A program made the position numbers and the translations under genes. Shown piece by piece: positions 1 to 61,820 of a stretch of 61,820 nucleotides of DNA. The notes below the pieces were generated by a model. The model worked only from the letters and a program-made list of their open reading frames with translations. It made no database searches and was not told the origin of the DNA. The stretch's first letter is position 1, and the number at the start of each line of letters is the position of its first letter. The DNA comes from Acetofilamentum sp. (GTDB lineage: Bacteria; Bacteroidota; Bacteroidia; Bacteroidales; JAADGE01), in assembly GCA_020720665.1 (NCBI GenBank), contig DYOF01000003.1, positions 1-61,820 on the forward strand, in the 5' to 3' direction.

Positions 1-1
1 A

Positions 2-70
2 AATGAGCCTCTTTTATTCACTAAAAGTAAACCGGCAAAAAAAATAATTGTAAAGCATATTCAGGATTAA
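2..70 (+). CDS. possible 3' end of a gene entering from the left edge (...NEPLLFTKSKPAKKIIVKHIQD*)
   Basis: Open frame from the window edge to TAA at 68-70, followed by a bidirectional-looking terminator at 149-184; too short to identify. Confidence 0.3.
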   Translation, partial: NEPLLFTKSKPAKKIIVKHIQD

Positions 71-148
71 ATTAAAAGTGTAAACTTTTTTTAGGACGAG
101 ACAGTAAGAATTATTCAAATTGTATCTTTGACTTATTGAAAAACAGAT

Positions 149-184
149 AAAAAAGCCGGTGATGTTTAAAGTCCCGGCTTTTTT
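149..184. terminator. intrinsic terminator, probably bidirectional
   Basis: AAAAAAGCCGG(149-159)...CCGGCTTTTTT(174-184) inverted repeat, just past the stop of the 191-355 small ORF. Confidence 0.75.
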
Positions 185-190
185 ATACGA

Positions 191-355
191 TTACGAATGT
201 CCCTTTACAACAATTCGCATCACTTTAAAATTCAGCCAAAAGAATGTGAAAATTTGTTTGCTCAGGCACATTCTTAAAAACTTTACAAATTTTGTCGGCT
301 CGGTGCCGTATGATATATTGCTGTAGGGTACTGTAGTTGTTTTTCCTTTTCCCAT
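191..355 (-). CDS. 54-aa small basic/amphipathic protein downstream of SQR (not in ORF track)
   Basis: Hand translation MGKGKTTTVPYSNISYGTEPTKFVKFLRMCLSKQIFTFFWLNFKVMRIVVKGHS*; ATG 52 nt after the sqr stop, same strand, terminator directly after its stop. Confidence 0.7.
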   Translation of the reverse strand: MGKGKTTTVPYSNISYGTEPTKFVKFLRMCLSKQIFTFFWLNFKVMRIVVKGHS

Positions 356-407
356 GATAATTATTTTACAAGTTTAAGATTATGAATATTATAAATTATA
401 TTCTTTT

Positions 408-1865
408 TTATTCAGGTATTAATGCCCAGCCGGCTTTGGCTTTGGCTTTATATAAAAACATATAGTGCATAAATAATTTCATCCAATGTCCGGCAGAACC
501 CACCACACCTACGGTGTCTTTTAGGTTGCGACCCCATTTCGGATATTTTTCCCAGTCGGGTACAATCGGATTAACCGTCATTACGGCTGCTTGTCCTTTT
601 ATAAATCCGTAACCGGCAGATACAATGCAAGCCGCACCCATTTTAACCATAGATGCTTTATGCGGGTGATCGTTTTTTCCGGTTTTTATCCTATGGGCTA
701 CGTTTTGAGCCACAATTTTTCCGATAACACCTGACGGCATACCGGTTCGAGGCGGAGTCGGATAAATTTTTGTTCCGTTAGGGCTTTCCATTGGTTTAGA
801 AATTGCGTGGGGCGGTGCAAATGCAATGCCTGCTGCATACACATTATCGTATTTAGGGTTTTGGTAGATTGAGGGCCAATCAGAAGACTTCCACTCTTCA
901 TAAGGCTTTGTTGTATAGTCGGCATCAACTTTCATCATTCCGTTGGCAGCAAATACTTCTGTAGTGATATCCGACCCTTCCTTATTGAATGCTTTCATAC
1001 CGGCACCTGCAAATCCGGGAATTAACATGGCATAATCAAAGGTTTTGGAATGAAATTCTCCGTCTAAATTTTCATAATGAGCCACTCCTTGCTCTACTTT
1101 TGTAACTCCTGCTCTTTTAATCCATTGTATGCCGTATTCTTTTAAAATAGATTCTGTAAATATTTTAGTCGGTGTTATGTAGCCGTTACGTTTAATATAA
1201 GCACCTCCCATACCGAAATCGCCCAATTCATATTCGTTGGAAATCCACCAAATATCGGCCAAATGATTTAATTTTCGCTTATTTACTTCAAACGCAATAT
1301 TTAAAGCATATTCAAATGCTGCACCCTGACAGGTTGCCAAAGGATGACCGGTGCCTATCAGAAAACTTTGCTTTTCACCTTTTTCCAATTTTTCTAATGA
1401 ATTTTGAAGATTCTTCCATGCGTGAGCCGCATGATCATAGGTACAAACCGAGTTTGTGAATTTATCGGGACCTAATCCTTCAGTTGCCGCAAAATTCAAC
1501 TTCGGACCTGTTGCATTAATTAAATAGTCATATTCCACTTTTTCTTCTGTGCCTTCTTGTTCGCCCGTTACATATTTAACCGTAACAAAAGCTTTTTGCC
1601 TTTCGGAATCTCCTTCCGGATGAATGGATAGTGCTAATGCCTGCTTATAAATAATGCCTTGTTTTTTATAAACCGGTGCTAATTTAAAAATAACCTGCTC
1701 GGGTTTCATCAAACCTACTCCCACCCAAATATTAGACGGAACCCATTGATAATTACTATTCGGGCTGACAACAATTACTTCGTGTTGTTTTTTCAGAATT
1801 CGTTTTGCATACAGAGCAGCTGTATGTCCGGCAATTCCGGCACCGAGAACAAGAACTTTTGCCAT
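408..1865 (-). CDS. sqr: sulfide:quinone oxidoreductase-like FAD-dependent oxidoreductase
   Basis: GAGIAG FAD-binding motif, WVPSNIWVGVG, ATGPKL, cysteines in SVCTYDH, TCQGAAFE and ACIVSAG, PRTG motif, amphipathic C-terminal helix. Confidence 0.8.
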   Translation of the reverse strand: MAKVLVLGAGIAGHTAALYAKRILKKQHEVIVVSPNSNYQWVPSNIWVGVGLMKPEQVIFKLAPVYKKQGIIYKQALALSIHPEGDSERQKAFVTVKYVTGEQEGTEEKVEYDYLINATGPKLNFAATEGLGPDKFTNSVCTYDHAAHAWKNLQNSLEKLEKGEKQSFLIGTGHPLATCQGAAFEYALNIAFEVNKRKLNHLADIWWISNEYELGDFGMGGAYIKRNGYITPTKIFTESILKEYGIQWIKRAGVTKVEQGVAHYENLDGEFHSKTFDYAMLIPGFAGAGMKAFNKEGSDITTEVFAANGMMKVDADYTTKPYEEWKSSDWPSIYQNPKYDNVYAAGIAFAPPHAISKPMESPNGTKIYPTPPRTGMPSGVIGKIVAQNVAHRIKTGKNDHPHKASMVKMGAACIVSAGYGFIKGQAAVMTVNPIVPDWEKYPKWGRNLKDTVGVVGSAGHWMKLFMHYMFLYKAKAKAGWALIPE

Positions 1866-1906
1866 AGAGTTTTAATTATATGAATAGATGAGTGTGTTAT
1901 AAAACA

Positions 1907-1914
1907 CAAAGTTA
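1907..1914 (-). promoter_or_regulatory. Bacteroidota -7 promoter element (TAACTTTG) for sqr
   Basis: Matches TAnnTTTG about 42 nt upstream of the ATG. Confidence 0.55.
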
Positions 1915-1988
1915 TAAAAGTTTTAAAATAAGACAAAAAAATCTTTTATTTCCGGCACGTGTTGTATTTTTCTTATTATCAATTTGTT

Positions 1989-3503
1989 TTAATTAAAAAG
2001 CCACCCGAAATTTTCTTTACTGACAACAAACATTTGCATATAATCATATTTGTCAGATAATTTATTAAACTGACTGTCGGAATCTGCGACATCTAAAAAA
2101 ATTATTTTCCCGTCAATTTCGGCTTTTGCGATAACTGATGTAAATTGGTTTATTAATGCCGCATTTCTGTCAACAGGTTCACGCGATTTAATATTCACCA
2201 AAACCGGTGTAACATTTATTTCGGCTCTTTTAAGCAGGTACATAAAAACAAAGTTCATTTCTGCACTACTGCCGGTACCTTTTTCAAAATAAAGACCTAA
2301 ATTATTATATTTAACAGAATGATCGATTTTTCCGTAGATTTTTTTCAGCAAACCATCCGAGACATCTGAAAATAATGAATATTCATTATTCCACTTCATG
2401 TTTGACCTTACGGTATTATAAATTGCTTCGGCTTTTTCTGTTTCATTCATTTCGGGGTTTATATTTGCTTGAAGCAAGGAGTCGCAATTCCAATATTTTA
2501 TGAGAGCTAAACCAAATTTCTCATCATTGAGCAAACGCGTATTCAGTTCTGACCAATCGGGTAAATAATAGATGATGTAGGCGGCAGGATAATTCAACAT
2601 TTTTCGTTGTCCCGGTGTTCGTTGCTCATAATCGGGATAGCTTGTTATCATTAATGAACGGCTTAATCTTTCCCACGCATAATTTTCGGGGATTGTTTTT
2701 AGTCGCTTTAAATATATATTAATTTTTTCAGCTTCGTTTTTATTTTTCATTACAGGCATATTTTGATTAACAAAACGATATTCGGTACCCGATAAATCGA
2801 TTACAGACGTGTAAATTCTTTGATAAATTCTGAATTGATATGCCAGAGAACGATTGTAAAACGATGAATCACGAACACTTAATACATCCGTATTTTTTAG
2901 GGAGAAAATATATTTAAAATTATTCGGAACGGCTGCTCTAAATTCACTGTAAATTACCGGTAATTCATTTTCAAAATACCATGGTTCCGGTTTAAGCATT
3001 GTTAAGGTCGGTGTAAGCAAAATAAATTCCAAAATTGAACCGACTTTGGCATCAGGAAATTCAAATTCGGCAATTTTGGTACAATTAAGGGTATCTCTGA
3101 TTTTAACTGCTTTGTTTTTCAGTTTTATAATTGTTTCTTCACCGGATTTATCGAAATTATGAGTAACGGCTTTCAAGCTGTATGACAATTCGCCAAAAAA
3201 TTGTTCGCAATGCATATCATGAAAAGAAAATGTTTGTTTGGCATATTTTAAACCTTCTTCGTTTAAAATTTTTATTCTGACATGTCTTTTCCTGATTAAA
3301 AACAGATGTTCGCCGTTAGGGTTTGTATCAAAATACATTTGACCGTAATCGTATAAAATAACCGCCGGAAAATCAGGATTTTCATTATATGATTTCAGCT
3401 CAATTTCTTCTTTTGAAAGTTCTTTCCATTTAATAGGGTCCTTTTGAGCGAATACAGAAATACTTATTGTAAACAAAACCCAAAAGATTATTTGTGTTTT
3501 CAT
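1989..3503 (-). CDS. exported DUF3857 / transglutaminase-like domain protein
   Basis: Signal peptide; AVILYDYG, RIKILNEEG, FPDAKVGSILE, PWYF, LPVIYSEF motifs; transglutaminase-like core lacking the catalytic Cys (GSSAEMN). Confidence 0.75.
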   Translation of the reverse strand: MKTQIIFWVLFTISISVFAQKDPIKWKELSKEEIELKSYNENPDFPAVILYDYGQMYFDTNPNGEHLFLIRKRHVRIKILNEEGLKYAKQTFSFHDMHCEQFFGELSYSLKAVTHNFDKSGEETIIKLKNKAVKIRDTLNCTKIAEFEFPDAKVGSILEFILLTPTLTMLKPEPWYFENELPVIYSEFRAAVPNNFKYIFSLKNTDVLSVRDSSFYNRSLAYQFRIYQRIYTSVIDLSGTEYRFVNQNMPVMKNKNEAEKINIYLKRLKTIPENYAWERLSRSLMITSYPDYEQRTPGQRKMLNYPAAYIIYYLPDWSELNTRLLNDEKFGLALIKYWNCDSLLQANINPEMNETEKAEAIYNTVRSNMKWNNEYSLFSDVSDGLLKKIYGKIDHSVKYNNLGLYFEKGTGSSAEMNFVFMYLLKRAEINVTPVLVNIKSREPVDRNAALINQFTSVIAKAEIDGKIIFLDVADSDSQFNKLSDKYDYMQMFVVSKENFGWLFN

Positions 3504-3602
3504 ATTTGCAGGAATTTATGGTTTAATATTATTGTTCAATAATTATACCGAGAAGCTATTTATTGCAAGATAAAATATTATTAATGTCCGTGATAATTTT
3601 TA

Positions 3603-3610
3603 TATTTTTG
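3603..3610 (+). promoter_or_regulatory. -7 promoter element (TATTTTTG) for the SSS transporter
   Basis: TAnnTTTG 16 nt before the ATG. Confidence 0.5.
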
Positions 3611-3626
3611 TAAAAAAATAATCTGT

Positions 3627-5072
3627 ATGAATCCGTTTTTAGTTTTTTCAGTAATTGCTTCTTATTTTACTTTATTAATTATTGTTTCATATTTTACGGG
3701 AAGAAAAGCTGATACGGCTTCATTTTTCACAGCAAATAAACAGTCGCCATGGTATTTAGTGGCTTTCGGAATGATTGGGGCATCACTTTCAGGTGTTACG
3801 TTTATTTCTGTTCCGGGTTGGGTGGGCGACACTAAGTTTTTTTATTTTCAAATGGTGCTGGGTTATTTAGCGGGATATTTTGTTATTGCAACAGTTCTGA
3901 TGCCTATTTATTATAAATTGAACTTAATTACTATTTATACCTATTTGAATCACCGTTTCGGCTTTTATTCATACAAAACAGGTTCGGCTTTTTTTATTTT
4001 ATCGAGAGTTATAGGAGCTTCATTCAGATTATTTTTAGTTGCCGGCGTACTGCAAATCGGGTTTTTTAATGCTTTTCACATTCCGTTTTGGGTTACGGTT
4101 TTAATAACTATTTTATTGATTTGGGTTTATACGTATAAAGCCGGTATTAAAACAATTGTATGGACAGATACTTTACAAACTCTTTTTATGTTATCAGCCG
4201 TTATTGTGACAATTTTCATTATCGGAAAAGAGCTGAACCTCAACTTTTCAGGCATAATAAAAACGGTCAGAGGCAGTGAATTATCAGACATATTTAATTG
4301 GGATTTTAAATCGGATACTAATTTTTTCAAACAATTTATTTCGGGTGCTTTTATAGCAATTGTTATGACGGGATTAGATCAGGATATGATGCAAAAAAAT
4401 TTGACTTGTCGAAATATTAAAGATGCTAAAAAAAATATGTTTTGGTTCAGTATAATTTTAGTTCCTGTTAATTTATTATTTTTATCGTTGGGTGTATTAT
4501 TATATGTATTTGCAGCACAAAAGGGAATTGAACTTCCGTTAAAAACTGACGATTTGTTTCCTATGCTTGCGATGAATCATTTTTCAATTTTTGCCGGAAT
4601 TGTATTTTTGCTCGGAATTACTGCTGCCGCATTTTCCAGTGCAGATTCTGCTTTAACGGCATTAACAACCTCTTTCAGTATCGATTTTTTAAATTTGGAT
4701 GTTCAATCGGATAATAAAAAAAGTAACCAAATAAAAAAGTTGGTTCATTTGGGCTTTTCTTTTTTGCTTTTTTGTGTTATATTAATTTTTGAAACAATTA
4801 ATGACAAAAGCGTTGTTTCTGCTGTTTTTACGGCAGCCGGTTATACTTACGGTCCGATATTGGGCTTGTTTGCATTTGCATTGATAAGCAAACGCAGAGT
4901 CAGAGATTCTTTTGTTCCGTACATCGCTGTTGCTTCACCGATAATTGTTTTTTTAATTAACCGCTATTCAGAAGATTTATTGTTTGGCTATAAATTTGGT
5001 TTCGAGCTTTTGATTGTTAACGGGGCATTAATGTTTTTAGGATTATTATTGATTTCGAATAAAAAATTATAA
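3627..5072 (+). CDS. sodium:solute symporter (SSS family)
   Basis: About 13 hydrophobic segments; SGVTFISVPG, WTDTLQ, GLDQDMMQKNLTC, AAAFSSADSAL. Confidence 0.9.
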   Translation: MNPFLVFSVIASYFTLLIIVSYFTGRKADTASFFTANKQSPWYLVAFGMIGASLSGVTFISVPGWVGDTKFFYFQMVLGYLAGYFVIATVLMPIYYKLNLITIYTYLNHRFGFYSYKTGSAFFILSRVIGASFRLFLVAGVLQIGFFNAFHIPFWVTVLITILLIWVYTYKAGIKTIVWTDTLQTLFMLSAVIVTIFIIGKELNLNFSGIIKTVRGSELSDIFNWDFKSDTNFFKQFISGAFIAIVMTGLDQDMMQKNLTCRNIKDAKKNMFWFSIILVPVNLLFLSLGVLLYVFAAQKGIELPLKTDDLFPMLAMNHFSIFAGIVFLLGITAAAFSSADSALTALTTSFSIDFLNLDVQSDNKKSNQIKKLVHLGFSFLLFCVILIFETINDKSVVSAVFTAAGYTYGPILGLFAFALISKRRVRDSFVPYIAVASPIIVFLINRYSEDLLFGYKFGFELLIVNGALMFLGLLLISNKKL

Positions 5073-8000
5073 TTTATTATGGGTATGAATTCTTATTCCC
5101 ATAACTAAAATGTCGTCAACCTGCTCTGACTGTCCTCTCCATGAATTAATAACTCGCTTTAAAACATTTTTTTGTTCATCAACCGGTTTTTTATAATTAT
5201 TAAGTAATAAGTGTCTAAAGCGTCTGAATTTAAATTTCTTTTCATCCGGTCCGCCGAATTGATCAACATATCCGTCAGAGAATATGTATATCATATCATT
5301 ATCTTTTACCTCTATAACATGGTTTGTATATTCACCGATATTATTATTTGCAGGAGAAACCGAGAAACGATTGCCTTTTACTTCAAGAATATTATCGTCT
5401 CTGATTAAAAATAATTGGTTAATTGCTCCGGCAAATTCAATTGAATTATTATATTTATGAATGGCTATAATACTAATGTCCATTCCGTCTTTCATTTCAT
5501 CTTTCAAACCATCTTTTCGAAAAATTGCCGATACATCTTTGTTTAACTTATTAAGGATTTTGCCCGGTGTATCAATTCCTTCATTAATAATATTTCTTAA
5601 AATATCGAGTCCGATAATTGACATAAACGCACCGGGAACTCCGTGTCCGGTGCAATCAACGGCTGCGACAAAGACCTTATCGAAACTATCATCAACCCAA
5701 TAAAAATCGCCGCTGACAATATCTTTCGACATAAATAAAATGAAAGAATCAGGGATAAGAGTTTTTATAAATTTTCCGGTCGGCAACATGGCATCAATAA
5801 TTCTTGAAGCATATCTCATACTTTCAGAAATACTGTTATTTTTTACGGACAATAGTTCTTTTTGTTTTTCAATTTCTTTTGCAACAATTTGTTTTTCATT
5901 GAGAATTTTATTTTCTCTTCGGATTTCTCTATTATATAAAACGATAGCAATAATTATAAAAATTGCTCCTATAATACCATAAAAAATATATGCAGGAGTT
6001 GTTCGCCACCAAACTGCCGATATATGAACTTTTAAAACTGTAGCCGTATTATTCCATTGGTTACCACTGTTAGCACCGATGATTTCAAACGTATAGTCTC
6101 CGGGTGCCATTTGGAAAAAACTTATAGAGTTTTGTACGTCTAAATCAATCCATTTATTATTTGCTTCTAAAATTCGATATTTAAAAACGTTTTTATCAGG
6201 ATGTGTGTATTCGGGAACTGCAAAATGGATATCGAAGCTGCATTCTTTATGCGTTAAAAAAACTTCATTTTCTTTTCCGATAAGTATTTCTTCTTTTCCG
6301 TTTTGGGTTGTTTTTATAAATTTGGTTATAATCGGTTGCGGGGCATAATTATTCTTTTTTAATGAAGTTATATTTATTGAATTTAAACCGTTTAAACCTC
6401 CCCAAAATATTTCGTCTAAAGCATCATTAACATACACAGCTCCGATATTATATTCAAATCCTTGTAAATTATCTTCTTCGGCATAATTAATAACTTGTTC
6501 GGTTTTGGGGTTAAATTTTAAAATTCCTTTATTCGTACTTAACCATAAATTTTTATCTTTATCTTCGGTTATTGTATAAATAAAATCGTTACTGAAACCA
6601 TGGCTTTGGGAAGTATAGTATTTAAATGAATCTTTTTCTTGAATATATTTGTTTAAGCCGGTTCCTGTTCCTATCCAAAGGGTTTGATCTGAGCTTTCAA
6701 AAAGAGTAAGTACAGAATTATCGCTTATGGTTCTGTGGTCTTTTGTATAGTTTTTAAATGTTTTTGTTTGGGGTTCAAATTTACTCAGCCCGTATAATGT
6801 AGCAACCCAAATTTCACCGTTTCGTCTTTTAACTGTTTTAAAAACATCATTTGCAACAATACTATTTATTGTTCCGTCCTTTTTAAATGCTGTAATAATA
6901 CGGTTTTCATAGAGCAACAAACCGTTTAGAGTTGAAAACCAAATTTTATTTCCGTCAAATAAAATGCTTGAAATACGGTTGTTAATAAAAAACTTGTCAA
7001 CATTTTTATTGATATAATCTGAAAAAGTGATAAAGCTATTTTTTGCTATATTGAATATTACAGCACCATTATTTGTTCCTATCCAAATATTACCTTTTTT
7101 ATCAGGAACGATACAATGAATATTATCATCAGGTAACGGTGAGTTATTTTTATTAAACACTTTAACAGAGTTCGTCTTCCTGTCAAAAATATTCAATCCG
7201 AATCCTCTTGTTCCCAACCATAACAATTTTGATTTTGGATTACAATAAATTGAATAAATACTGTTTGAACTAAATTGGATGTTGTTGTTTTTATCTTTTC
7301 GATATAAATTAAAATCTTTTTTTTTGGAATCTATCTTAAAAATACCGTAATCCGAACTTATCCATAAAATACCGGATTTATCTTCAAAAATGTTAGAAAT
7401 ATTTCCTATTTCTGCCTCGGTAGTCAAATAATTTTCTAAGTGAAACGGTATAATTTTACTTTCATCGTTTTTCAAATACATTAATCCGTATTTTGTTCCT
7501 ATCCAAACGACATTTTGTTTGTCTTTATAAATAGAGCGAACTTCTGAAATCCTGACACTTGACTTTATTGATTTAAATTGATTTGTTTTCGAATTAAATA
7601 CAAAAACACCGGTTTTCCCGCCGACCCATATAATTGAATCGTTTTCTAAAAAAACACAAAATACTTCATTGTTAATATCTTGTTTATCAAACTTGAAACG
7701 TTCAAATTGTTTATTACGACTGTTAAATCGAACCATTCCGTTACTTGAACCTGTCCAAAAATCATGGTTTTTATCTTCTGAAATCGTAAAAAAGTTATAA
7801 TCGCTGATATGGTCGTCATTTTCATTTTCTTGTCTGAATTCAAGAAATTCTTCATCTTTTGGTGTATATTTAATTATCCCGTTTACGGTTCTGAGCCATA
7901 AAATACCGGTTTCAGATTCATGTACTGCTTTAATGTTTGTAGAATATACTGATTGGGTATAATGCTTATTTTTAATAACTGTAACAAATTCATTCGTCAG

Positions 8001-8336
8001 ATAATTATATTTTTCAATTCCCTCATTTGTTACTAACCACAAAGCAGTATCTTTTGAACCGCAAATATCAGTTATATAATTACTTGATATTGATTTCTCA
8101 TTATTAGGGTCTTGTTTATAGCTTACAAACTCATAGCCGTCAAATCGATTAAGGCCGTCTTGAGTTGCGACCCATATGTATCCGAATTTATCTTGAAAAA
8201 TTTTATTTGCTGAGTTTTGCGACAATCCTTCATTTATAGAATAATGCTCAACGGAATACTGCTCATTTTGAGCAAAAACAGTTTCTGCAAAAAACAATGT
8301 AAGAATAAGAACGTAAAGTTTAACAAACTGAAACAT
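5067..8336 (-). CDS. membrane sensor: periplasmic beta-propeller (Reg_prop) + YYY domain + TM + SpoIIE/PP2C phosphatase
   Basis: Signal peptide, repeated GxIWxGTxxGL blades, PGDYTFEI (YYY), TM helix, SGDFYW, DCTGHGVPGAFMS, DGMD, FSDGYVDQFGG, QVDDI. Confidence 0.9.
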   Translation of the reverse strand: MFQFVKLYVLILTLFFAETVFAQNEQYSVEHYSINEGLSQNSANKIFQDKFGYIWVATQDGLNRFDGYEFVSYKQDPNNEKSISSNYITDICGSKDTALWLVTNEGIEKYNYLTNEFVTVIKNKHYTQSVYSTNIKAVHESETGILWLRTVNGIIKYTPKDEEFLEFRQENENDDHISDYNFFTISEDKNHDFWTGSSNGMVRFNSRNKQFERFKFDKQDINNEVFCVFLENDSIIWVGGKTGVFVFNSKTNQFKSIKSSVRISEVRSIYKDKQNVVWIGTKYGLMYLKNDESKIIPFHLENYLTTEAEIGNISNIFEDKSGILWISSDYGIFKIDSKKKDFNLYRKDKNNNIQFSSNSIYSIYCNPKSKLLWLGTRGFGLNIFDRKTNSVKVFNKNNSPLPDDNIHCIVPDKKGNIWIGTNNGAVIFNIAKNSFITFSDYINKNVDKFFINNRISSILFDGNKIWFSTLNGLLLYENRIITAFKKDGTINSIVANDVFKTVKRRNGEIWVATLYGLSKFEPQTKTFKNYTKDHRTISDNSVLTLFESSDQTLWIGTGTGLNKYIQEKDSFKYYTSQSHGFSNDFIYTITEDKDKNLWLSTNKGILKFNPKTEQVINYAEEDNLQGFEYNIGAVYVNDALDEIFWGGLNGLNSINITSLKKNNYAPQPIITKFIKTTQNGKEEILIGKENEVFLTHKECSFDIHFAVPEYTHPDKNVFKYRILEANNKWIDLDVQNSISFFQMAPGDYTFEIIGANSGNQWNNTATVLKVHISAVWWRTTPAYIFYGIIGAIFIIIAIVLYNREIRRENKILNEKQIVAKEIEKQKELLSVKNNSISESMRYASRIIDAMLPTGKFIKTLIPDSFILFMSKDIVSGDFYWVDDSFDKVFVAAVDCTGHGVPGAFMSIIGLDILRNIINEGIDTPGKILNKLNKDVSAIFRKDGLKDEMKDGMDISIIAIHKYNNSIEFAGAINQLFLIRDDNILEVKGNRFSVSPANNNIGEYTNHVIEVKDNDMIYIFSDGYVDQFGGPDEKKFKFRRFRHLLLNNYKKPVDEQKNVLKRVINSWRGQSEQVDDILVMGIRIHTHNKL

Positions 8337-8354
8337 AAAGCCGATTAATTTATT

Positions 8355-8858
8355 TTATTCAAAAACAACTAAAATTTGATTTTTTTCAACCGTTTTTCCT
8401 TTTTCTGTTTTAACTTCTTTAACTACTGCGTCAAAATCAATTTTAATATTGTTTTCCATTTTCATTGCTTCCAAAATTAATACAAGATCTCCTTTTTTGA
8501 GAATATCTCCGGCGGAAACATTTACCTGTGTAACTAAACCGGGCATTGGTGCTTTAAGGTCTTTTGGTTTTTGATTTGTTTTATTTTTTATTCCTAATTT
8601 TTTTAGAAATTCATCAAGCTCGTCTTCTATGTTCGCTTGATATTTATTTCCGTTCACTTTTAAAGTTACATTCTTTTCATGAGTATTAATATCAAGTACT
8701 TCAATAGTGTATGATTTTAAGTTTCTTATTAAATGATACGTATTGCTGTCAACAGGTAAAACATCTGTTTCAAACGATTTTCCGGATATAACCCCGGAAT
8801 TATTTTTATTGTTTTCAAACTTAATTTCATACTCATTATTGTTAATCCTTGCCTTCAT
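8355..8858 (-). CDS. biotin carboxyl carrier protein (biotinyl domain)
   Basis: APMPG and EAMKMEN biotinylation motif at the C-terminus. Confidence 0.9.
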   Translation of the reverse strand: MKARINNNEYEIKFENNKNNSGVISGKSFETDVLPVDSNTYHLIRNLKSYTIEVLDINTHEKNVTLKVNGNKYQANIEDELDEFLKKLGIKNKTNQKPKDLKAPMPGLVTQVNVSAGDILKKGDLVLILEAMKMENNIKIDFDAVVKEVKTEKGKTVEKNQILVVFE

Positions 8859-8878
8859 TTATATATTTTGTTAATTTA

Positions 8879-9580
8879 TCAGCCTAACTCTGAAATGTTT
8901 TTTAATTTTTTGATATCTAAAAGCTTAATTTTCCTTTTGTCCAAATCTATTATATTTTCTTTTTTTAGCTCCGAAAGTAATCGAATTACTGATTCGGTAG
9001 CTGTTCCTACGATTCCGGCAAGCTCCTCCCTTGTTAAAAAAATATTCAATTCGCCATTTTTATTAATACCGAAATTTTCATTCAAAAGTAATAATATCTC
9101 GGCTAAACGTTCTTTAACATTTTTTTGAGCAATATCGAGTATGTACTGATTGGCATGACCGAGTTCAACACAAGATAATTTAATAACACTCATTGAAAAG
9201 CCGGAATTTTCTTTTACTAATTTAATAAAATGCGATGACGGGATAATACATACCGTACAATCTTCAATAACCTTTGTTGTAGTACAAGCTAAATCTTCCG
9301 ATAAAATTGAGCGAAACCCAAAAATATCGCCTTTTTTGGAAAACCTTATTATTTGTTCTTTTCCGTCATTTCCGGTTTTATAATGCTTAACTATTCCCGA
9401 ATTCACACAATAAACACCATGAACTTTTGTTCTTTCATTATAAATTATTTCTCCTTTTTTATATGAATTACAATTTTTTACATAAGACAAAACATCAGCT
9501 TCATCATTTGTTAAGTTTTTAAAAATCGGATTATTAATAAAACAAAATTCACAAACAGGTGTTTTTTCTTTTTCTATCAT
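8879..9580 (-). CDS. Crp/Fnr family transcriptional regulator
   Basis: cNMP-binding fold (KGEIIY, GDIFG), HTH LTREELAGIVGTATESVIRLLS, N-terminal CEFC; start moved to ATG 9580 because the listed TTG lies inside a TAnnTTTG element (9599-9606). Confidence 0.9.
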   Translation of the reverse strand: MIEKEKTPVCEFCFINNPIFKNLTNDEADVLSYVKNCNSYKKGEIIYNERTKVHGVYCVNSGIVKHYKTGNDGKEQIIRFSKKGDIFGFRSILSEDLACTTTKVIEDCTVCIIPSSHFIKLVKENSGFSMSVIKLSCVELGHANQYILDIAQKNVKERLAEILLLLNENFGINKNGELNIFLTREELAGIVGTATESVIRLLSELKKENIIDLDKRKIKLLDIKKLKNISELG

Positions 9581-9725
9581 ATTTTTTTTATAGAACGACA
9601 AAAATAAAAATTTTAATTTTGTAGGAAATGATATTTTCGGTTATTTTGCAAAAAATAAGATTTATATCATTTTTATAAAACTACCGTAAAATAAAAAACA
9701 ATTACTGAAACTCGAAATATAAAAT

Positions 9726-10160
9726 ATGACTGAAAAAATAAAAACAAATTGGAAAGGAAACATGGCTTTTGAATGGGAGGTAAACGGCCATAAAGTAATG
9801 ATAGATGCAACGCAAAATGTCGGTGGGGAAAACAAAGGCCCTCAACCGAAACCGTTTATGCTGGCAGCTCTCGGCGGATGCACCGGTATGGATGTCGTTT
9901 CAATATTAAAAAAAATGCGTGTAACTGAGTTGATTGAAGATTTTAACGTTGATGTCAGCGGAGAATTAACTGAAGAACATCCCAAACACTTTATAAGTAT
10001 GCATGTGTCATACATTTTCACTCCGAAAGCCGGAGAAGAATTGCCGATGGAAAAATTGGAAAAAGCTGTAAATTTATCCGAAGAAAGATATTGCGGCGTT
10101 AGTGAAGTTTACCGAAAAGCAAATATAAAAATGACTTCAGAAATAATTATAAAGAAATAA
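9726..10160 (+). CDS. OsmC/YhfA family protein
   Basis: GPQPKPFMLAALGGCTGMDVVSIL and SEERYCGVS motifs. Confidence 0.9.
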   Translation: MTEKIKTNWKGNMAFEWEVNGHKVMIDATQNVGGENKGPQPKPFMLAALGGCTGMDVVSILKKMRVTELIEDFNVDVSGELTEEHPKHFISMHVSYIFTPKAGEELPMEKLEKAVNLSEERYCGVSEVYRKANIKMTSEIIIKK

Positions 10161-10188
10161 TTACATCACTTTTTTATTTAAAATAATC

Positions 10189-10219
10189 AAGAAGAGAAGC
10201 CTAATCTCTTCTTTTTTTT
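10189..10219 (+). terminator. intrinsic terminator after the OsmC gene
   Basis: AAGAAGAGA/TCTCTTCTT stem followed by a T run. Confidence 0.65.
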
Positions 10220-10260
10220 ATAAAAATTCTGCATAGGGAATAAAAACATAGAGAAATAAT

Positions 10261-10268
10261 TATTTTTG
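10261..10268 (+). promoter_or_regulatory. -7 promoter element (TATTTTTG) for glyQS-dusB
   Basis: TAnnTTTG followed by CA, 21 nt before ATG 10290. Confidence 0.6.
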
Positions 10269-10289
10269 CACACATATAAAAATTTTAAA

Positions 10290-11843
10290 ATGACAAATCC
10301 TGATAAGTTTAAAAAAATTATAGCCCATGCGAAAGAGTATGGTTTTGTTTTTCAATCAAGTGAAATATATGACGGACTAAGTGCCGTATATGATTACGGT
10401 CAAAACGGTTCGGAACTGAAAAATAACATCAAAAAATATTGGTTAGATTCAATGGTTATGTTGCATGAAAATATTGTCGGAATTGATTCTGCAATATTTA
10501 TGCACCCTACAGTTTGGAAGGCTTCCGGTCATGTCGGGGCTTTTAACGACCCTTTAATTGATAATAAAGATTCCAAAAAAAGATATCGAGCGGATGTTTT
10601 AATAGAAGAACATATTGAAAAAATTAACGAAAAAATTGAAAAAGAAATTGAAAAAGCACAGATGCGTTTCGGCAATCAATTTGATGAAAAACAATTTCGT
10701 ACAACAAATCAAAGAGTAATTGAAAGGCAATCAAAAATAGATGAGATTTTAAATCGTTTCAAAAAAGCAACCGAACTGTCTGATTTAAACGAAATAAAAC
10801 AAATTATTATTGATAATGAAATTACTTGCCCTGTTTCCGGCAGTAAAAATTGGACTGATGTCAGACAATTTAATTTAATGTTTGACACAAAACTCGGTTC
10901 AGTCAGCGAAGATGCTGATTTAATTTATTTGAGACCGGAAACCGCACAAGGTATTTTCGTAAATTATTTGAATGTACAAAAAACCGGACGAATGAAATTG
11001 CCGTTCGGAATTGCTCAAATAGGAAAAGCATTTCGCAACGAAATTGTTGCTCGACAATTTATATTCAGAATGCGAGAATTTGAACAAATGGAAATGCAAT
11101 TTTTTATTCGTCCCGGGGAAGAAGATAAATGGTTTGACTATTGGAAAAAAAACAGAATGAAATGGCATGAAGTTTTAGGTATGGGTGATGAAAACTACAG
11201 ATTCCACGATCACCAAAACTTAGCACATTATGCCAAAGCCGCAACCGATATCGAGTTTAATTTTCCGTTCGGGTTTAAGGAATTAGAGGGAATTCATTCT
11301 CGTACTGATTTTGACTTATCACAGCATCAGGAACACTCCGGAAAAAAACTTCAATATTTTGATCCTGAAACAAATGAATCATATGTTCCGTTTGTTATCG
11401 AAACTTCAATCGGTGTTGACCGAATGTTTTTATCAATCTTATCACATGCGTATCAAGAAGAAATTATACCGAATAATGACGGGAATACAGAATCAAGAGT
11501 CGTACTTAAAATTCCTGAAGCATTAGCACCGATTAAAGCAGCTATTTTACCCCTTGTTAAAAAAGACGGATTACCTGAATTAGCTCGAACAATTATGAAC
11601 GAACTGAAGTATGATTTTAACTGCAGCTATGAAGATAAAGACTCTATCGGTAAACGATACAGACGCCACGACGCAATCGGAACGCCTTATTGCATAACCG
11701 TTGACCATCAATCCCTTCAAGACAATACAGTTACATTGAGAGACCGCGACACGATGGTACAAAAAAGAGTTGAAATATCTAAATTAGCAGAGATTATCAA
11801 TCAAAAAACAAACTTAAAAAGCCTGTTTAAACAAATAAATTAA
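10290..11843 (+). CDS. glyQS: glycine--tRNA ligase (alpha2 type)
   Basis: YDYGQNG, WKASGHV, YLRPETAQGIF, FRNEI, REFEQME, SIGKRYRRHDAIGTP; ATG 10290 preferred over the TTG inside the promoter. Confidence 0.97.
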   Translation: MTNPDKFKKIIAHAKEYGFVFQSSEIYDGLSAVYDYGQNGSELKNNIKKYWLDSMVMLHENIVGIDSAIFMHPTVWKASGHVGAFNDPLIDNKDSKKRYRADVLIEEHIEKINEKIEKEIEKAQMRFGNQFDEKQFRTTNQRVIERQSKIDEILNRFKKATELSDLNEIKQIIIDNEITCPVSGSKNWTDVRQFNLMFDTKLGSVSEDADLIYLRPETAQGIFVNYLNVQKTGRMKLPFGIAQIGKAFRNEIVARQFIFRMREFEQMEMQFFIRPGEEDKWFDYWKKNRMKWHEVLGMGDENYRFHDHQNLAHYAKAATDIEFNFPFGFKELEGIHSRTDFDLSQHQEHSGKKLQYFDPETNESYVPFVIETSIGVDRMFLSILSHAYQEEIIPNNDGNTESRVVLKIPEALAPIKAAILPLVKKDGLPELARTIMNELKYDFNCSYEDKDSIGKRYRRHDAIGTPYCITVDHQSLQDNTVTLRDRDTMVQKRVEISKLAEIINQKTNLKSLFKQIN

Positions 11844-11851
11844 CTTTCGGT

Positions 11852-12832
11852 TTGAAAATCGGCAATATTGAAATACCTGAATTTCCGCTTTTGTTAGCAC
11901 CGATGGAAGATATAACCGATCGTTCCTTCAGACAATTATGTAAAGAGTTCGGAGCCGACATTCTATACACCGAATTTGTTGCATCTGAAGCATTAATCAG
12001 GAATATTGAAAAGTCTTTTCAAAAACTTAATATTGAGGACACTGAAAGACCTGTAGGAATTCAAATATACGGTCATCGAATTGATGCCATGGTAGAAGCC
12101 GCTAAAATTGCAGAACAATACAAGCCGGATTTAATCGATATAAATTTTGGCTGCCCGGTTAAAAAAATTGCGATGAGAGGAGCCGGTGCAGGTATGTTGA
12201 GAGACGTTCCTACAATGATAAAAATGACAAAAGCCGTAGTAGATGCAGTAAAAATACCCGTTACGGTAAAAACAAGACTCGGTTGGGATTCTGAAAGTTT
12301 AATTATTGACCAAATTGCCCAAGAATTACAAGACACCGGAATAAGTGCATTAACCATACACGGAAGAACAAGAGCTCAGTTGTACAGAGGAACTTCGGAT
12401 TGGTCTTTGATTAAAAAAATTAAAGAAAATCCTCAAATTAATATTCCGATAATCGGTAACGGAGATATAAATGATGGTAAATCTGCAAAAAATGCTTTTG
12501 AAAACTTTAATGTTGACGGAATCATGATAGGACGAGCAGCAATAGGAAAACCATGGATTTTTAAAGAAATAAAACACTTTTTAAAAACCGGTAAAATTAT
12601 GCCCGAACCGTCAATTTCTGAAAAAGTTGAAACTGCTAAAAATCATTTTAAAAAATCATTGGCAATAAAAGACGGAAAAAAAGGGTTTTATGAAATGAGA
12701 AGGCATTTTGCATTATATTTTAAAAATTTACCTGATTTTAAATCTTTGAGATTAAAATTATTAACTTCGACTGACGAAAATGAAATAATTGATATTTTGA
12801 ATACAATACGTGAACAGTACAAAGACCTCTAA
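11852..12832 (+). CDS. dusB: tRNA dihydrouridine synthase
   Basis: LAPMEDITD, DINFGCPVKK, TVKTRLGW, TIHGRTR, GNGDI, MIGRAAIGKPW. Confidence 0.92.
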   Translation: MKIGNIEIPEFPLLLAPMEDITDRSFRQLCKEFGADILYTEFVASEALIRNIEKSFQKLNIEDTERPVGIQIYGHRIDAMVEAAKIAEQYKPDLIDINFGCPVKKIAMRGAGAGMLRDVPTMIKMTKAVVDAVKIPVTVKTRLGWDSESLIIDQIAQELQDTGISALTIHGRTRAQLYRGTSDWSLIKKIKENPQINIPIIGNGDINDGKSAKNAFENFNVDGIMIGRAAIGKPWIFKEIKHFLKTGKIMPEPSISEKVETAKNHFKKSLAIKDGKKGFYEMRRHFALYFKNLPDFKSLRLKLLTSTDENEIIDILNTIREQYKDL

Positions 12833-12843
12833 TCTCTGAAAAA

Positions 12844-15585
12844 ATGCTGAACAATAAAACATTGCTGATTGTTTCCGGTATAGCCGTTGCTGCCGTTATT
12901 CTTGTTTTTTTATTTGTCGGCAAAGAAAGCAAAACACTTTCTCCGGTTATTAAAGCCATTCCGAACAAAGCGGCATTTATAATTGAAACTTCTGATTTTA
13001 ACTACTTAACAAATAAAATATCAAAAAACGAAAATTTAAAATCTTTACTTTCTCAATCTAAATTCTCAAAACACTTTTATAATCAACTGATTTTTATTGA
13101 CTCTGTTATAAGACATGAAAAAACATTCAGCGATTTTATCAACCAAAAAACCGTTATCTTATCAGCCCACTATTTAGGACAAAATAATTTAGATTACTTA
13201 TTTGCTACCGGATTTTCCGGAAAAAAATCAGATATTGATAAAATTAATCAATCTATAAAAAAACTAAACGACAATTCTCCTGTTAATACCATTAATTTTG
13301 CCGGTGCCGAAATATTTAAAATATCATTAAAGGGTTCAAAATCTGATATTTATTATTCATTTTTTGAAGATTACTTTTTATTAAGTTATTCAGAAATCAT
13401 CCTGCAAAAATCAATTAAAAATATTAACAGCGGTGCAAGCCTTTTTGATTCTCCTAATTTTAAATCTCTTTATCAAAAAACAGGCAAAAAAAATGACGCA
13501 ACACTATATATTTGTTATGAAAACCTTTTTTCATATATAGAAATTAAAGGACAACAATTGTATCGAAGCAGATTTAATTTATTAAGAAATTTTGCTGATT
13601 GGACGGCACTGGATATCCAAATTAAAAAGAAAGATATCAAGTTTACAGGACACACAACATTAAAATCAGAAATGCAATATTTAAAACTTTTTGAAAATGT
13701 TACTCCCGAAAACGCCGAAATTTTAAAAATATTACCTGAAAAAACTTCATCCTTTGTTTCATTAAATATCGGAACAGGCTCACAATTCAAATACAAGTAT
13801 GAAGACTACTGCGGACTTATCAGAACCTTAAACGATTATCAAGTTAAATTGGCTGAATTTAATAAAGAATACGACTTCACTGACGATAAAAACACGCTTT
13901 ATGAATTAATCGGCGGAGAAGTTTCTCTCTTTACCGAAGACGTTTTTAAAAACGGAAAAGAACAAAATACTTTTTTTGCAGTCAGCTACAAAGAAAAATC
14001 AGATATCGAAAAGTTTTTCAACATAATAATTAAAACACATTCCGCAAAAAAAAACGAACCCGAAGATACATACAAAAGCAATTATATTTCTAATGATAAC
14101 GAATATATAATTTATAAAAATCCCGAAATTAAATTACCGGAAATTTTTTTCGGTGAACTGTTTAAAAATATTGATGCAAATTATATTTGCCTGATTAAAA
14201 ACTTTATTGTTTTCGGAGAAAATAAAACCGCTTTGTACGGATTAATAGACTCTTTTGAGAAGGACAAAACTCTGAAACGAAAATCTCAAAACTATTCTTT
14301 TCTTAAAAGTTTAGCCGATCAGTCTAATATTTTGTTTTTTATTGATCCGATTCATGCCGAAAGTATTTTAAAAAGCCTGTTTATAAACTTCTCCTTTGAT
14401 AAAACCCAAGGAATTAACAGAATACAAGGACCTGCCGTACAATTTATTGCTGACAATTACCCGATTTATACAACAATTAAGATTTCATTTAATTCTGACC
14501 GTCAACAATCAGCAGAATCTGTTTGGGAGCTAAGGTTAGACACCGTAATATCCGAAAAACCCTATATTGTTTTAAACCATGAAACACTTGAAAAAGAAAT
14601 TGTGATTCAAGATCTTGCAAACAAAATATATTTAATAGATAAAAACGGTAATATTCTTTGGAACAGACAATTAGACGGGATAATTATCTCAAATATCTAT
14701 CAAATTGATTACTATGAAAACAGTAAACTCCAATTAATCTTTAATACAAAAAATAAAATTTATTGTATTGACAGAAAAGGAAATTGGTTAGAAGGCTACC
14801 CTATCGAATTAAAATCGCCGGCAACAAACGGATTATCAGTGTTTGATTATGACAATGATAAAAATTACAGAATATTTATTGCCGGAGAAAATAAAAAAAT
14901 TTATCTCTATAACAAAGACGGAAAAATTGTTGACGGGTGGGTTTTTGAACACACGCAAAGTGAAGTAACAAATGAAATAAACCATTATAAAAATGCTGAC
15001 AATGACTATATTACATTCAGAGACAAAACAAATATTTACATTTTAAATCGCAGAGGAGAAACCCGAATAGTTCCCGATATAAATATTCCGCTTTCCGACA
15101 ATAACAAAATATATTTTCATGTAAATAATGAAAAAGCATTTTTTACAACAACAAGTCCTGCCGGAACCATTTATTTAATTTCAGAAACCGGAAAGACTGA
15201 AAATATTAACATTAAAAAAGTATCTGATAATCATCACTTTTTACAAACCGATGTAACTAATGATAATTTCCCTGATTTTATCTTTACCGATAAAAATTCG
15301 ACAACTGTTTATGACGGTAAAACACGAAAACTATTTTTCTCATATGAATTTGATGATACAATTGAAAATGAATTATTTGAATATGTTTTTTCTGACAACG
15401 ATATTCGTTTAGGTGCAACTTCTGCCGATAAAATTTATTTGATAACAAATAACGGAAAAATTTCTGAGGGTTTTCCGCTTAACGGAACCGGTCGTTTTAG
15501 TATTACAAAATTTACCGAATCGGAAGAATTCTCATTAATCGTAGGAAATAAAGATAATTATTTATACAAATACCAAATTAAATAA
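12844..15585 (+). CDS. large membrane-anchored hypothetical protein (DUF3352-like N-region, C-terminal beta-propeller-like repeats)
   Basis: N-terminal TM anchor; repeated IYxIDxxGxxLxG[YWF]P-type blades near the C-terminus. Confidence 0.55.
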   Translation: MLNNKTLLIVSGIAVAAVILVFLFVGKESKTLSPVIKAIPNKAAFIIETSDFNYLTNKISKNENLKSLLSQSKFSKHFYNQLIFIDSVIRHEKTFSDFINQKTVILSAHYLGQNNLDYLFATGFSGKKSDIDKINQSIKKLNDNSPVNTINFAGAEIFKISLKGSKSDIYYSFFEDYFLLSYSEIILQKSIKNINSGASLFDSPNFKSLYQKTGKKNDATLYICYENLFSYIEIKGQQLYRSRFNLLRNFADWTALDIQIKKKDIKFTGHTTLKSEMQYLKLFENVTPENAEILKILPEKTSSFVSLNIGTGSQFKYKYEDYCGLIRTLNDYQVKLAEFNKEYDFTDDKNTLYELIGGEVSLFTEDVFKNGKEQNTFFAVSYKEKSDIEKFFNIIIKTHSAKKNEPEDTYKSNYISNDNEYIIYKNPEIKLPEIFFGELFKNIDANYICLIKNFIVFGENKTALYGLIDSFEKDKTLKRKSQNYSFLKSLADQSNILFFIDPIHAESILKSLFINFSFDKTQGINRIQGPAVQFIADNYPIYTTIKISFNSDRQQSAESVWELRLDTVISEKPYIVLNHETLEKEIVIQDLANKIYLIDKNGNILWNRQLDGIIISNIYQIDYYENSKLQLIFNTKNKIYCIDRKGNWLEGYPIELKSPATNGLSVFDYDNDKNYRIFIAGENKKIYLYNKDGKIVDGWVFEHTQSEVTNEINHYKNADNDYITFRDKTNIYILNRRGETRIVPDINIPLSDNNKIYFHVNNEKAFFTTTSPAGTIYLISETGKTENINIKKVSDNHHFLQTDVTNDNFPDFIFTDKNSTTVYDGKTRKLFFSYEFDDTIENELFEYVFSDNDIRLGATSADKIYLITNNGKISEGFPLNGTGRFSITKFTESEEFSLIVGNKDNYLYKYQIK

Positions 15586-15592
15586 AAAGTAT

Positions 15593-15600
15593 TAACTTTG
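15593..15600 (+). promoter_or_regulatory. -7 promoter element (TAACTTTG)
   Basis: TAnnTTTG followed by CA, 40 nt before ATG 15641. Confidence 0.55.
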
Positions 15601-15640
15601 CAAATTAACCTTATATATTTAATACCTTTATTTTTAGAAA

Positions 15641-16873
15641 ATGAAATCAAAATCAAAAATTCGGGGAACAAGCACAATAATCATACTGACAATTCTTTTT
15701 TTAGCTTCTTCATGCAGAAAAAACTTTAATATCAATGAATTTGAGAATTTAAACAATGACTCATTAAGTTTTGAAGGCAGTTTAGCCGTACCTGTCATTA
15801 ATACAGAACTTAAATTAGTGAATTTCGTGCCTGAAAACGACTCAAGTCTTTGGATTGAAATTGACGAAAACGACTTAATACATCTTCGAATGTATTACAA
15901 AGATTTAATCGTAATGAAAATGCAAGACATTTATCCGACTCCTGATGTTTTATATCCCGCAGCTCCCGGTATTATTGTTCCTGCTAAAACAAAAGAATTA
16001 AAAACAGACACCTCAAAAATGAAAGTATATAGCAATATTCTCACCGGAAAACTATATTTTCAAAATCCGTCATTTAAATTTAATATTCGAAATTACATTC
16101 CGGTTGTAACATTCTTTAACGCGGATACTTTAACATTTTACAATTATGAGAATACAGCCATATCACATACAGAACATACGGAATATCACATCCCTGCACC
16201 TTCCGGATACGGAACCTATGCCGACACGTCAATAATTATTGACACCGCCTCAATGCCCGTTTTAGACGATGTATTTGCACCTGTTCCGCGATTTTTTTCT
16301 TTTAGCATTTCTTCCGGAAGTCATAACCCGCAAGTCTTGCCCTATGGCGTTACCGGTGAAGAAGAAATGCACATCGATGTTGATGTTGACTTACCCATAG
16401 ATGCTCGATTAGAAACAATCGTAATGAGCGACACCATAAATTTTATGTGGGATTCGGAAACATTTGAACAAATTAAATCCGCCACACTCAAAGTTCGCTT
16501 TAAAAACGGTTTTCCTATTGACGGATTTTCACAAATATACATTACTGATACAACCGCAACCGGCGATATCGGCAACATTATTGACTCCTTATTTACAGAC
16601 ACCTCACTTCCGGATGTTACAAATGAAGGTTGGCACTTAAATCCGGCAGAAACAGATGCTCAAGGCATTGTTACAATCAGTGATGTAAGCGAAATTATTG
16701 TAAGTTTAAGCCAAGAACGGCTAAATTTCTTAAAAAATTCTCACGCATCAAGACTTCTAATTGTCGGGAAATTAAACTCATATCTTTCAAATACCGGATT
16801 ATTTGTTAAATTGTTAGGAAAATACACAATGGGAGTTCAAATTGCCGTAAAAGTGGATTACGATACGAATTAA
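15641..16873 (+). CDS. hypothetical lipoprotein
   Basis: Lipobox LASSC after a hydrophobic stretch; acidic, beta-rich mature part. Confidence 0.65.
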   Translation: MKSKSKIRGTSTIIILTILFLASSCRKNFNINEFENLNNDSLSFEGSLAVPVINTELKLVNFVPENDSSLWIEIDENDLIHLRMYYKDLIVMKMQDIYPTPDVLYPAAPGIIVPAKTKELKTDTSKMKVYSNILTGKLYFQNPSFKFNIRNYIPVVTFFNADTLTFYNYENTAISHTEHTEYHIPAPSGYGTYADTSIIIDTASMPVLDDVFAPVPRFFSFSISSGSHNPQVLPYGVTGEEEMHIDVDVDLPIDARLETIVMSDTINFMWDSETFEQIKSATLKVRFKNGFPIDGFSQIYITDTTATGDIGNIIDSLFTDTSLPDVTNEGWHLNPAETDAQGIVTISDVSEIIVSLSQERLNFLKNSHASRLLIVGKLNSYLSNTGLFVKLLGKYTMGVQIAVKVDYDTN

Positions 16874-16909
16874 TAAGAGAAATTAAAGCATTCTTGTAAT
16901 ATTTTAAAA

Positions 16910-18391
16910 ATGAAAATAATGAAAAAAAGATATATTCGCCTATTATTATTCGGTTTTATTCTGTTTAATTTAAAAATTGTTTCAGCACAAGACAACACAA
17001 TTTACTGGATGAATCATTTGCCGCAAAGTATTAATACAAATCCCGCAAAACAATCCGATTGTAAATTTTTTCTTGATTTACCGATTATCCCGAATTTTTC
17101 TGTGGATTTAGCCCATTCCGGTTTTACTATTAATGATGCATTTAAGGCACATCCTACAATTCCAAATTATTACATGTTAAATTTTGACGGAATTGAAGCA
17201 GCTCTGAATGAAAAAAACAGTATTAGTTCTGAAACGAATATTTCAATTATTAATTTAGGAATCGGGCTATCAAACGACAAAGCAATTTCATTCGGAATAA
17301 ATTATAAAGTTTCCGAGAGTTTTTTATACCCAAAAGCATTAATTGAGCTGAGAAAAGGCAATTATCGAGAAAACGGAACACCGCTTTCTTTTAATTTCGG
17401 ACAAGATTTATTAGCATACCGTGAAATTTATATCGGTTTTTCAAAAAAACTTAACGGTAATCTAAACTTAGGCGGTCGCCTAAAATATCTTTCCGGCTAT
17501 GCTAACATTAAAACAAAATCAATGAAAATTGATTGGTACACATCTACCTTAGACGATGGTATGTATGATTGGACCTTCAACTCAGATTTTGATATCAGAA
17601 CAAGCACTCCGTTTGAATGGGAATTTGCCTATGATTCACTCGGTCATATCTCCGGATTTGAATATGATGACACTTACTTTGATAACATTTTGTCAAATAC
17701 TATGTCGCTTATTTTTCCCCGAAATGCCGGTCTTGCTGTTGATATGGGAGTTGAATATAATCTTAACGAACGTATCACCCTCTCAGCTTCAGTAACTGAT
17801 TTTGGTTTTATCAAATGGAAAACAAACCCTAACAAACTAACCCAACAAGCAAGCTACACATTTTCAGGCTTAGACGTAGGAAAATACATTACATCCATAG
17901 AAAGTCTTCAAAACGATTTTATGACTGAAATGATTGACGATTTAACAGATACATTATTAACTGTTTTCGACCCTGCAATTGAAAAAACTGCATACTCATC
18001 AGGTTTAAATACAAAATTTTTTGCCGGCGGAAATGTTCTGCTTACTGATTGGTTAAACTTCGGATTATTATATCGGGGTGCTATTTTAAATAAAACCTTA
18101 TTTTCGGCATATACCGTATCTGCCAATATGAATTTCATGAAAGGCTGGGCTTATTCACTTACTTATTCTATAAAAGACGGTTTAGCCAATAATGTAGGTA
18201 TGGGCATAGCATATAAAGTCGGTCCGTTTCAAATGTATTTAATAACCGACAATTTATCTGCTCCCTTTTGGGCAATTAACGAAACCGAATTTTCAGATAC
18301 ATGGCTTAGAAATACAAAACGCATTAATCTTAGTTTTGGTGTAAATTTTATTCTGTGCGGACATAAAGATGACATTGGTTTACTTGAATAA
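16910..18391 (+). CDS. outer-membrane beta-barrel protein (DUF5723-like)
   Basis: Signal peptide; PQSINTNPA, LGGRLKYLSG, GLAVDMG, SASVTDFGFIKW, GPFQMYLITDN, terminal LSFGVNF strand. Confidence 0.7.
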   Translation: MKIMKKRYIRLLLFGFILFNLKIVSAQDNTIYWMNHLPQSINTNPAKQSDCKFFLDLPIIPNFSVDLAHSGFTINDAFKAHPTIPNYYMLNFDGIEAALNEKNSISSETNISIINLGIGLSNDKAISFGINYKVSESFLYPKALIELRKGNYRENGTPLSFNFGQDLLAYREIYIGFSKKLNGNLNLGGRLKYLSGYANIKTKSMKIDWYTSTLDDGMYDWTFNSDFDIRTSTPFEWEFAYDSLGHISGFEYDDTYFDNILSNTMSLIFPRNAGLAVDMGVEYNLNERITLSASVTDFGFIKWKTNPNKLTQQASYTFSGLDVGKYITSIESLQNDFMTEMIDDLTDTLLTVFDPAIEKTAYSSGLNTKFFAGGNVLLTDWLNFGLLYRGAILNKTLFSAYTVSANMNFMKGWAYSLTYSIKDGLANNVGMGIAYKVGPFQMYLITDNLSAPFWAINETEFSDTWLRNTKRINLSFGVNFILCGHKDDIGLLE

Positions 18392-18404
18392 ATATTGAAA
18401 AAAA

Positions 18405-18731
18405 ATGGCTTTAAAATTACCACATTTTATCAAAATACCCGAGCATAATCGATTTGATTATAAACCGATATATTACGATAAACGCAAAGAAGAACTTGAA
18501 ACAAAAATTAACAGATTCAAAGAAATTAAAGAGCTATCTGATAAACACGAATTTAAACCCGAAATCAAAGGAAAGTTCAGAACACATACTAAGTTAATAA
18601 CAAAAAAACAAAAACAAGCTGCGAATTTACGATTGGCGGTAATTATAATTTTTACTGCAATTATTATGTACCTTATTATCCAAAAGGCGGATATTATAAA
18701 TAAAATGTTGAATGTATTAATATCCGGCTGA
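18405..18731 (+). CDS. small hypothetical membrane protein
   Basis: RFDYKPIYYD motif and a C-terminal TM helix; operonic spacing. Confidence 0.65.
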   Translation: MALKLPHFIKIPEHNRFDYKPIYYDKRKEELETKINRFKEIKELSDKHEFKPEIKGKFRTHTKLITKKQKQAANLRLAVIIIFTAIIMYLIIQKADIINKMLNVLISG

Positions 18732-18765
18732 TTTAAACTTTTTTTAATCCTTAAATTGTAAAAAA

Positions 18766-19548
18766 ATGAAAAAAAATGTATTCCGATTTGCAATACTCTT
18801 TATGAGTATGGTAACAATTTTTACGGCATCATGCAATAAAGGTGATGCTGATGCTCAATCTGCAGAAGATGCGGCAAGAGGCAGCTACATTATGGCTGAT
18901 GCTTTTGCTATGGCAAATTCCGGCTCAACAGGTAAATCGTTAAAAGATTTTACCGACACGCATTGTTTTGAAGTTGTCGCTTTTGAAACCGGTGAAGGCT
19001 TTTTTATGAATTTTAATAATTGTGTTGACGAATATGGGGTAACTTATAACGGAACAATAAAGGTATCGGCATCAGTACAAGCATGGACAGACGGCAGTGC
19101 CGGACAAATTACTATTGAATTTATTGATTATACAAACGGCAATGAAGCGATTTCAGGAAAAATTACCGCACAGGTAACTACCGGTTTGCTCGGTATTAGT
19201 TTTTCTATCGGAGCTGAAAATTTAAAAATTACCTATGCTGACGGTAAACAAACCTATCTTGAAGAAGCAGATTTAACATTCAGCATAAGTTTAACAACCA
19301 TTTTGGAAGGATTTGTTATTTCGGGTCATTCAAGAGGGGTTAACAGAAACGGCGTTTCTTACAGTTCGATTTCAGAAGACATTAAATACCAATTATGTCC
19401 ATGGCCCAAAGTAGGAACAATTAACATTGAAATTGACGGTGAAAAAGACATTGTAGTTAATTTTGACCAAGACGGAAAAGGCGCTTGCGACAGAATTATT
19501 TTAGTTTCGCAAAAAAGACATGATGATGTTACGGTTACCATAGATTAA
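18766..19548 (+). CDS. hypothetical lipoprotein
   Basis: Lipobox FTASC; Cys-containing beta-rich body (NFNNC...GTI, CPWPKVG, GACD). Confidence 0.7.
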   Translation: MKKNVFRFAILFMSMVTIFTASCNKGDADAQSAEDAARGSYIMADAFAMANSGSTGKSLKDFTDTHCFEVVAFETGEGFFMNFNNCVDEYGVTYNGTIKVSASVQAWTDGSAGQITIEFIDYTNGNEAISGKITAQVTTGLLGISFSIGAENLKITYADGKQTYLEEADLTFSISLTTILEGFVISGHSRGVNRNGVSYSSISEDIKYQLCPWPKVGTINIEIDGEKDIVVNFDQDGKGACDRIILVSQKRHDDVTVTID

Positions 19549-19575
19549 ACATTTACAGAAAAAAAAGAAAAAAGG

Positions 19576-19600
19576 GCTGTCCGATAAGGGCAGCTTTTTT
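19576..19600 (+). terminator. intrinsic terminator
   Basis: GCTGTCC-GATAA-GGGCAGC stem-loop followed by T6. Confidence 0.75.
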
Positions 19601-19680
19601 ATTTACAAAAAATTAACAATAAAAAATATATTGTTAATTTTGAATAACTTAATTTTGAAACTTTATCTTAATTTTATTAA

Positions 19681-21936
19681 ATGCAAACCGTATTTATTAT
19701 TGTAATCAGTCTTCTGATAATTTTGGCAATTATTGATTTAATAGTAGGTGTCAGCAATGATGCCGTTAACTTCTTAGTATCTGCAATCGGTTCAAAAGCA
19801 GCTCCGTTAAGAGTTATACTTATTGTTTCCGGACTCGGTGTTCTTATAGGTGCTACTTTTTCTAACGGAATGATGGAAATTGCCCGATCCGGGATTTTCA
19901 GACCCGAGCTATTTACTTTTAGTGATGTTATGATAATCTTCTTAGCCGTAATGCTTACAGATATCATTTTACTCGATATTTTTAACACATTAGGGTTTCC
20001 GACCTCAACAACAGTATCAATTATTTTTGAATTAATGGGAGCTTCCGTTGCTATTGCTTTGATGCTGATTTATAAGAACGAACAATCTTACGCTCAAATT
20101 TCTGAATACATTAATACGGCATCCGCACTTAAAATTATCGGAGGCATATTATTTTCGGTTATCGTTGCCTTTACAATAGGTGCAATTGTTCAATATTTAT
20201 CTCGATTATTATTCAGTTTTAATTTAAACAAATCATATAAAACCTTCGGTGCAGTTTGGGGCGGATTAGCAATAACGGCAATTACTTATTTTATTTTAAT
20301 AAAAGGATTGAAAGGCAGCAGCTTTGCCGGAAAAGGAACCGACATTTATGAATACGTTTCTAAACACACAAGTTTAATTTTGTTTTATAGTTTTATTGCT
20401 TGGTCAATTATTTTTGCAATATTACAGTTTTTTACACGCATAAATATTTTAAAAATTATCGTAATGGTAGGAACCTTTGCTTTAGCAATGGCTTTTGCAG
20501 GAAACGATTTGGTAAATTTTATCGGTGTTCCGTTAGCCGGATTATCCTCGTATCAAAATTGGGCAGAAAGCGGCTTCCCTTCTGATAATTTATTTATGTC
20601 GATTTTAAGTGAACCTGTTTCAACCCCTACACTCTATTTAGCTATCGCAGGTATTGTTATGGTTTTAACATTGTGGTTATCAAAAAAAGCTAAATCCGTT
20701 ACAAAAACTTCTTTAGATTTAAGCAGGCAAGATGAAGGACAAGAACGATTCGGATCATCTGTACTTTCAAGAGGTATTGTCATATCTTCGATAAATTTTT
20801 CAAAACTAATCAATCACATTACCCCAAAATTTTATAAGAAATTTTCTCAAAAACAATTTTCTAAGCAAAAAATTGTTGTTTCAAATGAAACGCAATCATT
20901 TGACCTTATCCGTGCATCTGTAAACTTAATGGTTTCAGGTGTTTTAATTTCAATCGGAACATCATTCAAATTGCCCTTATCAACAACCTACGTCACCTTT
21001 ATGGTTGCCATGGGTACATCTTTGGCTGACCAAGCATGGGGGCGTGAAAGTGCTGTTTATAGAATTTCAGGTGTTTTGGCTGTTATCGGCGGCTGGTTTA
21101 TTACGGCAATTGTTGCTTTTACGGTTTCATTTATCTTTGCTTTAGCTTTATTTTTCGGTAGTATATATGCATTGGCCGGTTTAATTTTGCTCGCCGTATA
21201 TTCCTTTTATCGTTCTCAAACTGCACATAATCGTAAAAATAAAGCCGCACAGAAAAGAGAATTAGAATTCATATCGCATACTCGCTCAGTACAAAAAGAA
21301 TGCACCTTTAATATTATTGAAATTTTATCTGCCGTATCTGATATTTACCAACGTACTATCTATGCATTCAGAGCTGAAAAAACTAAAAAACTTAAATCCG
21401 TTTACTTGTTCCAAAAAGAAATAAGTGCAAAATCGAAGTCTTTAAAAGATAATATTTATGCAACCATTGACGGGTTAAAAGATAATTTTATTGATATCGC
21501 CCCGTATTATGTTCAAGTTTTAGATAGTTTAAGAGAAATAACGCATGCCCTGCATTTTGTTGTAAAACCGACATTAGATCATTTAAAAAACGGACATAAA
21601 ATATTTTCAGAGGCTCAATTTTTAGATTTAGATAAAGTTTCGGAAAAATTAATTGCACTTACAAATACAATTATCGATACTGTAAAGAAAGAAACATATA
21701 ATGAAGAATATGAGTTTATTTTATCAAAGCAAAAAGATCTTTTAAATTATATAGCGATTACCGAGAAAAACCATATAAAAAGAATTAAAAACAAAGAAGT
21801 AGGAACTAAAAACAGCATATTGTTCTTAAACCTGCTTTCAGAAACAAAAAATATAACTTTATATTCGGTTAACCTCTATAAATCACAAAGAGATTTTTTG
21901 AATCCGCCCAAAGTTGCTCTTACTGAAAAAAATTAA
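19681..21936 (+). CDS. inorganic phosphate transporter (PiT/PHO4) with a C-terminal PhoU-like helical region
   Basis: GVSNDAVNF and AGNDLVNF signature repeats, PTSTT and PLSTT motifs, soluble helical C-terminus. Confidence 0.88.
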   Translation: MQTVFIIVISLLIILAIIDLIVGVSNDAVNFLVSAIGSKAAPLRVILIVSGLGVLIGATFSNGMMEIARSGIFRPELFTFSDVMIIFLAVMLTDIILLDIFNTLGFPTSTTVSIIFELMGASVAIALMLIYKNEQSYAQISEYINTASALKIIGGILFSVIVAFTIGAIVQYLSRLLFSFNLNKSYKTFGAVWGGLAITAITYFILIKGLKGSSFAGKGTDIYEYVSKHTSLILFYSFIAWSIIFAILQFFTRINILKIIVMVGTFALAMAFAGNDLVNFIGVPLAGLSSYQNWAESGFPSDNLFMSILSEPVSTPTLYLAIAGIVMVLTLWLSKKAKSVTKTSLDLSRQDEGQERFGSSVLSRGIVISSINFSKLINHITPKFYKKFSQKQFSKQKIVVSNETQSFDLIRASVNLMVSGVLISIGTSFKLPLSTTYVTFMVAMGTSLADQAWGRESAVYRISGVLAVIGGWFITAIVAFTVSFIFALALFFGSIYALAGLILLAVYSFYRSQTAHNRKNKAAQKRELEFISHTRSVQKECTFNIIEILSAVSDIYQRTIYAFRAEKTKKLKSVYLFQKEISAKSKSLKDNIYATIDGLKDNFIDIAPYYVQVLDSLREITHALHFVVKPTLDHLKNGHKIFSEAQFLDLDKVSEKLIALTNTIIDTVKKETYNEEYEFILSKQKDLLNYIAITEKNHIKRIKNKEVGTKNSILFLNLLSETKNITLYSVNLYKSQRDFLNPPKVALTEKN

Positions 21937-21989
21937 TCAATTTTTAAATTTTTTTTAAGAATATAGTTTCTGAACATTTGCATTATTAT

Positions 21990-22712
21990 TTAAAACAGTT
22001 GAGTTAATACATTTAATGTTTTTAATTGTCCCGGTTTTCCCAAATGATAATTGAAATATTCTATTATACATTTCAACAGTTGTTTGCGTACAGAATTATT
22101 TATCTTGAGAAGATGCGATTCTTGAATTGTTAAATCGAACATTTGAGATACCGAAAAACTCAATTCTGAATTTACAAACAGATTGTGATTTGGAATTCCG
22201 CTGATAAATTTGCCGTTTTTAATATCAAACGTTTGCTTAATTTCAGAATAATTATTCTCAGGCATAATTCCCATTATTTTGCAAAAGTTAAATAAAAATA
22301 ACAAGTGAAAGTTTTGATAATTGTTTTGAAGTTTATCTAAACAGATTATTGAATTAACTATAAAATCAAACAATGCCGGTTCCGGTTCGTCTTCTTTTAA
22401 TGTTTTCATTAAAAATTCCGACAAAAACAGAGAAATCGAATTTTTTGTTATATCAAACGGAATAGTCAGCAAAGGGTAAGCATTACTTATTTCTTTTATT
22501 TTTTGCAATTCAACTCTTTCATTATTATATACTTGCATATCTAAAATAAAAAACGGCTGTAACATAACAAAAGACGGCACGCTTTTTTTCGACTTTGATA
22601 CATAAATTAAATATGATTTTAAGCCGAAATTTTCAGTGTAAATCTTTGCTATCAGTTTTGTATCCGAATACTTGAATCGATGAAGAACAATTCCTTTCGT
22701 TGAAGAAATCAT
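21990..22712 (-). CDS. recO: DNA repair protein RecO
   Basis: TKGIVLHRFKYSDTKLIAKIYTENFG OB fold, LQPF, EPEPALFDF, FDIKNGKF, LKTLNVL; ATG 22712 preferred. Confidence 0.9.
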   Translation of the reverse strand: MISSTKGIVLHRFKYSDTKLIAKIYTENFGLKSYLIYVSKSKKSVPSFVMLQPFFILDMQVYNNERVELQKIKEISNAYPLLTIPFDITKNSISLFLSEFLMKTLKEDEPEPALFDFIVNSIICLDKLQNNYQNFHLLFLFNFCKIMGIMPENNYSEIKQTFDIKNGKFISGIPNHNLFVNSELSFSVSQMFDLTIQESHLLKINNSVRKQLLKCIIEYFNYHLGKPGQLKTLNVLTQLF

Positions 22713-22907
22713 AGATTTATTATTTTTGTAAAAATACAAATATTGCCAAATTATATATCTCTAATAAAAAAATAATGACCGCTTTTTTTGTGAATTTAAG
22801 ATGTTCGTTGTATCTTAGTATTAACGATTCATTTGTTAGAAATTCGAATCAATATTTTATAAAATTTTACATTAAAAAAATTATTATGAAACACCCATGA
22901 AAGACAA

Positions 22908-22990
22908 TTTTTCCCACAAAGGAACATAACTAACGGAATACCTCAATTACATTTAACAGAAAGTGATATGTTCCTATGTGCAGGAAAAAA
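22908..22990 (+). other. long imperfect hairpin in the leader of the DUF4139 gene
   Basis: TTTTTCC-CACAAAGGAACATA-ACT pairs with AGT-GA-TATGTTCCTATGTG-CA-GGAAAAA; the 14-bp core has one mismatch. Confidence 0.6.
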
Positions 22991-23056
22991 CACGCATTAT
23001 AAATAAGTATAAGCATTCAATTTGCAAATTATTAATTAATTAAAATTTTTAGACAC
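22974..23056 (+). repeat. duplicated 5' leader, copy A
   Basis: 72/84 identical by hand to the reverse complement of 61737-61820; both end at an ATG. Confidence 0.85.
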
Positions 23057-24718
23057 ATGAAAATGAAAATTATATTATTTGGAGCTTTTTTATTGATATT
23101 CGGGCAAGTTCAATCCCAAAATATTCCTGAAAAAAAAGTAAGCACTGAAATAAGTTCTGCTACCATTTATTTATCAGGAGCAGAAATTATTCGTAATAAA
23201 AGCATTACACTGGCAAAAGGAAAAACACAAATTATTTTTGAGGGATTATCTCCAAAAATTAATCCGAAAAGCATTCGAATTACGACTGATAAAACTATCG
23301 ATTTATTAGGTATTTCCAACAAAATTAATTATTTAGCCAAGGAAGAACACGGTCCTGAAATAAAACGTTTAAACGACTCATTAGAAATTGTAAAAAATGA
23401 ACTCCAAACTATAGCCGATAAAACAGATGCTTTTTCAACAGAAAAGCAATTATTGTTAAAAAACATATCTCTCGGCGGAACAAACAACGGTGTAAATATT
23501 ACCGAACTAAAGCAAGCATCCGATTTTTACAGACTAAAAATTACCGAAATTAATTCCAAAATATCTCAATTAAATCAACAAAAGGAAAAATTAAATTTAG
23601 GCTATCAGCGTATCGTATCCCAATTAAATGAAATGAATTCAAATGCAGGATATACTCGCTCGGAAATAAGTATTTTAGTATCATGCGATGCTCCGGTTAC
23701 CGGTAATTTTGAATTGAAATATTTAGTTGACGGAGCCGGTTGGTCGCCTGCATATGATATTAAAGCATTTGATATAAACGAACCTGTAACCCTTGAATAC
23801 CGAGCGAAAGTTTATAATAATACAGATATTAATTGGAAAGATTTAAAAATTAAATTATCAACTGCCGATCCGAATTTAAGTGTAACAAAACCAATTCTTA
23901 ATCCATGGTATTTGCGTTATCAAACTTATAACTACAATTCAAATATGTTTAAAGGTAAAGAAGGTTATATCCAAAACCAAATTTCTGATGAACGAAACTT
24001 ATCGGTTCAACAAGAAGCTTTTTCAGAATTAAATGAAGTCATTGTAACTTCAGGAGATTTTTCAGAAACTACTGTTCCCGAACTGAGTGCTGAATTTGAA
24101 ATTACAAAATCTTATTCTATACCTTCTGATGACAAACCCTATTTAGTGGATATAAGCGAGCATCAACTGCCTGCAAACTATCAGCATTTTGCTGTTACAA
24201 AATTAGACCGAGATGTATTTTTAATTGCACAAATTACCGGTTGGCAAGATTTAAACCTAATTGAAGGTCCTGCAAATGTTTATTATTCCGGAACATACTT
24301 GGGGCAGTCGTTTATAAACACCAGAAATGTAAAAGACACGCTCGACTTATCACTCGGAAGAGACAGCAAAGTAATCGTAACCAGAACTAAGCTCAAAGAA
24401 TTCAGCAGCTCACAATTTGTAGGAACAAAAAAGAAAGAAACTATGACCTATCAATTAACGGCTAAAAATAACCGAAAAAGCGATGTTACAATTGAAATCT
24501 TAGACCAACTTCCGATTTCACAAACTGACGAAATAGAAGTTAAAGCAATTGAACTATCCGGTGCAGAACAAAATCTGTCAACAGGCGAATTAAAATGGAA
24601 ATACACCCTGAAACCCGGCGAATCAAAAACCATTAAACTTTCATATTATATTAAATATCCGGAAAACAAACAACTTGAAATTGAACAAAGAAAATCAAAA
24701 CAAGTAAGATATTTCTGA
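23057..24718 (+). CDS. exported DUF4140/DUF4139 (mucoidy inhibitor MuiA-like) protein
   Basis: Signal peptide; ATIYLSGAEI, coiled coil, AGWSPAYD, NNTDINW, LSTADP, LDQLPIS, GELKW. Confidence 0.85.
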   Translation: MKMKIILFGAFLLIFGQVQSQNIPEKKVSTEISSATIYLSGAEIIRNKSITLAKGKTQIIFEGLSPKINPKSIRITTDKTIDLLGISNKINYLAKEEHGPEIKRLNDSLEIVKNELQTIADKTDAFSTEKQLLLKNISLGGTNNGVNITELKQASDFYRLKITEINSKISQLNQQKEKLNLGYQRIVSQLNEMNSNAGYTRSEISILVSCDAPVTGNFELKYLVDGAGWSPAYDIKAFDINEPVTLEYRAKVYNNTDINWKDLKIKLSTADPNLSVTKPILNPWYLRYQTYNYNSNMFKGKEGYIQNQISDERNLSVQQEAFSELNEVIVTSGDFSETTVPELSAEFEITKSYSIPSDDKPYLVDISEHQLPANYQHFAVTKLDRDVFLIAQITGWQDLNLIEGPANVYYSGTYLGQSFINTRNVKDTLDLSLGRDSKVIVTRTKLKEFSSSQFVGTKKKETMTYQLTAKNNRKSDVTIEILDQLPISQTDEIEVKAIELSGAEQNLSTGELKWKYTLKPGESKTIKLSYYIKYPENKQLEIEQRKSKQVRYF

Positions 24719-24727
24719 TAACTTTTT

Positions 24728-24764
24728 AAACTGCCTGAAAAATTATTTTACCAGGCAGTTTTTT
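24728..24764 (+). terminator. intrinsic terminator
   Basis: AAACTGCCTG/CAGGCAGTTT stem followed by a T run. Confidence 0.7.
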
Positions 24765-24776
24765 AAATTTATAAAA

Positions 24777-25616
24777 ATGGATAAAATTATTATATATGCA
24801 TTCTTTTTTTTTACGGTAGGTATTCTGTCGTGTGAATCACAAAACCAAGAAAATATAAATAATATTGATACCGTTCTTACTGAAAAAAAAGATTTGCTTT
24901 ATCAAATTGAACCGCAAGAAACTGCAAAATATAAAACTATAGGAGAAATTCCGGCACCCGAAGGCTTTGAGAAAACCTCTGTAAGTCCTGATTCATATGG
25001 ATATTTTATCAGAAATTTAGCCTTAAAAACAGATAACAATTTTGTTTTTTTGTATAACGGAAATTTAAAATATAACCAAACAGTACAATTTGCCGTTTTA
25101 ACAACAGATGTAGGAAATAAAGACCTTCAACAATGTGCCGATGCCGTAATGCGTATCAGAGCTGAGTATTTATTTCAATCAAAAAAATATAACGAAATTC
25201 ATTTCAACTTTTTATCAGATAACAAACCGAGATATTTTAAAGATTATCAAGCCGGAAATTATTCATACCCTGTTTTTCGAAAATATATGAATTATATCTT
25301 TTCATATGCAAACACCGCTTCACTCAAAAACGAATTATTAAAAGTTGAAGACCTGAACGATATTCAAATCGGTGATGTGTTTATACAATCGGGAAACCCT
25401 TACGGACATGCCGTAACTGTAGCCGACATTGCGATAAATAATAAAAATGAAAAAGTTTTTCTATTGGCACAAAGCTACATGCCCGCACAAGATATACATA
25501 TTTTGAAAAATCCGGAAGACAAACAAATATCCCCTTGGTACTATTTAAAAAAAGCAGGTGCATTAAATACACCTGAGTGGACGTTTTACTATACAGACTT
25601 AAGGCGTTTTAAATAA
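24777..25616 (+). CDS. DUF4846-type lipoprotein (putative Cys-His hydrolase)
   Basis: Lipobox ILSC; DLQQCADAVMRIRAEY, GDVFIQSGNPYGHAV, LAQSYMPAQDIH. Confidence 0.8.
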   Translation: MDKIIIYAFFFFTVGILSCESQNQENINNIDTVLTEKKDLLYQIEPQETAKYKTIGEIPAPEGFEKTSVSPDSYGYFIRNLALKTDNNFVFLYNGNLKYNQTVQFAVLTTDVGNKDLQQCADAVMRIRAEYLFQSKKYNEIHFNFLSDNKPRYFKDYQAGNYSYPVFRKYMNYIFSYANTASLKNELLKVEDLNDIQIGDVFIQSGNPYGHAVTVADIAINNKNEKVFLLAQSYMPAQDIHILKNPEDKQISPWYYLKKAGALNTPEWTFYYTDLRRFK

Positions 25617-27098
25617 TCTGATACGTTTTTCTTTAAGTAACACAAACAAAAGAAAAGAAAAAAACAAAACTGTGTTAATTAAATGCTTTAATGCAAAGGA
25701 ATCAAATAAATAACTTACAATTAAAATAATTATAAAAACAAAAACGTAAATAAAAATATCTTTTAGCGGATAGTTAATTTTATAATATTTTCTTCCTAAG
25801 AAATAAGATAAAACCATCATTGCAAAATAACAGCTGAAAGTTGCCCACGCCGAAGCTAAGTAACCGAGAACGGGGATTAAAAAAATATTTAACAAAACCG
25901 TTATTAATGCCCCTAAACCTGCAATATAAGCACCGTATTTTGTTTTGTCGGTTAACTTATACCAAAATGATAAATTGTAAATAATTCCTAAAAAAAGGTT
26001 AGCTGCAAGCAAAATAGGAACAACATATAAACCCTCCCAATATTTCGAATCAATAAAGAATTTGATAAAATCAATGTATAAAACAACACTTAAAAAGATT
26101 AACAGCCCAAAAACAATAAAGTATTTCATAACATTGGCATAAACCTGTTTTGCACCTAATTCTTTTTCTTGTGAGAAGAAAAATGGTTCCGCAGCATATC
26201 TGAAAGCCTGTGTAAACAAAGTCATTAGAATCGACAGTTTATAAACCGCTCCGTATATTCCTAATTGTGTCATTACATATTCTCCTGAATTTGAAACACC
26301 TTGCGGAACAACAATAAAATACTTCAATAAAATTCTGTCAAGTGTTTCGTTTATGTTTCCGGCTAAACCGGCAATTAACAAGGGTAAGGAGAACAAAAGT
26401 ATTTGTTTTAGTAATTTTTTTGAAAAATTCAATTTTATTCTTAATAAATCCGGAATAAATAAAATTAAAGTAAACATGCTTGCAGCCAAATTTGCTATAA
26501 ATATATACCCTACTCCGATTTCATGTTTATATAAATGTTTCAAAGACGGAATTGTTAATTCTCCGATAAAACTGTCTTTATTTTCCTTACAAATTACAAC
26601 AAAAAATAGTTGAATACCTATATTCAAAAAAATACCGATTAACTTAAAAACTGCAAATTTCAAAGCTTTATTTTCATGGCGTAATTTTGCAAACGGTAGG
26701 GAAATGAATGCATCAATTGCAATAATTCCGGCAAAAATTATTATATACTCTCTGTGTTCAGGGTATCGTATAATATTTGCAACAGGTTGTGCAAAAACGT
26801 ACATTAAAATAAAGAAAACCGTTGATGTTATAAATAAAGGGATAACCGATGTTGAAAAAACCAATTTCGGATTACCTGTTTTATTGGCAAATCGAAAAAA
26901 ACCCGTTTCCATGCCGTAGGTTAAAAACACAATTAAAAATCCTACATACGCATATAATTCGGTAACAACACCATATTCTTTTGGTAAAAAGGCTCTTGTA
27001 ATAAACGGTACAAGAATATAGTTTAAAAACCTTCCGACAATACTGCTTAGTCCGTAAACGGCTGTTTGGTTTATTAATTTTTTTATCGGGCTGACCAT
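25599..27098 (-). CDS. polysaccharide/oligosaccharide flippase (Wzx/MOP family)
   Basis: QTAVYGLSSIVGRFLN, YGMETGFFRF, INETLDR, QAFRYAAEPFFF; about 13-14 TM segments. Confidence 0.85.
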   Translation of the reverse strand: MVSPIKKLINQTAVYGLSSIVGRFLNYILVPFITRAFLPKEYGVVTELYAYVGFLIVFLTYGMETGFFRFANKTGNPKLVFSTSVIPLFITSTVFFILMYVFAQPVANIIRYPEHREYIIIFAGIIAIDAFISLPFAKLRHENKALKFAVFKLIGIFLNIGIQLFFVVICKENKDSFIGELTIPSLKHLYKHEIGVGYIFIANLAASMFTLILFIPDLLRIKLNFSKKLLKQILLFSLPLLIAGLAGNINETLDRILLKYFIVVPQGVSNSGEYVMTQLGIYGAVYKLSILMTLFTQAFRYAAEPFFFSQEKELGAKQVYANVMKYFIVFGLLIFLSVVLYIDFIKFFIDSKYWEGLYVVPILLAANLFLGIIYNLSFWYKLTDKTKYGAYIAGLGALITVLLNIFLIPVLGYLASAWATFSCYFAMMVLSYFLGRKYYKINYPLKDIFIYVFVFIIILIVSYLFDSFALKHLINTVLFFSFLLFVLLKEKRIRLFKTP

Positions 27099-27137
27099 TT
27101 AAAAAAAATTGATTATTGTATGAGAAAGCATATATAT

Positions 27138-27175
27138 ACTAAAAAACTCCGCAAGTTTTTGCGGAGTTTTTTAGT
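27138..27175 (-). terminator. intrinsic terminator after usp
   Basis: Perfect 17-bp stem ACTAAAAAACTCCGCAA/TTGCGGAGTTTTTTAGT with a 4-nt loop. Confidence 0.85.
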
Positions 27176-27181
27176 TAAAAC

Positions 27182-28003
27182 TTAATTGAACCCTTTTAAC
27201 TTTGTTAAATCTTTTCTCGGATTAATAGTCATTACAGGTATCTTTTTTTCATTTGCAATGAGTTTTTGCTCGGATGCTCCTAAAACATAATCATGGAAAC
27301 TGATATTTTTAGTTGTTGTTATCATTATTAAATCGGCTTTTAGTTCATCTGCAAATTTAATAGCTTCATCTGAGATATTTTTGCCGTCTAATTGTATTAT
27401 ATCATATTCAACACCTTTTTCAGTTAAGAATTTTTTTGCTATCATCATATTCGCAGCAATTTTCTTTTTAAACAAAAGATCCGTTGAATCAATATAACAC
27501 AAGTAAAATTTTGATTTGAAATACTTATAAATAAAATCAGCCCAGATTAGTTTTTCTTTATCTGCGAAATTAAAATCAACCGGGAAAACAATTTTTTCAA
27601 TCGTCTTATTTTTCGGAGCGTCTTGAACCACAAAAAACGGTGCCTCCGAGCCGACAATTACTTTTAAAGCCCAACTACCGGTAAATTTTTGCATTCCCTT
27701 AATTCCGTGCGTTCCCATAATTGCAAAAAACGCATTTTCTTCATCTATAATTCTGTTAATATCTGTAAAAATACTGCCTTCTTTGACCGATATTTTAGGT
27801 TTAATACCGTATGTTTTTTCCAATCGGGCAACAACTTCTTCTAATTTTGAAACAGCACCCTCAATATCAGAAACTTTTTTTACTATGTGCAAAAGAACAA
27901 TGTCTAAGTTTACAATTCTAGCAATTTTTTCTGCGTGTTGAAAGGCATATTCTGCCAATTCTGAAAAATCCCACGGTATAACTATTGGTCTGTTTTTCTC
28001 CAT
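27182..28003 (-). CDS. universal stress protein (tandem USP domains)
   Basis: IVIPWDFS, MGTHG, second domain IVFPVDF and ADLIMI, GASEQ. Confidence 0.88.
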   Translation of the reverse strand: MEKNRPIVIPWDFSELAEYAFQHAEKIARIVNLDIVLLHIVKKVSDIEGAVSKLEEVVARLEKTYGIKPKISVKEGSIFTDINRIIDEENAFFAIMGTHGIKGMQKFTGSWALKVIVGSEAPFFVVQDAPKNKTIEKIVFPVDFNFADKEKLIWADFIYKYFKSKFYLCYIDSTDLLFKKKIAANMMIAKKFLTEKGVEYDIIQLDGKNISDEAIKFADELKADLIMITTTKNISFHDYVLGASEQKLIANEKKIPVMTINPRKDLTKLKGFN

Positions 28004-28030
28004 AATTTCAAAAAATTAATATTTTATTGT

Positions 28031-28038
28031 CAAATTTA
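28031..28038 (-). promoter_or_regulatory. -7 promoter element (TAAATTTG) for usp
   Basis: TAnnTTTG on the minus strand, 27 nt before the ATG. Confidence 0.55.
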
Positions 28039-28079
28039 TAAATAATTTATCTGAATATCAAGAAAATTTCAATATTATT

Positions 28080-28232
28080 CCTAAAATTCGCAAGTCAAGA
28101 TACAAATGTCTTAATAAACAACATGTTGTAATAATTAGGAATTCATTTTATTAAAACAATTACTTTCATTGAGGGCTTCGCCGTTCACACTCTGATTTTC
28201 ACGAAATTAAAAGCAGACTTGCGGATTTAAGA
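28080..28232. mobile_element. MITE-like element, copy 1 (153 bp)
   Basis: Imperfect 17-bp TIRs CCTAAAATTCGCAAGTC / GACTTGCGGATTTAAGA; flanks TTATT/ATATT; ~77% identical by hand to the reverse complement of 47952-48105. Confidence 0.8.
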
Positions 28233-28331
28233 ATATTGATTAAATAAAAAACTATATTTTTTTCGATAATAATAAAATTGTATTTTTTTTTATCTTTACA
28301 AATCCATAATGCTGAAACTTAACAAAAAAAT

Positions 28332-29732
28332 ATGGAAGAAATAAAGACTTTAAAAAATGAAATTCAAGTTTTAAAAGAACGTATTGAGGCTCTTGACCGT
28401 TTAAATAAAGAGTTGGCTGTACAAAATGAAGATTTACGAGAAGAAAATGATCGTCATGTCGAAATGTTAGCCTTTCTACCTGCTGATGCAAAAAAACAAA
28501 TGGACAAAAAAGCCAAATCTTCGTCCTCTCTCAGATATAAAATGGTAACTGTTTTGTATTCTGATGTTAAGGGCTTTACTGAATTATCAAAAGAACAAGA
28601 TGCGGAAGCATTAATTGATGATTTAGATAATTTTTTCTTTGCGTTTGATGAAGTTGTAGAAAAAAACAACTTACAAAAAGTTAAATCATTAGGAGACACT
28701 TACATGTGTGCCGGCGGAATCCCTAAGAAAAACAGAACAAATCCGGTTGAAGTTATTATTGCAGCACTTGAAATGCAAAGTTTCTTAAAACAACTGCAAA
28801 AAGAATCTAAAAAGAATGACCGAGACATTTGGAGTTTAACCTTTGGTATTCACACAGGACCTGTTACCGCAGCAGTTTCAGGTAAACGAAAAATATCTTA
28901 CGACATAAAAGGCGACACGGCAAATATTGCAAGCCGAATTGAATCTGCTTGTAATCCGACTGAAATTAGCATTTCCGGAATGACTTACGAATTTATTAAA
29001 GATTTTTTTGCTTGTGAATTCCGTTCAAAAATGCCCGTTAAATACAAAGGAGATGTTCCTGTATATGTAGTAAAAGGATACCAACCGTATCTTTCTGTTG
29101 ACGGTTTAGGCAAAGTGCCGAATAAAAATTTCAGAACAAAATTTCAAATCATTAAATTTGAAGACCTGAACGATTATGTTTTAGATCGCTTGGAACGAGA
29201 ATTACCAAAACATTTATATTATCATAATTACAAACATACCATTGATGTTACTATTGGGGTTGAAATTATAGGATATGGCGAAGGTGTGGGTGAAGAAGAC
29301 ATGTTGTTGCTTAAAACAGCGGCATTGTTTCATGATTTCGGTCAAGTAGAAGGTGCAATAGACCATGAAGAAAAAGGCTGTAAAATTGCAGAAGAGCTAT
29401 TACCGAATTATGGTTACGACAGCGAGCAAATTGAAATTATTAAAGGAATAATAATGGCAACAAAATTACCGCCGCAACCAAAAACCCTCTTAGAACAAAT
29501 TATTGCAGATGCCGATTTAGATTATTTAGGCAGAAGAGATATGATTCCGGTATCCGATGCACTATATCAAGAATTAAAAGTTCAAGGAATTATAGGCTCA
29601 TTTAACGATTGGAATAAATTACAACTCAAATTTCTATCCATGCATCAATATTTTACCGAAACAGCGCGAAATATGAGAAAGGTAAACAAAGAAGAACAAA
29701 TTGAACGAATCAAAGCCTTAATTACCGAATAA
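28332..29732 (+). CDS. class III adenylate/guanylate cyclase fused to a C-terminal HD-domain phosphohydrolase
   Basis: N-terminal coiled coil; LYSDVKGFT, KSLGDTYM, GIHTGPV, YDIKGDTANIASRIES; HD domain YHNYKHT...LFHDFG...HEE...ADADLDYLG. Confidence 0.88.
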   Translation: MEEIKTLKNEIQVLKERIEALDRLNKELAVQNEDLREENDRHVEMLAFLPADAKKQMDKKAKSSSSLRYKMVTVLYSDVKGFTELSKEQDAEALIDDLDNFFFAFDEVVEKNNLQKVKSLGDTYMCAGGIPKKNRTNPVEVIIAALEMQSFLKQLQKESKKNDRDIWSLTFGIHTGPVTAAVSGKRKISYDIKGDTANIASRIESACNPTEISISGMTYEFIKDFFACEFRSKMPVKYKGDVPVYVVKGYQPYLSVDGLGKVPNKNFRTKFQIIKFEDLNDYVLDRLERELPKHLYYHNYKHTIDVTIGVEIIGYGEGVGEEDMLLLKTAALFHDFGQVEGAIDHEEKGCKIAEELLPNYGYDSEQIEIIKGIIMATKLPPQPKTLLEQIIADADLDYLGRRDMIPVSDALYQELKVQGIIGSFNDWNKLQLKFLSMHQYFTETARNMRKVNKEEQIERIKALITE

Positions 29733-29736
29733 TATA

Positions 29737-29775
29737 AAGGATGGTTTTGTGTAACAACAAAACCATTCTTGTTTT
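29737..29775 (+). terminator. intrinsic terminator after the cyclase-HD gene
   Basis: AAGGATGGTTTTGT/ACAAAACCATTCTT stem followed by a T-rich tail. Confidence 0.7.
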
Positions 29776-29838
29776 ATAACATTATTTGTAAAGAATTATT
29801 ATTTATAATTTTGAAGCCTGAATTTTAAATAAATCTAT

Positions 29839-30852
29839 ATGGAAAATATAAACTGGTCAGAGCTTCCTTTCGGATATGTTAAAACCGATTATAATGTCAG
29901 ATGTTATTATAAAGACGGAAAATGGGGACAAATAAAAGTTTCTTCTTCCGAATACATTCCTTTACATATAGCCGCAACTTCTCTTCACTATGGGCAACAA
30001 TCATTTGAAGGCTTAAAAGCATTTATGGGAGAAGACGGCAAAATAAGACTATTCCGTTGGGAAGAAAATGCCAAAAGAATGCAAGACTCAGCAAGAGGAA
30101 TACTGATGGCTCCGCCTCCTACAGAACTGTTCAGAAAATTAATTTACAAAGTAATTCTTAAAAACAAAAAATTTGTTCCTCCATACGGCACAGGTGCGTC
30201 ATTGTATATTCGCCCATTACTGATAGGAACAAGCCCTAAAGTAGGTGTTAAACCGGCGGAAGAATTTTTATTAATAATGTTTGTCTCTCCCGTCGGACCA
30301 TATTTTAAAACCGGGTTCAGCCCGGTTTCTATGTTGGTTACTCGAAAATATGACAGAGCCGCCCCTCTCGGTACAGGGAAATACAAAGTCGGCGGAAATT
30401 ACGCAGCCAGCCTGACATCCATGAAAAAAGCACACGATGAAGGATATGCAAGTGTTTTATATTTAGATGCAAAAGAAAAAAAATATATCGATGAGTGCGG
30501 TCCGGCTAATTTTTTCGGAATTAAAAACAATACTTATATAACACCCAAATCCGAATCAATTTTACCTTCAATTACAAATCAAAGTTTAATGTCAATTGCA
30601 GAGCATTTAGGGTTAAAAACAGAACGCAGAGCAATTGAACTTACTGAATTATCTTCGTTTGAAGAAACCGGTGCGTGCGGTACCGCAGCAGTTATAAGCC
30701 CGATTAGTAAAATTACTGACGATGATTACGGTATAAATTACGAATTTAAAAATGCTCCGGGTAAAATTACAACTCAATTATATGAAAAATTATTAGCTGT
30801 TCAAACCGGAAAAGATGAAGACATTTTCGGCTGGGTTTCAATTGTTGAATAA
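29839..30852 (+). CDS. ilvE: branched-chain amino acid aminotransferase
   Basis: LHYGQQSFEGLKA, LYIRP, KVGGNYAAS (PLP Lys), ILPSITN, CGTAAVISP; TAATTTTG element at 29806-29813. Confidence 0.95.
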   Translation: MENINWSELPFGYVKTDYNVRCYYKDGKWGQIKVSSSEYIPLHIAATSLHYGQQSFEGLKAFMGEDGKIRLFRWEENAKRMQDSARGILMAPPPTELFRKLIYKVILKNKKFVPPYGTGASLYIRPLLIGTSPKVGVKPAEEFLLIMFVSPVGPYFKTGFSPVSMLVTRKYDRAAPLGTGKYKVGGNYAASLTSMKKAHDEGYASVLYLDAKEKKYIDECGPANFFGIKNNTYITPKSESILPSITNQSLMSIAEHLGLKTERRAIELTELSSFEETGACGTAAVISPISKITDDDYGINYEFKNAPGKITTQLYEKLLAVQTGKDEDIFGWVSIVE

Positions 30853-30878
30853 TCAGCTTTTTTACTTAAATTTTTACA

Positions 30879-30915
30879 AAAAGGATTCTTCGGGTCTTTC
30901 TCAATGAATCCTTTT
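30879..30915 (+). terminator. probable intrinsic terminator after ilvE
   Basis: AAAAGGATTC/GAATCCTTTT inverted repeat. Confidence 0.55.
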
Positions 30916-31020
30916 CTGTTATAGTTCTTTTTATCAATTAACAAATTAAGTACCCTTATTTTTAATTATCTAAAATAAAACTTAATTTTGTGGCATTAAT
31001 CAAATAAATAAACCCCAAAA

Positions 31021-33498
31021 ATGAATTTAAAGAAAGCTATTCCGTATATTACCGCCGTAATTCTATTCTTAGTTATTTCATTTTCATATTTTCCTGATGT
31101 TCTCCAAGGAAAAAAATTAAACCAACACGATAAAAAAACATGGAAAGGCAGTGCAAAAGAAATATTTGATTACAGAGAACGCACCGGAGAAAATTCATTG
31201 TGGACAAATTCAATGTTCGGCGGTATGCCGGCCTATTTAATTACTACAAAAAGCAATAAAAACATTACTTCGTATATTTACAAGGTGCTTGATTTAAACG
31301 GAGAATACAGACCCGCTACATACATTTTTCTGATGATCTTAGGTTTTTATTTTGCGTTACTTTTGTTTGGTGTAAACCCGTGGCTAAGTATTGTAGGTGC
31401 CGTTGCATATGGTTTTTCTACATATTTTTTCATTATTATTGAGGCCGGACATCTTACAAAAGTCATCGCACTTTCATTTATGCCGCCCGTTATTGCCGGA
31501 ATTTATCATTCATTTAATAAGAACAGAATTCTCGGAATATTAATAACTTCTGTTTTTTTAAGCCTTCAAATTCTGGCAAACCATCTTCAAATCACTTATT
31601 ACTCTTTAATTATTATTTTAATATTTATTATTTTTCAATTTGTTAAATCTTTAAAAGACAAACAACTGAAATCCTTTTTTATTACCGCTTCTTTACTGCT
31701 GTTAAGTGCTGTTATTGCCGTTTCGGTTAATATTACCAGAATAATGGCAACCTATGAATACACAGAAGACTCTATCAGAGGAAAATCGGAACTTACATTT
31801 GACAAAACTAATCAAACCTCCGGATTAGACAAAGATTATGCTTTGTCATGGAGTTACGGCAAAACCGAAACGCTTAATTTGCTGATACCTAATTTAATGG
31901 GCGGAGTTTCCGGAGGTGAAGCATTCACTGAAATGAAACAAGAATCGAATACTTACTCACTGTTTAAACAAGCAGGGTATCCCGACTCTGATATACAGAG
32001 TGGTGTTTCAGCTTATTGGGGTCCGCAATCTTTCACTTCCGGACCGGTATATATCGGAGCGATACTGATATTTTTATTTGTTTTAGGATTATTTCTCGTA
32101 AAAGGGCAATTAAAATGGTGGTTACTTACTGTTACTGTTCTTTCTGTTTTTTTAGCATGGGGTAAAAATTTCATGTTCCTGAGCAATTTGTTTTTAGACT
32201 ATTTTCCTTTTTACAATAAATTCAGAACCGTATCAATGATTCTTATAATTGCTGAATTTGCTATACCCTTACTTGCATTTTTAGCACTAAAAAACATTAT
32301 TGATAAATCCGTTACAAAACAAGAAATATTAAAAGCACTCAAATGGTCATTCGGTATTATCGGCGGAATTATTGCCGTGTTACTCATTAATCCCGGAATA
32401 CTTTCATTTCTCTCAGAACAAGAAACAGCATCAAACATACAAAAAGAATTATCAGATGCTTTAATAACTGACAGAAAAGCGATGTTCAGAGCTGATGCAT
32501 TTAGGTCTCTCGGATTTATAGTTGTCGCTGTTATTATTTTATGGCTATTTATTCAACAAAAAATTAAACGGTCATATTTTTTTATAGCATTAGGACTATT
32601 AGTATTGGTTGATTTATGGGCAGTTAATAAACGCTATTTAAACGGAGATGATTTTGTTAGTGCTCGAATTGAAAAAGAACCGTTTACGGCATCAAATGCA
32701 GACAAATTTATTTTAAAAGATAAAGACCCGAATTTCAGGGTTTTAAATCTGACTGTAAATACTTTCAACGATGCAAGCACCTCGTATTTTCATAAATCAA
32801 TAGGCGGATATCACGGCGCAAAAATGAGACGTTATCAAGAACTCATAACATACGGTATATCACAAGAAATGACTCGTTTAATTGATGCATTAAACAACAG
32901 CTCTTCAGAACAAGAAGTTCACGCAAGTTTAATGGGCTTATCAATTTTAAATATGCTTAATACAAAATACATTATTTTAAATCCCCAAATGATTCCGATG
33001 ATGAATAAATTCAGGCTCGGTAATTCATGGTTTGTAAATGAAATAAAAATTGTTGAAAATGCCGATGAAGAAATAAAATCGGTTACACGTTTTAACCCCG
33101 AACGAACTGCTGTAATTGACAAACGATATAACAATCAGTTTTTTAAATTTGTAAAAGACACTTCGGCGGTAATTCAATTAACAAAATACGAACCCAACTA
33201 TTTAAGTTATATTTCTAAAGCTTCAAGTGACCAATTAGCTGTTTTCTCTGAAATTTTTTACGATAAAGATTGGTCGGCATATATTGACGGAAAACAAGTA
33301 CCGCATATGCGAGCAAATTATGTGTTGAGGGCAATGAAAATACCGGCAGGCGAACATACAATTGAATTTAAAAATGAATCAAACGTATGGGCAAAAGGTG
33401 AAAAAATATCTTTTATAGGTTCAATACTTTTTATGTTAATGATTGTCGGCGGAATTTTTTATTTGATTAAACATCCGAAAAAAGTCGAACAGGAATAA
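31021..33498 (+). CDS. YfhO-family polytopic membrane protein (GT-C-like)
   Basis: WTNSMFGGMPAY, NHLQITYY, YWGPQ, YNKFR, SIGGYHGAK, FSEIFY, ANYVLRAM. Confidence 0.85.
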   Translation: MNLKKAIPYITAVILFLVISFSYFPDVLQGKKLNQHDKKTWKGSAKEIFDYRERTGENSLWTNSMFGGMPAYLITTKSNKNITSYIYKVLDLNGEYRPATYIFLMILGFYFALLLFGVNPWLSIVGAVAYGFSTYFFIIIEAGHLTKVIALSFMPPVIAGIYHSFNKNRILGILITSVFLSLQILANHLQITYYSLIIILIFIIFQFVKSLKDKQLKSFFITASLLLLSAVIAVSVNITRIMATYEYTEDSIRGKSELTFDKTNQTSGLDKDYALSWSYGKTETLNLLIPNLMGGVSGGEAFTEMKQESNTYSLFKQAGYPDSDIQSGVSAYWGPQSFTSGPVYIGAILIFLFVLGLFLVKGQLKWWLLTVTVLSVFLAWGKNFMFLSNLFLDYFPFYNKFRTVSMILIIAEFAIPLLAFLALKNIIDKSVTKQEILKALKWSFGIIGGIIAVLLINPGILSFLSEQETASNIQKELSDALITDRKAMFRADAFRSLGFIVVAVIILWLFIQQKIKRSYFFIALGLLVLVDLWAVNKRYLNGDDFVSARIEKEPFTASNADKFILKDKDPNFRVLNLTVNTFNDASTSYFHKSIGGYHGAKMRRYQELITYGISQEMTRLIDALNNSSSEQEVHASLMGLSILNMLNTKYIILNPQMIPMMNKFRLGNSWFVNEIKIVENADEEIKSVTRFNPERTAVIDKRYNNQFFKFVKDTSAVIQLTKYEPNYLSYISKASSDQLAVFSEIFYDKDWSAYIDGKQVPHMRANYVLRAMKIPAGEHTIEFKNESNVWAKGEKISFIGSILFMLMIVGGIFYLIKHPKKVEQE

Positions 33499-34392
33499 AT
33501 GAAGCTTTCAGTTATAATTTGCACATATAACCGGGCTGATTACATTGAAAAAGCCGTTTTAAGTATCTTTAAACAAGAAAAAGTTGCAGATGATTATGAA
33601 TTAATTGTTGTTAATAACAATTCAACAGATAATACCGAAGAAATAATTAACAATTTTAAGCAAAAGCACCCGACTTTTCCGTTAAAATATTTTATCGAAT
33701 ATAATCAAGGGCTTTCTTTTGCCAGAAACAGAGGAATAAAAGAAGCAACCGGTGAAATAGTCAGTTTTATTGATGATGATGCGATAGCCTGTGAAAATTT
33801 TGTATTTCAAATCCTTACATTTTTTAATTCTGATACAAATGCAATTGCATTCGGGGGAAAAATAATTCCTAAATACGAAACAGAACGACCAAAATTTATG
33901 TCGAAATTTATTGAACCGATTTTATCTGTTTTAAATATGGGACAAAACATAAAAAAATTTAAAGGGAAAAAATTTCCTGTTGGGGCAAATATGGGGTTTC
34001 GAAAAGAAGTATTTGAAACCATCGGCTATTTTAATACAAAATTGGGACGTACCGGCAAAAAACTTCTTGGAGGTGAAGAGAAAGATTTGGCTTTCAGAAT
34101 TAAATCACTGCAAAAACCCATCTATTACCTACCTAAAGCATGGATTTATCATATAATAACTAAAGAACGCTTAACAAAAGAATTTATTAAGAAACAAGCA
34201 AGAGGGATTGGTTACAGCGAAAAAATAAGAGGGCTTGAAAATAAAAAGCTCATTCAGGTATATTTAACTGAATTTATGAAATGGGGCGCAAGTTCAATCT
34301 TATTTATTTTCTATGCTCTGATTTTAAAACCGCAAAAAGGTTTTTTTTTAATTCGTTTTCGTTATTGGGTAAGTTTAGGTTTGCTAAATTAA
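33499..34392 (+). CDS. glycosyltransferase family 2
   Basis: SVIICTYNR, NNSTD, GLSFARNRG, FIDDD, GEEKDL. Confidence 0.92.
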   Translation: MKLSVIICTYNRADYIEKAVLSIFKQEKVADDYELIVVNNNSTDNTEEIINNFKQKHPTFPLKYFIEYNQGLSFARNRGIKEATGEIVSFIDDDAIACENFVFQILTFFNSDTNAIAFGGKIIPKYETERPKFMSKFIEPILSVLNMGQNIKKFKGKKFPVGANMGFRKEVFETIGYFNTKLGRTGKKLLGGEEKDLAFRIKSLQKPIYYLPKAWIYHIITKERLTKEFIKKQARGIGYSEKIRGLENKKLIQVYLTEFMKWGASSILFIFYALILKPQKGFFLIRFRYWVSLGLLN

Positions 34393-35610
34393 GCGTCTTC
34401 TTATATCTTCAAAAAGTTCTGCGGTCAAGTTTTTTATATGTCCGTTTATAAAAATCTTATTTTTAAAGTGTGTAATATAATTATCAATATCAATTTTTTC
34501 AGCATTTAATTGATTCATTTCTGACACGAGATTTTTTCCTTTAATCTCTGAATATCTTTTTGTTATCGGATTATTTTTATAAAACGCATCACCTAACAAA
34601 AGCACTTTTTTATATTTTGAAACGGCTTGTAATCCGACACTTGAATTTACATTTACTACAAATTCTGAATGTACAATCAATTCATCAATATCAGCTTTTT
34701 TAATCAACAACACCTGTTCGTATTTTAAAAGTTCAGAATAACTAACCGGTTCAACTTCAAAAGGGTGTTCTTTTATAATAATTTTTAATCCGGTTTTTAA
34801 CAGGTCGGGGAGAATGTCATTAACCGCCTCATACATACTGTCGTACGGACTGTTTAAAACAATTTGAGTATCTGTGTTTACTTGTAAGGGGAAAAAAATA
34901 TATTTTCCGATTTCACTATAATTTATTTTTTCAATCGGAAAGTTTTGAAATCTTTGCTTTGCTTTTAACAGGTTTCTGCTTCTTAACAAGAAATTAAAAA
35001 AATAACGTCTGTATTCTTTATTAAGGAAACGCAAAAAATATCGGTCTGATTTGGAAATATTATTATGAATTACCGTAAAACTTATTTTTTTTTCAGCTTG
35101 TTCGGGATATTTAAAATTTAAAAAATCATTAAAGCTCAGATTTGCAAATGCTGTATTGCAATTTACTCCGTTATTATCCATTTGCATAGTATCAGGAAAA
35201 TATCCTTGTTCAAAATAAAAACGGTTTAAATTTAAGTTTTTACATACATCAGTTTCAACATTTCCGGCTCCGTTAAATATTAATACATAATCAAATTTAT
35301 TTTCTTTAAAAAATTTAAAAGCTCGGACATATTCCCGATTTTTATCTTTAACAATCTTATCCTTATTTTTTACTTTATATAATAACGCGTAATATTTAAT
35401 TAAATCAGATGTTTTCGTATAATATTCTATTGCTGAATTGTTTGATTTATCGTAAAAAAGAGCAGAGAGGTTTTGATTTTTCAGCTGCTTTTTGATAAAT
35501 AAATCCGGGTTTATAAAATGAACCTCTGTTCCGGTTTGATTTAAGTATCTTGACAAGTTCATAAAAAAATCTAAAAAACCTACCATGCTGTTAACAATAG
35601 CTATTTTCAT
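34384..35610 (-). CDS. KpsS/Capsule_synth-like capsular polysaccharide protein (putative Kdo transferase)
   Basis: FEQGYF, GVN, FPLQVNTDTQI, KEHP, VNSSVGLQA, LGDAFY. Confidence 0.75.
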   Translation of the reverse strand: MKIAIVNSMVGFLDFFMNLSRYLNQTGTEVHFINPDLFIKKQLKNQNLSALFYDKSNNSAIEYYTKTSDLIKYYALLYKVKNKDKIVKDKNREYVRAFKFFKENKFDYVLIFNGAGNVETDVCKNLNLNRFYFEQGYFPDTMQMDNNGVNCNTAFANLSFNDFLNFKYPEQAEKKISFTVIHNNISKSDRYFLRFLNKEYRRYFFNFLLRSRNLLKAKQRFQNFPIEKINYSEIGKYIFFPLQVNTDTQIVLNSPYDSMYEAVNDILPDLLKTGLKIIIKEHPFEVEPVSYSELLKYEQVLLIKKADIDELIVHSEFVVNVNSSVGLQAVSKYKKVLLLGDAFYKNNPITKRYSEIKGKNLVSEMNQLNAEKIDIDNYITHFKNKIFINGHIKNLTAELFEDIRRRLI

Positions 35611-35617
35611 AAGTTTA

Positions 35618-36421
35618 CTAATCAGAAAATTTATAAATACCTCTTAAGTAAATTCCGTTTTCTTTTATTTCTTCGTGCTTAGCGAATATTCGATGAACAT
35701 ATTTCATAATTTTATTCGGCTTGATATAAGGGTGGTAAGATATCGGTTCGATTTCATCTAAACTAAGTTTTTTTAATCCGTTTTTTTCCAATAACACAGA
35801 AACAGACTTTTTTGTAAAATGATGAAAGTGCGGATGGTTTATAAATGAATCTTCCCTAACCTTTTGGTTATTGCAATTCGGCACTTCAAAATAAAAACAC
35901 TTCGGTTTTATACTTTTAAGCTTTTCAAAAAAACTATTTAAGTCAAACACATGTTCCAATACATGAAACATAATAACAATGCTGTTTGGATTTAAGTTTT
36001 CTGAGTTTACTTCGTTAAATAAATTATTCATGTAAGCTACATTCGGTTTGTTGATATTAAATCGAACATCAGGCTCAATAATAACATACTGTTTCGGCTT
36101 CTTTTTTTTATTAAAAATGATAAATTTATCGCCGGTTCCGCCTCCTATTTCAATAAATTCTTCACCTATTGATATTTTAAAATTTTTATTAAAATAGGCA
36201 TAGTTAGCAATTGCTCGGTTACCGGTTAAATTAAGTTTTCTCAGAAAATTAATTTTATATTGATAGTTTTTATGATACTCTTCTTTATAATATGTGCTCA
36301 CATCAACATTTTCAATAATATGCCAGGAAACACAAGTATCGCAAAAAAATAAAGGCTTATTAAAAATCGGATTTATTTTACCGGTTTCTTTCAGTTTATT
36401 GCTGCAAATCGGACAATTCAT
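35618..36421 (-). CDS. class I SAM-dependent methyltransferase with an N-terminal Cys4 Zn ribbon
   Basis: CPIC...CDTC, EIGGGTG, MFHVLEHV, FEVPN, HFHHF. Confidence 0.8.
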   Translation of the reverse strand: MNCPICSNKLKETGKINPIFNKPLFFCDTCVSWHIIENVDVSTYYKEEYHKNYQYKINFLRKLNLTGNRAIANYAYFNKNFKISIGEEFIEIGGGTGDKFIIFNKKKKPKQYVIIEPDVRFNINKPNVAYMNNLFNEVNSENLNPNSIVIMFHVLEHVFDLNSFFEKLKSIKPKCFYFEVPNCNNQKVREDSFINHPHFHHFTKKSVSVLLEKNGLKKLSLDEIEPISYHPYIKPNKIMKYVHRIFAKHEEIKENGIYLRGIYKFSD

Positions 36422-36427
36422 ATTTCA

Positions 36428-39037
36428 TTAATAATTTTCGGTATATTTTTTTATTATGGCGCCTTTGTCTTTTTCAAAGATTTGTATTTTTTCAAGAATT
36501 TGTTTTGAAATAAAATCTTTATTTTTTAACAAATAGCTTAATTTATCATCAAATACGCCATTATCAAGTGCTGTATATTCCAAAGCGTATTCAGACTGAC
36601 CAAACAAACTCATGGCGCCGATATTTTTATGATTTGCATAAGATTCGAATGCGACAGATATTGTCGGGACGGCTCCTGCCATAGAAAATATAATCGGATG
36701 ATGTTTCATTGTTATTGTTAAGTAAGAGTTGTGGTAAATGCCGACAACTAACTGAATATTATCATTATGAGAAATTAAATATGCCTTTTCATTCATGTTT
36801 TTTTTAAGATATTTCAGAGGTTGAACATCTTGACTGTGCATGGCAACTAATAACACTATTTTATTTTGCTCAAGTGCAATTTTATCTATTTTAGCAGCTA
36901 ATTTTTTTATGGTTTCAAAAACAAGTTCTTTTTTCAGAGCCTCCCAAAAATGAACATTCACCGTTATATAACCGTTTTCTGACGAAATTCCCTGTTCTGA
37001 TAAAAATTTGTTTAGCTGATTTTTTGTAAACCCTTCACAAAATAATGCATCATCAAAATACGTAAACACTTTTTCAGGATTATATACTCCTATTGTTTTT
37101 AAGTCTTCAATTGAATTTTTATTATCCCTTAAGCCTATATATTTTGCTTTTTTTAATTTTTTAGCAATTCGTTTTTGAAAACCGGTTTTCCAAATTCCTA
37201 TGTTATGACCCGATAGAATCACATCCGTATTTAGCTGATTTGCAATGTGTATTAAGCCCATGTAATCATAAAGTCGTGAAAATGTTTTTCCGGTAAGATA
37301 ACCGCCGCCGCCTATATGCAATACTTTAGCCTGTTTAATGCGTTTTAATAAATAGGCACTTTCAGGAGATACAAAAATTGCACGATTAAAATGCTTAACG
37401 AAAAATGCACTGATTTTTAATTTAAAAAATCTGAATTTAAAAAAGAGTTTAAAATAGTTTTTAGTACCGATACCGGCATATTCAAAGTTTCTGAATCCCC
37501 AAAAATTGTTTCTGCTCGCCGGTAAAATATCATAATTTCCGTGAACAGTTCGGGTGTAATCAGGTCGGGGTGATAAAATTGTTACTTTATAATCCGGTGC
37601 AATTTCTTTCCATAATTTTAAATTTGTGCTTAATTGAGCCTCATCACCGATATTATTATGCCCGAACCCTGCTGTGTATAGAATTTCTTTTTGCTTGTTT
37701 TGTTCTTTAAATTTATAGATAATATTCAAATAAACGCCCGTTTTTCTCAAAAACAATTCAAAGATTTTTAATAAGTAATTCGGTACGTTTTTATTTTTTT
37801 TTCTTTTTCGTTTTTTGGAAAAATTAATATTGAATTTTTTTAGTTTAAAATCAATCAATAAAAAAAGTTTTTCAAGTAAGCCATACTTAACTTTATTGTT
37901 TTTGGAACGTCCTTTTTTTAAATATTTGTTTCTTTTTTGTCTGAACGCTGCATAATGTGTTTTATAAACTGCCGTAACTTGTTGAGAGCCTATAAATGTT
38001 TGTTTTCCTAATTCTTCGTTTTTTATAATTCCTTCGGAAATCATTTTTTCAAAAACATCTGAAATTTCTTTATTTCTTACAAAGTATGCTGTTTCACCCT
38101 CTTTTCTCTCTTCGTTTAAGTTCCAAGCATCTTTAAAACCGGCATCTGCATCAACGCCGAAAAAATCAGGACAGTATAAACACCCGTTAAACGAATATGA
38201 AAACGAACGCCAATTCAAAGTAAAAGGGCTTTTAAATCGAGAATTTGTATATTTTTCTCCTGATGGGAGTTGAATTGAGTTATTAAAATTACCGGAGTTT
38301 TGAACTCCTTCTTTGTCTCGATGTTTAAAATAAAGGAGCGTATCGCCTTTATTAAATGATTCGGCTAAATTTTGAGTTAAGAATCCGCTTACATTATGGC
38401 TACACATTAAACTAAAAATATACTTGATTTTTTTTCCTGTTTTTTTATTATACGTTTTTAAGTTTTTGAGGGCGCTTATAACACAGGGAGTTCCGGTTAC
38501 GGCAACAGTTTTAATTTCTGGCATACTGTTAATTTCTTTTAAAACCCCTGAAAAATCAATCGGGTGATAAAAAGAACTTCTTTTGTTGTTTACTTCCTCT
38601 TTTGTTCTTGAAACAGACGCTTTAAAATATACGTTTTTAGAATTTCCGAGTTGCTGTTCGGCATGAATAACCGCATCAATATATTTATTTTCAAGCAAGT
38701 AAATTAATAACGCACTTAATACCCCTCCGGAAGAACTTTTTATATATTCAGAATAATTTTCTTGATAGCCTTTATTAAAACTTAATGCATTTTGTAATCC
38801 GTATTCTTTTCCTGATTTAACAGCAGAATTTAGTCTGCTGTTTAAATTCGGAACAGACATCGGACAAACGGCATAACATATTCCGCATAATGTACATTTA
38901 TCATTAACCTCAGGTCTGTATTCTTTATTTTTATTATAGAAAATTGATATTGCATCAAACGGGCATGAGGGTTCACAAACACCACATCCGATACACAAAT
39001 CGGTTTTAACGGTTTTCTCAACAGATACTTTTTCCAT
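36428..39037 (-). CDS. fusion: 2x[4Fe-4S] ferredoxin + FrhB/FdhB (F420 hydrogenase beta-like) + polysaccharide pyruvyltransferase domain
   Basis: CIGCGVCEPSCP, CTLCGICYAVCP, SSSGG, GTPC, LMCSH, CLYCPD; then NIGDEA, GGGGY, GLRD, MKHHP. Confidence 0.85.
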   Translation of the reverse strand: MEKVSVEKTVKTDLCIGCGVCEPSCPFDAISIFYNKNKEYRPEVNDKCTLCGICYAVCPMSVPNLNSRLNSAVKSGKEYGLQNALSFNKGYQENYSEYIKSSSGGVLSALLIYLLENKYIDAVIHAEQQLGNSKNVYFKASVSRTKEEVNNKRSSFYHPIDFSGVLKEINSMPEIKTVAVTGTPCVISALKNLKTYNKKTGKKIKYIFSLMCSHNVSGFLTQNLAESFNKGDTLLYFKHRDKEGVQNSGNFNNSIQLPSGEKYTNSRFKSPFTLNWRSFSYSFNGCLYCPDFFGVDADAGFKDAWNLNEERKEGETAYFVRNKEISDVFEKMISEGIIKNEELGKQTFIGSQQVTAVYKTHYAAFRQKRNKYLKKGRSKNNKVKYGLLEKLFLLIDFKLKKFNINFSKKRKRKKNKNVPNYLLKIFELFLRKTGVYLNIIYKFKEQNKQKEILYTAGFGHNNIGDEAQLSTNLKLWKEIAPDYKVTILSPRPDYTRTVHGNYDILPASRNNFWGFRNFEYAGIGTKNYFKLFFKFRFFKLKISAFFVKHFNRAIFVSPESAYLLKRIKQAKVLHIGGGGYLTGKTFSRLYDYMGLIHIANQLNTDVILSGHNIGIWKTGFQKRIAKKLKKAKYIGLRDNKNSIEDLKTIGVYNPEKVFTYFDDALFCEGFTKNQLNKFLSEQGISSENGYITVNVHFWEALKKELVFETIKKLAAKIDKIALEQNKIVLLVAMHSQDVQPLKYLKKNMNEKAYLISHNDNIQLVVGIYHNSYLTITMKHHPIIFSMAGAVPTISVAFESYANHKNIGAMSLFGQSEYALEYTALDNGVFDDKLSYLLKNKDFISKQILEKIQIFEKDKGAIIKKYTENY

Positions 39038-39315
39038 CTGCTTATGTACTTTTAATTTTTAATAATATTGTACAAATATATTCATATCTGCAAAAACATT
39101 TATAAAACCTTGCAATATAAACTTTTTAATATTATCGAAATAAATAATTCGAATATGACAGCACTTCGAATTCTTTAATCAAAACTCCTTTAATGCTCAT
39201 ATTCAGACAAAATTAAATAAACAATCAATCAAAATATTGAAATCTTTTTTTTGAAAAACAAACTTGTGATTTTGAATTTAAACCCTATTTTTGTATAGCT
39301 CAGAAAAATAAACTT

Positions 39316-40548
39316 ATGGTTTTAAATTATATTTGGATTGCTTTTTTTTTGATTGCATTCGTTGTCGGACTTTTTAAACTAATTTTTTTTGGAGATGTTA
39401 ATGTTTTTCCTGAAATGGTTGCCGGTACTTTCGACATGGCAAAAACCGGATTTGAAATTTCATTGGGCTTAACGGGTGTTTTAACACTTTGGCTCGGAAT
39501 TATGAGAATTGGAGAAAAAGGGGGTGTTATTAAATTGCTTTCAAAATTAATTAATCCCTTCTTCAGAAAATTATTTCCCGAACTCGGAAAAGAACATCCG
39601 GCATACGGCTCCATGATGATGAACGTGGCAGCAAACATGTTAGGCTTAGACAACGCCGCCACACCCGCCGGTTTGAAAGCCATGAAAGAGATGCAGGAGT
39701 CAAACACCAAAAAAGATACGGCTTCAAATGCTCAAATCATGTTTTTGGTTTTAAACGCTTCAGGTCTTACCATTATTCCGGTCAGCATTATGGTTTACAG
39801 GGCTCAATTGGGTGCCGTAAATCCTGCCGATGTTTTTCTGCCGATTTTAATTGCTACCTATTTCTCAACGCTCGCAGGTTTGATAACGGTTTCGATTTAT
39901 CAAAAAATTAATCTGTTTAACAAAGTCATTTTGGCCTATTTAGGGGGATTAACAGCATTGGTTGTCGGATTAATTTTATATCTGCAATCACTGCCCCAAG
40001 AACAAATTTCTAAAATTTCGGCAACAGGCAGTAACTTATTTCTTTTTACACTAATTATTTTTTTTATCGGACTCGCTGCAATTAAAAAAGTGAACGTTTA
40101 CGAAGCATTTATCGAAGGGGCAAAAGACGGATTTAAAATTGCCGTGAAAATAATTCCATATTTAATTGCAATTTTAGTTTCAATTGCTGTATTCAGAGCT
40201 TCCGGAGCGTTGGACTTATTGATTATGGGTATTGCTTCTTTTTTTGAAATTATAGGAATTAATACGGACTTTATTGAAGCTCTTCCGACAGCATTAATGA
40301 AGCCCTTAAGCGGTAGCGGTGCTCGCGGAATGATGGTTGATGTTTTGAAAACACACGGAGCGGATTCGTTTGTAGGGAAAGTTGCATCAACTGTTCAGGG
40401 TGCTACTGATACAACTTTTTATATTTTAGCCGTATATTTCGGTTCAGTGGGTATAAAACACACAAGATATGCTGTTACTGCCGGCTTAATTGCCGATTTT
40501 ACAGGTATTGTTGCGGCAATTGCGATGGCATATTTATTCTTTCACTAA
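39316..40548 (+). CDS. SpmA/SpmB-like (nucleoside recognition/Gate domain) membrane protein
   Basis: ANMLGLDNAATPAG, FIEGAKDG, KPLSGSGARG, QGATDTTFY, YFGSVG; TATTTTTG element at 39286-39293. Confidence 0.9.
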   Translation: MVLNYIWIAFFLIAFVVGLFKLIFFGDVNVFPEMVAGTFDMAKTGFEISLGLTGVLTLWLGIMRIGEKGGVIKLLSKLINPFFRKLFPELGKEHPAYGSMMMNVAANMLGLDNAATPAGLKAMKEMQESNTKKDTASNAQIMFLVLNASGLTIIPVSIMVYRAQLGAVNPADVFLPILIATYFSTLAGLITVSIYQKINLFNKVILAYLGGLTALVVGLILYLQSLPQEQISKISATGSNLFLFTLIIFFIGLAAIKKVNVYEAFIEGAKDGFKIAVKIIPYLIAILVSIAVFRASGALDLLIMGIASFFEIIGINTDFIEALPTALMKPLSGSGARGMMVDVLKTHGADSFVGKVASTVQGATDTTFYILAVYFGSVGIKHTRYAVTAGLIADFTGIVAAIAMAYLFFH

Positions 40549-41235
40549 TTCCGATTTACAGATATAAACAAATTCGGCATCATGTAAAAATATTTTTTTT
40601 TTGCCTTTCACTGAATTAATTACAAAAATATTCGGAGGGAATACCGTTTCATCAATCTCCGTTTTCAAAAATTCTTGAGTTAAATAATTATAGGTGTTTG
40701 TTTTTTTTTCGTTTTTAAATACGATAGTTGAGCCGTTTTCTGAGATTGACTCATAGCTTATTCCGAAAGAAAAATTTTGGGAATATTCCGTTTTAAAATC
40801 TGAATTAAGTTTGTGCAGTACAGAATTATAATTGTCATACAACCAATATCCTCCGATTGTTGAACGGCAAAGTATATTTTCATTTATAGTTCCCGTTTTT
40901 TCTGAAATGTACTGTTCTGTAATTGCTATTAACTGATTATCAAGAAATAAAATTCTGTTTTGGTTTTGATAAAACACTAAAATTTTGAGCGGATCCTCTA
41001 CGTTTGCCGAAGTGATGTTTTCGCTTTCCGTAGAAATAAATTCAAAAAGTTGCTTGCCGTCAGAATTATACTTTATCAGTTTATTGTTTGAAATAACATA
41101 TAAATTATCCGCTTGGTCTGCATAAATGCTTTGTGCTTTAATATTCAATTTCTGTTCAACAGACATTTGTCCGAAAGCCACATTAAAAAAGAAAAAAAGG
41201 GCAGTAATTATTTTTATCTGTTTTTTATAATTCAT
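40534..41235 (-). CDS. exported hypothetical protein (beta-propeller-like)
   Basis: Signal peptide; DNLYVI, DPLKILVFY, GGYWLYD; overlaps the GH3 gene stop, consistent with co-transcription. Confidence 0.65.
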   Translation of the reverse strand: MNYKKQIKIITALFFFFNVAFGQMSVEQKLNIKAQSIYADQADNLYVISNNKLIKYNSDGKQLFEFISTESENITSANVEDPLKILVFYQNQNRILFLDNQLIAITEQYISEKTGTINENILCRSTIGGYWLYDNYNSVLHKLNSDFKTEYSQNFSFGISYESISENGSTIVFKNEKKTNTYNYLTQEFLKTEIDETVFPPNIFVINSVKGKKKIFLHDAEFVYICKSELVKE

Positions 41236-42757
41236 TTAGTTTTAATAGTTCGTCCATGTATTCCCGATTGTTTGACAGGCGAGGGACTTTATTTTGACCT
41301 CCGAGTTTTCCCTTTTGTTTTAACCATTTGTAAAACACATCCGGTTTTGCAAAATGCACCACGGGTTTTTTTAATGTTAAATCACTATAACGTTTGGCAG
41401 CATAATCGGAGTTAATATTTTTTAATGCTTCATCCAATTCATTTATAAAAATTTCAAAGTTATTCGGTTTTTGCGAAAAATCTATTAACCACTCATGTCC
41501 GCCTGTATTGTTACCGGACATATAAATTGGTGCGGCTGTATATTCCTTTATGTTGGCATTTGTTTTAATACATGCTTGTAATAAGGCTTTTTCAGCATTA
41601 TCAATAATAAGTTCTTCACCGAATGCATTTATAAAATGTTTTATTCTTCCGGTAATTTTAATTTTATGGGGTTTTAGAGATGTAAAAATAACGGTATCTC
41701 CGATAACATATCTCCACAATCCGCCGTTTGTTGATATGAGCATTGCATATGCGGTACCGATTTCAACATCAGCTACCGTATATACTTTAGGGTTTTTATC
41801 ATAAAATTTTTCAAGAGGAATAAATTCATAAAAAATCCCTAAGTCAAGCATTAAAAGCATATCGTCACGAGATAAATCATCCTGAATTCCGAAAAAGCCT
41901 TCAGAAGCATTATATGTTTCCAAGTATCGTGTTTTGGGCGGTAAAATTTTCTGAAACTCTGATTTATAAGGAACAAAACTCACACCTCCGTGTATAAATA
42001 ATTCAAAATTCGGCCAAACGTCTTTAATGTTCGTTTTTCCTGTTTCCTGCAAAATTCGTTTAAGTAAAACTAATGTCCATGAAGGAACTCCGGTTATGCT
42101 CGTTACATTTTCATGAATGGTTTGCAGTACCATTTTTTCAAGTTTTTCTTCCCATTTCGGAAGAAGGGCAATTTCTTTTTTAGGTGTTCTTAATAAATGT
42201 GACCAAATCGGTAAATTATCAATAATAACTGCCGATAAATCACCATAATAAAATTCATTGTTTATGCTGTTAATTTGCTGACTTCCGCCTATAACTAACG
42301 ACTTACTTTTTACGAGTTGAGTATCGTCAAATAAATTTGTATAAATAGCAATAATATCTTTTCCGCCTCTGAAATGGCACAACTCAAGTGCTTCTTTACT
42401 AACCGGAATGAATTTACTTTTTGATTCTGTTGTTCCCGAAGATACAGCAAACCATTTTATTGTTGAAGGCCATAATACATTTTGTTCTCCGTTTCGTAAA
42501 CGTTCAATATACGGATACAATTTATTATAATCGCTTACAGGAACATTTTCTTGAAACAGGCTCAGTCGATTTTGAGCTGTAAAATCTTCAAATCGGTGCT
42601 CTTTTCCAAAAATTGTATGCTTTGCAGTTTCTGTAATTTGCTTTAATACAGAAATTTGAACTTCCTCAGGGTGTTGTCTGAAAAATTCTATTTGTTGAAG
42701 CCTTTTTTGAGTAACTTTGGAAACTATTTTGTTTATTATTTTCATAGTTTTTAGCAA
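41225..42757 (-). CDS. GH3 family acyl-adenylate/amido synthetase-like protein
   Basis: SSGTT, KFIP, YNASEGF, GLWRYVIGDTV, GGQNKVPRL. Confidence 0.92.
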   Translation of the reverse strand: MLKTMKIINKIVSKVTQKRLQQIEFFRQHPEEVQISVLKQITETAKHTIFGKEHRFEDFTAQNRLSLFQENVPVSDYNKLYPYIERLRNGEQNVLWPSTIKWFAVSSGTTESKSKFIPVSKEALELCHFRGGKDIIAIYTNLFDDTQLVKSKSLVIGGSQQINSINNEFYYGDLSAVIIDNLPIWSHLLRTPKKEIALLPKWEEKLEKMVLQTIHENVTSITGVPSWTLVLLKRILQETGKTNIKDVWPNFELFIHGGVSFVPYKSEFQKILPPKTRYLETYNASEGFFGIQDDLSRDDMLLMLDLGIFYEFIPLEKFYDKNPKVYTVADVEIGTAYAMLISTNGGLWRYVIGDTVIFTSLKPHKIKITGRIKHFINAFGEELIIDNAEKALLQACIKTNANIKEYTAAPIYMSGNNTGGHEWLIDFSQKPNNFEIFINELDEALKNINSDYAAKRYSDLTLKKPVVHFAKPDVFYKWLKQKGKLGGQNKVPRLSNNREYMDELLKLNEL

Positions 42758-42847
42758 TCAATGTTTATTTAATTGCAAATTTTATATATTTGGCACAAAA
42801 TCCGGTACAAATATAAAAATTATAGTTTAGCACTCTATTATCAACAA

Positions 42848-43546
42848 ATGAAAAAAATATATTTTATTTTAATATTTATTTTTTCAATTTCCGGCATCTT
42901 CTCTCAAAATGTTCGATACGGAATCACCGGTTCGGGAAACATCTGTAATTTGTACGGACAGGACAAACCTATTTCATATATAAAACAATACGGCTTTTCA
43001 GGAGGCTTTTTTATTGATGCACGAACAGCCGAACACCTCTCAACTCAAACAGAAATTGTTTTTAACAGATTTCAGTTTCAATTTTCCGAAAAATTAGATA
43101 ACTCTGATGAAGTTCAACTCAATGTAAGTGAGTGTAATGATTATATTTCTGTTCCCGTTATGCTGAAATATAAACGTGGCTATGAAATTGCCTTTACATA
43201 CATAACTTTGGGTGCTCAGGTGTCTCTTCTGGTTCACCATAAAAGAGATGTAACTGCAACTTCAAGAGATTTAGAAATAGATGCTCTTTCTTATTATAAT
43301 TATAAAAACAATTGGTATGACTATGGTTTAAACGGTGGTATAGGATTCCAATTTAAACCTCTTACAATCGGAATACAAACCTACGTCAGTATGAGAACCA
43401 TTTATAAAAAAGAAGAAGCCAAAATGATTCGATTCAGTACTGTCGGCTTAAATTGCTCGTGGCAATTTAATTATAAAAACCCAAGTCCTTTTGGCAGAAA
43501 AACAGGATGGAAAGGAATTAAATACAAATTAAATCACTTATTTTAA
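42848..43546 (+). CDS. outer-membrane beta-barrel protein (porin/PorT-like)
   Basis: Signal peptide from ATG 42848 (MKKIYFILIFIFSISGIFSQ), YISVPVMLKY, DYGLNGGIG; TATATTTG element at 42785-42792. Confidence 0.7.
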   Translation: MKKIYFILIFIFSISGIFSQNVRYGITGSGNICNLYGQDKPISYIKQYGFSGGFFIDARTAEHLSTQTEIVFNRFQFQFSEKLDNSDEVQLNVSECNDYISVPVMLKYKRGYEIAFTYITLGAQVSLLVHHKRDVTATSRDLEIDALSYYNYKNNWYDYGLNGGIGFQFKPLTIGIQTYVSMRTIYKKEEAKMIRFSTVGLNCSWQFNYKNPSPFGRKTGWKGIKYKLNHLF

Positions 43547-43556
43547 TAAAAATCAC

Positions 43557-44276
43557 ATGAACAAACAAATCCTATTTTTTCTTTTTTTCATCTTTATTTT
43601 TCATCTATCCAATTCACAAGTTTCCATTGAAATTTATGATGAAAATGATGTTGTAATATCAAATACAACAAAACATTTAATACCTGAAACGCACAATAGG
43701 TTTAAAATTCATAATACCGGCGGTTCATCAATAAATGTTATTCTCGAAATTAGCTCCATATCATTACCCCCTTACTCCGGAGTTAACCCATTCGGTATCC
43801 AAATTTGCACTTCAAATTGCTACGAACCGGTTACAAGCACAGGTCAAATCGGAACGGTCATTCCAATTGCTGCAGGAAGTATATATGATGAGAATAGTTA
43901 TGCAATATATCTGGCAGACGGTGAAACCGGTGCCGCTAATTTTGAACTTACTTTTAAAGAAGAAGGAAATGTCGCAAATTCGGTATCTGTATTATATGAC
44001 TCTGAATATTCAACAACCGAACAGTTAAATGAAATTTCAAGAGTTTCCGTTTTTCCGAATCCTGCTCACGATAAGTTCTCCTTAATAATTGAAAATCAAT
44101 TTCTCGGCTCATTTTTTTTTATGACCGACATATTAGGTAAAACAATAATAAATCAAGAAATTACTCAAAACAATACTGTTTTCAGTACTGACAGAATAAA
44201 AAACGGTATTTATTTTTTCAGCATAATTAAAACCAATGAAATTATCGAAACAAAAAAAATTGCAATTAAGAAATAA
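43557..44276 (+). CDS. T9SS type A sorting domain-containing secreted protein
   Basis: Signal peptide; CTD VFPNPA...DILGK...GIYF...TKKIAIK; internal CTSNC. Confidence 0.85.
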   Translation: MNKQILFFLFFIFIFHLSNSQVSIEIYDENDVVISNTTKHLIPETHNRFKIHNTGGSSINVILEISSISLPPYSGVNPFGIQICTSNCYEPVTSTGQIGTVIPIAAGSIYDENSYAIYLADGETGAANFELTFKEEGNVANSVSVLYDSEYSTTEQLNEISRVSVFPNPAHDKFSLIIENQFLGSFFFMTDILGKTIINQEITQNNTVFSTDRIKNGIYFFSIIKTNEIIETKKIAIKK

Positions 44277-44280
44277 CGGT

Positions 44281-44796
44281 TTGAAAACCATATTTTCCTT
44301 CGCATTTTTAATCTTTTTAACGTCTTTGTCTTTTTCACAAACCACAAACGGAGATATTCCGTCTGTTGACATTAAAACCATTAATAATGAGGTGTATAAC
44401 ACTTCAGAAATTAATAACGAAGGTCCGATATTTTTAAGCTTTTGGGCAACATGGTGTAAACCATGTATTCAAGAATTATCAGCAATTAACGAAAATTATA
44501 GCGATTGGCAAGAAGAAACCGGATTTAAAGTAATAGCCGTATCTATTGATGATACAAGAAGTTCTGCAAGAGTTGCTCCTTTTATTAACGGAAAAGCATG
44601 GGAATTTGAAATTCTTTTAGATGAAAACAGCATGTTTAAACGAGCGATGAATATTAACAATGTTCCGCATTCATTTATTTTAGATAAAAATAAAAAAATT
44701 GTTTGGCAACACAGTTCGTTTTCTCCGGGCGATGAAAATGAAATCTATGAAATTCTAAAAAAACTTAAGGATGGTAATTATTCAGAAGATAAATAA
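44281..44796 (+). CDS. TlpA-family thioredoxin-like disulfide reductase
   Basis: FWATWCKPC, VSID, NVPHS; TTG 44281 gives a clean signal peptide. Confidence 0.88.
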   Translation: MKTIFSFAFLIFLTSLSFSQTTNGDIPSVDIKTINNEVYNTSEINNEGPIFLSFWATWCKPCIQELSAINENYSDWQEETGFKVIAVSIDDTRSSARVAPFINGKAWEFEILLDENSMFKRAMNINNVPHSFILDKNKKIVWQHSSFSPGDENEIYEILKKLKDGNYSEDK

Positions 44797-46459
44797 ATTT
44801 TTATTGTTTACTATTTTTTTTCTGACAATCCGAATCGGATTTTCACAAGAAGAAAATGAACTCACTCCAAAAATTACCGGAAATTTTGAAACCATTCTTC
44901 AATCCTATCAAATTGATACTTTAATCGGTATTAGCTCTGAGCAACTTCCGGATGAAAAAATTCTTTCAAACTCATTTTTAACCCTAAATTACACTTTCGG
45001 TAAATTTTCCGCAGGTGTAAAATACGAAGCGTATTTGAACGCTCTTCAGGGATATGACAATAGATATAACGGACACGGGATATCCGGAAGATTTGCGTCA
45101 TATATTTCAGATGAAATTGAAATAACTGCAGGAAATTTTTACGAACAATTTGGTAACGGTCTTATTCTAAGATCATTTGAAGAGCGGGCATTGGGAATTG
45201 ATAATTCAATTGACGGAATGCGTGTAAAATATAAGCCTTTTTCCGGAATTAAACTAACAGGAATAATCGGAAAACAAAGATATTATTGGGAACACGGAAG
45301 CGGAATTGTTAAAGGATTAGATTGTGAAATTTCATTAAATCAAACGATTAAGAAATTATCAAATAAAAAAATAAAAATTTTATTGGGAGGCGGTATTGTT
45401 TCAAAATATCAAAAAAACTCTGACCCTGTGTATAATTTTCCGGAAAACGTATCGGCTTTTTCCGGTAGGCTGAATGTTTCAAGAAACGGTTTTGTTTTAT
45501 CATCTGAATTTGCTTATAAAATAAACGACCCCTCTTCTGACAACGGTCTGATTTTTAAAGACGGAAACGCAACATTTCTGAATGCTTCTTGGTCAAAAAA
45601 AGGTATAGGAATTTTAATCTCGGCATTGAGATTAGATAATATGAGTTTTCGTTCCGACAGAACAGCAAGCCTGAATGATTTGAATATTAATTATTTACCC
45701 GCAATTACAAAAAATCACAGCTATTTTTTAACTTCTATGTACCCGTTTTCTACTCAAGCAAACGGACAAATAGGTTTAAACACTGAAATTTTTTATACTT
45801 TCAAGAAAAATTCTTTTTTAGGCGGAAAATACGGAACAAATGTAAACATTAATTTCTCGGTGGTAAACGCTATTCAGAAAACAAAAATTATTATAAATCC
45901 GAATGCCGATATTTTAAATTTAGACGGATATACTTCAAATCCTTATGCTATAGGCGATGAAAATTATTACAAAGATTTGAATCTTGAAATAAATAAAAAG
46001 CTTAACAAAAGCCTAAAATTTTCATTGGTTTATGTTTATGAAGATTACAACAAATACATCATTCAAGGAAAAGACAGCAGTTTACATGCCGATATTTTTG
46101 TTTTTGACTTCTCGGTAAAATTATCGTCAAAATATGCTGTTCGTTTTGAATCAGAATACTTAACGACAAATAAAAATTCCCAAAACGAACCGGTTGATTT
46201 CGGCAATTGGATTGCCGGTTTAATTGAATTTACCTATTCTCCGCATTGGTTTATAACAATTACCGACCAATATAACACAGGTAATTCAAAACACGACAGT
46301 GCACATTATTATAATTTTTTTGCAGGCTACACAAAAGGAGCAAATCGAATTCAGGTCGGATACGGAAGACAAAGAGAAGGTATTCTCTGTGTAGGAGGTA
46401 TTTGCCGAAATGTTCCGGCAGCAAGCGGTTTTAATCTCACACTTTCAAGTTCATTTTAA
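44771..46459 (+). CDS. DUF6029-like outer-membrane beta-barrel protein
   Basis: GNFYEQFGNGLILRS, DNSIDG, C-terminal YGRQREGILCVGGICRNVPAASG...SSSF. Confidence 0.75.
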   Translation: MVIIQKINKFLLFTIFFLTIRIGFSQEENELTPKITGNFETILQSYQIDTLIGISSEQLPDEKILSNSFLTLNYTFGKFSAGVKYEAYLNALQGYDNRYNGHGISGRFASYISDEIEITAGNFYEQFGNGLILRSFEERALGIDNSIDGMRVKYKPFSGIKLTGIIGKQRYYWEHGSGIVKGLDCEISLNQTIKKLSNKKIKILLGGGIVSKYQKNSDPVYNFPENVSAFSGRLNVSRNGFVLSSEFAYKINDPSSDNGLIFKDGNATFLNASWSKKGIGILISALRLDNMSFRSDRTASLNDLNINYLPAITKNHSYFLTSMYPFSTQANGQIGLNTEIFYTFKKNSFLGGKYGTNVNINFSVVNAIQKTKIIINPNADILNLDGYTSNPYAIGDENYYKDLNLEINKKLNKSLKFSLVYVYEDYNKYIIQGKDSSLHADIFVFDFSVKLSSKYAVRFESEYLTTNKNSQNEPVDFGNWIAGLIEFTYSPHWFITITDQYNTGNSKHDSAHYYNFFAGYTKGANRIQVGYGRQREGILCVGGICRNVPAASGFNLTLSSSF

Positions 46460-47304
46460 TGAAATACCTATCTCTTTTTTCAATACTTTTTTTCTTTTTA
46501 ATTCTCGGATGTGATGTTATTGAAAATCCGAAGAAAAAATCCGAAGAAATTACATGCGGAAACGAAAACGACCCGGTGCCTATAAAAAAAATTTTAGTAG
46601 AAGACTATACCGGACACAAATGCCCGAACTGCCCGGATGCAGCAATAAAAATAGACGAACTAATCGGAATGTACTGTGATCACATAATCCCGATTAGCCT
46701 TCATGTTGGTTATTTTGCAAGCCCTGATACCGATTTCCCTGCTGATTACAGAACAGAAACAGGCAACAATTTAAATTCTTATTATACAGTTACGAATTAC
46801 GGATTACCTAACGGTTTAGTTAACCGTACGCAATATAACGGTAATTATGTAATCGGCAGGGATAATTGGGCAACAGCAGTACATGAATTATTAAATACTC
46901 AACCGCTTATAAATATTATCATAGAAAGCTCATACAACGAAACCGACAAACAAATTTCTGTTGAAATTACTACTGAAATGCTGTCTGATATAAATGAACA
47001 ATTAAATATCGGATTGTATATAACAGAAGACAGTATTGTAAGTCCTCAAAAAAACGACACCGAAACCATTGACAATTACATACACCGACATGTTTTACGT
47101 AAAGGGATAACACCTGAACTCGGAGAAAACTTATCCGGTCCCGTAAATTTCGGAACCGTTTTAAAAACAACATACACCTTTGCTGCTGATAGTGTTTGGA
47201 ATATTGAACATTGCCATCTGCTTGCTTTTGTCAGTTACAAAAATTCAAATGAAATTATACAAGCGGAATCTGAACCGATAATTCAACATATTTCAAATAA
47301 ATAA
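46459..47304 (+). CDS. Omp28-family outer-membrane lipoprotein
   Basis: Lipobox ILGC; EDYTGHKCPNCP, PNGLVNR, YIHRHVLR. Confidence 0.85.
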   Translation: MKYLSLFSILFFFLILGCDVIENPKKKSEEITCGNENDPVPIKKILVEDYTGHKCPNCPDAAIKIDELIGMYCDHIIPISLHVGYFASPDTDFPADYRTETGNNLNSYYTVTNYGLPNGLVNRTQYNGNYVIGRDNWATAVHELLNTQPLINIIIESSYNETDKQISVEITTEMLSDINEQLNIGLYITEDSIVSPQKNDTETIDNYIHRHVLRKGITPELGENLSGPVNFGTVLKTTYTFAADSVWNIEHCHLLAFVSYKNSNEIIQAESEPIIQHISNK

Positions 47305-47378
47305 AATAGATTTTTTTTCATACATAATTTATGTAATATAAATTTATTACTTTTGTAGAAATATTAACATCATAAGAA

Positions 47379-47882
47379 ATGAATGTTGAATTAGCCGTAA
47401 GTTTTATAGATATTTTCATAGGACTTGTTTTAATCTGGGCAATTTATAAAGGTTATAAAAGAGGACCTGTAGTTCAGGCGGTTTCATTATTAATAATAAT
47501 TCTCGGAATTGCTCTTTTCGGCTCGGCTTCGGTTAGTATTGCAGACTATATAAGAGAACGTTCAACAGTTGATTTACCTAATCTTCACATTATTTTTTTC
47601 ATTATTTTTTTTGCGGCATCTGTTTGGTTGTCTAATTTCGTCGGAAATAAAATTGAAAAAACAGCTGCAAAACCGAAAGGGTTTTTAAATATTTTTTTAG
47701 GAATTTTAGCCAACGTAATAAAATACATCTACCTGTTGAGTATTTTATTACTCCTTTTTGCCGGAATTGATAATAAATACGATTTAGTCGGAAGAAAAGA
47801 AAAGAAAAATTCAAAACTCTATGAAACCGTTCGAGATATTGCTCCGAATACAATTAAAACAGTTGAATTTTTGCGGAATTAG
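47379..47882 (+). CDS. CvpA family membrane protein
   Basis: IDI...IYKGYKRG, four TM segments, SKLY; TACTTTTG element at 47348-47355. Confidence 0.75.
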   Translation: MNVELAVSFIDIFIGLVLIWAIYKGYKRGPVVQAVSLLIIILGIALFGSASVSIADYIRERSTVDLPNLHIIFFIIFFAASVWLSNFVGNKIEKTAAKPKGFLNIFLGILANVIKYIYLLSILLLLFAGIDNKYDLVGRKEKKNSKLYETVRDIAPNTIKTVEFLRN

Positions 47883-47951
47883 AAATAGTAATCGAGCCTC
47901 TTACAAAAAAAATTTATTAATTATTTTGCTTTTTAACAGAATTATAAGCAA

Positions 47952-48105
47952 ACTTGAAATCGCAAGTCAGCTTTTTAATTGCTTGATATTCAAATGGCAA
48001 ACGGCGAAGCCCTCACTGAAAGTAATTGTTTTAATAAACTGAAGCATTAATTAATATAACGTGTTGTTTATTAGCTTATTCGCACCCTGACTTGCGGATT
48101 TAAAG
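47952..48105. mobile_element. MITE-like element, copy 2 (154 bp, inverted relative to copy 1)
   Basis: TIRs ACTTGAAATCGCAAGTC / GACTTGCGGATTTAAAG; exact 5-bp direct repeat AGCAA at 47947-47951 and 48106-48110. Confidence 0.85.
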
Positions 48106-48178
48106 AGCAATTAAAAGTTCAATCCTTCTGTATTTTACTTTTTAAACCCACATTTCTTCTCTTTTTTCGGATATTAAT

Positions 48179-48186
48179 TATCTTTG
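48179..48186 (+). promoter_or_regulatory. -7 promoter element (TATCTTTG) for tyrS
   Basis: TAnnTTTG followed by CA, 15 nt before ATG 48202. Confidence 0.6.
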
Positions 48187-48201
48187 CAAAAATTTTTTTC
48201 A

Positions 48202-49503
48202 ATGAGTTTTACAGAAGAAATTAAATGGCGAGGTATGTTGCATGATATTATGCCGGGTACCGATGAAATGCTGAAAGAAGGACGTGCTGCGGCATATGTA
48301 GGTATTGACCCTACTGCTGATTCGTTGCATATAGGACATTTAGTAAGCGTAATGCTGCTGAAACATTTTCAACTTGCAGGTCATCAGCCTATTGCAGTAA
48401 TCGGCGGAGCAACCGGTATGATAGGTGATCCTTCCGGAAAATCACAAGAACGCAATTTATTAGACATTCAAACTCTCCGACATAATCAAGAGGCAATAAA
48501 AAAACAGTTGGTAAAATTTCTTGATTTTTCTGAACAAACAGAAAATAAAGCACTAATACTCAACAATTACGACTGGATGAGCAAATTTAGTTTTTTGGAT
48601 TTCATACGTGATGTCGGCAAACACATTTCGGTTAATTATATGATTGCAAAAGACTCGGTAAAAAAAAGAATGTCCGGCGGAGCGGAAAAAGATGCCGAAG
48701 GTTTATCCTTTACTGAATTTAGCTATCAATTAGTTCAAGCTTATGACTTTCTTCATTTGTATAAAGAATATAACTGTAAACTACAAATGGGCGGTTCCGA
48801 CCAATGGGGAAATATTACAACCGGCACAGAGTTAATCAGAAGAATGTTACAAGGCAAAGCATTTGCGCTAACCAGTCCGTTAATTACAAAAGCCGACGGC
48901 GGAAAATTCGGAAAAACAGAAAAAGGGAATATTTGGTTAGACCCGGAAAAAACATCACCCTACGGATTTTATCAATTTTGGATAAACACATCTGATGAAG
49001 ATGCCGAAAAATATTTGAAAATTTTTACCGTTTTAAGCAAATCAGAAATTGAGTTATTAGTTAAATCGCATACGGAAGCGCCGCATAACAGATTGTTGCA
49101 AAAAAAATTAGCTGAAGAGCTAACTGTTTTAGTTCATAGCAAAGAAGAATTTTTCAATTCTGTTGCTGCATCTGAAATCCTATTCGGAAAAGGGACAAAA
49201 AACCAATTAAGGTCGTTGAATGAAAAAACGTTTAATGATGTGTTTTCAGGAGTTCCTACGTTTTTGGTAAGTAAAGAAGCATTAATCAGAGGGATTAATG
49301 TTCTTACACTTCTGACATCCGAAGCTCTAATTTTTAGCTCAAACGGAGAAATAAGAAGGTTAATGAAAGATAACGGACTCAGTATTAATTTAGAAAAAGT
49401 AAATGATTCCGAGTTAATAATTAACGAAGAATTCCTTATTAACAAAAAATATATCGTTGTCAAACAAGGAAAGAAAAACTATTCAATAATTGTAGCATCT
49501 TAA
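48202..49503 (+). CDS. tyrS: tyrosine--tRNA ligase
   Basis: [27 protein letters not shown]-terminal S4-like domain. Confidence 0.97.
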
Positions 49504-49513
49504 TCAAATAAAA

Positions 49514-50533
49514 ATGAACAAAAAAACCGATTTTACCGGAAATTCAACTGACCTTATTATATTTTTATATAAAAAACGACTTCCGATAATCATTATAACT
49601 CTCTTTGGTGCTGTTGTTTCAATAATTATTTCACTGACAATTACACCGATGTATAAGTCATCAGTTATTTTATACCCCGCATCTTCTACTTCTGTTTCAA
49701 AATCTTTATTATCAGGAGGCGTAAAGGATAATTTAATGGCATTCGGCGATGAAGAAGAAACAGAACAATTAATACAAATTTTAGAGTCAAATGATATTGT
49801 AAATTATATTGTAGAGAAATATAATTTGCTTCAACATTATGAAATTGACAGTACATCTAAATTTAAACGGACAAATTTATATAAAACCTATAGCAGTAAC
49901 ATTTCTTTTAAAAAAACACGTTTGCAATCTGTTGAAATTGAGGTGTTTGACAAAGACCCCGTTTACGCAGCCGATATTGCAAACGATATTTCACATTATG
50001 CGGATTCAGTAATGAATAAAATAAGAAAAAAACGTGCATGGGACGCTCTTTTAATTGTTAAATATGAATATAAAAAACTTGGCAAGCAAATTCAAGAAAT
50101 GTCTGATTCGTTATCTTCGTTAAACAAATTAGGAGTTTTAGATTATACAGAGCAAGTAACGTCATATTCGTCCGGATTAGCAGAAGGTATTGCAACCGGA
50201 AAAATTTCTGCATCAGGAATTAAATATTTGGAAAATAAACTTAAGTCATTAGAGTCATACGGTCATTCATATAATGAAATTTCCAATTTTATTGAATTTG
50301 AACAGGCTCGTTTAAGCAATTTAAAAGGAAAATGGGTAGAAGCCGGAGTTGAATATGCACAAAATTTATCGTATATTTATATTGTGAATGAAGCATTTCC
50401 TTCTGAAAAAAAAGCAAAACCTGTACGTTGGTTAATTGTTAGTTTATCAACTTTGTCTTCATTTTTATTTTCACTGCTTTTTGTCGCTTTTACTGACTTT
50501 TTTTCCAAATTAATGATTAAAATTAAAGAATAA
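49514..50533 (+). CDS. Wzz-type polysaccharide chain-length determinant
   Basis: Two terminal TM helices, PMYKS, coiled-coil periplasmic part, AFPSEKKAKP Pro-rich motif before TM2. Confidence 0.8.
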   Translation: MNKKTDFTGNSTDLIIFLYKKRLPIIIITLFGAVVSIIISLTITPMYKSSVILYPASSTSVSKSLLSGGVKDNLMAFGDEEETEQLIQILESNDIVNYIVEKYNLLQHYEIDSTSKFKRTNLYKTYSSNISFKKTRLQSVEIEVFDKDPVYAADIANDISHYADSVMNKIRKKRAWDALLIVKYEYKKLGKQIQEMSDSLSSLNKLGVLDYTEQVTSYSSGLAEGIATGKISASGIKYLENKLKSLESYGHSYNEISNFIEFEQARLSNLKGKWVEAGVEYAQNLSYIYIVNEAFPSEKKAKPVRWLIVSLSTLSSFLFSLLFVAFTDFFSKLMIKIKE

Positions 50534-50546
50534 TAAAGCGAAACCT

Positions 50547-51968
50547 TTGGAAATACTTAAAACCAATAAATTTCTGTTCATATTTTCTTCCGTGTTTATT
50601 TTTTTAAATTCGGCTTTATTGTATTTTAATATTTATTACGGTATTCTCATACCTTTTATTTTGCTTACTGTATGGATAGGAATATTTAAACAGGAACTGT
50701 TAATTCTCGCAGTTGTCTTTTTTTCTCCGCTCTCATTTCTTCTTTCAGAAATTTTACCGAATACTACTGTTGATATTTCTATCCCTACAGAACCTATATT
50801 AGCGGTTCTTGTTTTTTTGTTTGTTCTGAAAACAATGACCGGGCAGGGTATTCATAAAAAAATATTAATACATCCGGTCAGTATTGCAATTTATATTAAT
50901 TTACTTTGGTTATTTATTACAACTCTCAGCAGTAGTTTACCTATCGTTTCTGTTAAATTTTTAATTGCCCGCTTATGGTTTGTTGTACCTTTATATTTTA
51001 TATCTGCACATTTTTTTAAAGATTCATTATTTATCAAAAAATACATTTGGGCATATATAATTCCTTTTTTATTTATAATTTTCTATACGCTTACAAATTT
51101 AATTTCTGTCGGATTATTCATTAAAAATGCCGCACACGGTGCAATGCAACCCTTTTTTAACGATCACACATCATATGGTGCCGTAATTGCAATGTACATA
51201 CCGGTTATAACCGGATTTATTTTTATTATAAAACGAAAATCGTATGTAAAACCAACAATATTATTGATTTTGTTAATATTTTCATTTGCTTTGGTTTTTT
51301 CATATACGCGTGCAGCATGGATTAGTATAATAATATCGTTATTTATTTTTATTGTAGTTTATTTAAAAATTGACCGGCGAATTTTAATCTTTTTTTCAAT
51401 TCTGACCGTGTCATTATTTTTTGTTTTTCAATTTGAAATTACCGATCGTTTAAGTAAAAACAGACAAGATTCTTCACAAGATTTAAGCGAACATGTTAAT
51501 TCTATTTCAAACATTGCAACGGACGCATCAAATTTAGAACGAATAAACCGATGGAATTCTGCTTTAAAAATGTTTGAAGAACGCCCCTTGCTCGGATTCG
51601 GTCCCGGAACATACACGTTTCAATATGCTCCGTATCAAATGTCTTATGACAAAACAATTATCAGTACAAATTTCGGAGACGGCGGAAATGCACATAGTGA
51701 ATATATAGGACCTTTGGCTGAGTCCGGCATTTTAGGAACTCTAAGTTTCATCGGTATAATAATTATGACGATAATTACCGGTGTCAAAGTATATTATAAT
51801 TCTCGCAAACAAGAATATAAAATATTATCAATTACTGCCTTACTCGGATTAATAAGCTATTATATCCACGGATTTTTAAATAATTTTCTTGATACCGACA
51901 AGGCTTCGGTTCCATTTTGGGGTTTTACGGCAATAATAGTTGCGATTGATATTTTTCATAAAGAATAA
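50547..51968 (+). CDS. O-antigen ligase/polymerase family protein (Wzy_C/WaaL-like)
   Basis: Polytopic; SYTRAAW, SNLERINRW, PLLGFGPG, NAHSEY..LAESGILG. Confidence 0.85.
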   Translation: MEILKTNKFLFIFSSVFIFLNSALLYFNIYYGILIPFILLTVWIGIFKQELLILAVVFFSPLSFLLSEILPNTTVDISIPTEPILAVLVFLFVLKTMTGQGIHKKILIHPVSIAIYINLLWLFITTLSSSLPIVSVKFLIARLWFVVPLYFISAHFFKDSLFIKKYIWAYIIPFLFIIFYTLTNLISVGLFIKNAAHGAMQPFFNDHTSYGAVIAMYIPVITGFIFIIKRKSYVKPTILLILLIFSFALVFSYTRAAWISIIISLFIFIVVYLKIDRRILIFFSILTVSLFFVFQFEITDRLSKNRQDSSQDLSEHVNSISNIATDASNLERINRWNSALKMFEERPLLGFGPGTYTFQYAPYQMSYDKTIISTNFGDGGNAHSEYIGPLAESGILGTLSFIGIIIMTIITGVKVYYNSRKQEYKILSITALLGLISYYIHGFLNNFLDTDKASVPFWGFTAIIVAIDIFHKE

Positions 51969-52053
51969 TTCCAATCATAAATTGCCCGGAATATTGTTAT
52001 TTATTAAAAAAAAGTATTTTTGCACTTTAGTGTAAAAAGCATTTAACTCATTC

Positions 52054-53841
52054 ATGAAGAATATCAGAAATTTTTGTATTATAGCACACATCGATCACGG
52101 AAAAAGCACCCTTGCAGATCGCCTTTTAGAAACAACAAAAACTGTTACGGATAAAGATCATCAGGCTCAGGTTCTTGACGATATGGATTTGGAAAGAGAG
52201 CGAGGAATAACCATAAAAAGCCATGCTATTCAAATGGATTACGAGCTTGAAGGACAAAAGTATAAATTAAACTTGATTGACACACCCGGACATGTTGATT
52301 TTTCATATGAAGTATCCCGCTCAATTGCAGCTTGTGAAGGAGCTCTTTTAATTGTTGATGCAACACAGGGTATTCAAGCTCAAACCATATCAAATTTATA
52401 TTTAGCTATTGAAAATGATCTCGAAATTATTCCGGTTTTGAACAAAATGGATATGGATACAGCTATGCCCGAAGAAGTAAAAGATCAAATCGTCGAGCTT
52501 TTAGGCGGAAACCGTGAAGATATTATTGAAGCCAGCGGAAAAACAGGAATGGGCGTTGAAGAAATTCTTAAGCGAATTGTTCAAAACATACCCTCTCCTC
52601 AAGGAAACGAAAACGAACCTCTTCAAGCAATGATTTTTGATTCCGTATTTAATTCGTATCGAGGGATTATTGCCTATTTCAAAATTAAAAACGGAACCAT
52701 AAATAAAGGCGACCACGTTAAATTCTTCAATACAAAAAAACAATATTTTGCCGAAGAAATAGGCGTTTTAAGATTAAAACAAGAAAGCAGAAATTCTTTA
52801 AGTGCCGGGGATGTCGGTTATATTATTTCCGGAATTAAAGAATCAAAAGAAGTAAAAGTAGGAGATACAATTACACATGTTGAAAAACCCTGTGCTAAAG
52901 CGGTTGAAGGCTTTGAAGAAGTAAAACCCATGGTTTATGCCGGAATTTACCCGATAGATACCGAAGATTATGAAGATTTAAGATATTCAATTGAGAAACT
53001 ACAATTAAACGATGCCTCATTAAGCTTTGAACCCGAATCGTCTCTTGCATTGGGTTTTGGTTTTCGCTGCGGTTTTTTGGGAATGCTCCATATGGAAATT
53101 GTTCAAGAACGCTTAGACAGAGAATTTGACATGAATGTTATAACAACAGTTCCTAATGTTTCGTATATCGTTCAAACAAAAAAAGGAGATATAATTGAAG
53201 TACACAATCCTTCCGGTTTGCCCGATATCGGAATTATCGAAGAAATAAGAGAACCGTTTATTGAAGCTCAAATAATAACGAAAACAGAATTTTACGGGCA
53301 AGTTATGAAACTTTGTCTTGATAAAAGAGGAGATTTAATAAAAGAAAACTATTTATCGGCCGATCGTGCCGAATTAACATTTCATATACCGCTTGCAGAA
53401 ATTGTTTTTGATTTCTATGACAAATTAAAAAGCATTTCAAAAGGGTACGCATCCCTTGATTATCATCACTTAGACTATCGAAAAGCAAAACTCGTTAAAC
53501 TTGATATTTTAGTAAACGGTGAACGTGTTGATGCGCTTTCTTCTTTAATTCATGAAGACAACGCCTATCGTTTAGGACGAAAAATGACCGACAAATTAAG
53601 CGAATTAATTCCGCGACATCAATTTGCCGTGCCTATACAAGCTGCAATCGGAGCAAAAATTATTGCTCGTTCAACAATTAAAGCCGTAAGAAAAGATGTA
53701 ACCGCGAAATGTTACGGGGGAGATATCACTCGTAAAAGAAAATTGCTTGAGAAACAAAAAAAGGGTAAAAAGAGAATGAAACAAATAGGAAATGTTGAAA
53801 TTCCGCAAAATGCATTTATGGCTGTTTTAAAATTAGATTAA
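52054..53841 (+). CDS. lepA: elongation factor 4 (LepA)
   Basis: [52 protein letters not shown]; TATTTTTG element at 52015-52022. Confidence 0.98.
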
Positions 53842-53859
53842 AGTATAAATTCAAATAAT

Positions 53860-55377
53860 ATGATTCAAATTAAAGATTTTAAGGGTTTTGAAGGTCAAAC
53901 CATTGAAACACAAGGCTGGGTAATGAATAAACGCAGCGGTAAAGGTATAGAATTTATTATATTACGTGACGGAAGCGGGTTTGCTCAATGCATTGTAAGC
54001 GAAGAAAATGTTTCTCCGGCAACCTTCGACAGAGCAAAACGTCTTTCACAAGAAACTTCCGTTAAATTATCCGGAAAAATTATTAAGGACGACAAACAAA
54101 TCGGCGGGTATGAAATGCATGTCGACGATATAGAAATAATCGGAGAATCTGTTGACTATCCCATAAGCAACAAAGAACACGGTATTGAGTTTTTAATGGA
54201 TAACCGGCACTTATGGTTGCGTTCCAAACGACAATGGGCAATCTTAAAAATCAGAAATCGTATTATTCTTTCAATTCATAATTTCTTTCAAAAAGAAGGT
54301 TTCATACAAACGGATTCACCAATTTTTACCGGAAACGCTGCCGAAGGTTCAACAACTTTATTCTCATCAAAATATTATGACCAAGATGCTTACCTCGCAC
54401 AAACCGGTCAATTATACGGTGAAGCTATGGCTATGGCTATGGGAAAAATTTACACTTTCGGACCGACTTTCAGAGCCGAAAAATCGAAAACAAGAAGACA
54501 CCTTTCAGAATTTTGGATGATTGAACCGGAAATGGCATTCTTTGATAACGATATGAATATGGATTTAATTGAAAATTTCATAAAACATATTGTTACAGAT
54601 GTTCTTGAAAACTGTAAAGAAGAATTAGAAATTTTGGAACGTAATTTAAGTGTTTTCAAAAATATAGCTAAATTACGATTTCCAAGATTAACATACGATG
54701 AAGCTGTTAAAATAATTAAAGGAGAAAAAACAATTAACGGTAAAAAAAGTACCGATATTTTGATAGAAGATTTAGCCGAGGTTAAAGCTCAAATAAATAA
54801 CAAAAAAGCTGAGCTTCAGGAAAAAGAAAAAGAAATTGCCGGAGGGCTTAAAAAAGGAGTTAAAAATTTTATTCAAAATAAAATAGATCAATTGAAAAAC
54901 GAAATTTCAGATTTAGAAATCGTTGAAAAAAACATCCCTCAATGGTTAAGTTCAGCTGAAAATTTCAGATACGGAAATGATTTCGGCGGTTCTGACGAAA
55001 CAGTAATTACCAGAATGTTTGATGTTCCGGTAATGGTATATAATTGGCCCCATGAAATTAAAGCCTTTTATATGAAACGTGATAAAGCAATGCCGGAAAT
55101 GGCTAAAGGTGTTGATGTTTTAGCTCCGGAAGGTTACGGAGAAATTGTAGGCGGTGGTGAAAGAGAAACCGATTTGAATTTATTACTTTCAAAAATCGAA
55201 GAACACAAACTTCCGTTGAAAGAATTTGAATGGTATTTAGATTTGAGAAAATACGGGTCTGTTCCTCATTCAGGTTTCGGCTTAGGTTTAGAGCGAACTG
55301 TTGCATGGATTTGCGGCACACAACATATCAGGGAAACTATTCCGTTTCCGAGATACTACGGACGATTACACCCGTAA
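53860..55377 (+). CDS. asnS: asparagine--tRNA ligase with an internal coiled-coil insertion
   Basis: LRDGSG OB fold, RHLWLRS, AYLAQTGQL, FRAEKSKTRRHLSEFWMIEPE, WYLDLRKYGSVPHSGFGLGLER. Confidence 0.93.
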   Translation: MIQIKDFKGFEGQTIETQGWVMNKRSGKGIEFIILRDGSGFAQCIVSEENVSPATFDRAKRLSQETSVKLSGKIIKDDKQIGGYEMHVDDIEIIGESVDYPISNKEHGIEFLMDNRHLWLRSKRQWAILKIRNRIILSIHNFFQKEGFIQTDSPIFTGNAAEGSTTLFSSKYYDQDAYLAQTGQLYGEAMAMAMGKIYTFGPTFRAEKSKTRRHLSEFWMIEPEMAFFDNDMNMDLIENFIKHIVTDVLENCKEELEILERNLSVFKNIAKLRFPRLTYDEAVKIIKGEKTINGKKSTDILIEDLAEVKAQINNKKAELQEKEKEIAGGLKKGVKNFIQNKIDQLKNEISDLEIVEKNIPQWLSSAENFRYGNDFGGSDETVITRMFDVPVMVYNWPHEIKAFYMKRDKAMPEMAKGVDVLAPEGYGEIVGGGERETDLNLLLSKIEEHKLPLKEFEWYLDLRKYGSVPHSGFGLGLERTVAWICGTQHIRETIPFPRYYGRLHP

Positions 55378-55392
55378 ACTGATAACTTCATT

Positions 55393-55423
55393 AAGCAAGA
55401 GTAATATCCTATAGCTCTTGTTT
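55393..55423 (+). terminator. possible terminator after asnS
   Basis: AAGCAAGAGT/GCTCTTGTTT imperfect stem with a T-rich tail. Confidence 0.4.
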
Positions 55424-55434
55424 AATTTTACCCT

Positions 55435-56493
55435 ATGAACTTTTCAAATCAATTATTAAATTGGTACGACCAAAACAAACGGGAATTGGAATGGAGAAAA
55501 ACAACCTATCCCTACTCTGTTTGGTTATCAGAAGTTATAATGCAACAAACCCAAATTATTCAAGGCACACCTTACTATTTAAAATTTATTAAAACCTATC
55601 CGACTATTTTTGATTTAGCCCGAGCAGAAGAACGCGAGGTTTTATTATTATGGCAAGGACTCGGTTATTATTCAAGAGGCCGAAACCTCCTTGAAACAGC
55701 AAAATACATTGTAAGCAATTTTAACGGTGTTTTTCCCGACAATTACAAAGCCTTAATAACTCTTTCAGGGATAGGAGATTATACGGCTTCGGCAATTTTA
55801 TCAGTTTGTTTTAATAAGGCTGTTCCGGCTATTGACGGTAATGTTCTGCGTTTAATCTCGCGTTTTTATGAAATTAAAGAGCCTGTAAATAAAGCATCAG
55901 GTAGGAATACGGTAAAAAAAATATGTGAAACGCTGATTTCAGATAAACGTCCGGGCGATTTCAATCAGGCTATGATGGATTATTCATCAGTCGTTTGCTC
56001 ACCGAAAAAACCTGATTGCATACATTGCATTTTTAATAACGATTGCATTTCATTTAAAAATAATCATGTTGAATGTTTTCCGATTAAAGAAAAAAACCCG
56101 ACAAAAAAATCGGAATATTGGTTTTATTTTATCATTCAGGATACAAAGCACAGAAAATTGTATATTGAAAAACGTAATGAGGGAATTTGGAAAAATCTTT
56201 ATCAATTTCCTGTATTTATTTCGTTAAAAAAAATTTCAGAAATAGAGGCTTTAAATAAGTTTGTAACAACAAATAATTTACCGGCAAATTTTGAAGTTAA
56301 AAGCATCTCTGACGAATATAAACACATCCTGTCGCACAAAATATTGTATGTGAAATTTTTTGTTCTTAAATCAAGTTTTTTTGCAAATTTAAATCTATCG
56401 GAACAAATAAGTTTTGTTTCAAAAAACAATTTATCGGATTATCCGTTTCCGGCAGTTATTAACAAATACATTAATCAAGGGTTTACCGTTTAA
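55435..56493 (+). CDS. mutY: A/G-specific adenine glycosylase
   Basis: WLSEVIMQQT, WQGLGYYSR, HhH LSGIGDYTA, DGNV, Fe-S motif CSPKKPDCIHCIFNNDC, NUDIX-like C-terminus. Confidence 0.95.
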   Translation: MNFSNQLLNWYDQNKRELEWRKTTYPYSVWLSEVIMQQTQIIQGTPYYLKFIKTYPTIFDLARAEEREVLLLWQGLGYYSRGRNLLETAKYIVSNFNGVFPDNYKALITLSGIGDYTASAILSVCFNKAVPAIDGNVLRLISRFYEIKEPVNKASGRNTVKKICETLISDKRPGDFNQAMMDYSSVVCSPKKPDCIHCIFNNDCISFKNNHVECFPIKEKNPTKKSEYWFYFIIQDTKHRKLYIEKRNEGIWKNLYQFPVFISLKKISEIEALNKFVTTNNLPANFEVKSISDEYKHILSHKILYVKFFVLKSSFFANLNLSEQISFVSKNNLSDYPFPAVINKYINQGFTV

Positions 56494-57076
56494 TAATTCC
56501 GTATAAAACAACATTTAAAATATTTTTAACCTTCTCTTCCATCAGCGGATCTTCCGGGTTATGCAATAAGGTTGATTCAATACCTCTCATTGCGGTAACA
56601 ATCCCGACAGCGGCATATTGCAAATCATATATTTTAAAATAATCAGCATTAACTCCGCTTCTTAAAATATCTCTGAAGATACTGAATTCTTCTCTGTCAT
56701 AAATGTTCTTTAATTTATTAACAAATTTAATTTGTTTTAAATAAGTGCTGTTTAAAGCTTTATGAAAATTAGCAAGAATTTTATCCGTTTGTAAACGAAT
56801 CATAATATAACTTTTCAATTTTTCGTGTGGAGTTTCGGCTGTGGCAATTGCCTTTAAAACTATTTCTCGATATATTCGAGCTTCAGATAAAATCACAGCC
56901 TTAAAGATTTCTTCTTTACTTGCAAAGTAATAATAAATAGAACTTTTTGCCTTTCCGGATGCTTTTGCCACATCAGCCATTGATGTTTTCTTAAAACCGT
57001 ATTTTTTAAATACCGCAGCCGCCGCATGTATTATTGAATTTCGTTTTTCTCTTTGTTTTGTTGTTAAATCTTTCAT
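56483..57076 (-). CDS. TetR/AcrR family transcriptional regulator
   Basis: FKKYGFKKTSMADVAKASGKAKSSIYYYFASKEEIF HTH. Confidence 0.93.
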   Translation of the reverse strand: MKDLTTKQREKRNSIIHAAAAVFKKYGFKKTSMADVAKASGKAKSSIYYYFASKEEIFKAVILSEARIYREIVLKAIATAETPHEKLKSYIMIRLQTDKILANFHKALNSTYLKQIKFVNKLKNIYDREEFSIFRDILRSGVNADYFKIYDLQYAAVGIVTAMRGIESTLLHNPEDPLMEEKVKNILNVVLYGIIKR

Positions 57077-57085
57077 TTTAGACTT

Positions 57086-57105
57086 TTTAGACTTTTTGGT
57101 CTAAA
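57086..57105. promoter_or_regulatory. candidate TetR operator palindrome TTTAGAC-N6-GTCTAAA
   Basis: Perfect 7-bp arms 10 nt upstream of the tetR ATG, with an extra half-site at 57077-57083. Confidence 0.55.
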
Positions 57106-57128
57106 TTTACAACAATATTTTTATTTAC

Positions 57129-57165
57129 AAAAAAACCCCTTTAAAATTAAAGGGGCTTTTTTTTT
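57129..57165 (-). terminator. intrinsic terminator after the second SpoIIE sensor
   Basis: CCCCTTTAA/TTAAAGGGG inverted repeat flanked by A and T runs. Confidence 0.75.
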
Positions 57166-60100
57166 ATATCTCTATTCCGATAATCAGAATATCATCTACT
57201 TGTTTATAAACTCTTCCTGTATTATCTTTAAAGCTCATCCAATACTGCAAAAATTCTTCTAATGCCTTTTTCTGTTCATCCACCGATTTTTTATTATTTT
57301 CTAATAAAATGTTTTGCAAGTTTTCGGATCTAATTTTTTGATTATTTTTTCCTCCGAATTGATCAACAAAGCCATCGGAGAAAATATATAAGAAATCGCC
57401 TTTTTGAATTTCTATGATATTGTTCGAAAACGATTCTTTTTCTCTGAGGTAAATTCCTATCGGCATTCTGTCCGGTTTTATGCGTTCTGCATTTCCGTTA
57501 CGAATTATTAACAGAGGGTTATATGCGCCGGCAAATTGCAACTGCATATTTTCCATGTCAATAATACATAATGCAATATCCATCCCGTCTTTTGCTTCAT
57601 TATCTTTTCCTGTTTGTCGCAGCGAGCGTTTTACGTTTTCGCGAAGTCGATTTAAAATAATATTTGCTTCTAATATTTCTTCTTTATTTACAATTTCATT
57701 TAAAAATGACATACCCAACATACTCATAAAAGCACCCGGAACACCGTGGCCGGTACAATCTGCCGCAACGATTACTGTTTTATTTCCTTTTTGTGTTGCC
57801 CAATAAAAATCTCCGCTCACAATATCACGAGGTTTGAACAGCACAAAATGTTCTCCTAATATTTCTTGTAAATAATCATCCGGAGGTAATACAGCTTCTT
57901 GAATTCTGCTTGCATAATGGATACTGTCCATAATGTGTTTTTGCTGCTTTTCAATTTTATCTTTTGCTTTTTCTACTTTTTCTTTTTGTTCTTGGATTTC
58001 ATCTCGTTGTGCCGTTATTTCTTCATTTTGCATTCTTATTTCTGCGGTACGTTCTTTCACAATTTGCTCTAATTTTTCATTTTCTCGTTTTAGCTTTTTT
58101 GTATATAAGCGAATAATTATAATAATTGCAAAAACAGCCATTATTAAAAAGGAAATATAAGCCCAAACAGTTCTGTACCAAGGCGGTAGCACCTCAAAAC
58201 TAAACCGTGCAATCGGGCTTTCTATATTATAAATATTTTTGGCTTTTACTTCAAATATGTATGTTCCTTCGTGCAAATTAGTGTATCTGGTGTCATTTTT
58301 TTTGTCCCATTTTGACCATGCTTCTGTTTCTCCTGATAATCTATAGCTATAAACAGTTTCTTCACTCTTTTCAAAAAAAGGTGATGCCCATTCAAATGTA
58401 ATTGTATTGTATTTATAGCTTAAAATCGGTTGATTTTCAGGCTTTTGCTCAAGAACAACGGATGGGATATTTCCGTTATATTCAATATAATTTCCGTTAA
58501 ATAAAACCGAATCGAAGGCTGTTGAAACTTTAGTAATTATAGTATTGAACGATTCGGAATAGTTTTTTTGTATGGTTCTGTTGTATTTAAAAAGTCCTTT
58601 TTCGTTACCTACCCATGTATAGTCTCCGTCAAAATATATTAAGTAGCTTGGTTTCTGAGGTAATATTTTTGAAAAAACAGAATCTTTTCCGACAGATTTA
58701 TTCAAATTGAATTTAATTAAATTAAAGTTTAAGTTATCTGCATTTGTTTCGTAAACAGACATCCAATATTCTTTATTAAAGTTTTTAAAATTAAAAATGC
58801 CGAGATGTTCTTCTGTTAATTGGTTTCCAAAATCTCTTAGGGGTTCGACTTCAAAGGTTTTTTCGTTAATTGTATATAAACCGGATTCACTCACAATTAA
58901 AACCTTTCCGTTGTATTCTGTTAAATTATAGTCTCTGCCTTGCATAGGCAGACCTTTGGTCGAATCTATATCAATTTTTGATTTATCGTAAAAATCATCA
59001 ATAATTGTAATCCCGACTGTTGAGCCCAAAGCCAAAAAATTTTTATTTTCATAAATACTTCTGACTTCTTGATGAATACTGTCATGTTTTCCTTCGTTTA
59101 TCCAACTTCCTTTATCGTATCTGACTAAGTTTAATCCTGTAGTACCGACATAAAGAAGCGATGAGTCTTTGGCCGATTGATAGAGCTTAAATGCTTGTTG
59201 CATTTCGACAACTAGCTTTATTTCTTTTTCTGAAACTTCATAAATTCCTTCTGCAGTACCCAATAAAAGTTTTTTTTCGTTTGAACCGGGCACATCAAAT
59301 TCCATTAAATCCCATGCTTGAAGCGCATCGCCTATTTTTACGAATGATTTATTTAAATCGTTTTCTGCTAAATAATAAACGGCACTTCCTGAAATCAAAT
59401 AAAGTAAATTATTAAATCGTAAAGCATCAAAATACGGAGGACCTTCCAGTCCGGTATATTCATTCCATGTAGTAAAGGGTCCGGTAAAGTCGGCACGGTA
59501 AATTCCGTCATCGTCATTTGAAAACCATAAAGCTCCTCCGTCTTTATCTGAGTTACTGAATATTGAATAAATATAATGCTGAGGTAATCCGGTTTTCTCT
59601 GTCAAGTGCTTTATTATTTTTCCGGATTTATTTAGAATGATAATACCGTTGTTAAATGTGCCTAAAGCAATTGTTTCGTCATTCAGCATGTCGGCTGTAT
59701 AGGGAGAGCTTTCAGATATCAGCAGGTCATTTTCGGTAGTAAATTTTGATATCGCATCGCTTTTCTTTTGGGTATCATAAATGAATAAACCCATGCTTCT
59801 TGTAATTATTAAAATTTTAGTCCCATCATAAGGTAACATACCGTATATTCTCTCAAAAGCAAACTGTTCTCCGCCCGGTATTAAAATTGCTTTATCGTCT
59901 TTTACGACCGATAAACCTTTTTCCCATTCTCTGATATAAAACTGATTGTTAACAGAAAACGACAAGTGAAATGTTGATTTTTCCGGTTTTATAAAATTTA
60001 TTTTATTCAGTAAATTATTGGATTTATCAATCTTTAGAGGAAGTTCAGTGTAAAATACTTTTTCGAAACTTTGAAAATAAATTCGATTACCTGCAATTAG

Positions 60101-60508
60101 TGTTTTCCAAACAGAAGAAAAATCAAATTCCGGATTTTTTTTATAGTAATTTAAAAATAATGAGTAGAAATTTAATTTTCCTAAGGAATCGGGTAATAAA
60201 ACACCGAAATCGCTTTCTGCTCCGTAAAATACTAATCCGCTTTTATCAACGGCTAAGGATTTAATTATTGTGCTGTTCGGGTTGTTATAGGTTTTCCAGT
60301 TTTTCCCGTCAAATGTTTTTACCCCTAAATTACACCCAAAATACATAATACCTCTCCGGTCTTGGGTTATTGCCCATACCTGGCCGGATTCTCCGTAATC
60401 TTTATCAGTATATTTAACAAGCAAAGGCAAACCATCCTTATTCACTTGTGCAAGGGTATTGATGTTTACAATAAATAAAACAGAGATGAGCAAAAATATG
60501 TTTTTCAT
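57164..60508 (-). CDS. membrane sensor: beta-propeller + YYY + TM + coiled coil + SpoIIE/PP2C phosphatase
   Basis: Signal peptide, propeller blades, YTNLHEGTYIFEVKAKN, PPWYRT-TM, LEQIVKERTAEI, SGDFYW, ADCTGHGVPGAFMS, DGMD, SDGFVDQFGG, QVDDI. Confidence 0.9.
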   Translation of the reverse strand: MKNIFLLISVLFIVNINTLAQVNKDGLPLLVKYTDKDYGESGQVWAITQDRRGIMYFGCNLGVKTFDGKNWKTYNNPNSTIIKSLAVDKSGLVFYGAESDFGVLLPDSLGKLNFYSLFLNYYKKNPEFDFSSVWKTLIAGNRIYFQSFEKVFYTELPLKIDKSNNLLNKINFIKPEKSTFHLSFSVNNQFYIREWEKGLSVVKDDKAILIPGGEQFAFERIYGMLPYDGTKILIITRSMGLFIYDTQKKSDAISKFTTENDLLISESSPYTADMLNDETIALGTFNNGIIILNKSGKIIKHLTEKTGLPQHYIYSIFSNSDKDGGALWFSNDDDGIYRADFTGPFTTWNEYTGLEGPPYFDALRFNNLLYLISGSAVYYLAENDLNKSFVKIGDALQAWDLMEFDVPGSNEKKLLLGTAEGIYEVSEKEIKLVVEMQQAFKLYQSAKDSSLLYVGTTGLNLVRYDKGSWINEGKHDSIHQEVRSIYENKNFLALGSTVGITIIDDFYDKSKIDIDSTKGLPMQGRDYNLTEYNGKVLIVSESGLYTINEKTFEVEPLRDFGNQLTEEHLGIFNFKNFNKEYWMSVYETNADNLNFNLIKFNLNKSVGKDSVFSKILPQKPSYLIYFDGDYTWVGNEKGLFKYNRTIQKNYSESFNTIITKVSTAFDSVLFNGNYIEYNGNIPSVVLEQKPENQPILSYKYNTITFEWASPFFEKSEETVYSYRLSGETEAWSKWDKKNDTRYTNLHEGTYIFEVKAKNIYNIESPIARFSFEVLPPWYRTVWAYISFLIMAVFAIIIIIRLYTKKLKRENEKLEQIVKERTAEIRMQNEEITAQRDEIQEQKEKVEKAKDKIEKQQKHIMDSIHYASRIQEAVLPPDDYLQEILGEHFVLFKPRDIVSGDFYWATQKGNKTVIVAADCTGHGVPGAFMSMLGMSFLNEIVNKEEILEANIILNRLRENVKRSLRQTGKDNEAKDGMDIALCIIDMENMQLQFAGAYNPLLIIRNGNAERIKPDRMPIGIYLREKESFSNNIIEIQKGDFLYIFSDGFVDQFGGKNNQKIRSENLQNILLENNKKSVDEQKKALEEFLQYWMSFKDNTGRVYKQVDDILIIGIEI

Positions 60509-60686
60509 TTACATAGCATTTAATTAATATTTTCTCAATTATATTTAACTGAAAAAATTAAGTATTTTTATCGTTACAAATCTTGTGCAATTTATAACAA
60601 TATTTTAGAAAAAACTTTTTTTTGTGTAATGAATTTAAGCTTTATTTCTTTTTAGGTTAATTTATCGCTAATATTTCAATTTCTTT

Positions 60687-61736
60687 TTAAGGAACAAAAA
60701 TCATTTTATTTCTTACAAATGTGTTTGTAGAAATTAAGATATTGTAATAACCGGTATTATAAAGAAAAGGGACTTTCGTGGTTTTACATCTTCCGGCTTT
60801 TTTATTTAATAATAATTTTCCTGATATATCAAAGCAGTTGATACTTGTAATTTCGTACTGATCCGGGTTTAAAATTGTAATAAAACCGTCATTATAAAAC
60901 ACTTCAATATTTTTCATCTGTAAATCTTGCACAGAGCTAAACGCATTTTGTTCTCCGCCGGTAAAATCGCCGAACTCAGAAACCTGCCCGGAAAACATTA
61001 AATTAGACGCTTTATTTAATATATTCCAAGTTCCTGTCCAAAGTCCGCCGTATATTTCTGACTCTGAGCCGACTATATCGTAGGTGTTGTAATGAAACAC
61101 TAAATCGCTTATAAAATTTGTAATCCCTACTGAATTTATAGTCCAATATCGATTAAGATAATCGGCAGAGGAATTATTGTCGGGATGTTTATTGCTTTCA
61201 ACATCAACGGAATAATAAGCATTCGTGTATGTTCCTGAATTAAAAGCAATTTCAACAGGAGAGTAGGTTTCGGAATTTCCTATCGGGAATAGTATATCAT
61301 CGTTATTTTCAATTTCTTTTATCAACTTACCGCTTCCGTTAATATCAATCATATTATTTGAAGAAAAATTTCCGATAATTGACGAACCGGCACTTAAAAC
61401 CAAATTGTTATCGTTTAACACTAAACTACCGTTTTGTATGTTTAACTCATCTTCAATAAAGAGGTTGGATTCAAGACTTATATTATTTGAATTGTTAACA
61501 AGCATGTTTGAAAAACTGCTGTTTGTTGTTCCGCCTATTGTTTGTTCGTTGTTTCCGCTAAAAACAACAGTTACATTAAATAAATCATCAGATGAATTAT
61601 TAATATAGTCGGCATTATTTATTTTAATATAAGCATTGTTACCGCTTAATTTTGCACCTGAGTTAATTATAATTCCTGTTTGAGAATATCCTTGAAAAAC
61701 AATACCTATAAACAAAAAAATGAATATTTTTTTCAT
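60687..61736 (-). CDS. secreted Asn/Ser-rich protein with a probable T9SS C-terminal domain
   Basis: Signal peptide; FPIG..YSPV, LNRYWTI; CTD-like FDISGKLL...GYYNI...KMIF. Confidence 0.7.
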   Translation of the reverse strand: MKKIFIFLFIGIVFQGYSQTGIIINSGAKLSGNNAYIKINNADYINNSSDDLFNVTVVFSGNNEQTIGGTTNSSFSNMLVNNSNNISLESNLFIEDELNIQNGSLVLNDNNLVLSAGSSIIGNFSSNNMIDINGSGKLIKEIENNDDILFPIGNSETYSPVEIAFNSGTYTNAYYSVDVESNKHPDNNSSADYLNRYWTINSVGITNFISDLVFHYNTYDIVGSESEIYGGLWTGTWNILNKASNLMFSGQVSEFGDFTGGEQNAFSSVQDLQMKNIEVFYNDGFITILNPDQYEITSINCFDISGKLLLNKKAGRCKTTKVPFLYNTGYYNILISTNTFVRNKMIFVP

Positions 61737-61820
61737 CTGTCTAAAAATTTATAATTAATTAATATTCTGCAAATTGAATGCACATACTTATTTATAAAAC
61801 TTGTTTTTCCCCGCAGATAG
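61737..61820 (-). repeat. duplicated 5' leader, copy B (cut by the window edge)
   Basis: Reverse complement is 72/84 identical to 22974-23056 and ends at the ATG of the 60687-61736 gene. Confidence 0.85.

Follow-up and report, generated by a model that had tools for sequence, protein, structure and literature searches.

A short non-coding repeat inserted at ATGAA start codons in Acetofilamentum sp. and its relatives, a candidate portable promoter/leader

The analyzed window comprises 61,820 nucleotides of an Acetofilamentum sp. contig (DYOF01000003.1). According to the ORF list and Pfam, it contains a gene for a DUF4140/DUF4139 protein of 553 aa (23057..24718, + strand), in agreement with the DUF4139 label of the original prediction. 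A second gene, encoding 349 aa, is located near the end of the window (60687..61736, − strand). Its proposed role as T9SS cargo was not confirmed, as neither a Pfam nor an NCBIfam match was obtained. Hydrophobic, signal-peptide-like N-termini were found for both proteins by a crude hydropathy rule, as had been predicted. The two genes had been described as sharing a 5′ leader of ~84 nt, and both 84-nt stretches are present (sequences read and blastn). In blastn, positions 22974-23063 match the reverse complement of 61730-61820 with 86.8% identity over 91 columns (E 5.8e-24). The similarity was said to end at the start codon but continues through ATGAA(A), 5-6 nt into the ORF, and the ATGAA of the DUF4139 gene constitutes the last five bases of the repeat. 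The actual repeat has a length of ~175 nt (22886/7-23061/2), of which the 84 nt represent the 3′ half.

The repeat is non-coding, ~171-175 nt in length, and has the form ATGAAACACCC...TTTAGACA(C/G)ATGAA. The full-length copy upstream of the DUF4139 gene (22886..23062, + strand; ATGAAACACCC ... TTTTTAGACAC ATGAAA) covers positions 1-175 of the nhmmer profile with a score of 151.6, and the blastn matches from other contigs mostly begin at 22886 and stop at 23061-23063. The second copy (61732..61820, − strand; nhmmer match 61820-61732, score 78.8) retains no more than profile positions 88-175, since the end of the contig, which is also that of the window, lies at 61820. The left terminus ATGAAACACCC (22886..22896, + strand) is conserved in 79 aligned copies and in relatives. 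Its ATGAA now opens merely a 4-codon dead-end ORF (MKHP*), and the ORFs inside the element range between 4 and 15 codons in most copies.

An imperfect hairpin (inverted repeat I1) was identified within the element. Its 14-nt arms are 93% complementary and 38 nt apart, with the left arm CACAAAGGAACATA at 22915..22928 and the right arm at 22967..22984 (both + strand). No other block of the family is as conserved as the right arm, which has the consensus GTGTTCCTATGTGCAG. It is invariant in nearly all of 32 cross-species copies and complementary to the right end (CACATG) as well as the left end (AACAC) of the element. The whole-copy fold of 22886..23062 has a z of −2.94 compared to shuffles; the hairpin arms are conserved, without supported covariation. 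Apart from this internal 14-nt pair, the inverted-repeat scan of the element revealed A/T palindromes and no terminal inverted repeats, the termini being ATGAAACACCC and TTTAGACACATGAA.

Instead of the two copies noticed originally, 204 matches were found by the profile search in the 2.6-Mb source genome (G000). These include 88 full-length copies and cover 25,561 bases (0.98% of the genome). The mean pairwise identity of the copies is 74.5%, while dispersed pairs reach 97%, and many pairs are 80-94% identical across 90-230 nt in blastn. The family comprises subfamilies, internal-deletion derivatives and head-to-tail tandems with a common ATGAA. In 6 of 9 complete tandem pairs the partners are only 68-90% identical, which argues for independent insertions.

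The 3′ end is intact in 158 copies, 117 of which are anchored at a gene; a further 23 have another copy behind them, 5 extend past the end of a contig and 13 are unanchored. Of the 130 informative copies, 117 start an ORF of 100 codons or more with their terminal ATG, and many copies at the ATGs of diverse proteins had been named beforehand as the pattern to be expected of a genuine module. The corresponding frequency for other ATGAA sites is 14.6% (2,054 out of 14,064; binomial p 6e-82). Based on crude gene calls, 771 genes start with ATGAA compared to 1,744 intergenic ATGAA sites, and the expected share at starts from these calls is 31%, whereas 90% was observed. The orientation of the anchored copies relative to the gene is always the same. 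Insertion is independent of native promoters: where the upstream gene is co-directional, 15 of 51 copies are located at most 30 nt from its stop. Among 34 scanned downstream proteins, 27 had a family match, and the families are unrelated. They include peptidases, outer-membrane proteins and cytoplasmic housekeeping proteins (PFK, PGI, RmlA-type transferase, FabG-like SDR and Ham1), the last group accounting for ~28% of the element-associated genes. Within the limited literature searched, a start-codon-anchored bacterial repeat was not found.

Among 14 further genomes of the genus, 7 contain the repeat family, with 43 matches in G003 and 23 in G004. At the loci of the relatives, 27 of 34 distinct 3′-intact copies open at least 100 codons; the rest are tandem-internal (4), off the locus (1) or without such an ORF (2). 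Between two close congeners, one site is empty in G004 (...AAAGAAG ATGAAA AAACATTTT) and filled in G003 (...AAAGAAA ATGAAA CACTCAC...GACAC ATGAAA AAACATTTT). This is a precise 171-nt insertion that leaves the reading frame intact, between flanks that are 95-97% identical. For the rmlA-type gene, the distance from the upstream stop to ATGAAAGG is 8 nt in G001 and G010 and longer in G008; in G000 the upstream stop is followed by 5 nt and then by ATGAA-[element]-ATGAAAGG. In the case of the saccharopine-dehydrogenase-like gene, a terminator hairpin and leader common with G008 precede the left ATGAA of the element. The comparisons of empty and filled sites place the left-terminus ATGAA where the native start codon stood, and in most copies the displaced old start codon meets a stop within 4-15 codons.

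Orthologues of the DUF4139 gene were identified in 10 of the 14 congeners, none with a recognisable full-length element upstream; in G014, a stretch of ~30 nt upstream of the orthologue resembles the 3′ end of the element. A native block, TTTGTGAATTTAAGATGTTCGTTGTATCTTAGT (22787..22819, + strand), is nearly identical upstream of the element-free G001 orthologue. Judging from this conservation, it is probably the original promoter of the DUF4139 gene, retained upstream of the insertion. Close relatives differ in which sites are occupied, and turnover is faster at occupied sites than in their flanks.

The copies were inserted precisely at ATGAA(A) starts that already existed, by which ATGAAA becomes ATGAAA-[element]-ATGAAA with the ORF untouched, and the insertion element has spread through G000 and, in diverged form, through its genus. 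The idea of a portable module is borne out in this respect, as orthologous loci carry the inserted element in part of the genomes and lack it in the rest. ATGAA(A) flanks the insertion on both sides, and ATGAA stands before ACACCC in nearly all of the 79 aligned copies and in the relatives. Even with ATGACT or ATGATT on the right side, ATGAAAC is retained on the left; the repeated ATGAA(A) may therefore belong to the element rather than to a duplicated target.

We consider it quite probable that the predicted leader is the gene-proximal half of a short, non-coding, non-autonomous insertion element that targets ATGAA starts and probably serves as a portable promoter/leader. A trans-acting enzyme would recognise ATGAA(A), and the target would be recreated by the element's own end, which would in turn account for tandem re-insertion by unlike subfamilies. 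The enrichment at start codons could be due to extended target choice, a ratchet, or both. Under a ratchet, copies that serve as the only start and leader of a gene would not be lost by imprecise deletion, while copies elsewhere would decay.

The best conserved segment of the element comprises profile positions 129-175, with a mean pairwise identity of 86% and almost no indels. The sigma-A promoter of Bacteroidota/Chlorobiota is described as a −7 box TAnnTTTG with a TTG 17-23 nt upstream (PMC9723704; bioRxiv 10.1101/172254). An invariant block had been pointed out originally as resembling a variant of the −7 element. The block GCATTCAATTTGCA is highly conserved, and the TCAATTTG within it (23017..23024, + strand) agrees with 7 of 8 positions of the box and is a candidate −7 box. 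It is followed by the A/T-rich 3′ part (23025..23056, + strand), a putative leader with TTTTTAGACAC directly before the ATG. In the aligned copies no −33 TTG was found at the expected distance of 17-23 nt upstream of TCAATTTG. An alternative promoter, composed of TTTG, a spacer of 18-19 nt and TAAATTTT, would give a near-leaderless mRNA. A promoter-plus-leader role of the element is plausible. The conserved 3′ 50-60 nt, with TCAATTTG as a −7-like box and an A/T-rich leader whose distance from the ATG is constant, would then act as the portable promoter/leader, and insertion would consequently rewire the expression of ~6% of the genes rather than kill them.

The anatomy of the element fits better with single-strand (HUH/Y1-type) or core-site recombination than with DDE transposition, because terminal inverted repeats are lacking, both junctions show a fixed pentanucleotide and a hairpin is located internally. 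No transposase could be linked to the element. Family searches for DDE_Tnp_1, rve, RVT_1, IS110 (PF01548) and TnpB-type (PF07282) proteins gave no matches in G000. A long autonomous form between the left and right end motifs was not found either; the candidates examined either matched by chance or were broken up by runs of N.

A more specific reading, which we hold to be rather improbable, describes a mobile promoter that homes to start codons. The invariant block GTGTTCCTATGTG would act as a guide by base-pairing with the two ends of the element and with the ATGAA junction (CACAT-GAA-ACACC). An as-yet unseen enzyme or a host enzyme would use this pairing for seamless insertion and excision at ATGAA, and the host would depend on the element for the promoter, leader and start of ~6% of its genes, mostly of the envelope. 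If true, this would be a target choice of a kind not described for bacterial transposons.

Somewhat less likely still is a palindrome-associated derivative of IS200/IS605 (PATE), moved in single-stranded form by a canonical Y1 TnpA, inserted 3′ of ATGAA and ending in ATGAA. Members of IS200/IS605 and their palindrome-associated derivatives have no inverted termini, cause no classical duplication, insert in one orientation beside a fixed 4-5-nt word and contain internal sequence complementary to their ends. The element likewise has no terminal inverted repeats, is strictly oriented and contains an internal hairpin; a fixed pentanucleotide abuts its left end, like the one that ends the element, and its two ends are each complementary to an invariant block in its interior, in the manner of the guide sequences of this family. 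A canonical TnpA (Y1_Tnp E 1e-23 to 1e-34) was detected in all six element-bearing congeners scored. However, no canonical IS200 TnpA was found in the assembly of G000, which has the most copies, and TnpA also occurs in the element-free genomes G002, G009 and G013. The flanks of 8 TnpA loci of the relatives gave no match to the element profile at E up to 10, and six of these loci, read by eye, carry different short G+C-rich hairpins. Neither a cognate TnpA nor an autonomous parent was found for the element. A further difference from IS200/IS605 is that the last five bases of the element are themselves the target word, by which the target is regenerated.

The leader could also be a regulon signal, that is, a cis-regulatory leader, an alternative-sigma promoter or a structured RNA kept alike at envelope genes by selection for co-regulation and not by mobility; we regard this as improbable. 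Signal-peptide-like or membrane-like N-termini are more frequent in element-associated ATGAA genes (79 out of 109, 72%) than in others (329 out of 662, 50%; odds ratio 2.7, p 1e-5, with crude gene calls and a crude signal-peptide rule), the 3′ 50 nt are strongly conserved, and the fold is somewhat below shuffles (z −2.9). The proposed envelope regulon is nevertheless not supported, given the ~28% of cytoplasmic housekeeping genes, with signal-like N-termini enriched to no more than the above extent. Tandem copies also argue against it, and as the origin of the element it is largely refuted by the empty and filled sites, with presence or absence at orthologous positions and the precise 171-nt insertion.

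The suggestion of a structured cis-regulatory RNA or riboswitch was not substantiated. An Rfam scan of 22700-23200 with E up to 10 returned noise (best score 20.6 bits compared to a threshold of 47 bits, E 0.41). RNAalifold yielded no consensus structure for 78 G000 copies on both strands, and for 32 cross-species copies only one 6-bp helix of −1.3 kcal/mol between the right-arm block and the right end. One pair of this helix covaries in the 32 copies (GC 26, GU 3, CG 2, broken 1). In G000, the same pair is G:C in 34, C:G in 25 and other in 19 of 78 copies and is linked to neighbouring haplotype columns. In a column-pair scan with mutual information, the helices consisted of U/A runs with G:U changes, and linked columns behaved as haplotypes. 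An independent-pairs test on a FastTree tree of 105 copies retained only 3 supported pairs (p at least 0.25).

About equally improbable is a site-specific cassette, in which an integron- or Xer-like recombinase of the tyrosine or serine type would insert a small circle with an ATGAA(A) core into identical cores at gene starts. The identical core on both sides, the tandem arrays with one common core and the precise loss or gain would be consistent with it. On the other hand, the only tyrosine recombinases identified by the Phage_integrase search of G000 were XerD (TIGR02225, 335 bits) and a XerC-like protein (TIGR02224, 320 bits), which score far below the cut-offs of integron-integrase models, and no inverted binding arms flank the ATGAA core in the aligned copies. 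The original prediction of a cassette recombination site thus found no integron-type integrase to go with it.

Slightly less likely again is that the genome's single RAYT (REP-associated tyrosine transposase) sustains the copies as a REPIN-like population. As with REPINs, the element is a hairpin-containing repeat in the range of ~100-200 nt with 100+ copies, a number within the REPIN range; its hairpin is imperfect, and G000 has a single-copy RAYT-like gene with the sole HUH/Y1 domain of this genome (NF047646, E 1.2e-20, 73.8 bits compared to a cut-off of 80 bits). Yet this RAYT is flanked by hairpins of its own, GGATTGTACAnCCCTTTGnnAAAGGG, which are unrelated to the element and occur only twice in the genome. 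These hairpins were also considered as an abundant REP, but only 4 pattern matches were obtained, 2 of which are the flanks. The presence of RAYT does not track the element either: it was found in G000, in G008 and as a fragment in G014, but not in the copy-rich G003 and G004, each of which has dozens of copies. The two features expected of a REPIN/RAYT system, flanks of the RAYT made of the same repeat and co-occurrence of both, were not observed, and the RAYT was rejected as a partner of the element. Start-codon anchoring is not a known REPIN trait, nor are REPINs known to be orientation-locked to start codons.

Assembled from short reads, the source genome is broken at the repeat, and copy interiors may be partly collapsed. 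The repeat explains roughly one in six of the contig breaks. It is very unlikely that the repeat is an artefact of assembly or binning, collapsed or mis-joined onto unrelated contigs: 81 of 474 contig ends fall inside a repeat match and partial matches of ~50 nt at contig ends resemble k-mer overlaps, but 123 matches sit within contigs with unique flanks on both sides, the same architecture occurs in independently assembled relatives, and Logan contigs of 4 runs (X1, X2, X3, X13) enter the repeat from both unique flanks before breaking inside. A Logan joint from 22881 to 23058 has a shorter side of only 22 letters and is too weak to be read as an empty site. The summed Logan depth of the repeat bins is ~100 times that of the flanks, a ratio that does not represent a copy number.

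Putative mobile promoters (PMPs; Matus-Garcia, Nijveen, van Passel) are defined by an identity of at least 80% across 50 nt or more in front of non-homologous genes, and most families are pairs (commentary PMC3575422). The element falls within this operational definition, with blastn pairs of 80-94% identity over 90-230 nt and unrelated downstream Pfam families. Both consist of highly similar non-coding upstream sequence in front of non-homologous genes of one genome. For PMPs, rewiring of transcription has been proposed, and the mobilisation mechanism is unknown (PMC3575422). In contrast to the pairs typical of PMPs, the element family has >100 members, and PMPs were scored in the interval from −150 to −50, with no report of their anchoring at a start codon or rebuilding it (PMC3575422). 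Correia elements and other promoter-bearing MITEs are named in the same commentary (PMC3575422). A further difference from PMPs is that the empty and filled sites of the element demonstrate precise insertion.

Promoter-bearing MITEs such as the Correia elements of Neisseria are short, non-coding and non-autonomous, reach 100+ copies, may carry outward promoters and adjoin genes; in Correia elements the termini are inverted repeats and the duplicated target is TA. The element is equally short, non-coding, non-autonomous and adjacent to genes, with 100+ copies, but it has no terminal inverted repeat, and a fixed 5-6-nt core ATGAA(A), a single orientation and an end on the ATG set it apart. Nor was an autonomous IS with the same ends found, as would be typical for a MITE. 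IS900-type elements of the IS110 family enter translation start regions in a single orientation, with the ribosome-binding site on one side and the start codon on the other, and are autonomous IS of 1.4 kb with a DEDD transposase. They share with the element the orientation-specific targeting of translation start regions and the lack of inverted repeats, whereas no IS110-type gene was found in G000 and the element extends over the ATG and restores it.

Promoter-carrying repeats and "mobile promoters" are known concepts, while their movement and the avoidance of gene damage are mostly unexplained. The element described here inserts exactly at the start codon and rebuilds it, and the gene survives with a new upstream region. 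Roughly one gene in sixteen is occupied in the 2.6-Mb genome, including genes within tight operons, and the family persists across the genus. If the 3′ part is a promoter, this would be a natural system for the study of genome-wide transcriptional rewiring, and Bacteroidota and Chlorobiota-like bacteria would gain a small, portable module for expression. Should the targeting mechanism prove to be new, it would represent a further class of seamless DNA insertion with sequence specificity. The repeat will also mislead the annotation of start sites and of "conserved leaders".

In viral contigs, 27 matches to a 16-mer of the repeat were obtained, none of which is a real copy by profile, and metagenome contigs searched with the 28-nt unique left flank gave 0 matches. 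The 16-mer scan of public species genomes yielded 79 loci. Single chance matches make up the remaining records, and those with multiple copies are MAGs titled uncultured Chlorobi or Chlorobiota bacterium.

The two leader sequences found in front of two genes for exported proteins are related, since positions 22974-23063 of the window and the reverse complement of 61730-61820 are 86.8% identical in an alignment of 91 columns (blastn, E = 5.8e-24). A genome-wide BLASTn search, proposed with the original prediction, showed that the pair is a small part of a larger repeat family and much enlarged the observation. The 601-nt query 22600-23200 gave 209 matches in the genome under study, G000 (2,604,337 bases, 237 contigs, 31.6% G+C; the window is its contig C163), the majority of which span 22886 to 23061-23063. 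With an iterated nhmmer profile of 175 positions (E up to 1e-3), 204 matches were found, of which 88 are full-length (profile positions 1-3 to 173-175) and 123 lie clear of contig ends. Together they amount to 25,561 bases or 0.98% of the genome. Copy 2 (61820-61732, minus strand) covers profile positions 88-175 and is truncated by the contig end, so that the 84 nt first given for the leader are an accident of the window. Altogether, 81 of the 474 contig ends lie inside an element match and partial matches of about 50 nt are numerous there, as is expected of a short-read assembly interrupted at repeats.

The termini were defined by an alignment of 79 copies with their flanks. The left end of every copy is ATGAAACACCC and the right end is ...TTTTTAGACA(C/G)ATGAA, while the sequence outside these ends is unrelated between copies. 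An inverted-repeat scan detected no terminal inverted repeats in the element; the sole substantial inverted pair is internal, at 22915-22928 and 22967-22980 (14 nt, 93% complementary). In pairwise comparison, the 78 distinct full copies are on average 74.5% identical, with up to 97% for non-adjacent pairs. The family is mosaic, with conserved blocks at profile positions 1-10, 28-44, 81-104 (84%) and 129-175 (86%) and a variable middle at positions 48-80 (55% identity). Copies with N runs inside or adjoining, on contigs C100 (about 14730-14830) and C126 (about 3395-3495) of G000, were excluded from the alignments; the N runs are either scaffold gaps or withheld sequence. Directly after the left terminus, an additional stretch of about 20-30 nt (…CCCTGAAAGGCTCAGCGAAGCTAAAG…) is inserted in C166:1789-1984 and C20:4564-4759 of G000 and near position 1700 of locus L071 in the relative G003; the recurrence of this insert in another species marks it as a nested sub-variant and not a random indel.

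The original prediction held that many copies at the ATGs of diverse secreted proteins would speak for a portable module, and many copies at the ATGs of diverse proteins were found. Among the 158 matches with an intact 3′ end in G000, the terminal ATG opens an ORF of 115 to 1142 codons in 117 cases, 23 copies directly abut the left end of a further copy, 5 run off the contig and 13 are not anchored. The anchored share of the informative copies is thus 117/130 (90%). As a control, only 14.6% of the 14,064 other ATGAA sites of the genome open at least 100 codons. Crude gene calling (1,900 ORFs with a minimum length of 120 codons) gave 771 genes starting with ATGAA and 1,744 intergenic ATGAA sites, from which neutral insertion at tolerated sites predicts about 31% at starts. 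In total, 109 of the 1,900 crude genes (about 6%) start within a copy. In most copies, the frame of the start codon displaced to the left end is closed after 4-15 codons by a stop.

The evidence for insertion comes from comparisons of orthologous sites at four loci. At a locus with 95-97% identical flanks in the close relatives G003 and G004, the empty site in G004 reads ...AAAGAAG ATGAAA AAACATTTT..., and the filled site in G003 reads ...AAAGAAA ATGAAA CACTCAC...[element]...GACAC ATGAAA AAACATTTT... This is a clean pair with an unchanged ORF, and the idea of a portable module proved correct. An RmlA-type gene lies 8 nt past the stop of the upstream gene in G001 and G010, and after a longer gap in G008. 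In G000, the upstream stop is followed by 5 nt and then by ATGAA-[element]-ATGAAAGG..., which indicates insertion into a tight operon junction. Upstream of a saccharopine-dehydrogenase-like gene, G000 and G008 have a terminator hairpin and an A/T-rich stretch in common, which in G000 lead straight into the left ATGAA of the element. The element-free orthologue of the DUF4139 gene in G001 (L044) is preceded by an almost identical 33-nt block, which in G000 (22787-22819) is retained 5′ of the element. This block is near-identical although the DUF4139 proteins are only 68% identical, and possibly represents a promoter or operator conserved at this gene.

Insertion is precise and orientation-specific at the start-codon ATGAA(A), and the start is regenerated. 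It is also independent of the native promoter region. Of 74 solo or array-first copies in G000, 51 follow a co-directional gene (15 of these with the stop at most 30 nt away), 16 a divergent gene, and 7 have no upstream gene on the contig.

Re-insertion occurs at the element's own end. The 20 head-to-tail pairs overlap by four profile positions, so that one ATGAA is common to both copies. Among the nine complete tandem pairs in G000, three are near-identical (at least 98.9%), which suggests local duplication, and six are divergent (68-90% identical), which suggests separate insertions beside an existing copy, as expected if the ATGAA end itself serves as a target. Copies erode from the 5′ side, and where internal deletions occurred, both termini or the 3′ part were spared. 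Four further sites are occupied in both G003 and G004. Internal deletions, an additional tandem copy or replacement distinguish the two genomes there, in spite of 91-97% identity of the flanks, so that occupied sites evolve faster than the sequence around them.

The excess at true start codons may come from a longer target, since A is found at +6 in 84% of the occupied starts vs. 57% of the others, and at +7 in 71% vs. 57%, which favors MKK-type starts. It may also reflect a ratchet, in which a copy serving as start and leader of a gene could be lost only precisely and copies elsewhere would be freely deleted. Several of the 13 non-anchored copies have a mutated ATG and low scores and look like old rather than young copies, which argues for intrinsic targeting. 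AGACA[CG]ATG is not a leader motif common to the genes of the organism, as outside recognized copies only 10 of 1,745 gene starts have it, and these look like further element remnants.

The proposed envelope regulon found no support. A Pfam scan covered 34 downstream proteins, namely the two window genes and 32 of the 115 other anchored genes, selected by the availability of their locus sequences alone. The matched proteins belong to mutually unrelated families: DUF4139/DUF4140, phosphofructokinase, phosphoglucose isomerase, short-chain dehydrogenase, RmlA-type nucleotidyl transferase, Ham1, 3-hydroxyacyl-CoA dehydrogenase, Cys/Met PLP enzyme, peptidases M1, M20 and M28, penicillin amidase, AsmA, TPR, redoxin, outer-membrane beta-barrel and others. 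No Pfam match was obtained for seven of the 34. The copy 2 gene, taken for a T9SS cargo, could not be confirmed as such, its 349-aa ORF (60687-61736, minus strand) being without a match in Pfam or NCBIfam. The ORF that follows it on this strand (57164-60508) encodes a 1114-aa sensor-type protein with Reg_prop, Y_Y_Y and SpoIIE-phosphatase domains. A crude hydropathy rule assigned a signal-peptide or membrane-like N-terminus to 83 of the 117 anchored proteins, compared to 37% of all crude genes. Among crude genes starting with ATGAA, the numbers are 79/109 with and 329/662 without the element (odds ratio 2.7, p = 1e-5). Exported proteins are genuinely but moderately overrepresented, and part of this bias may stem from the target preference.

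The conserved, indel-poor 50-60 nt at the 3′ end would provide a putative promoter and leader. The sigma-A −7 box TAnnTTTG, which is reported for flavobacteria and, in similar form, for Chlorobi (PMC9723704; bioRxiv 10.1101/172254), agrees with TCAATTTG at 7 of 8 positions. No TTG was found 17-23 nt upstream of TCAATTTG. An alternative putative promoter consists of TTTG, 18-19 nt, TAAATTTT and 5-7 nt to the ATG, and would give a near-leaderless mRNA.

A riboswitch, also considered originally, is not supported. The whole copy folds somewhat better than shuffled sequences as RNA (−27.1 kcal/mol, z = −2.9), and the opposite strand as DNA gives z = −2.6. The block GTGTTCCTATGTGCAG is almost invariant across species. 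From 32 cross-species copies, RNAalifold predicted a sole helix, in which CACAUG at the right end pairs with the UAUGUG of this block and which contains one covarying pair (GC 26, GU 3, CG 2, broken 1). In 78 copies of G000 this pair is G:C in 34, C:G in 25 and other in 19, is equally linked to a neighboring non-pairing column, and the tree-based covariation test rests on too few independent contrasts. By eye, the reverse complement of the block, CACATAGGAACAC, nearly equals the junction of right end, ATGAA and left end, CACATGAAACAC; an internal guide pairing with the element ends is a lead only. In two copies (L073:716-909 of G014; L079:1502-1696 of G008), the block is split between GTGTTC and CTATGTG by a 20-nt G+C-rich palindrome (CCTGYC-TGCCGRCAGGCAGG).

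No DDE_Tnp_1, rve, RVT_1, IS110 or TnpB-type match was found in the G000 assembly, and its two tyrosine recombinases are XerD and XerC. The only Y1 domain is RAYT-like and fused in frame to the C-terminus of DapF (L057:370-1830 = C114:14936-16396, 486 aa; DapF TIGR00652, E = 2e-62; Y1 NF047646, E = 1e-20). DapF is complete in this frame, G008 has the same fusion (494 aa, 84% identity), and a copy of the element with an internal deletion occupies the dapF start. The Y1 part is flanked by two copies of its own hairpin, GGATTGTACAnCCCTTTGnnAAAGGG, which is not numerous elsewhere in the genome, and no homologue was found in the copy-rich G003 and G004; RAYT was thus rejected as partner, and the element does not qualify as a REPIN-RAYT pair. 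Twelve of 14 congeners, some carrying the element and others not, have canonical IS200-type TnpA genes, which were rejected as a source as their ends, compared at eight loci, are unrelated to it. The congeners have 1-11 Y1_Tnp matches each, and G000 either is nearly IS-free or lost its IS elements in assembly or binning; that multi-copy IS elements are missing from a short-read MAG carries little weight. A search for a long autonomous form was also negative, which leaves the element an orphan in the present data.

The element is a non-autonomous mobile repeat and, as its 3′ part suggests, a putative mobile promoter. The closest concept is the putative mobile promoter (PMP; Nijveen, Matus-Garcia and van Passel, PMC3575422), whose criterion applies to this family, which is far larger than typical PMP families and anchored on the ATG. 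In its working it resembles Correia elements and promoter-bearing MITEs, but it lacks the terminal inverted repeats of a MITE. Like IS200/IS605 derivatives it has no inverted ends and abuts a fixed pentanucleotide, but a cognate TnpA was not found. In the literature searched, no bacterial repeat was described as inserting at start codons and restoring them. Seamless start-codon insertion is a well-supported, unusual property of the element.

A DNA search of 40 relatives (E up to 0.001) identified the family in 7 of 14 other genomes of the genus, in 3 of 10 from other genera of the family (G018 with a strong match of 85% identity, and two partial matches of 33-36 nt) and in 1 of 16 from other families of the order (35-nt partial). 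Full-length copies with the same termini and anchoring were found in loci of G001, G003, G004, G005, G008, G014 and G018. Of 34 distinct 3′-intact copies in the relatives' loci, 27 begin an ORF of at least 100 codons and 2 an ORF of only 4 codons, while 4 lie within tandems and 1 extends beyond the locus. A 16-mer of the invariant block occurs in 79 loci of a public species collection. Records with several copies are MAGs titled uncultured Chlorobi or Chlorobiota bacterium, and the remaining ones are single chance matches; 27 matches on viral contigs include no real copy. The locus is also present in Logan contigs from four cave, soil and biofilm metagenome runs, which reach into the repeat from both unique flanks. 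In G018 (89% complete, 900 contigs), the copies lie on short contigs and possibly reflect bin contamination or recent transfer. Those at C383:90-266 and C518:3954-4106 are 79-94% identical to the window copy, compared to 66-79% for copies from the same genus.
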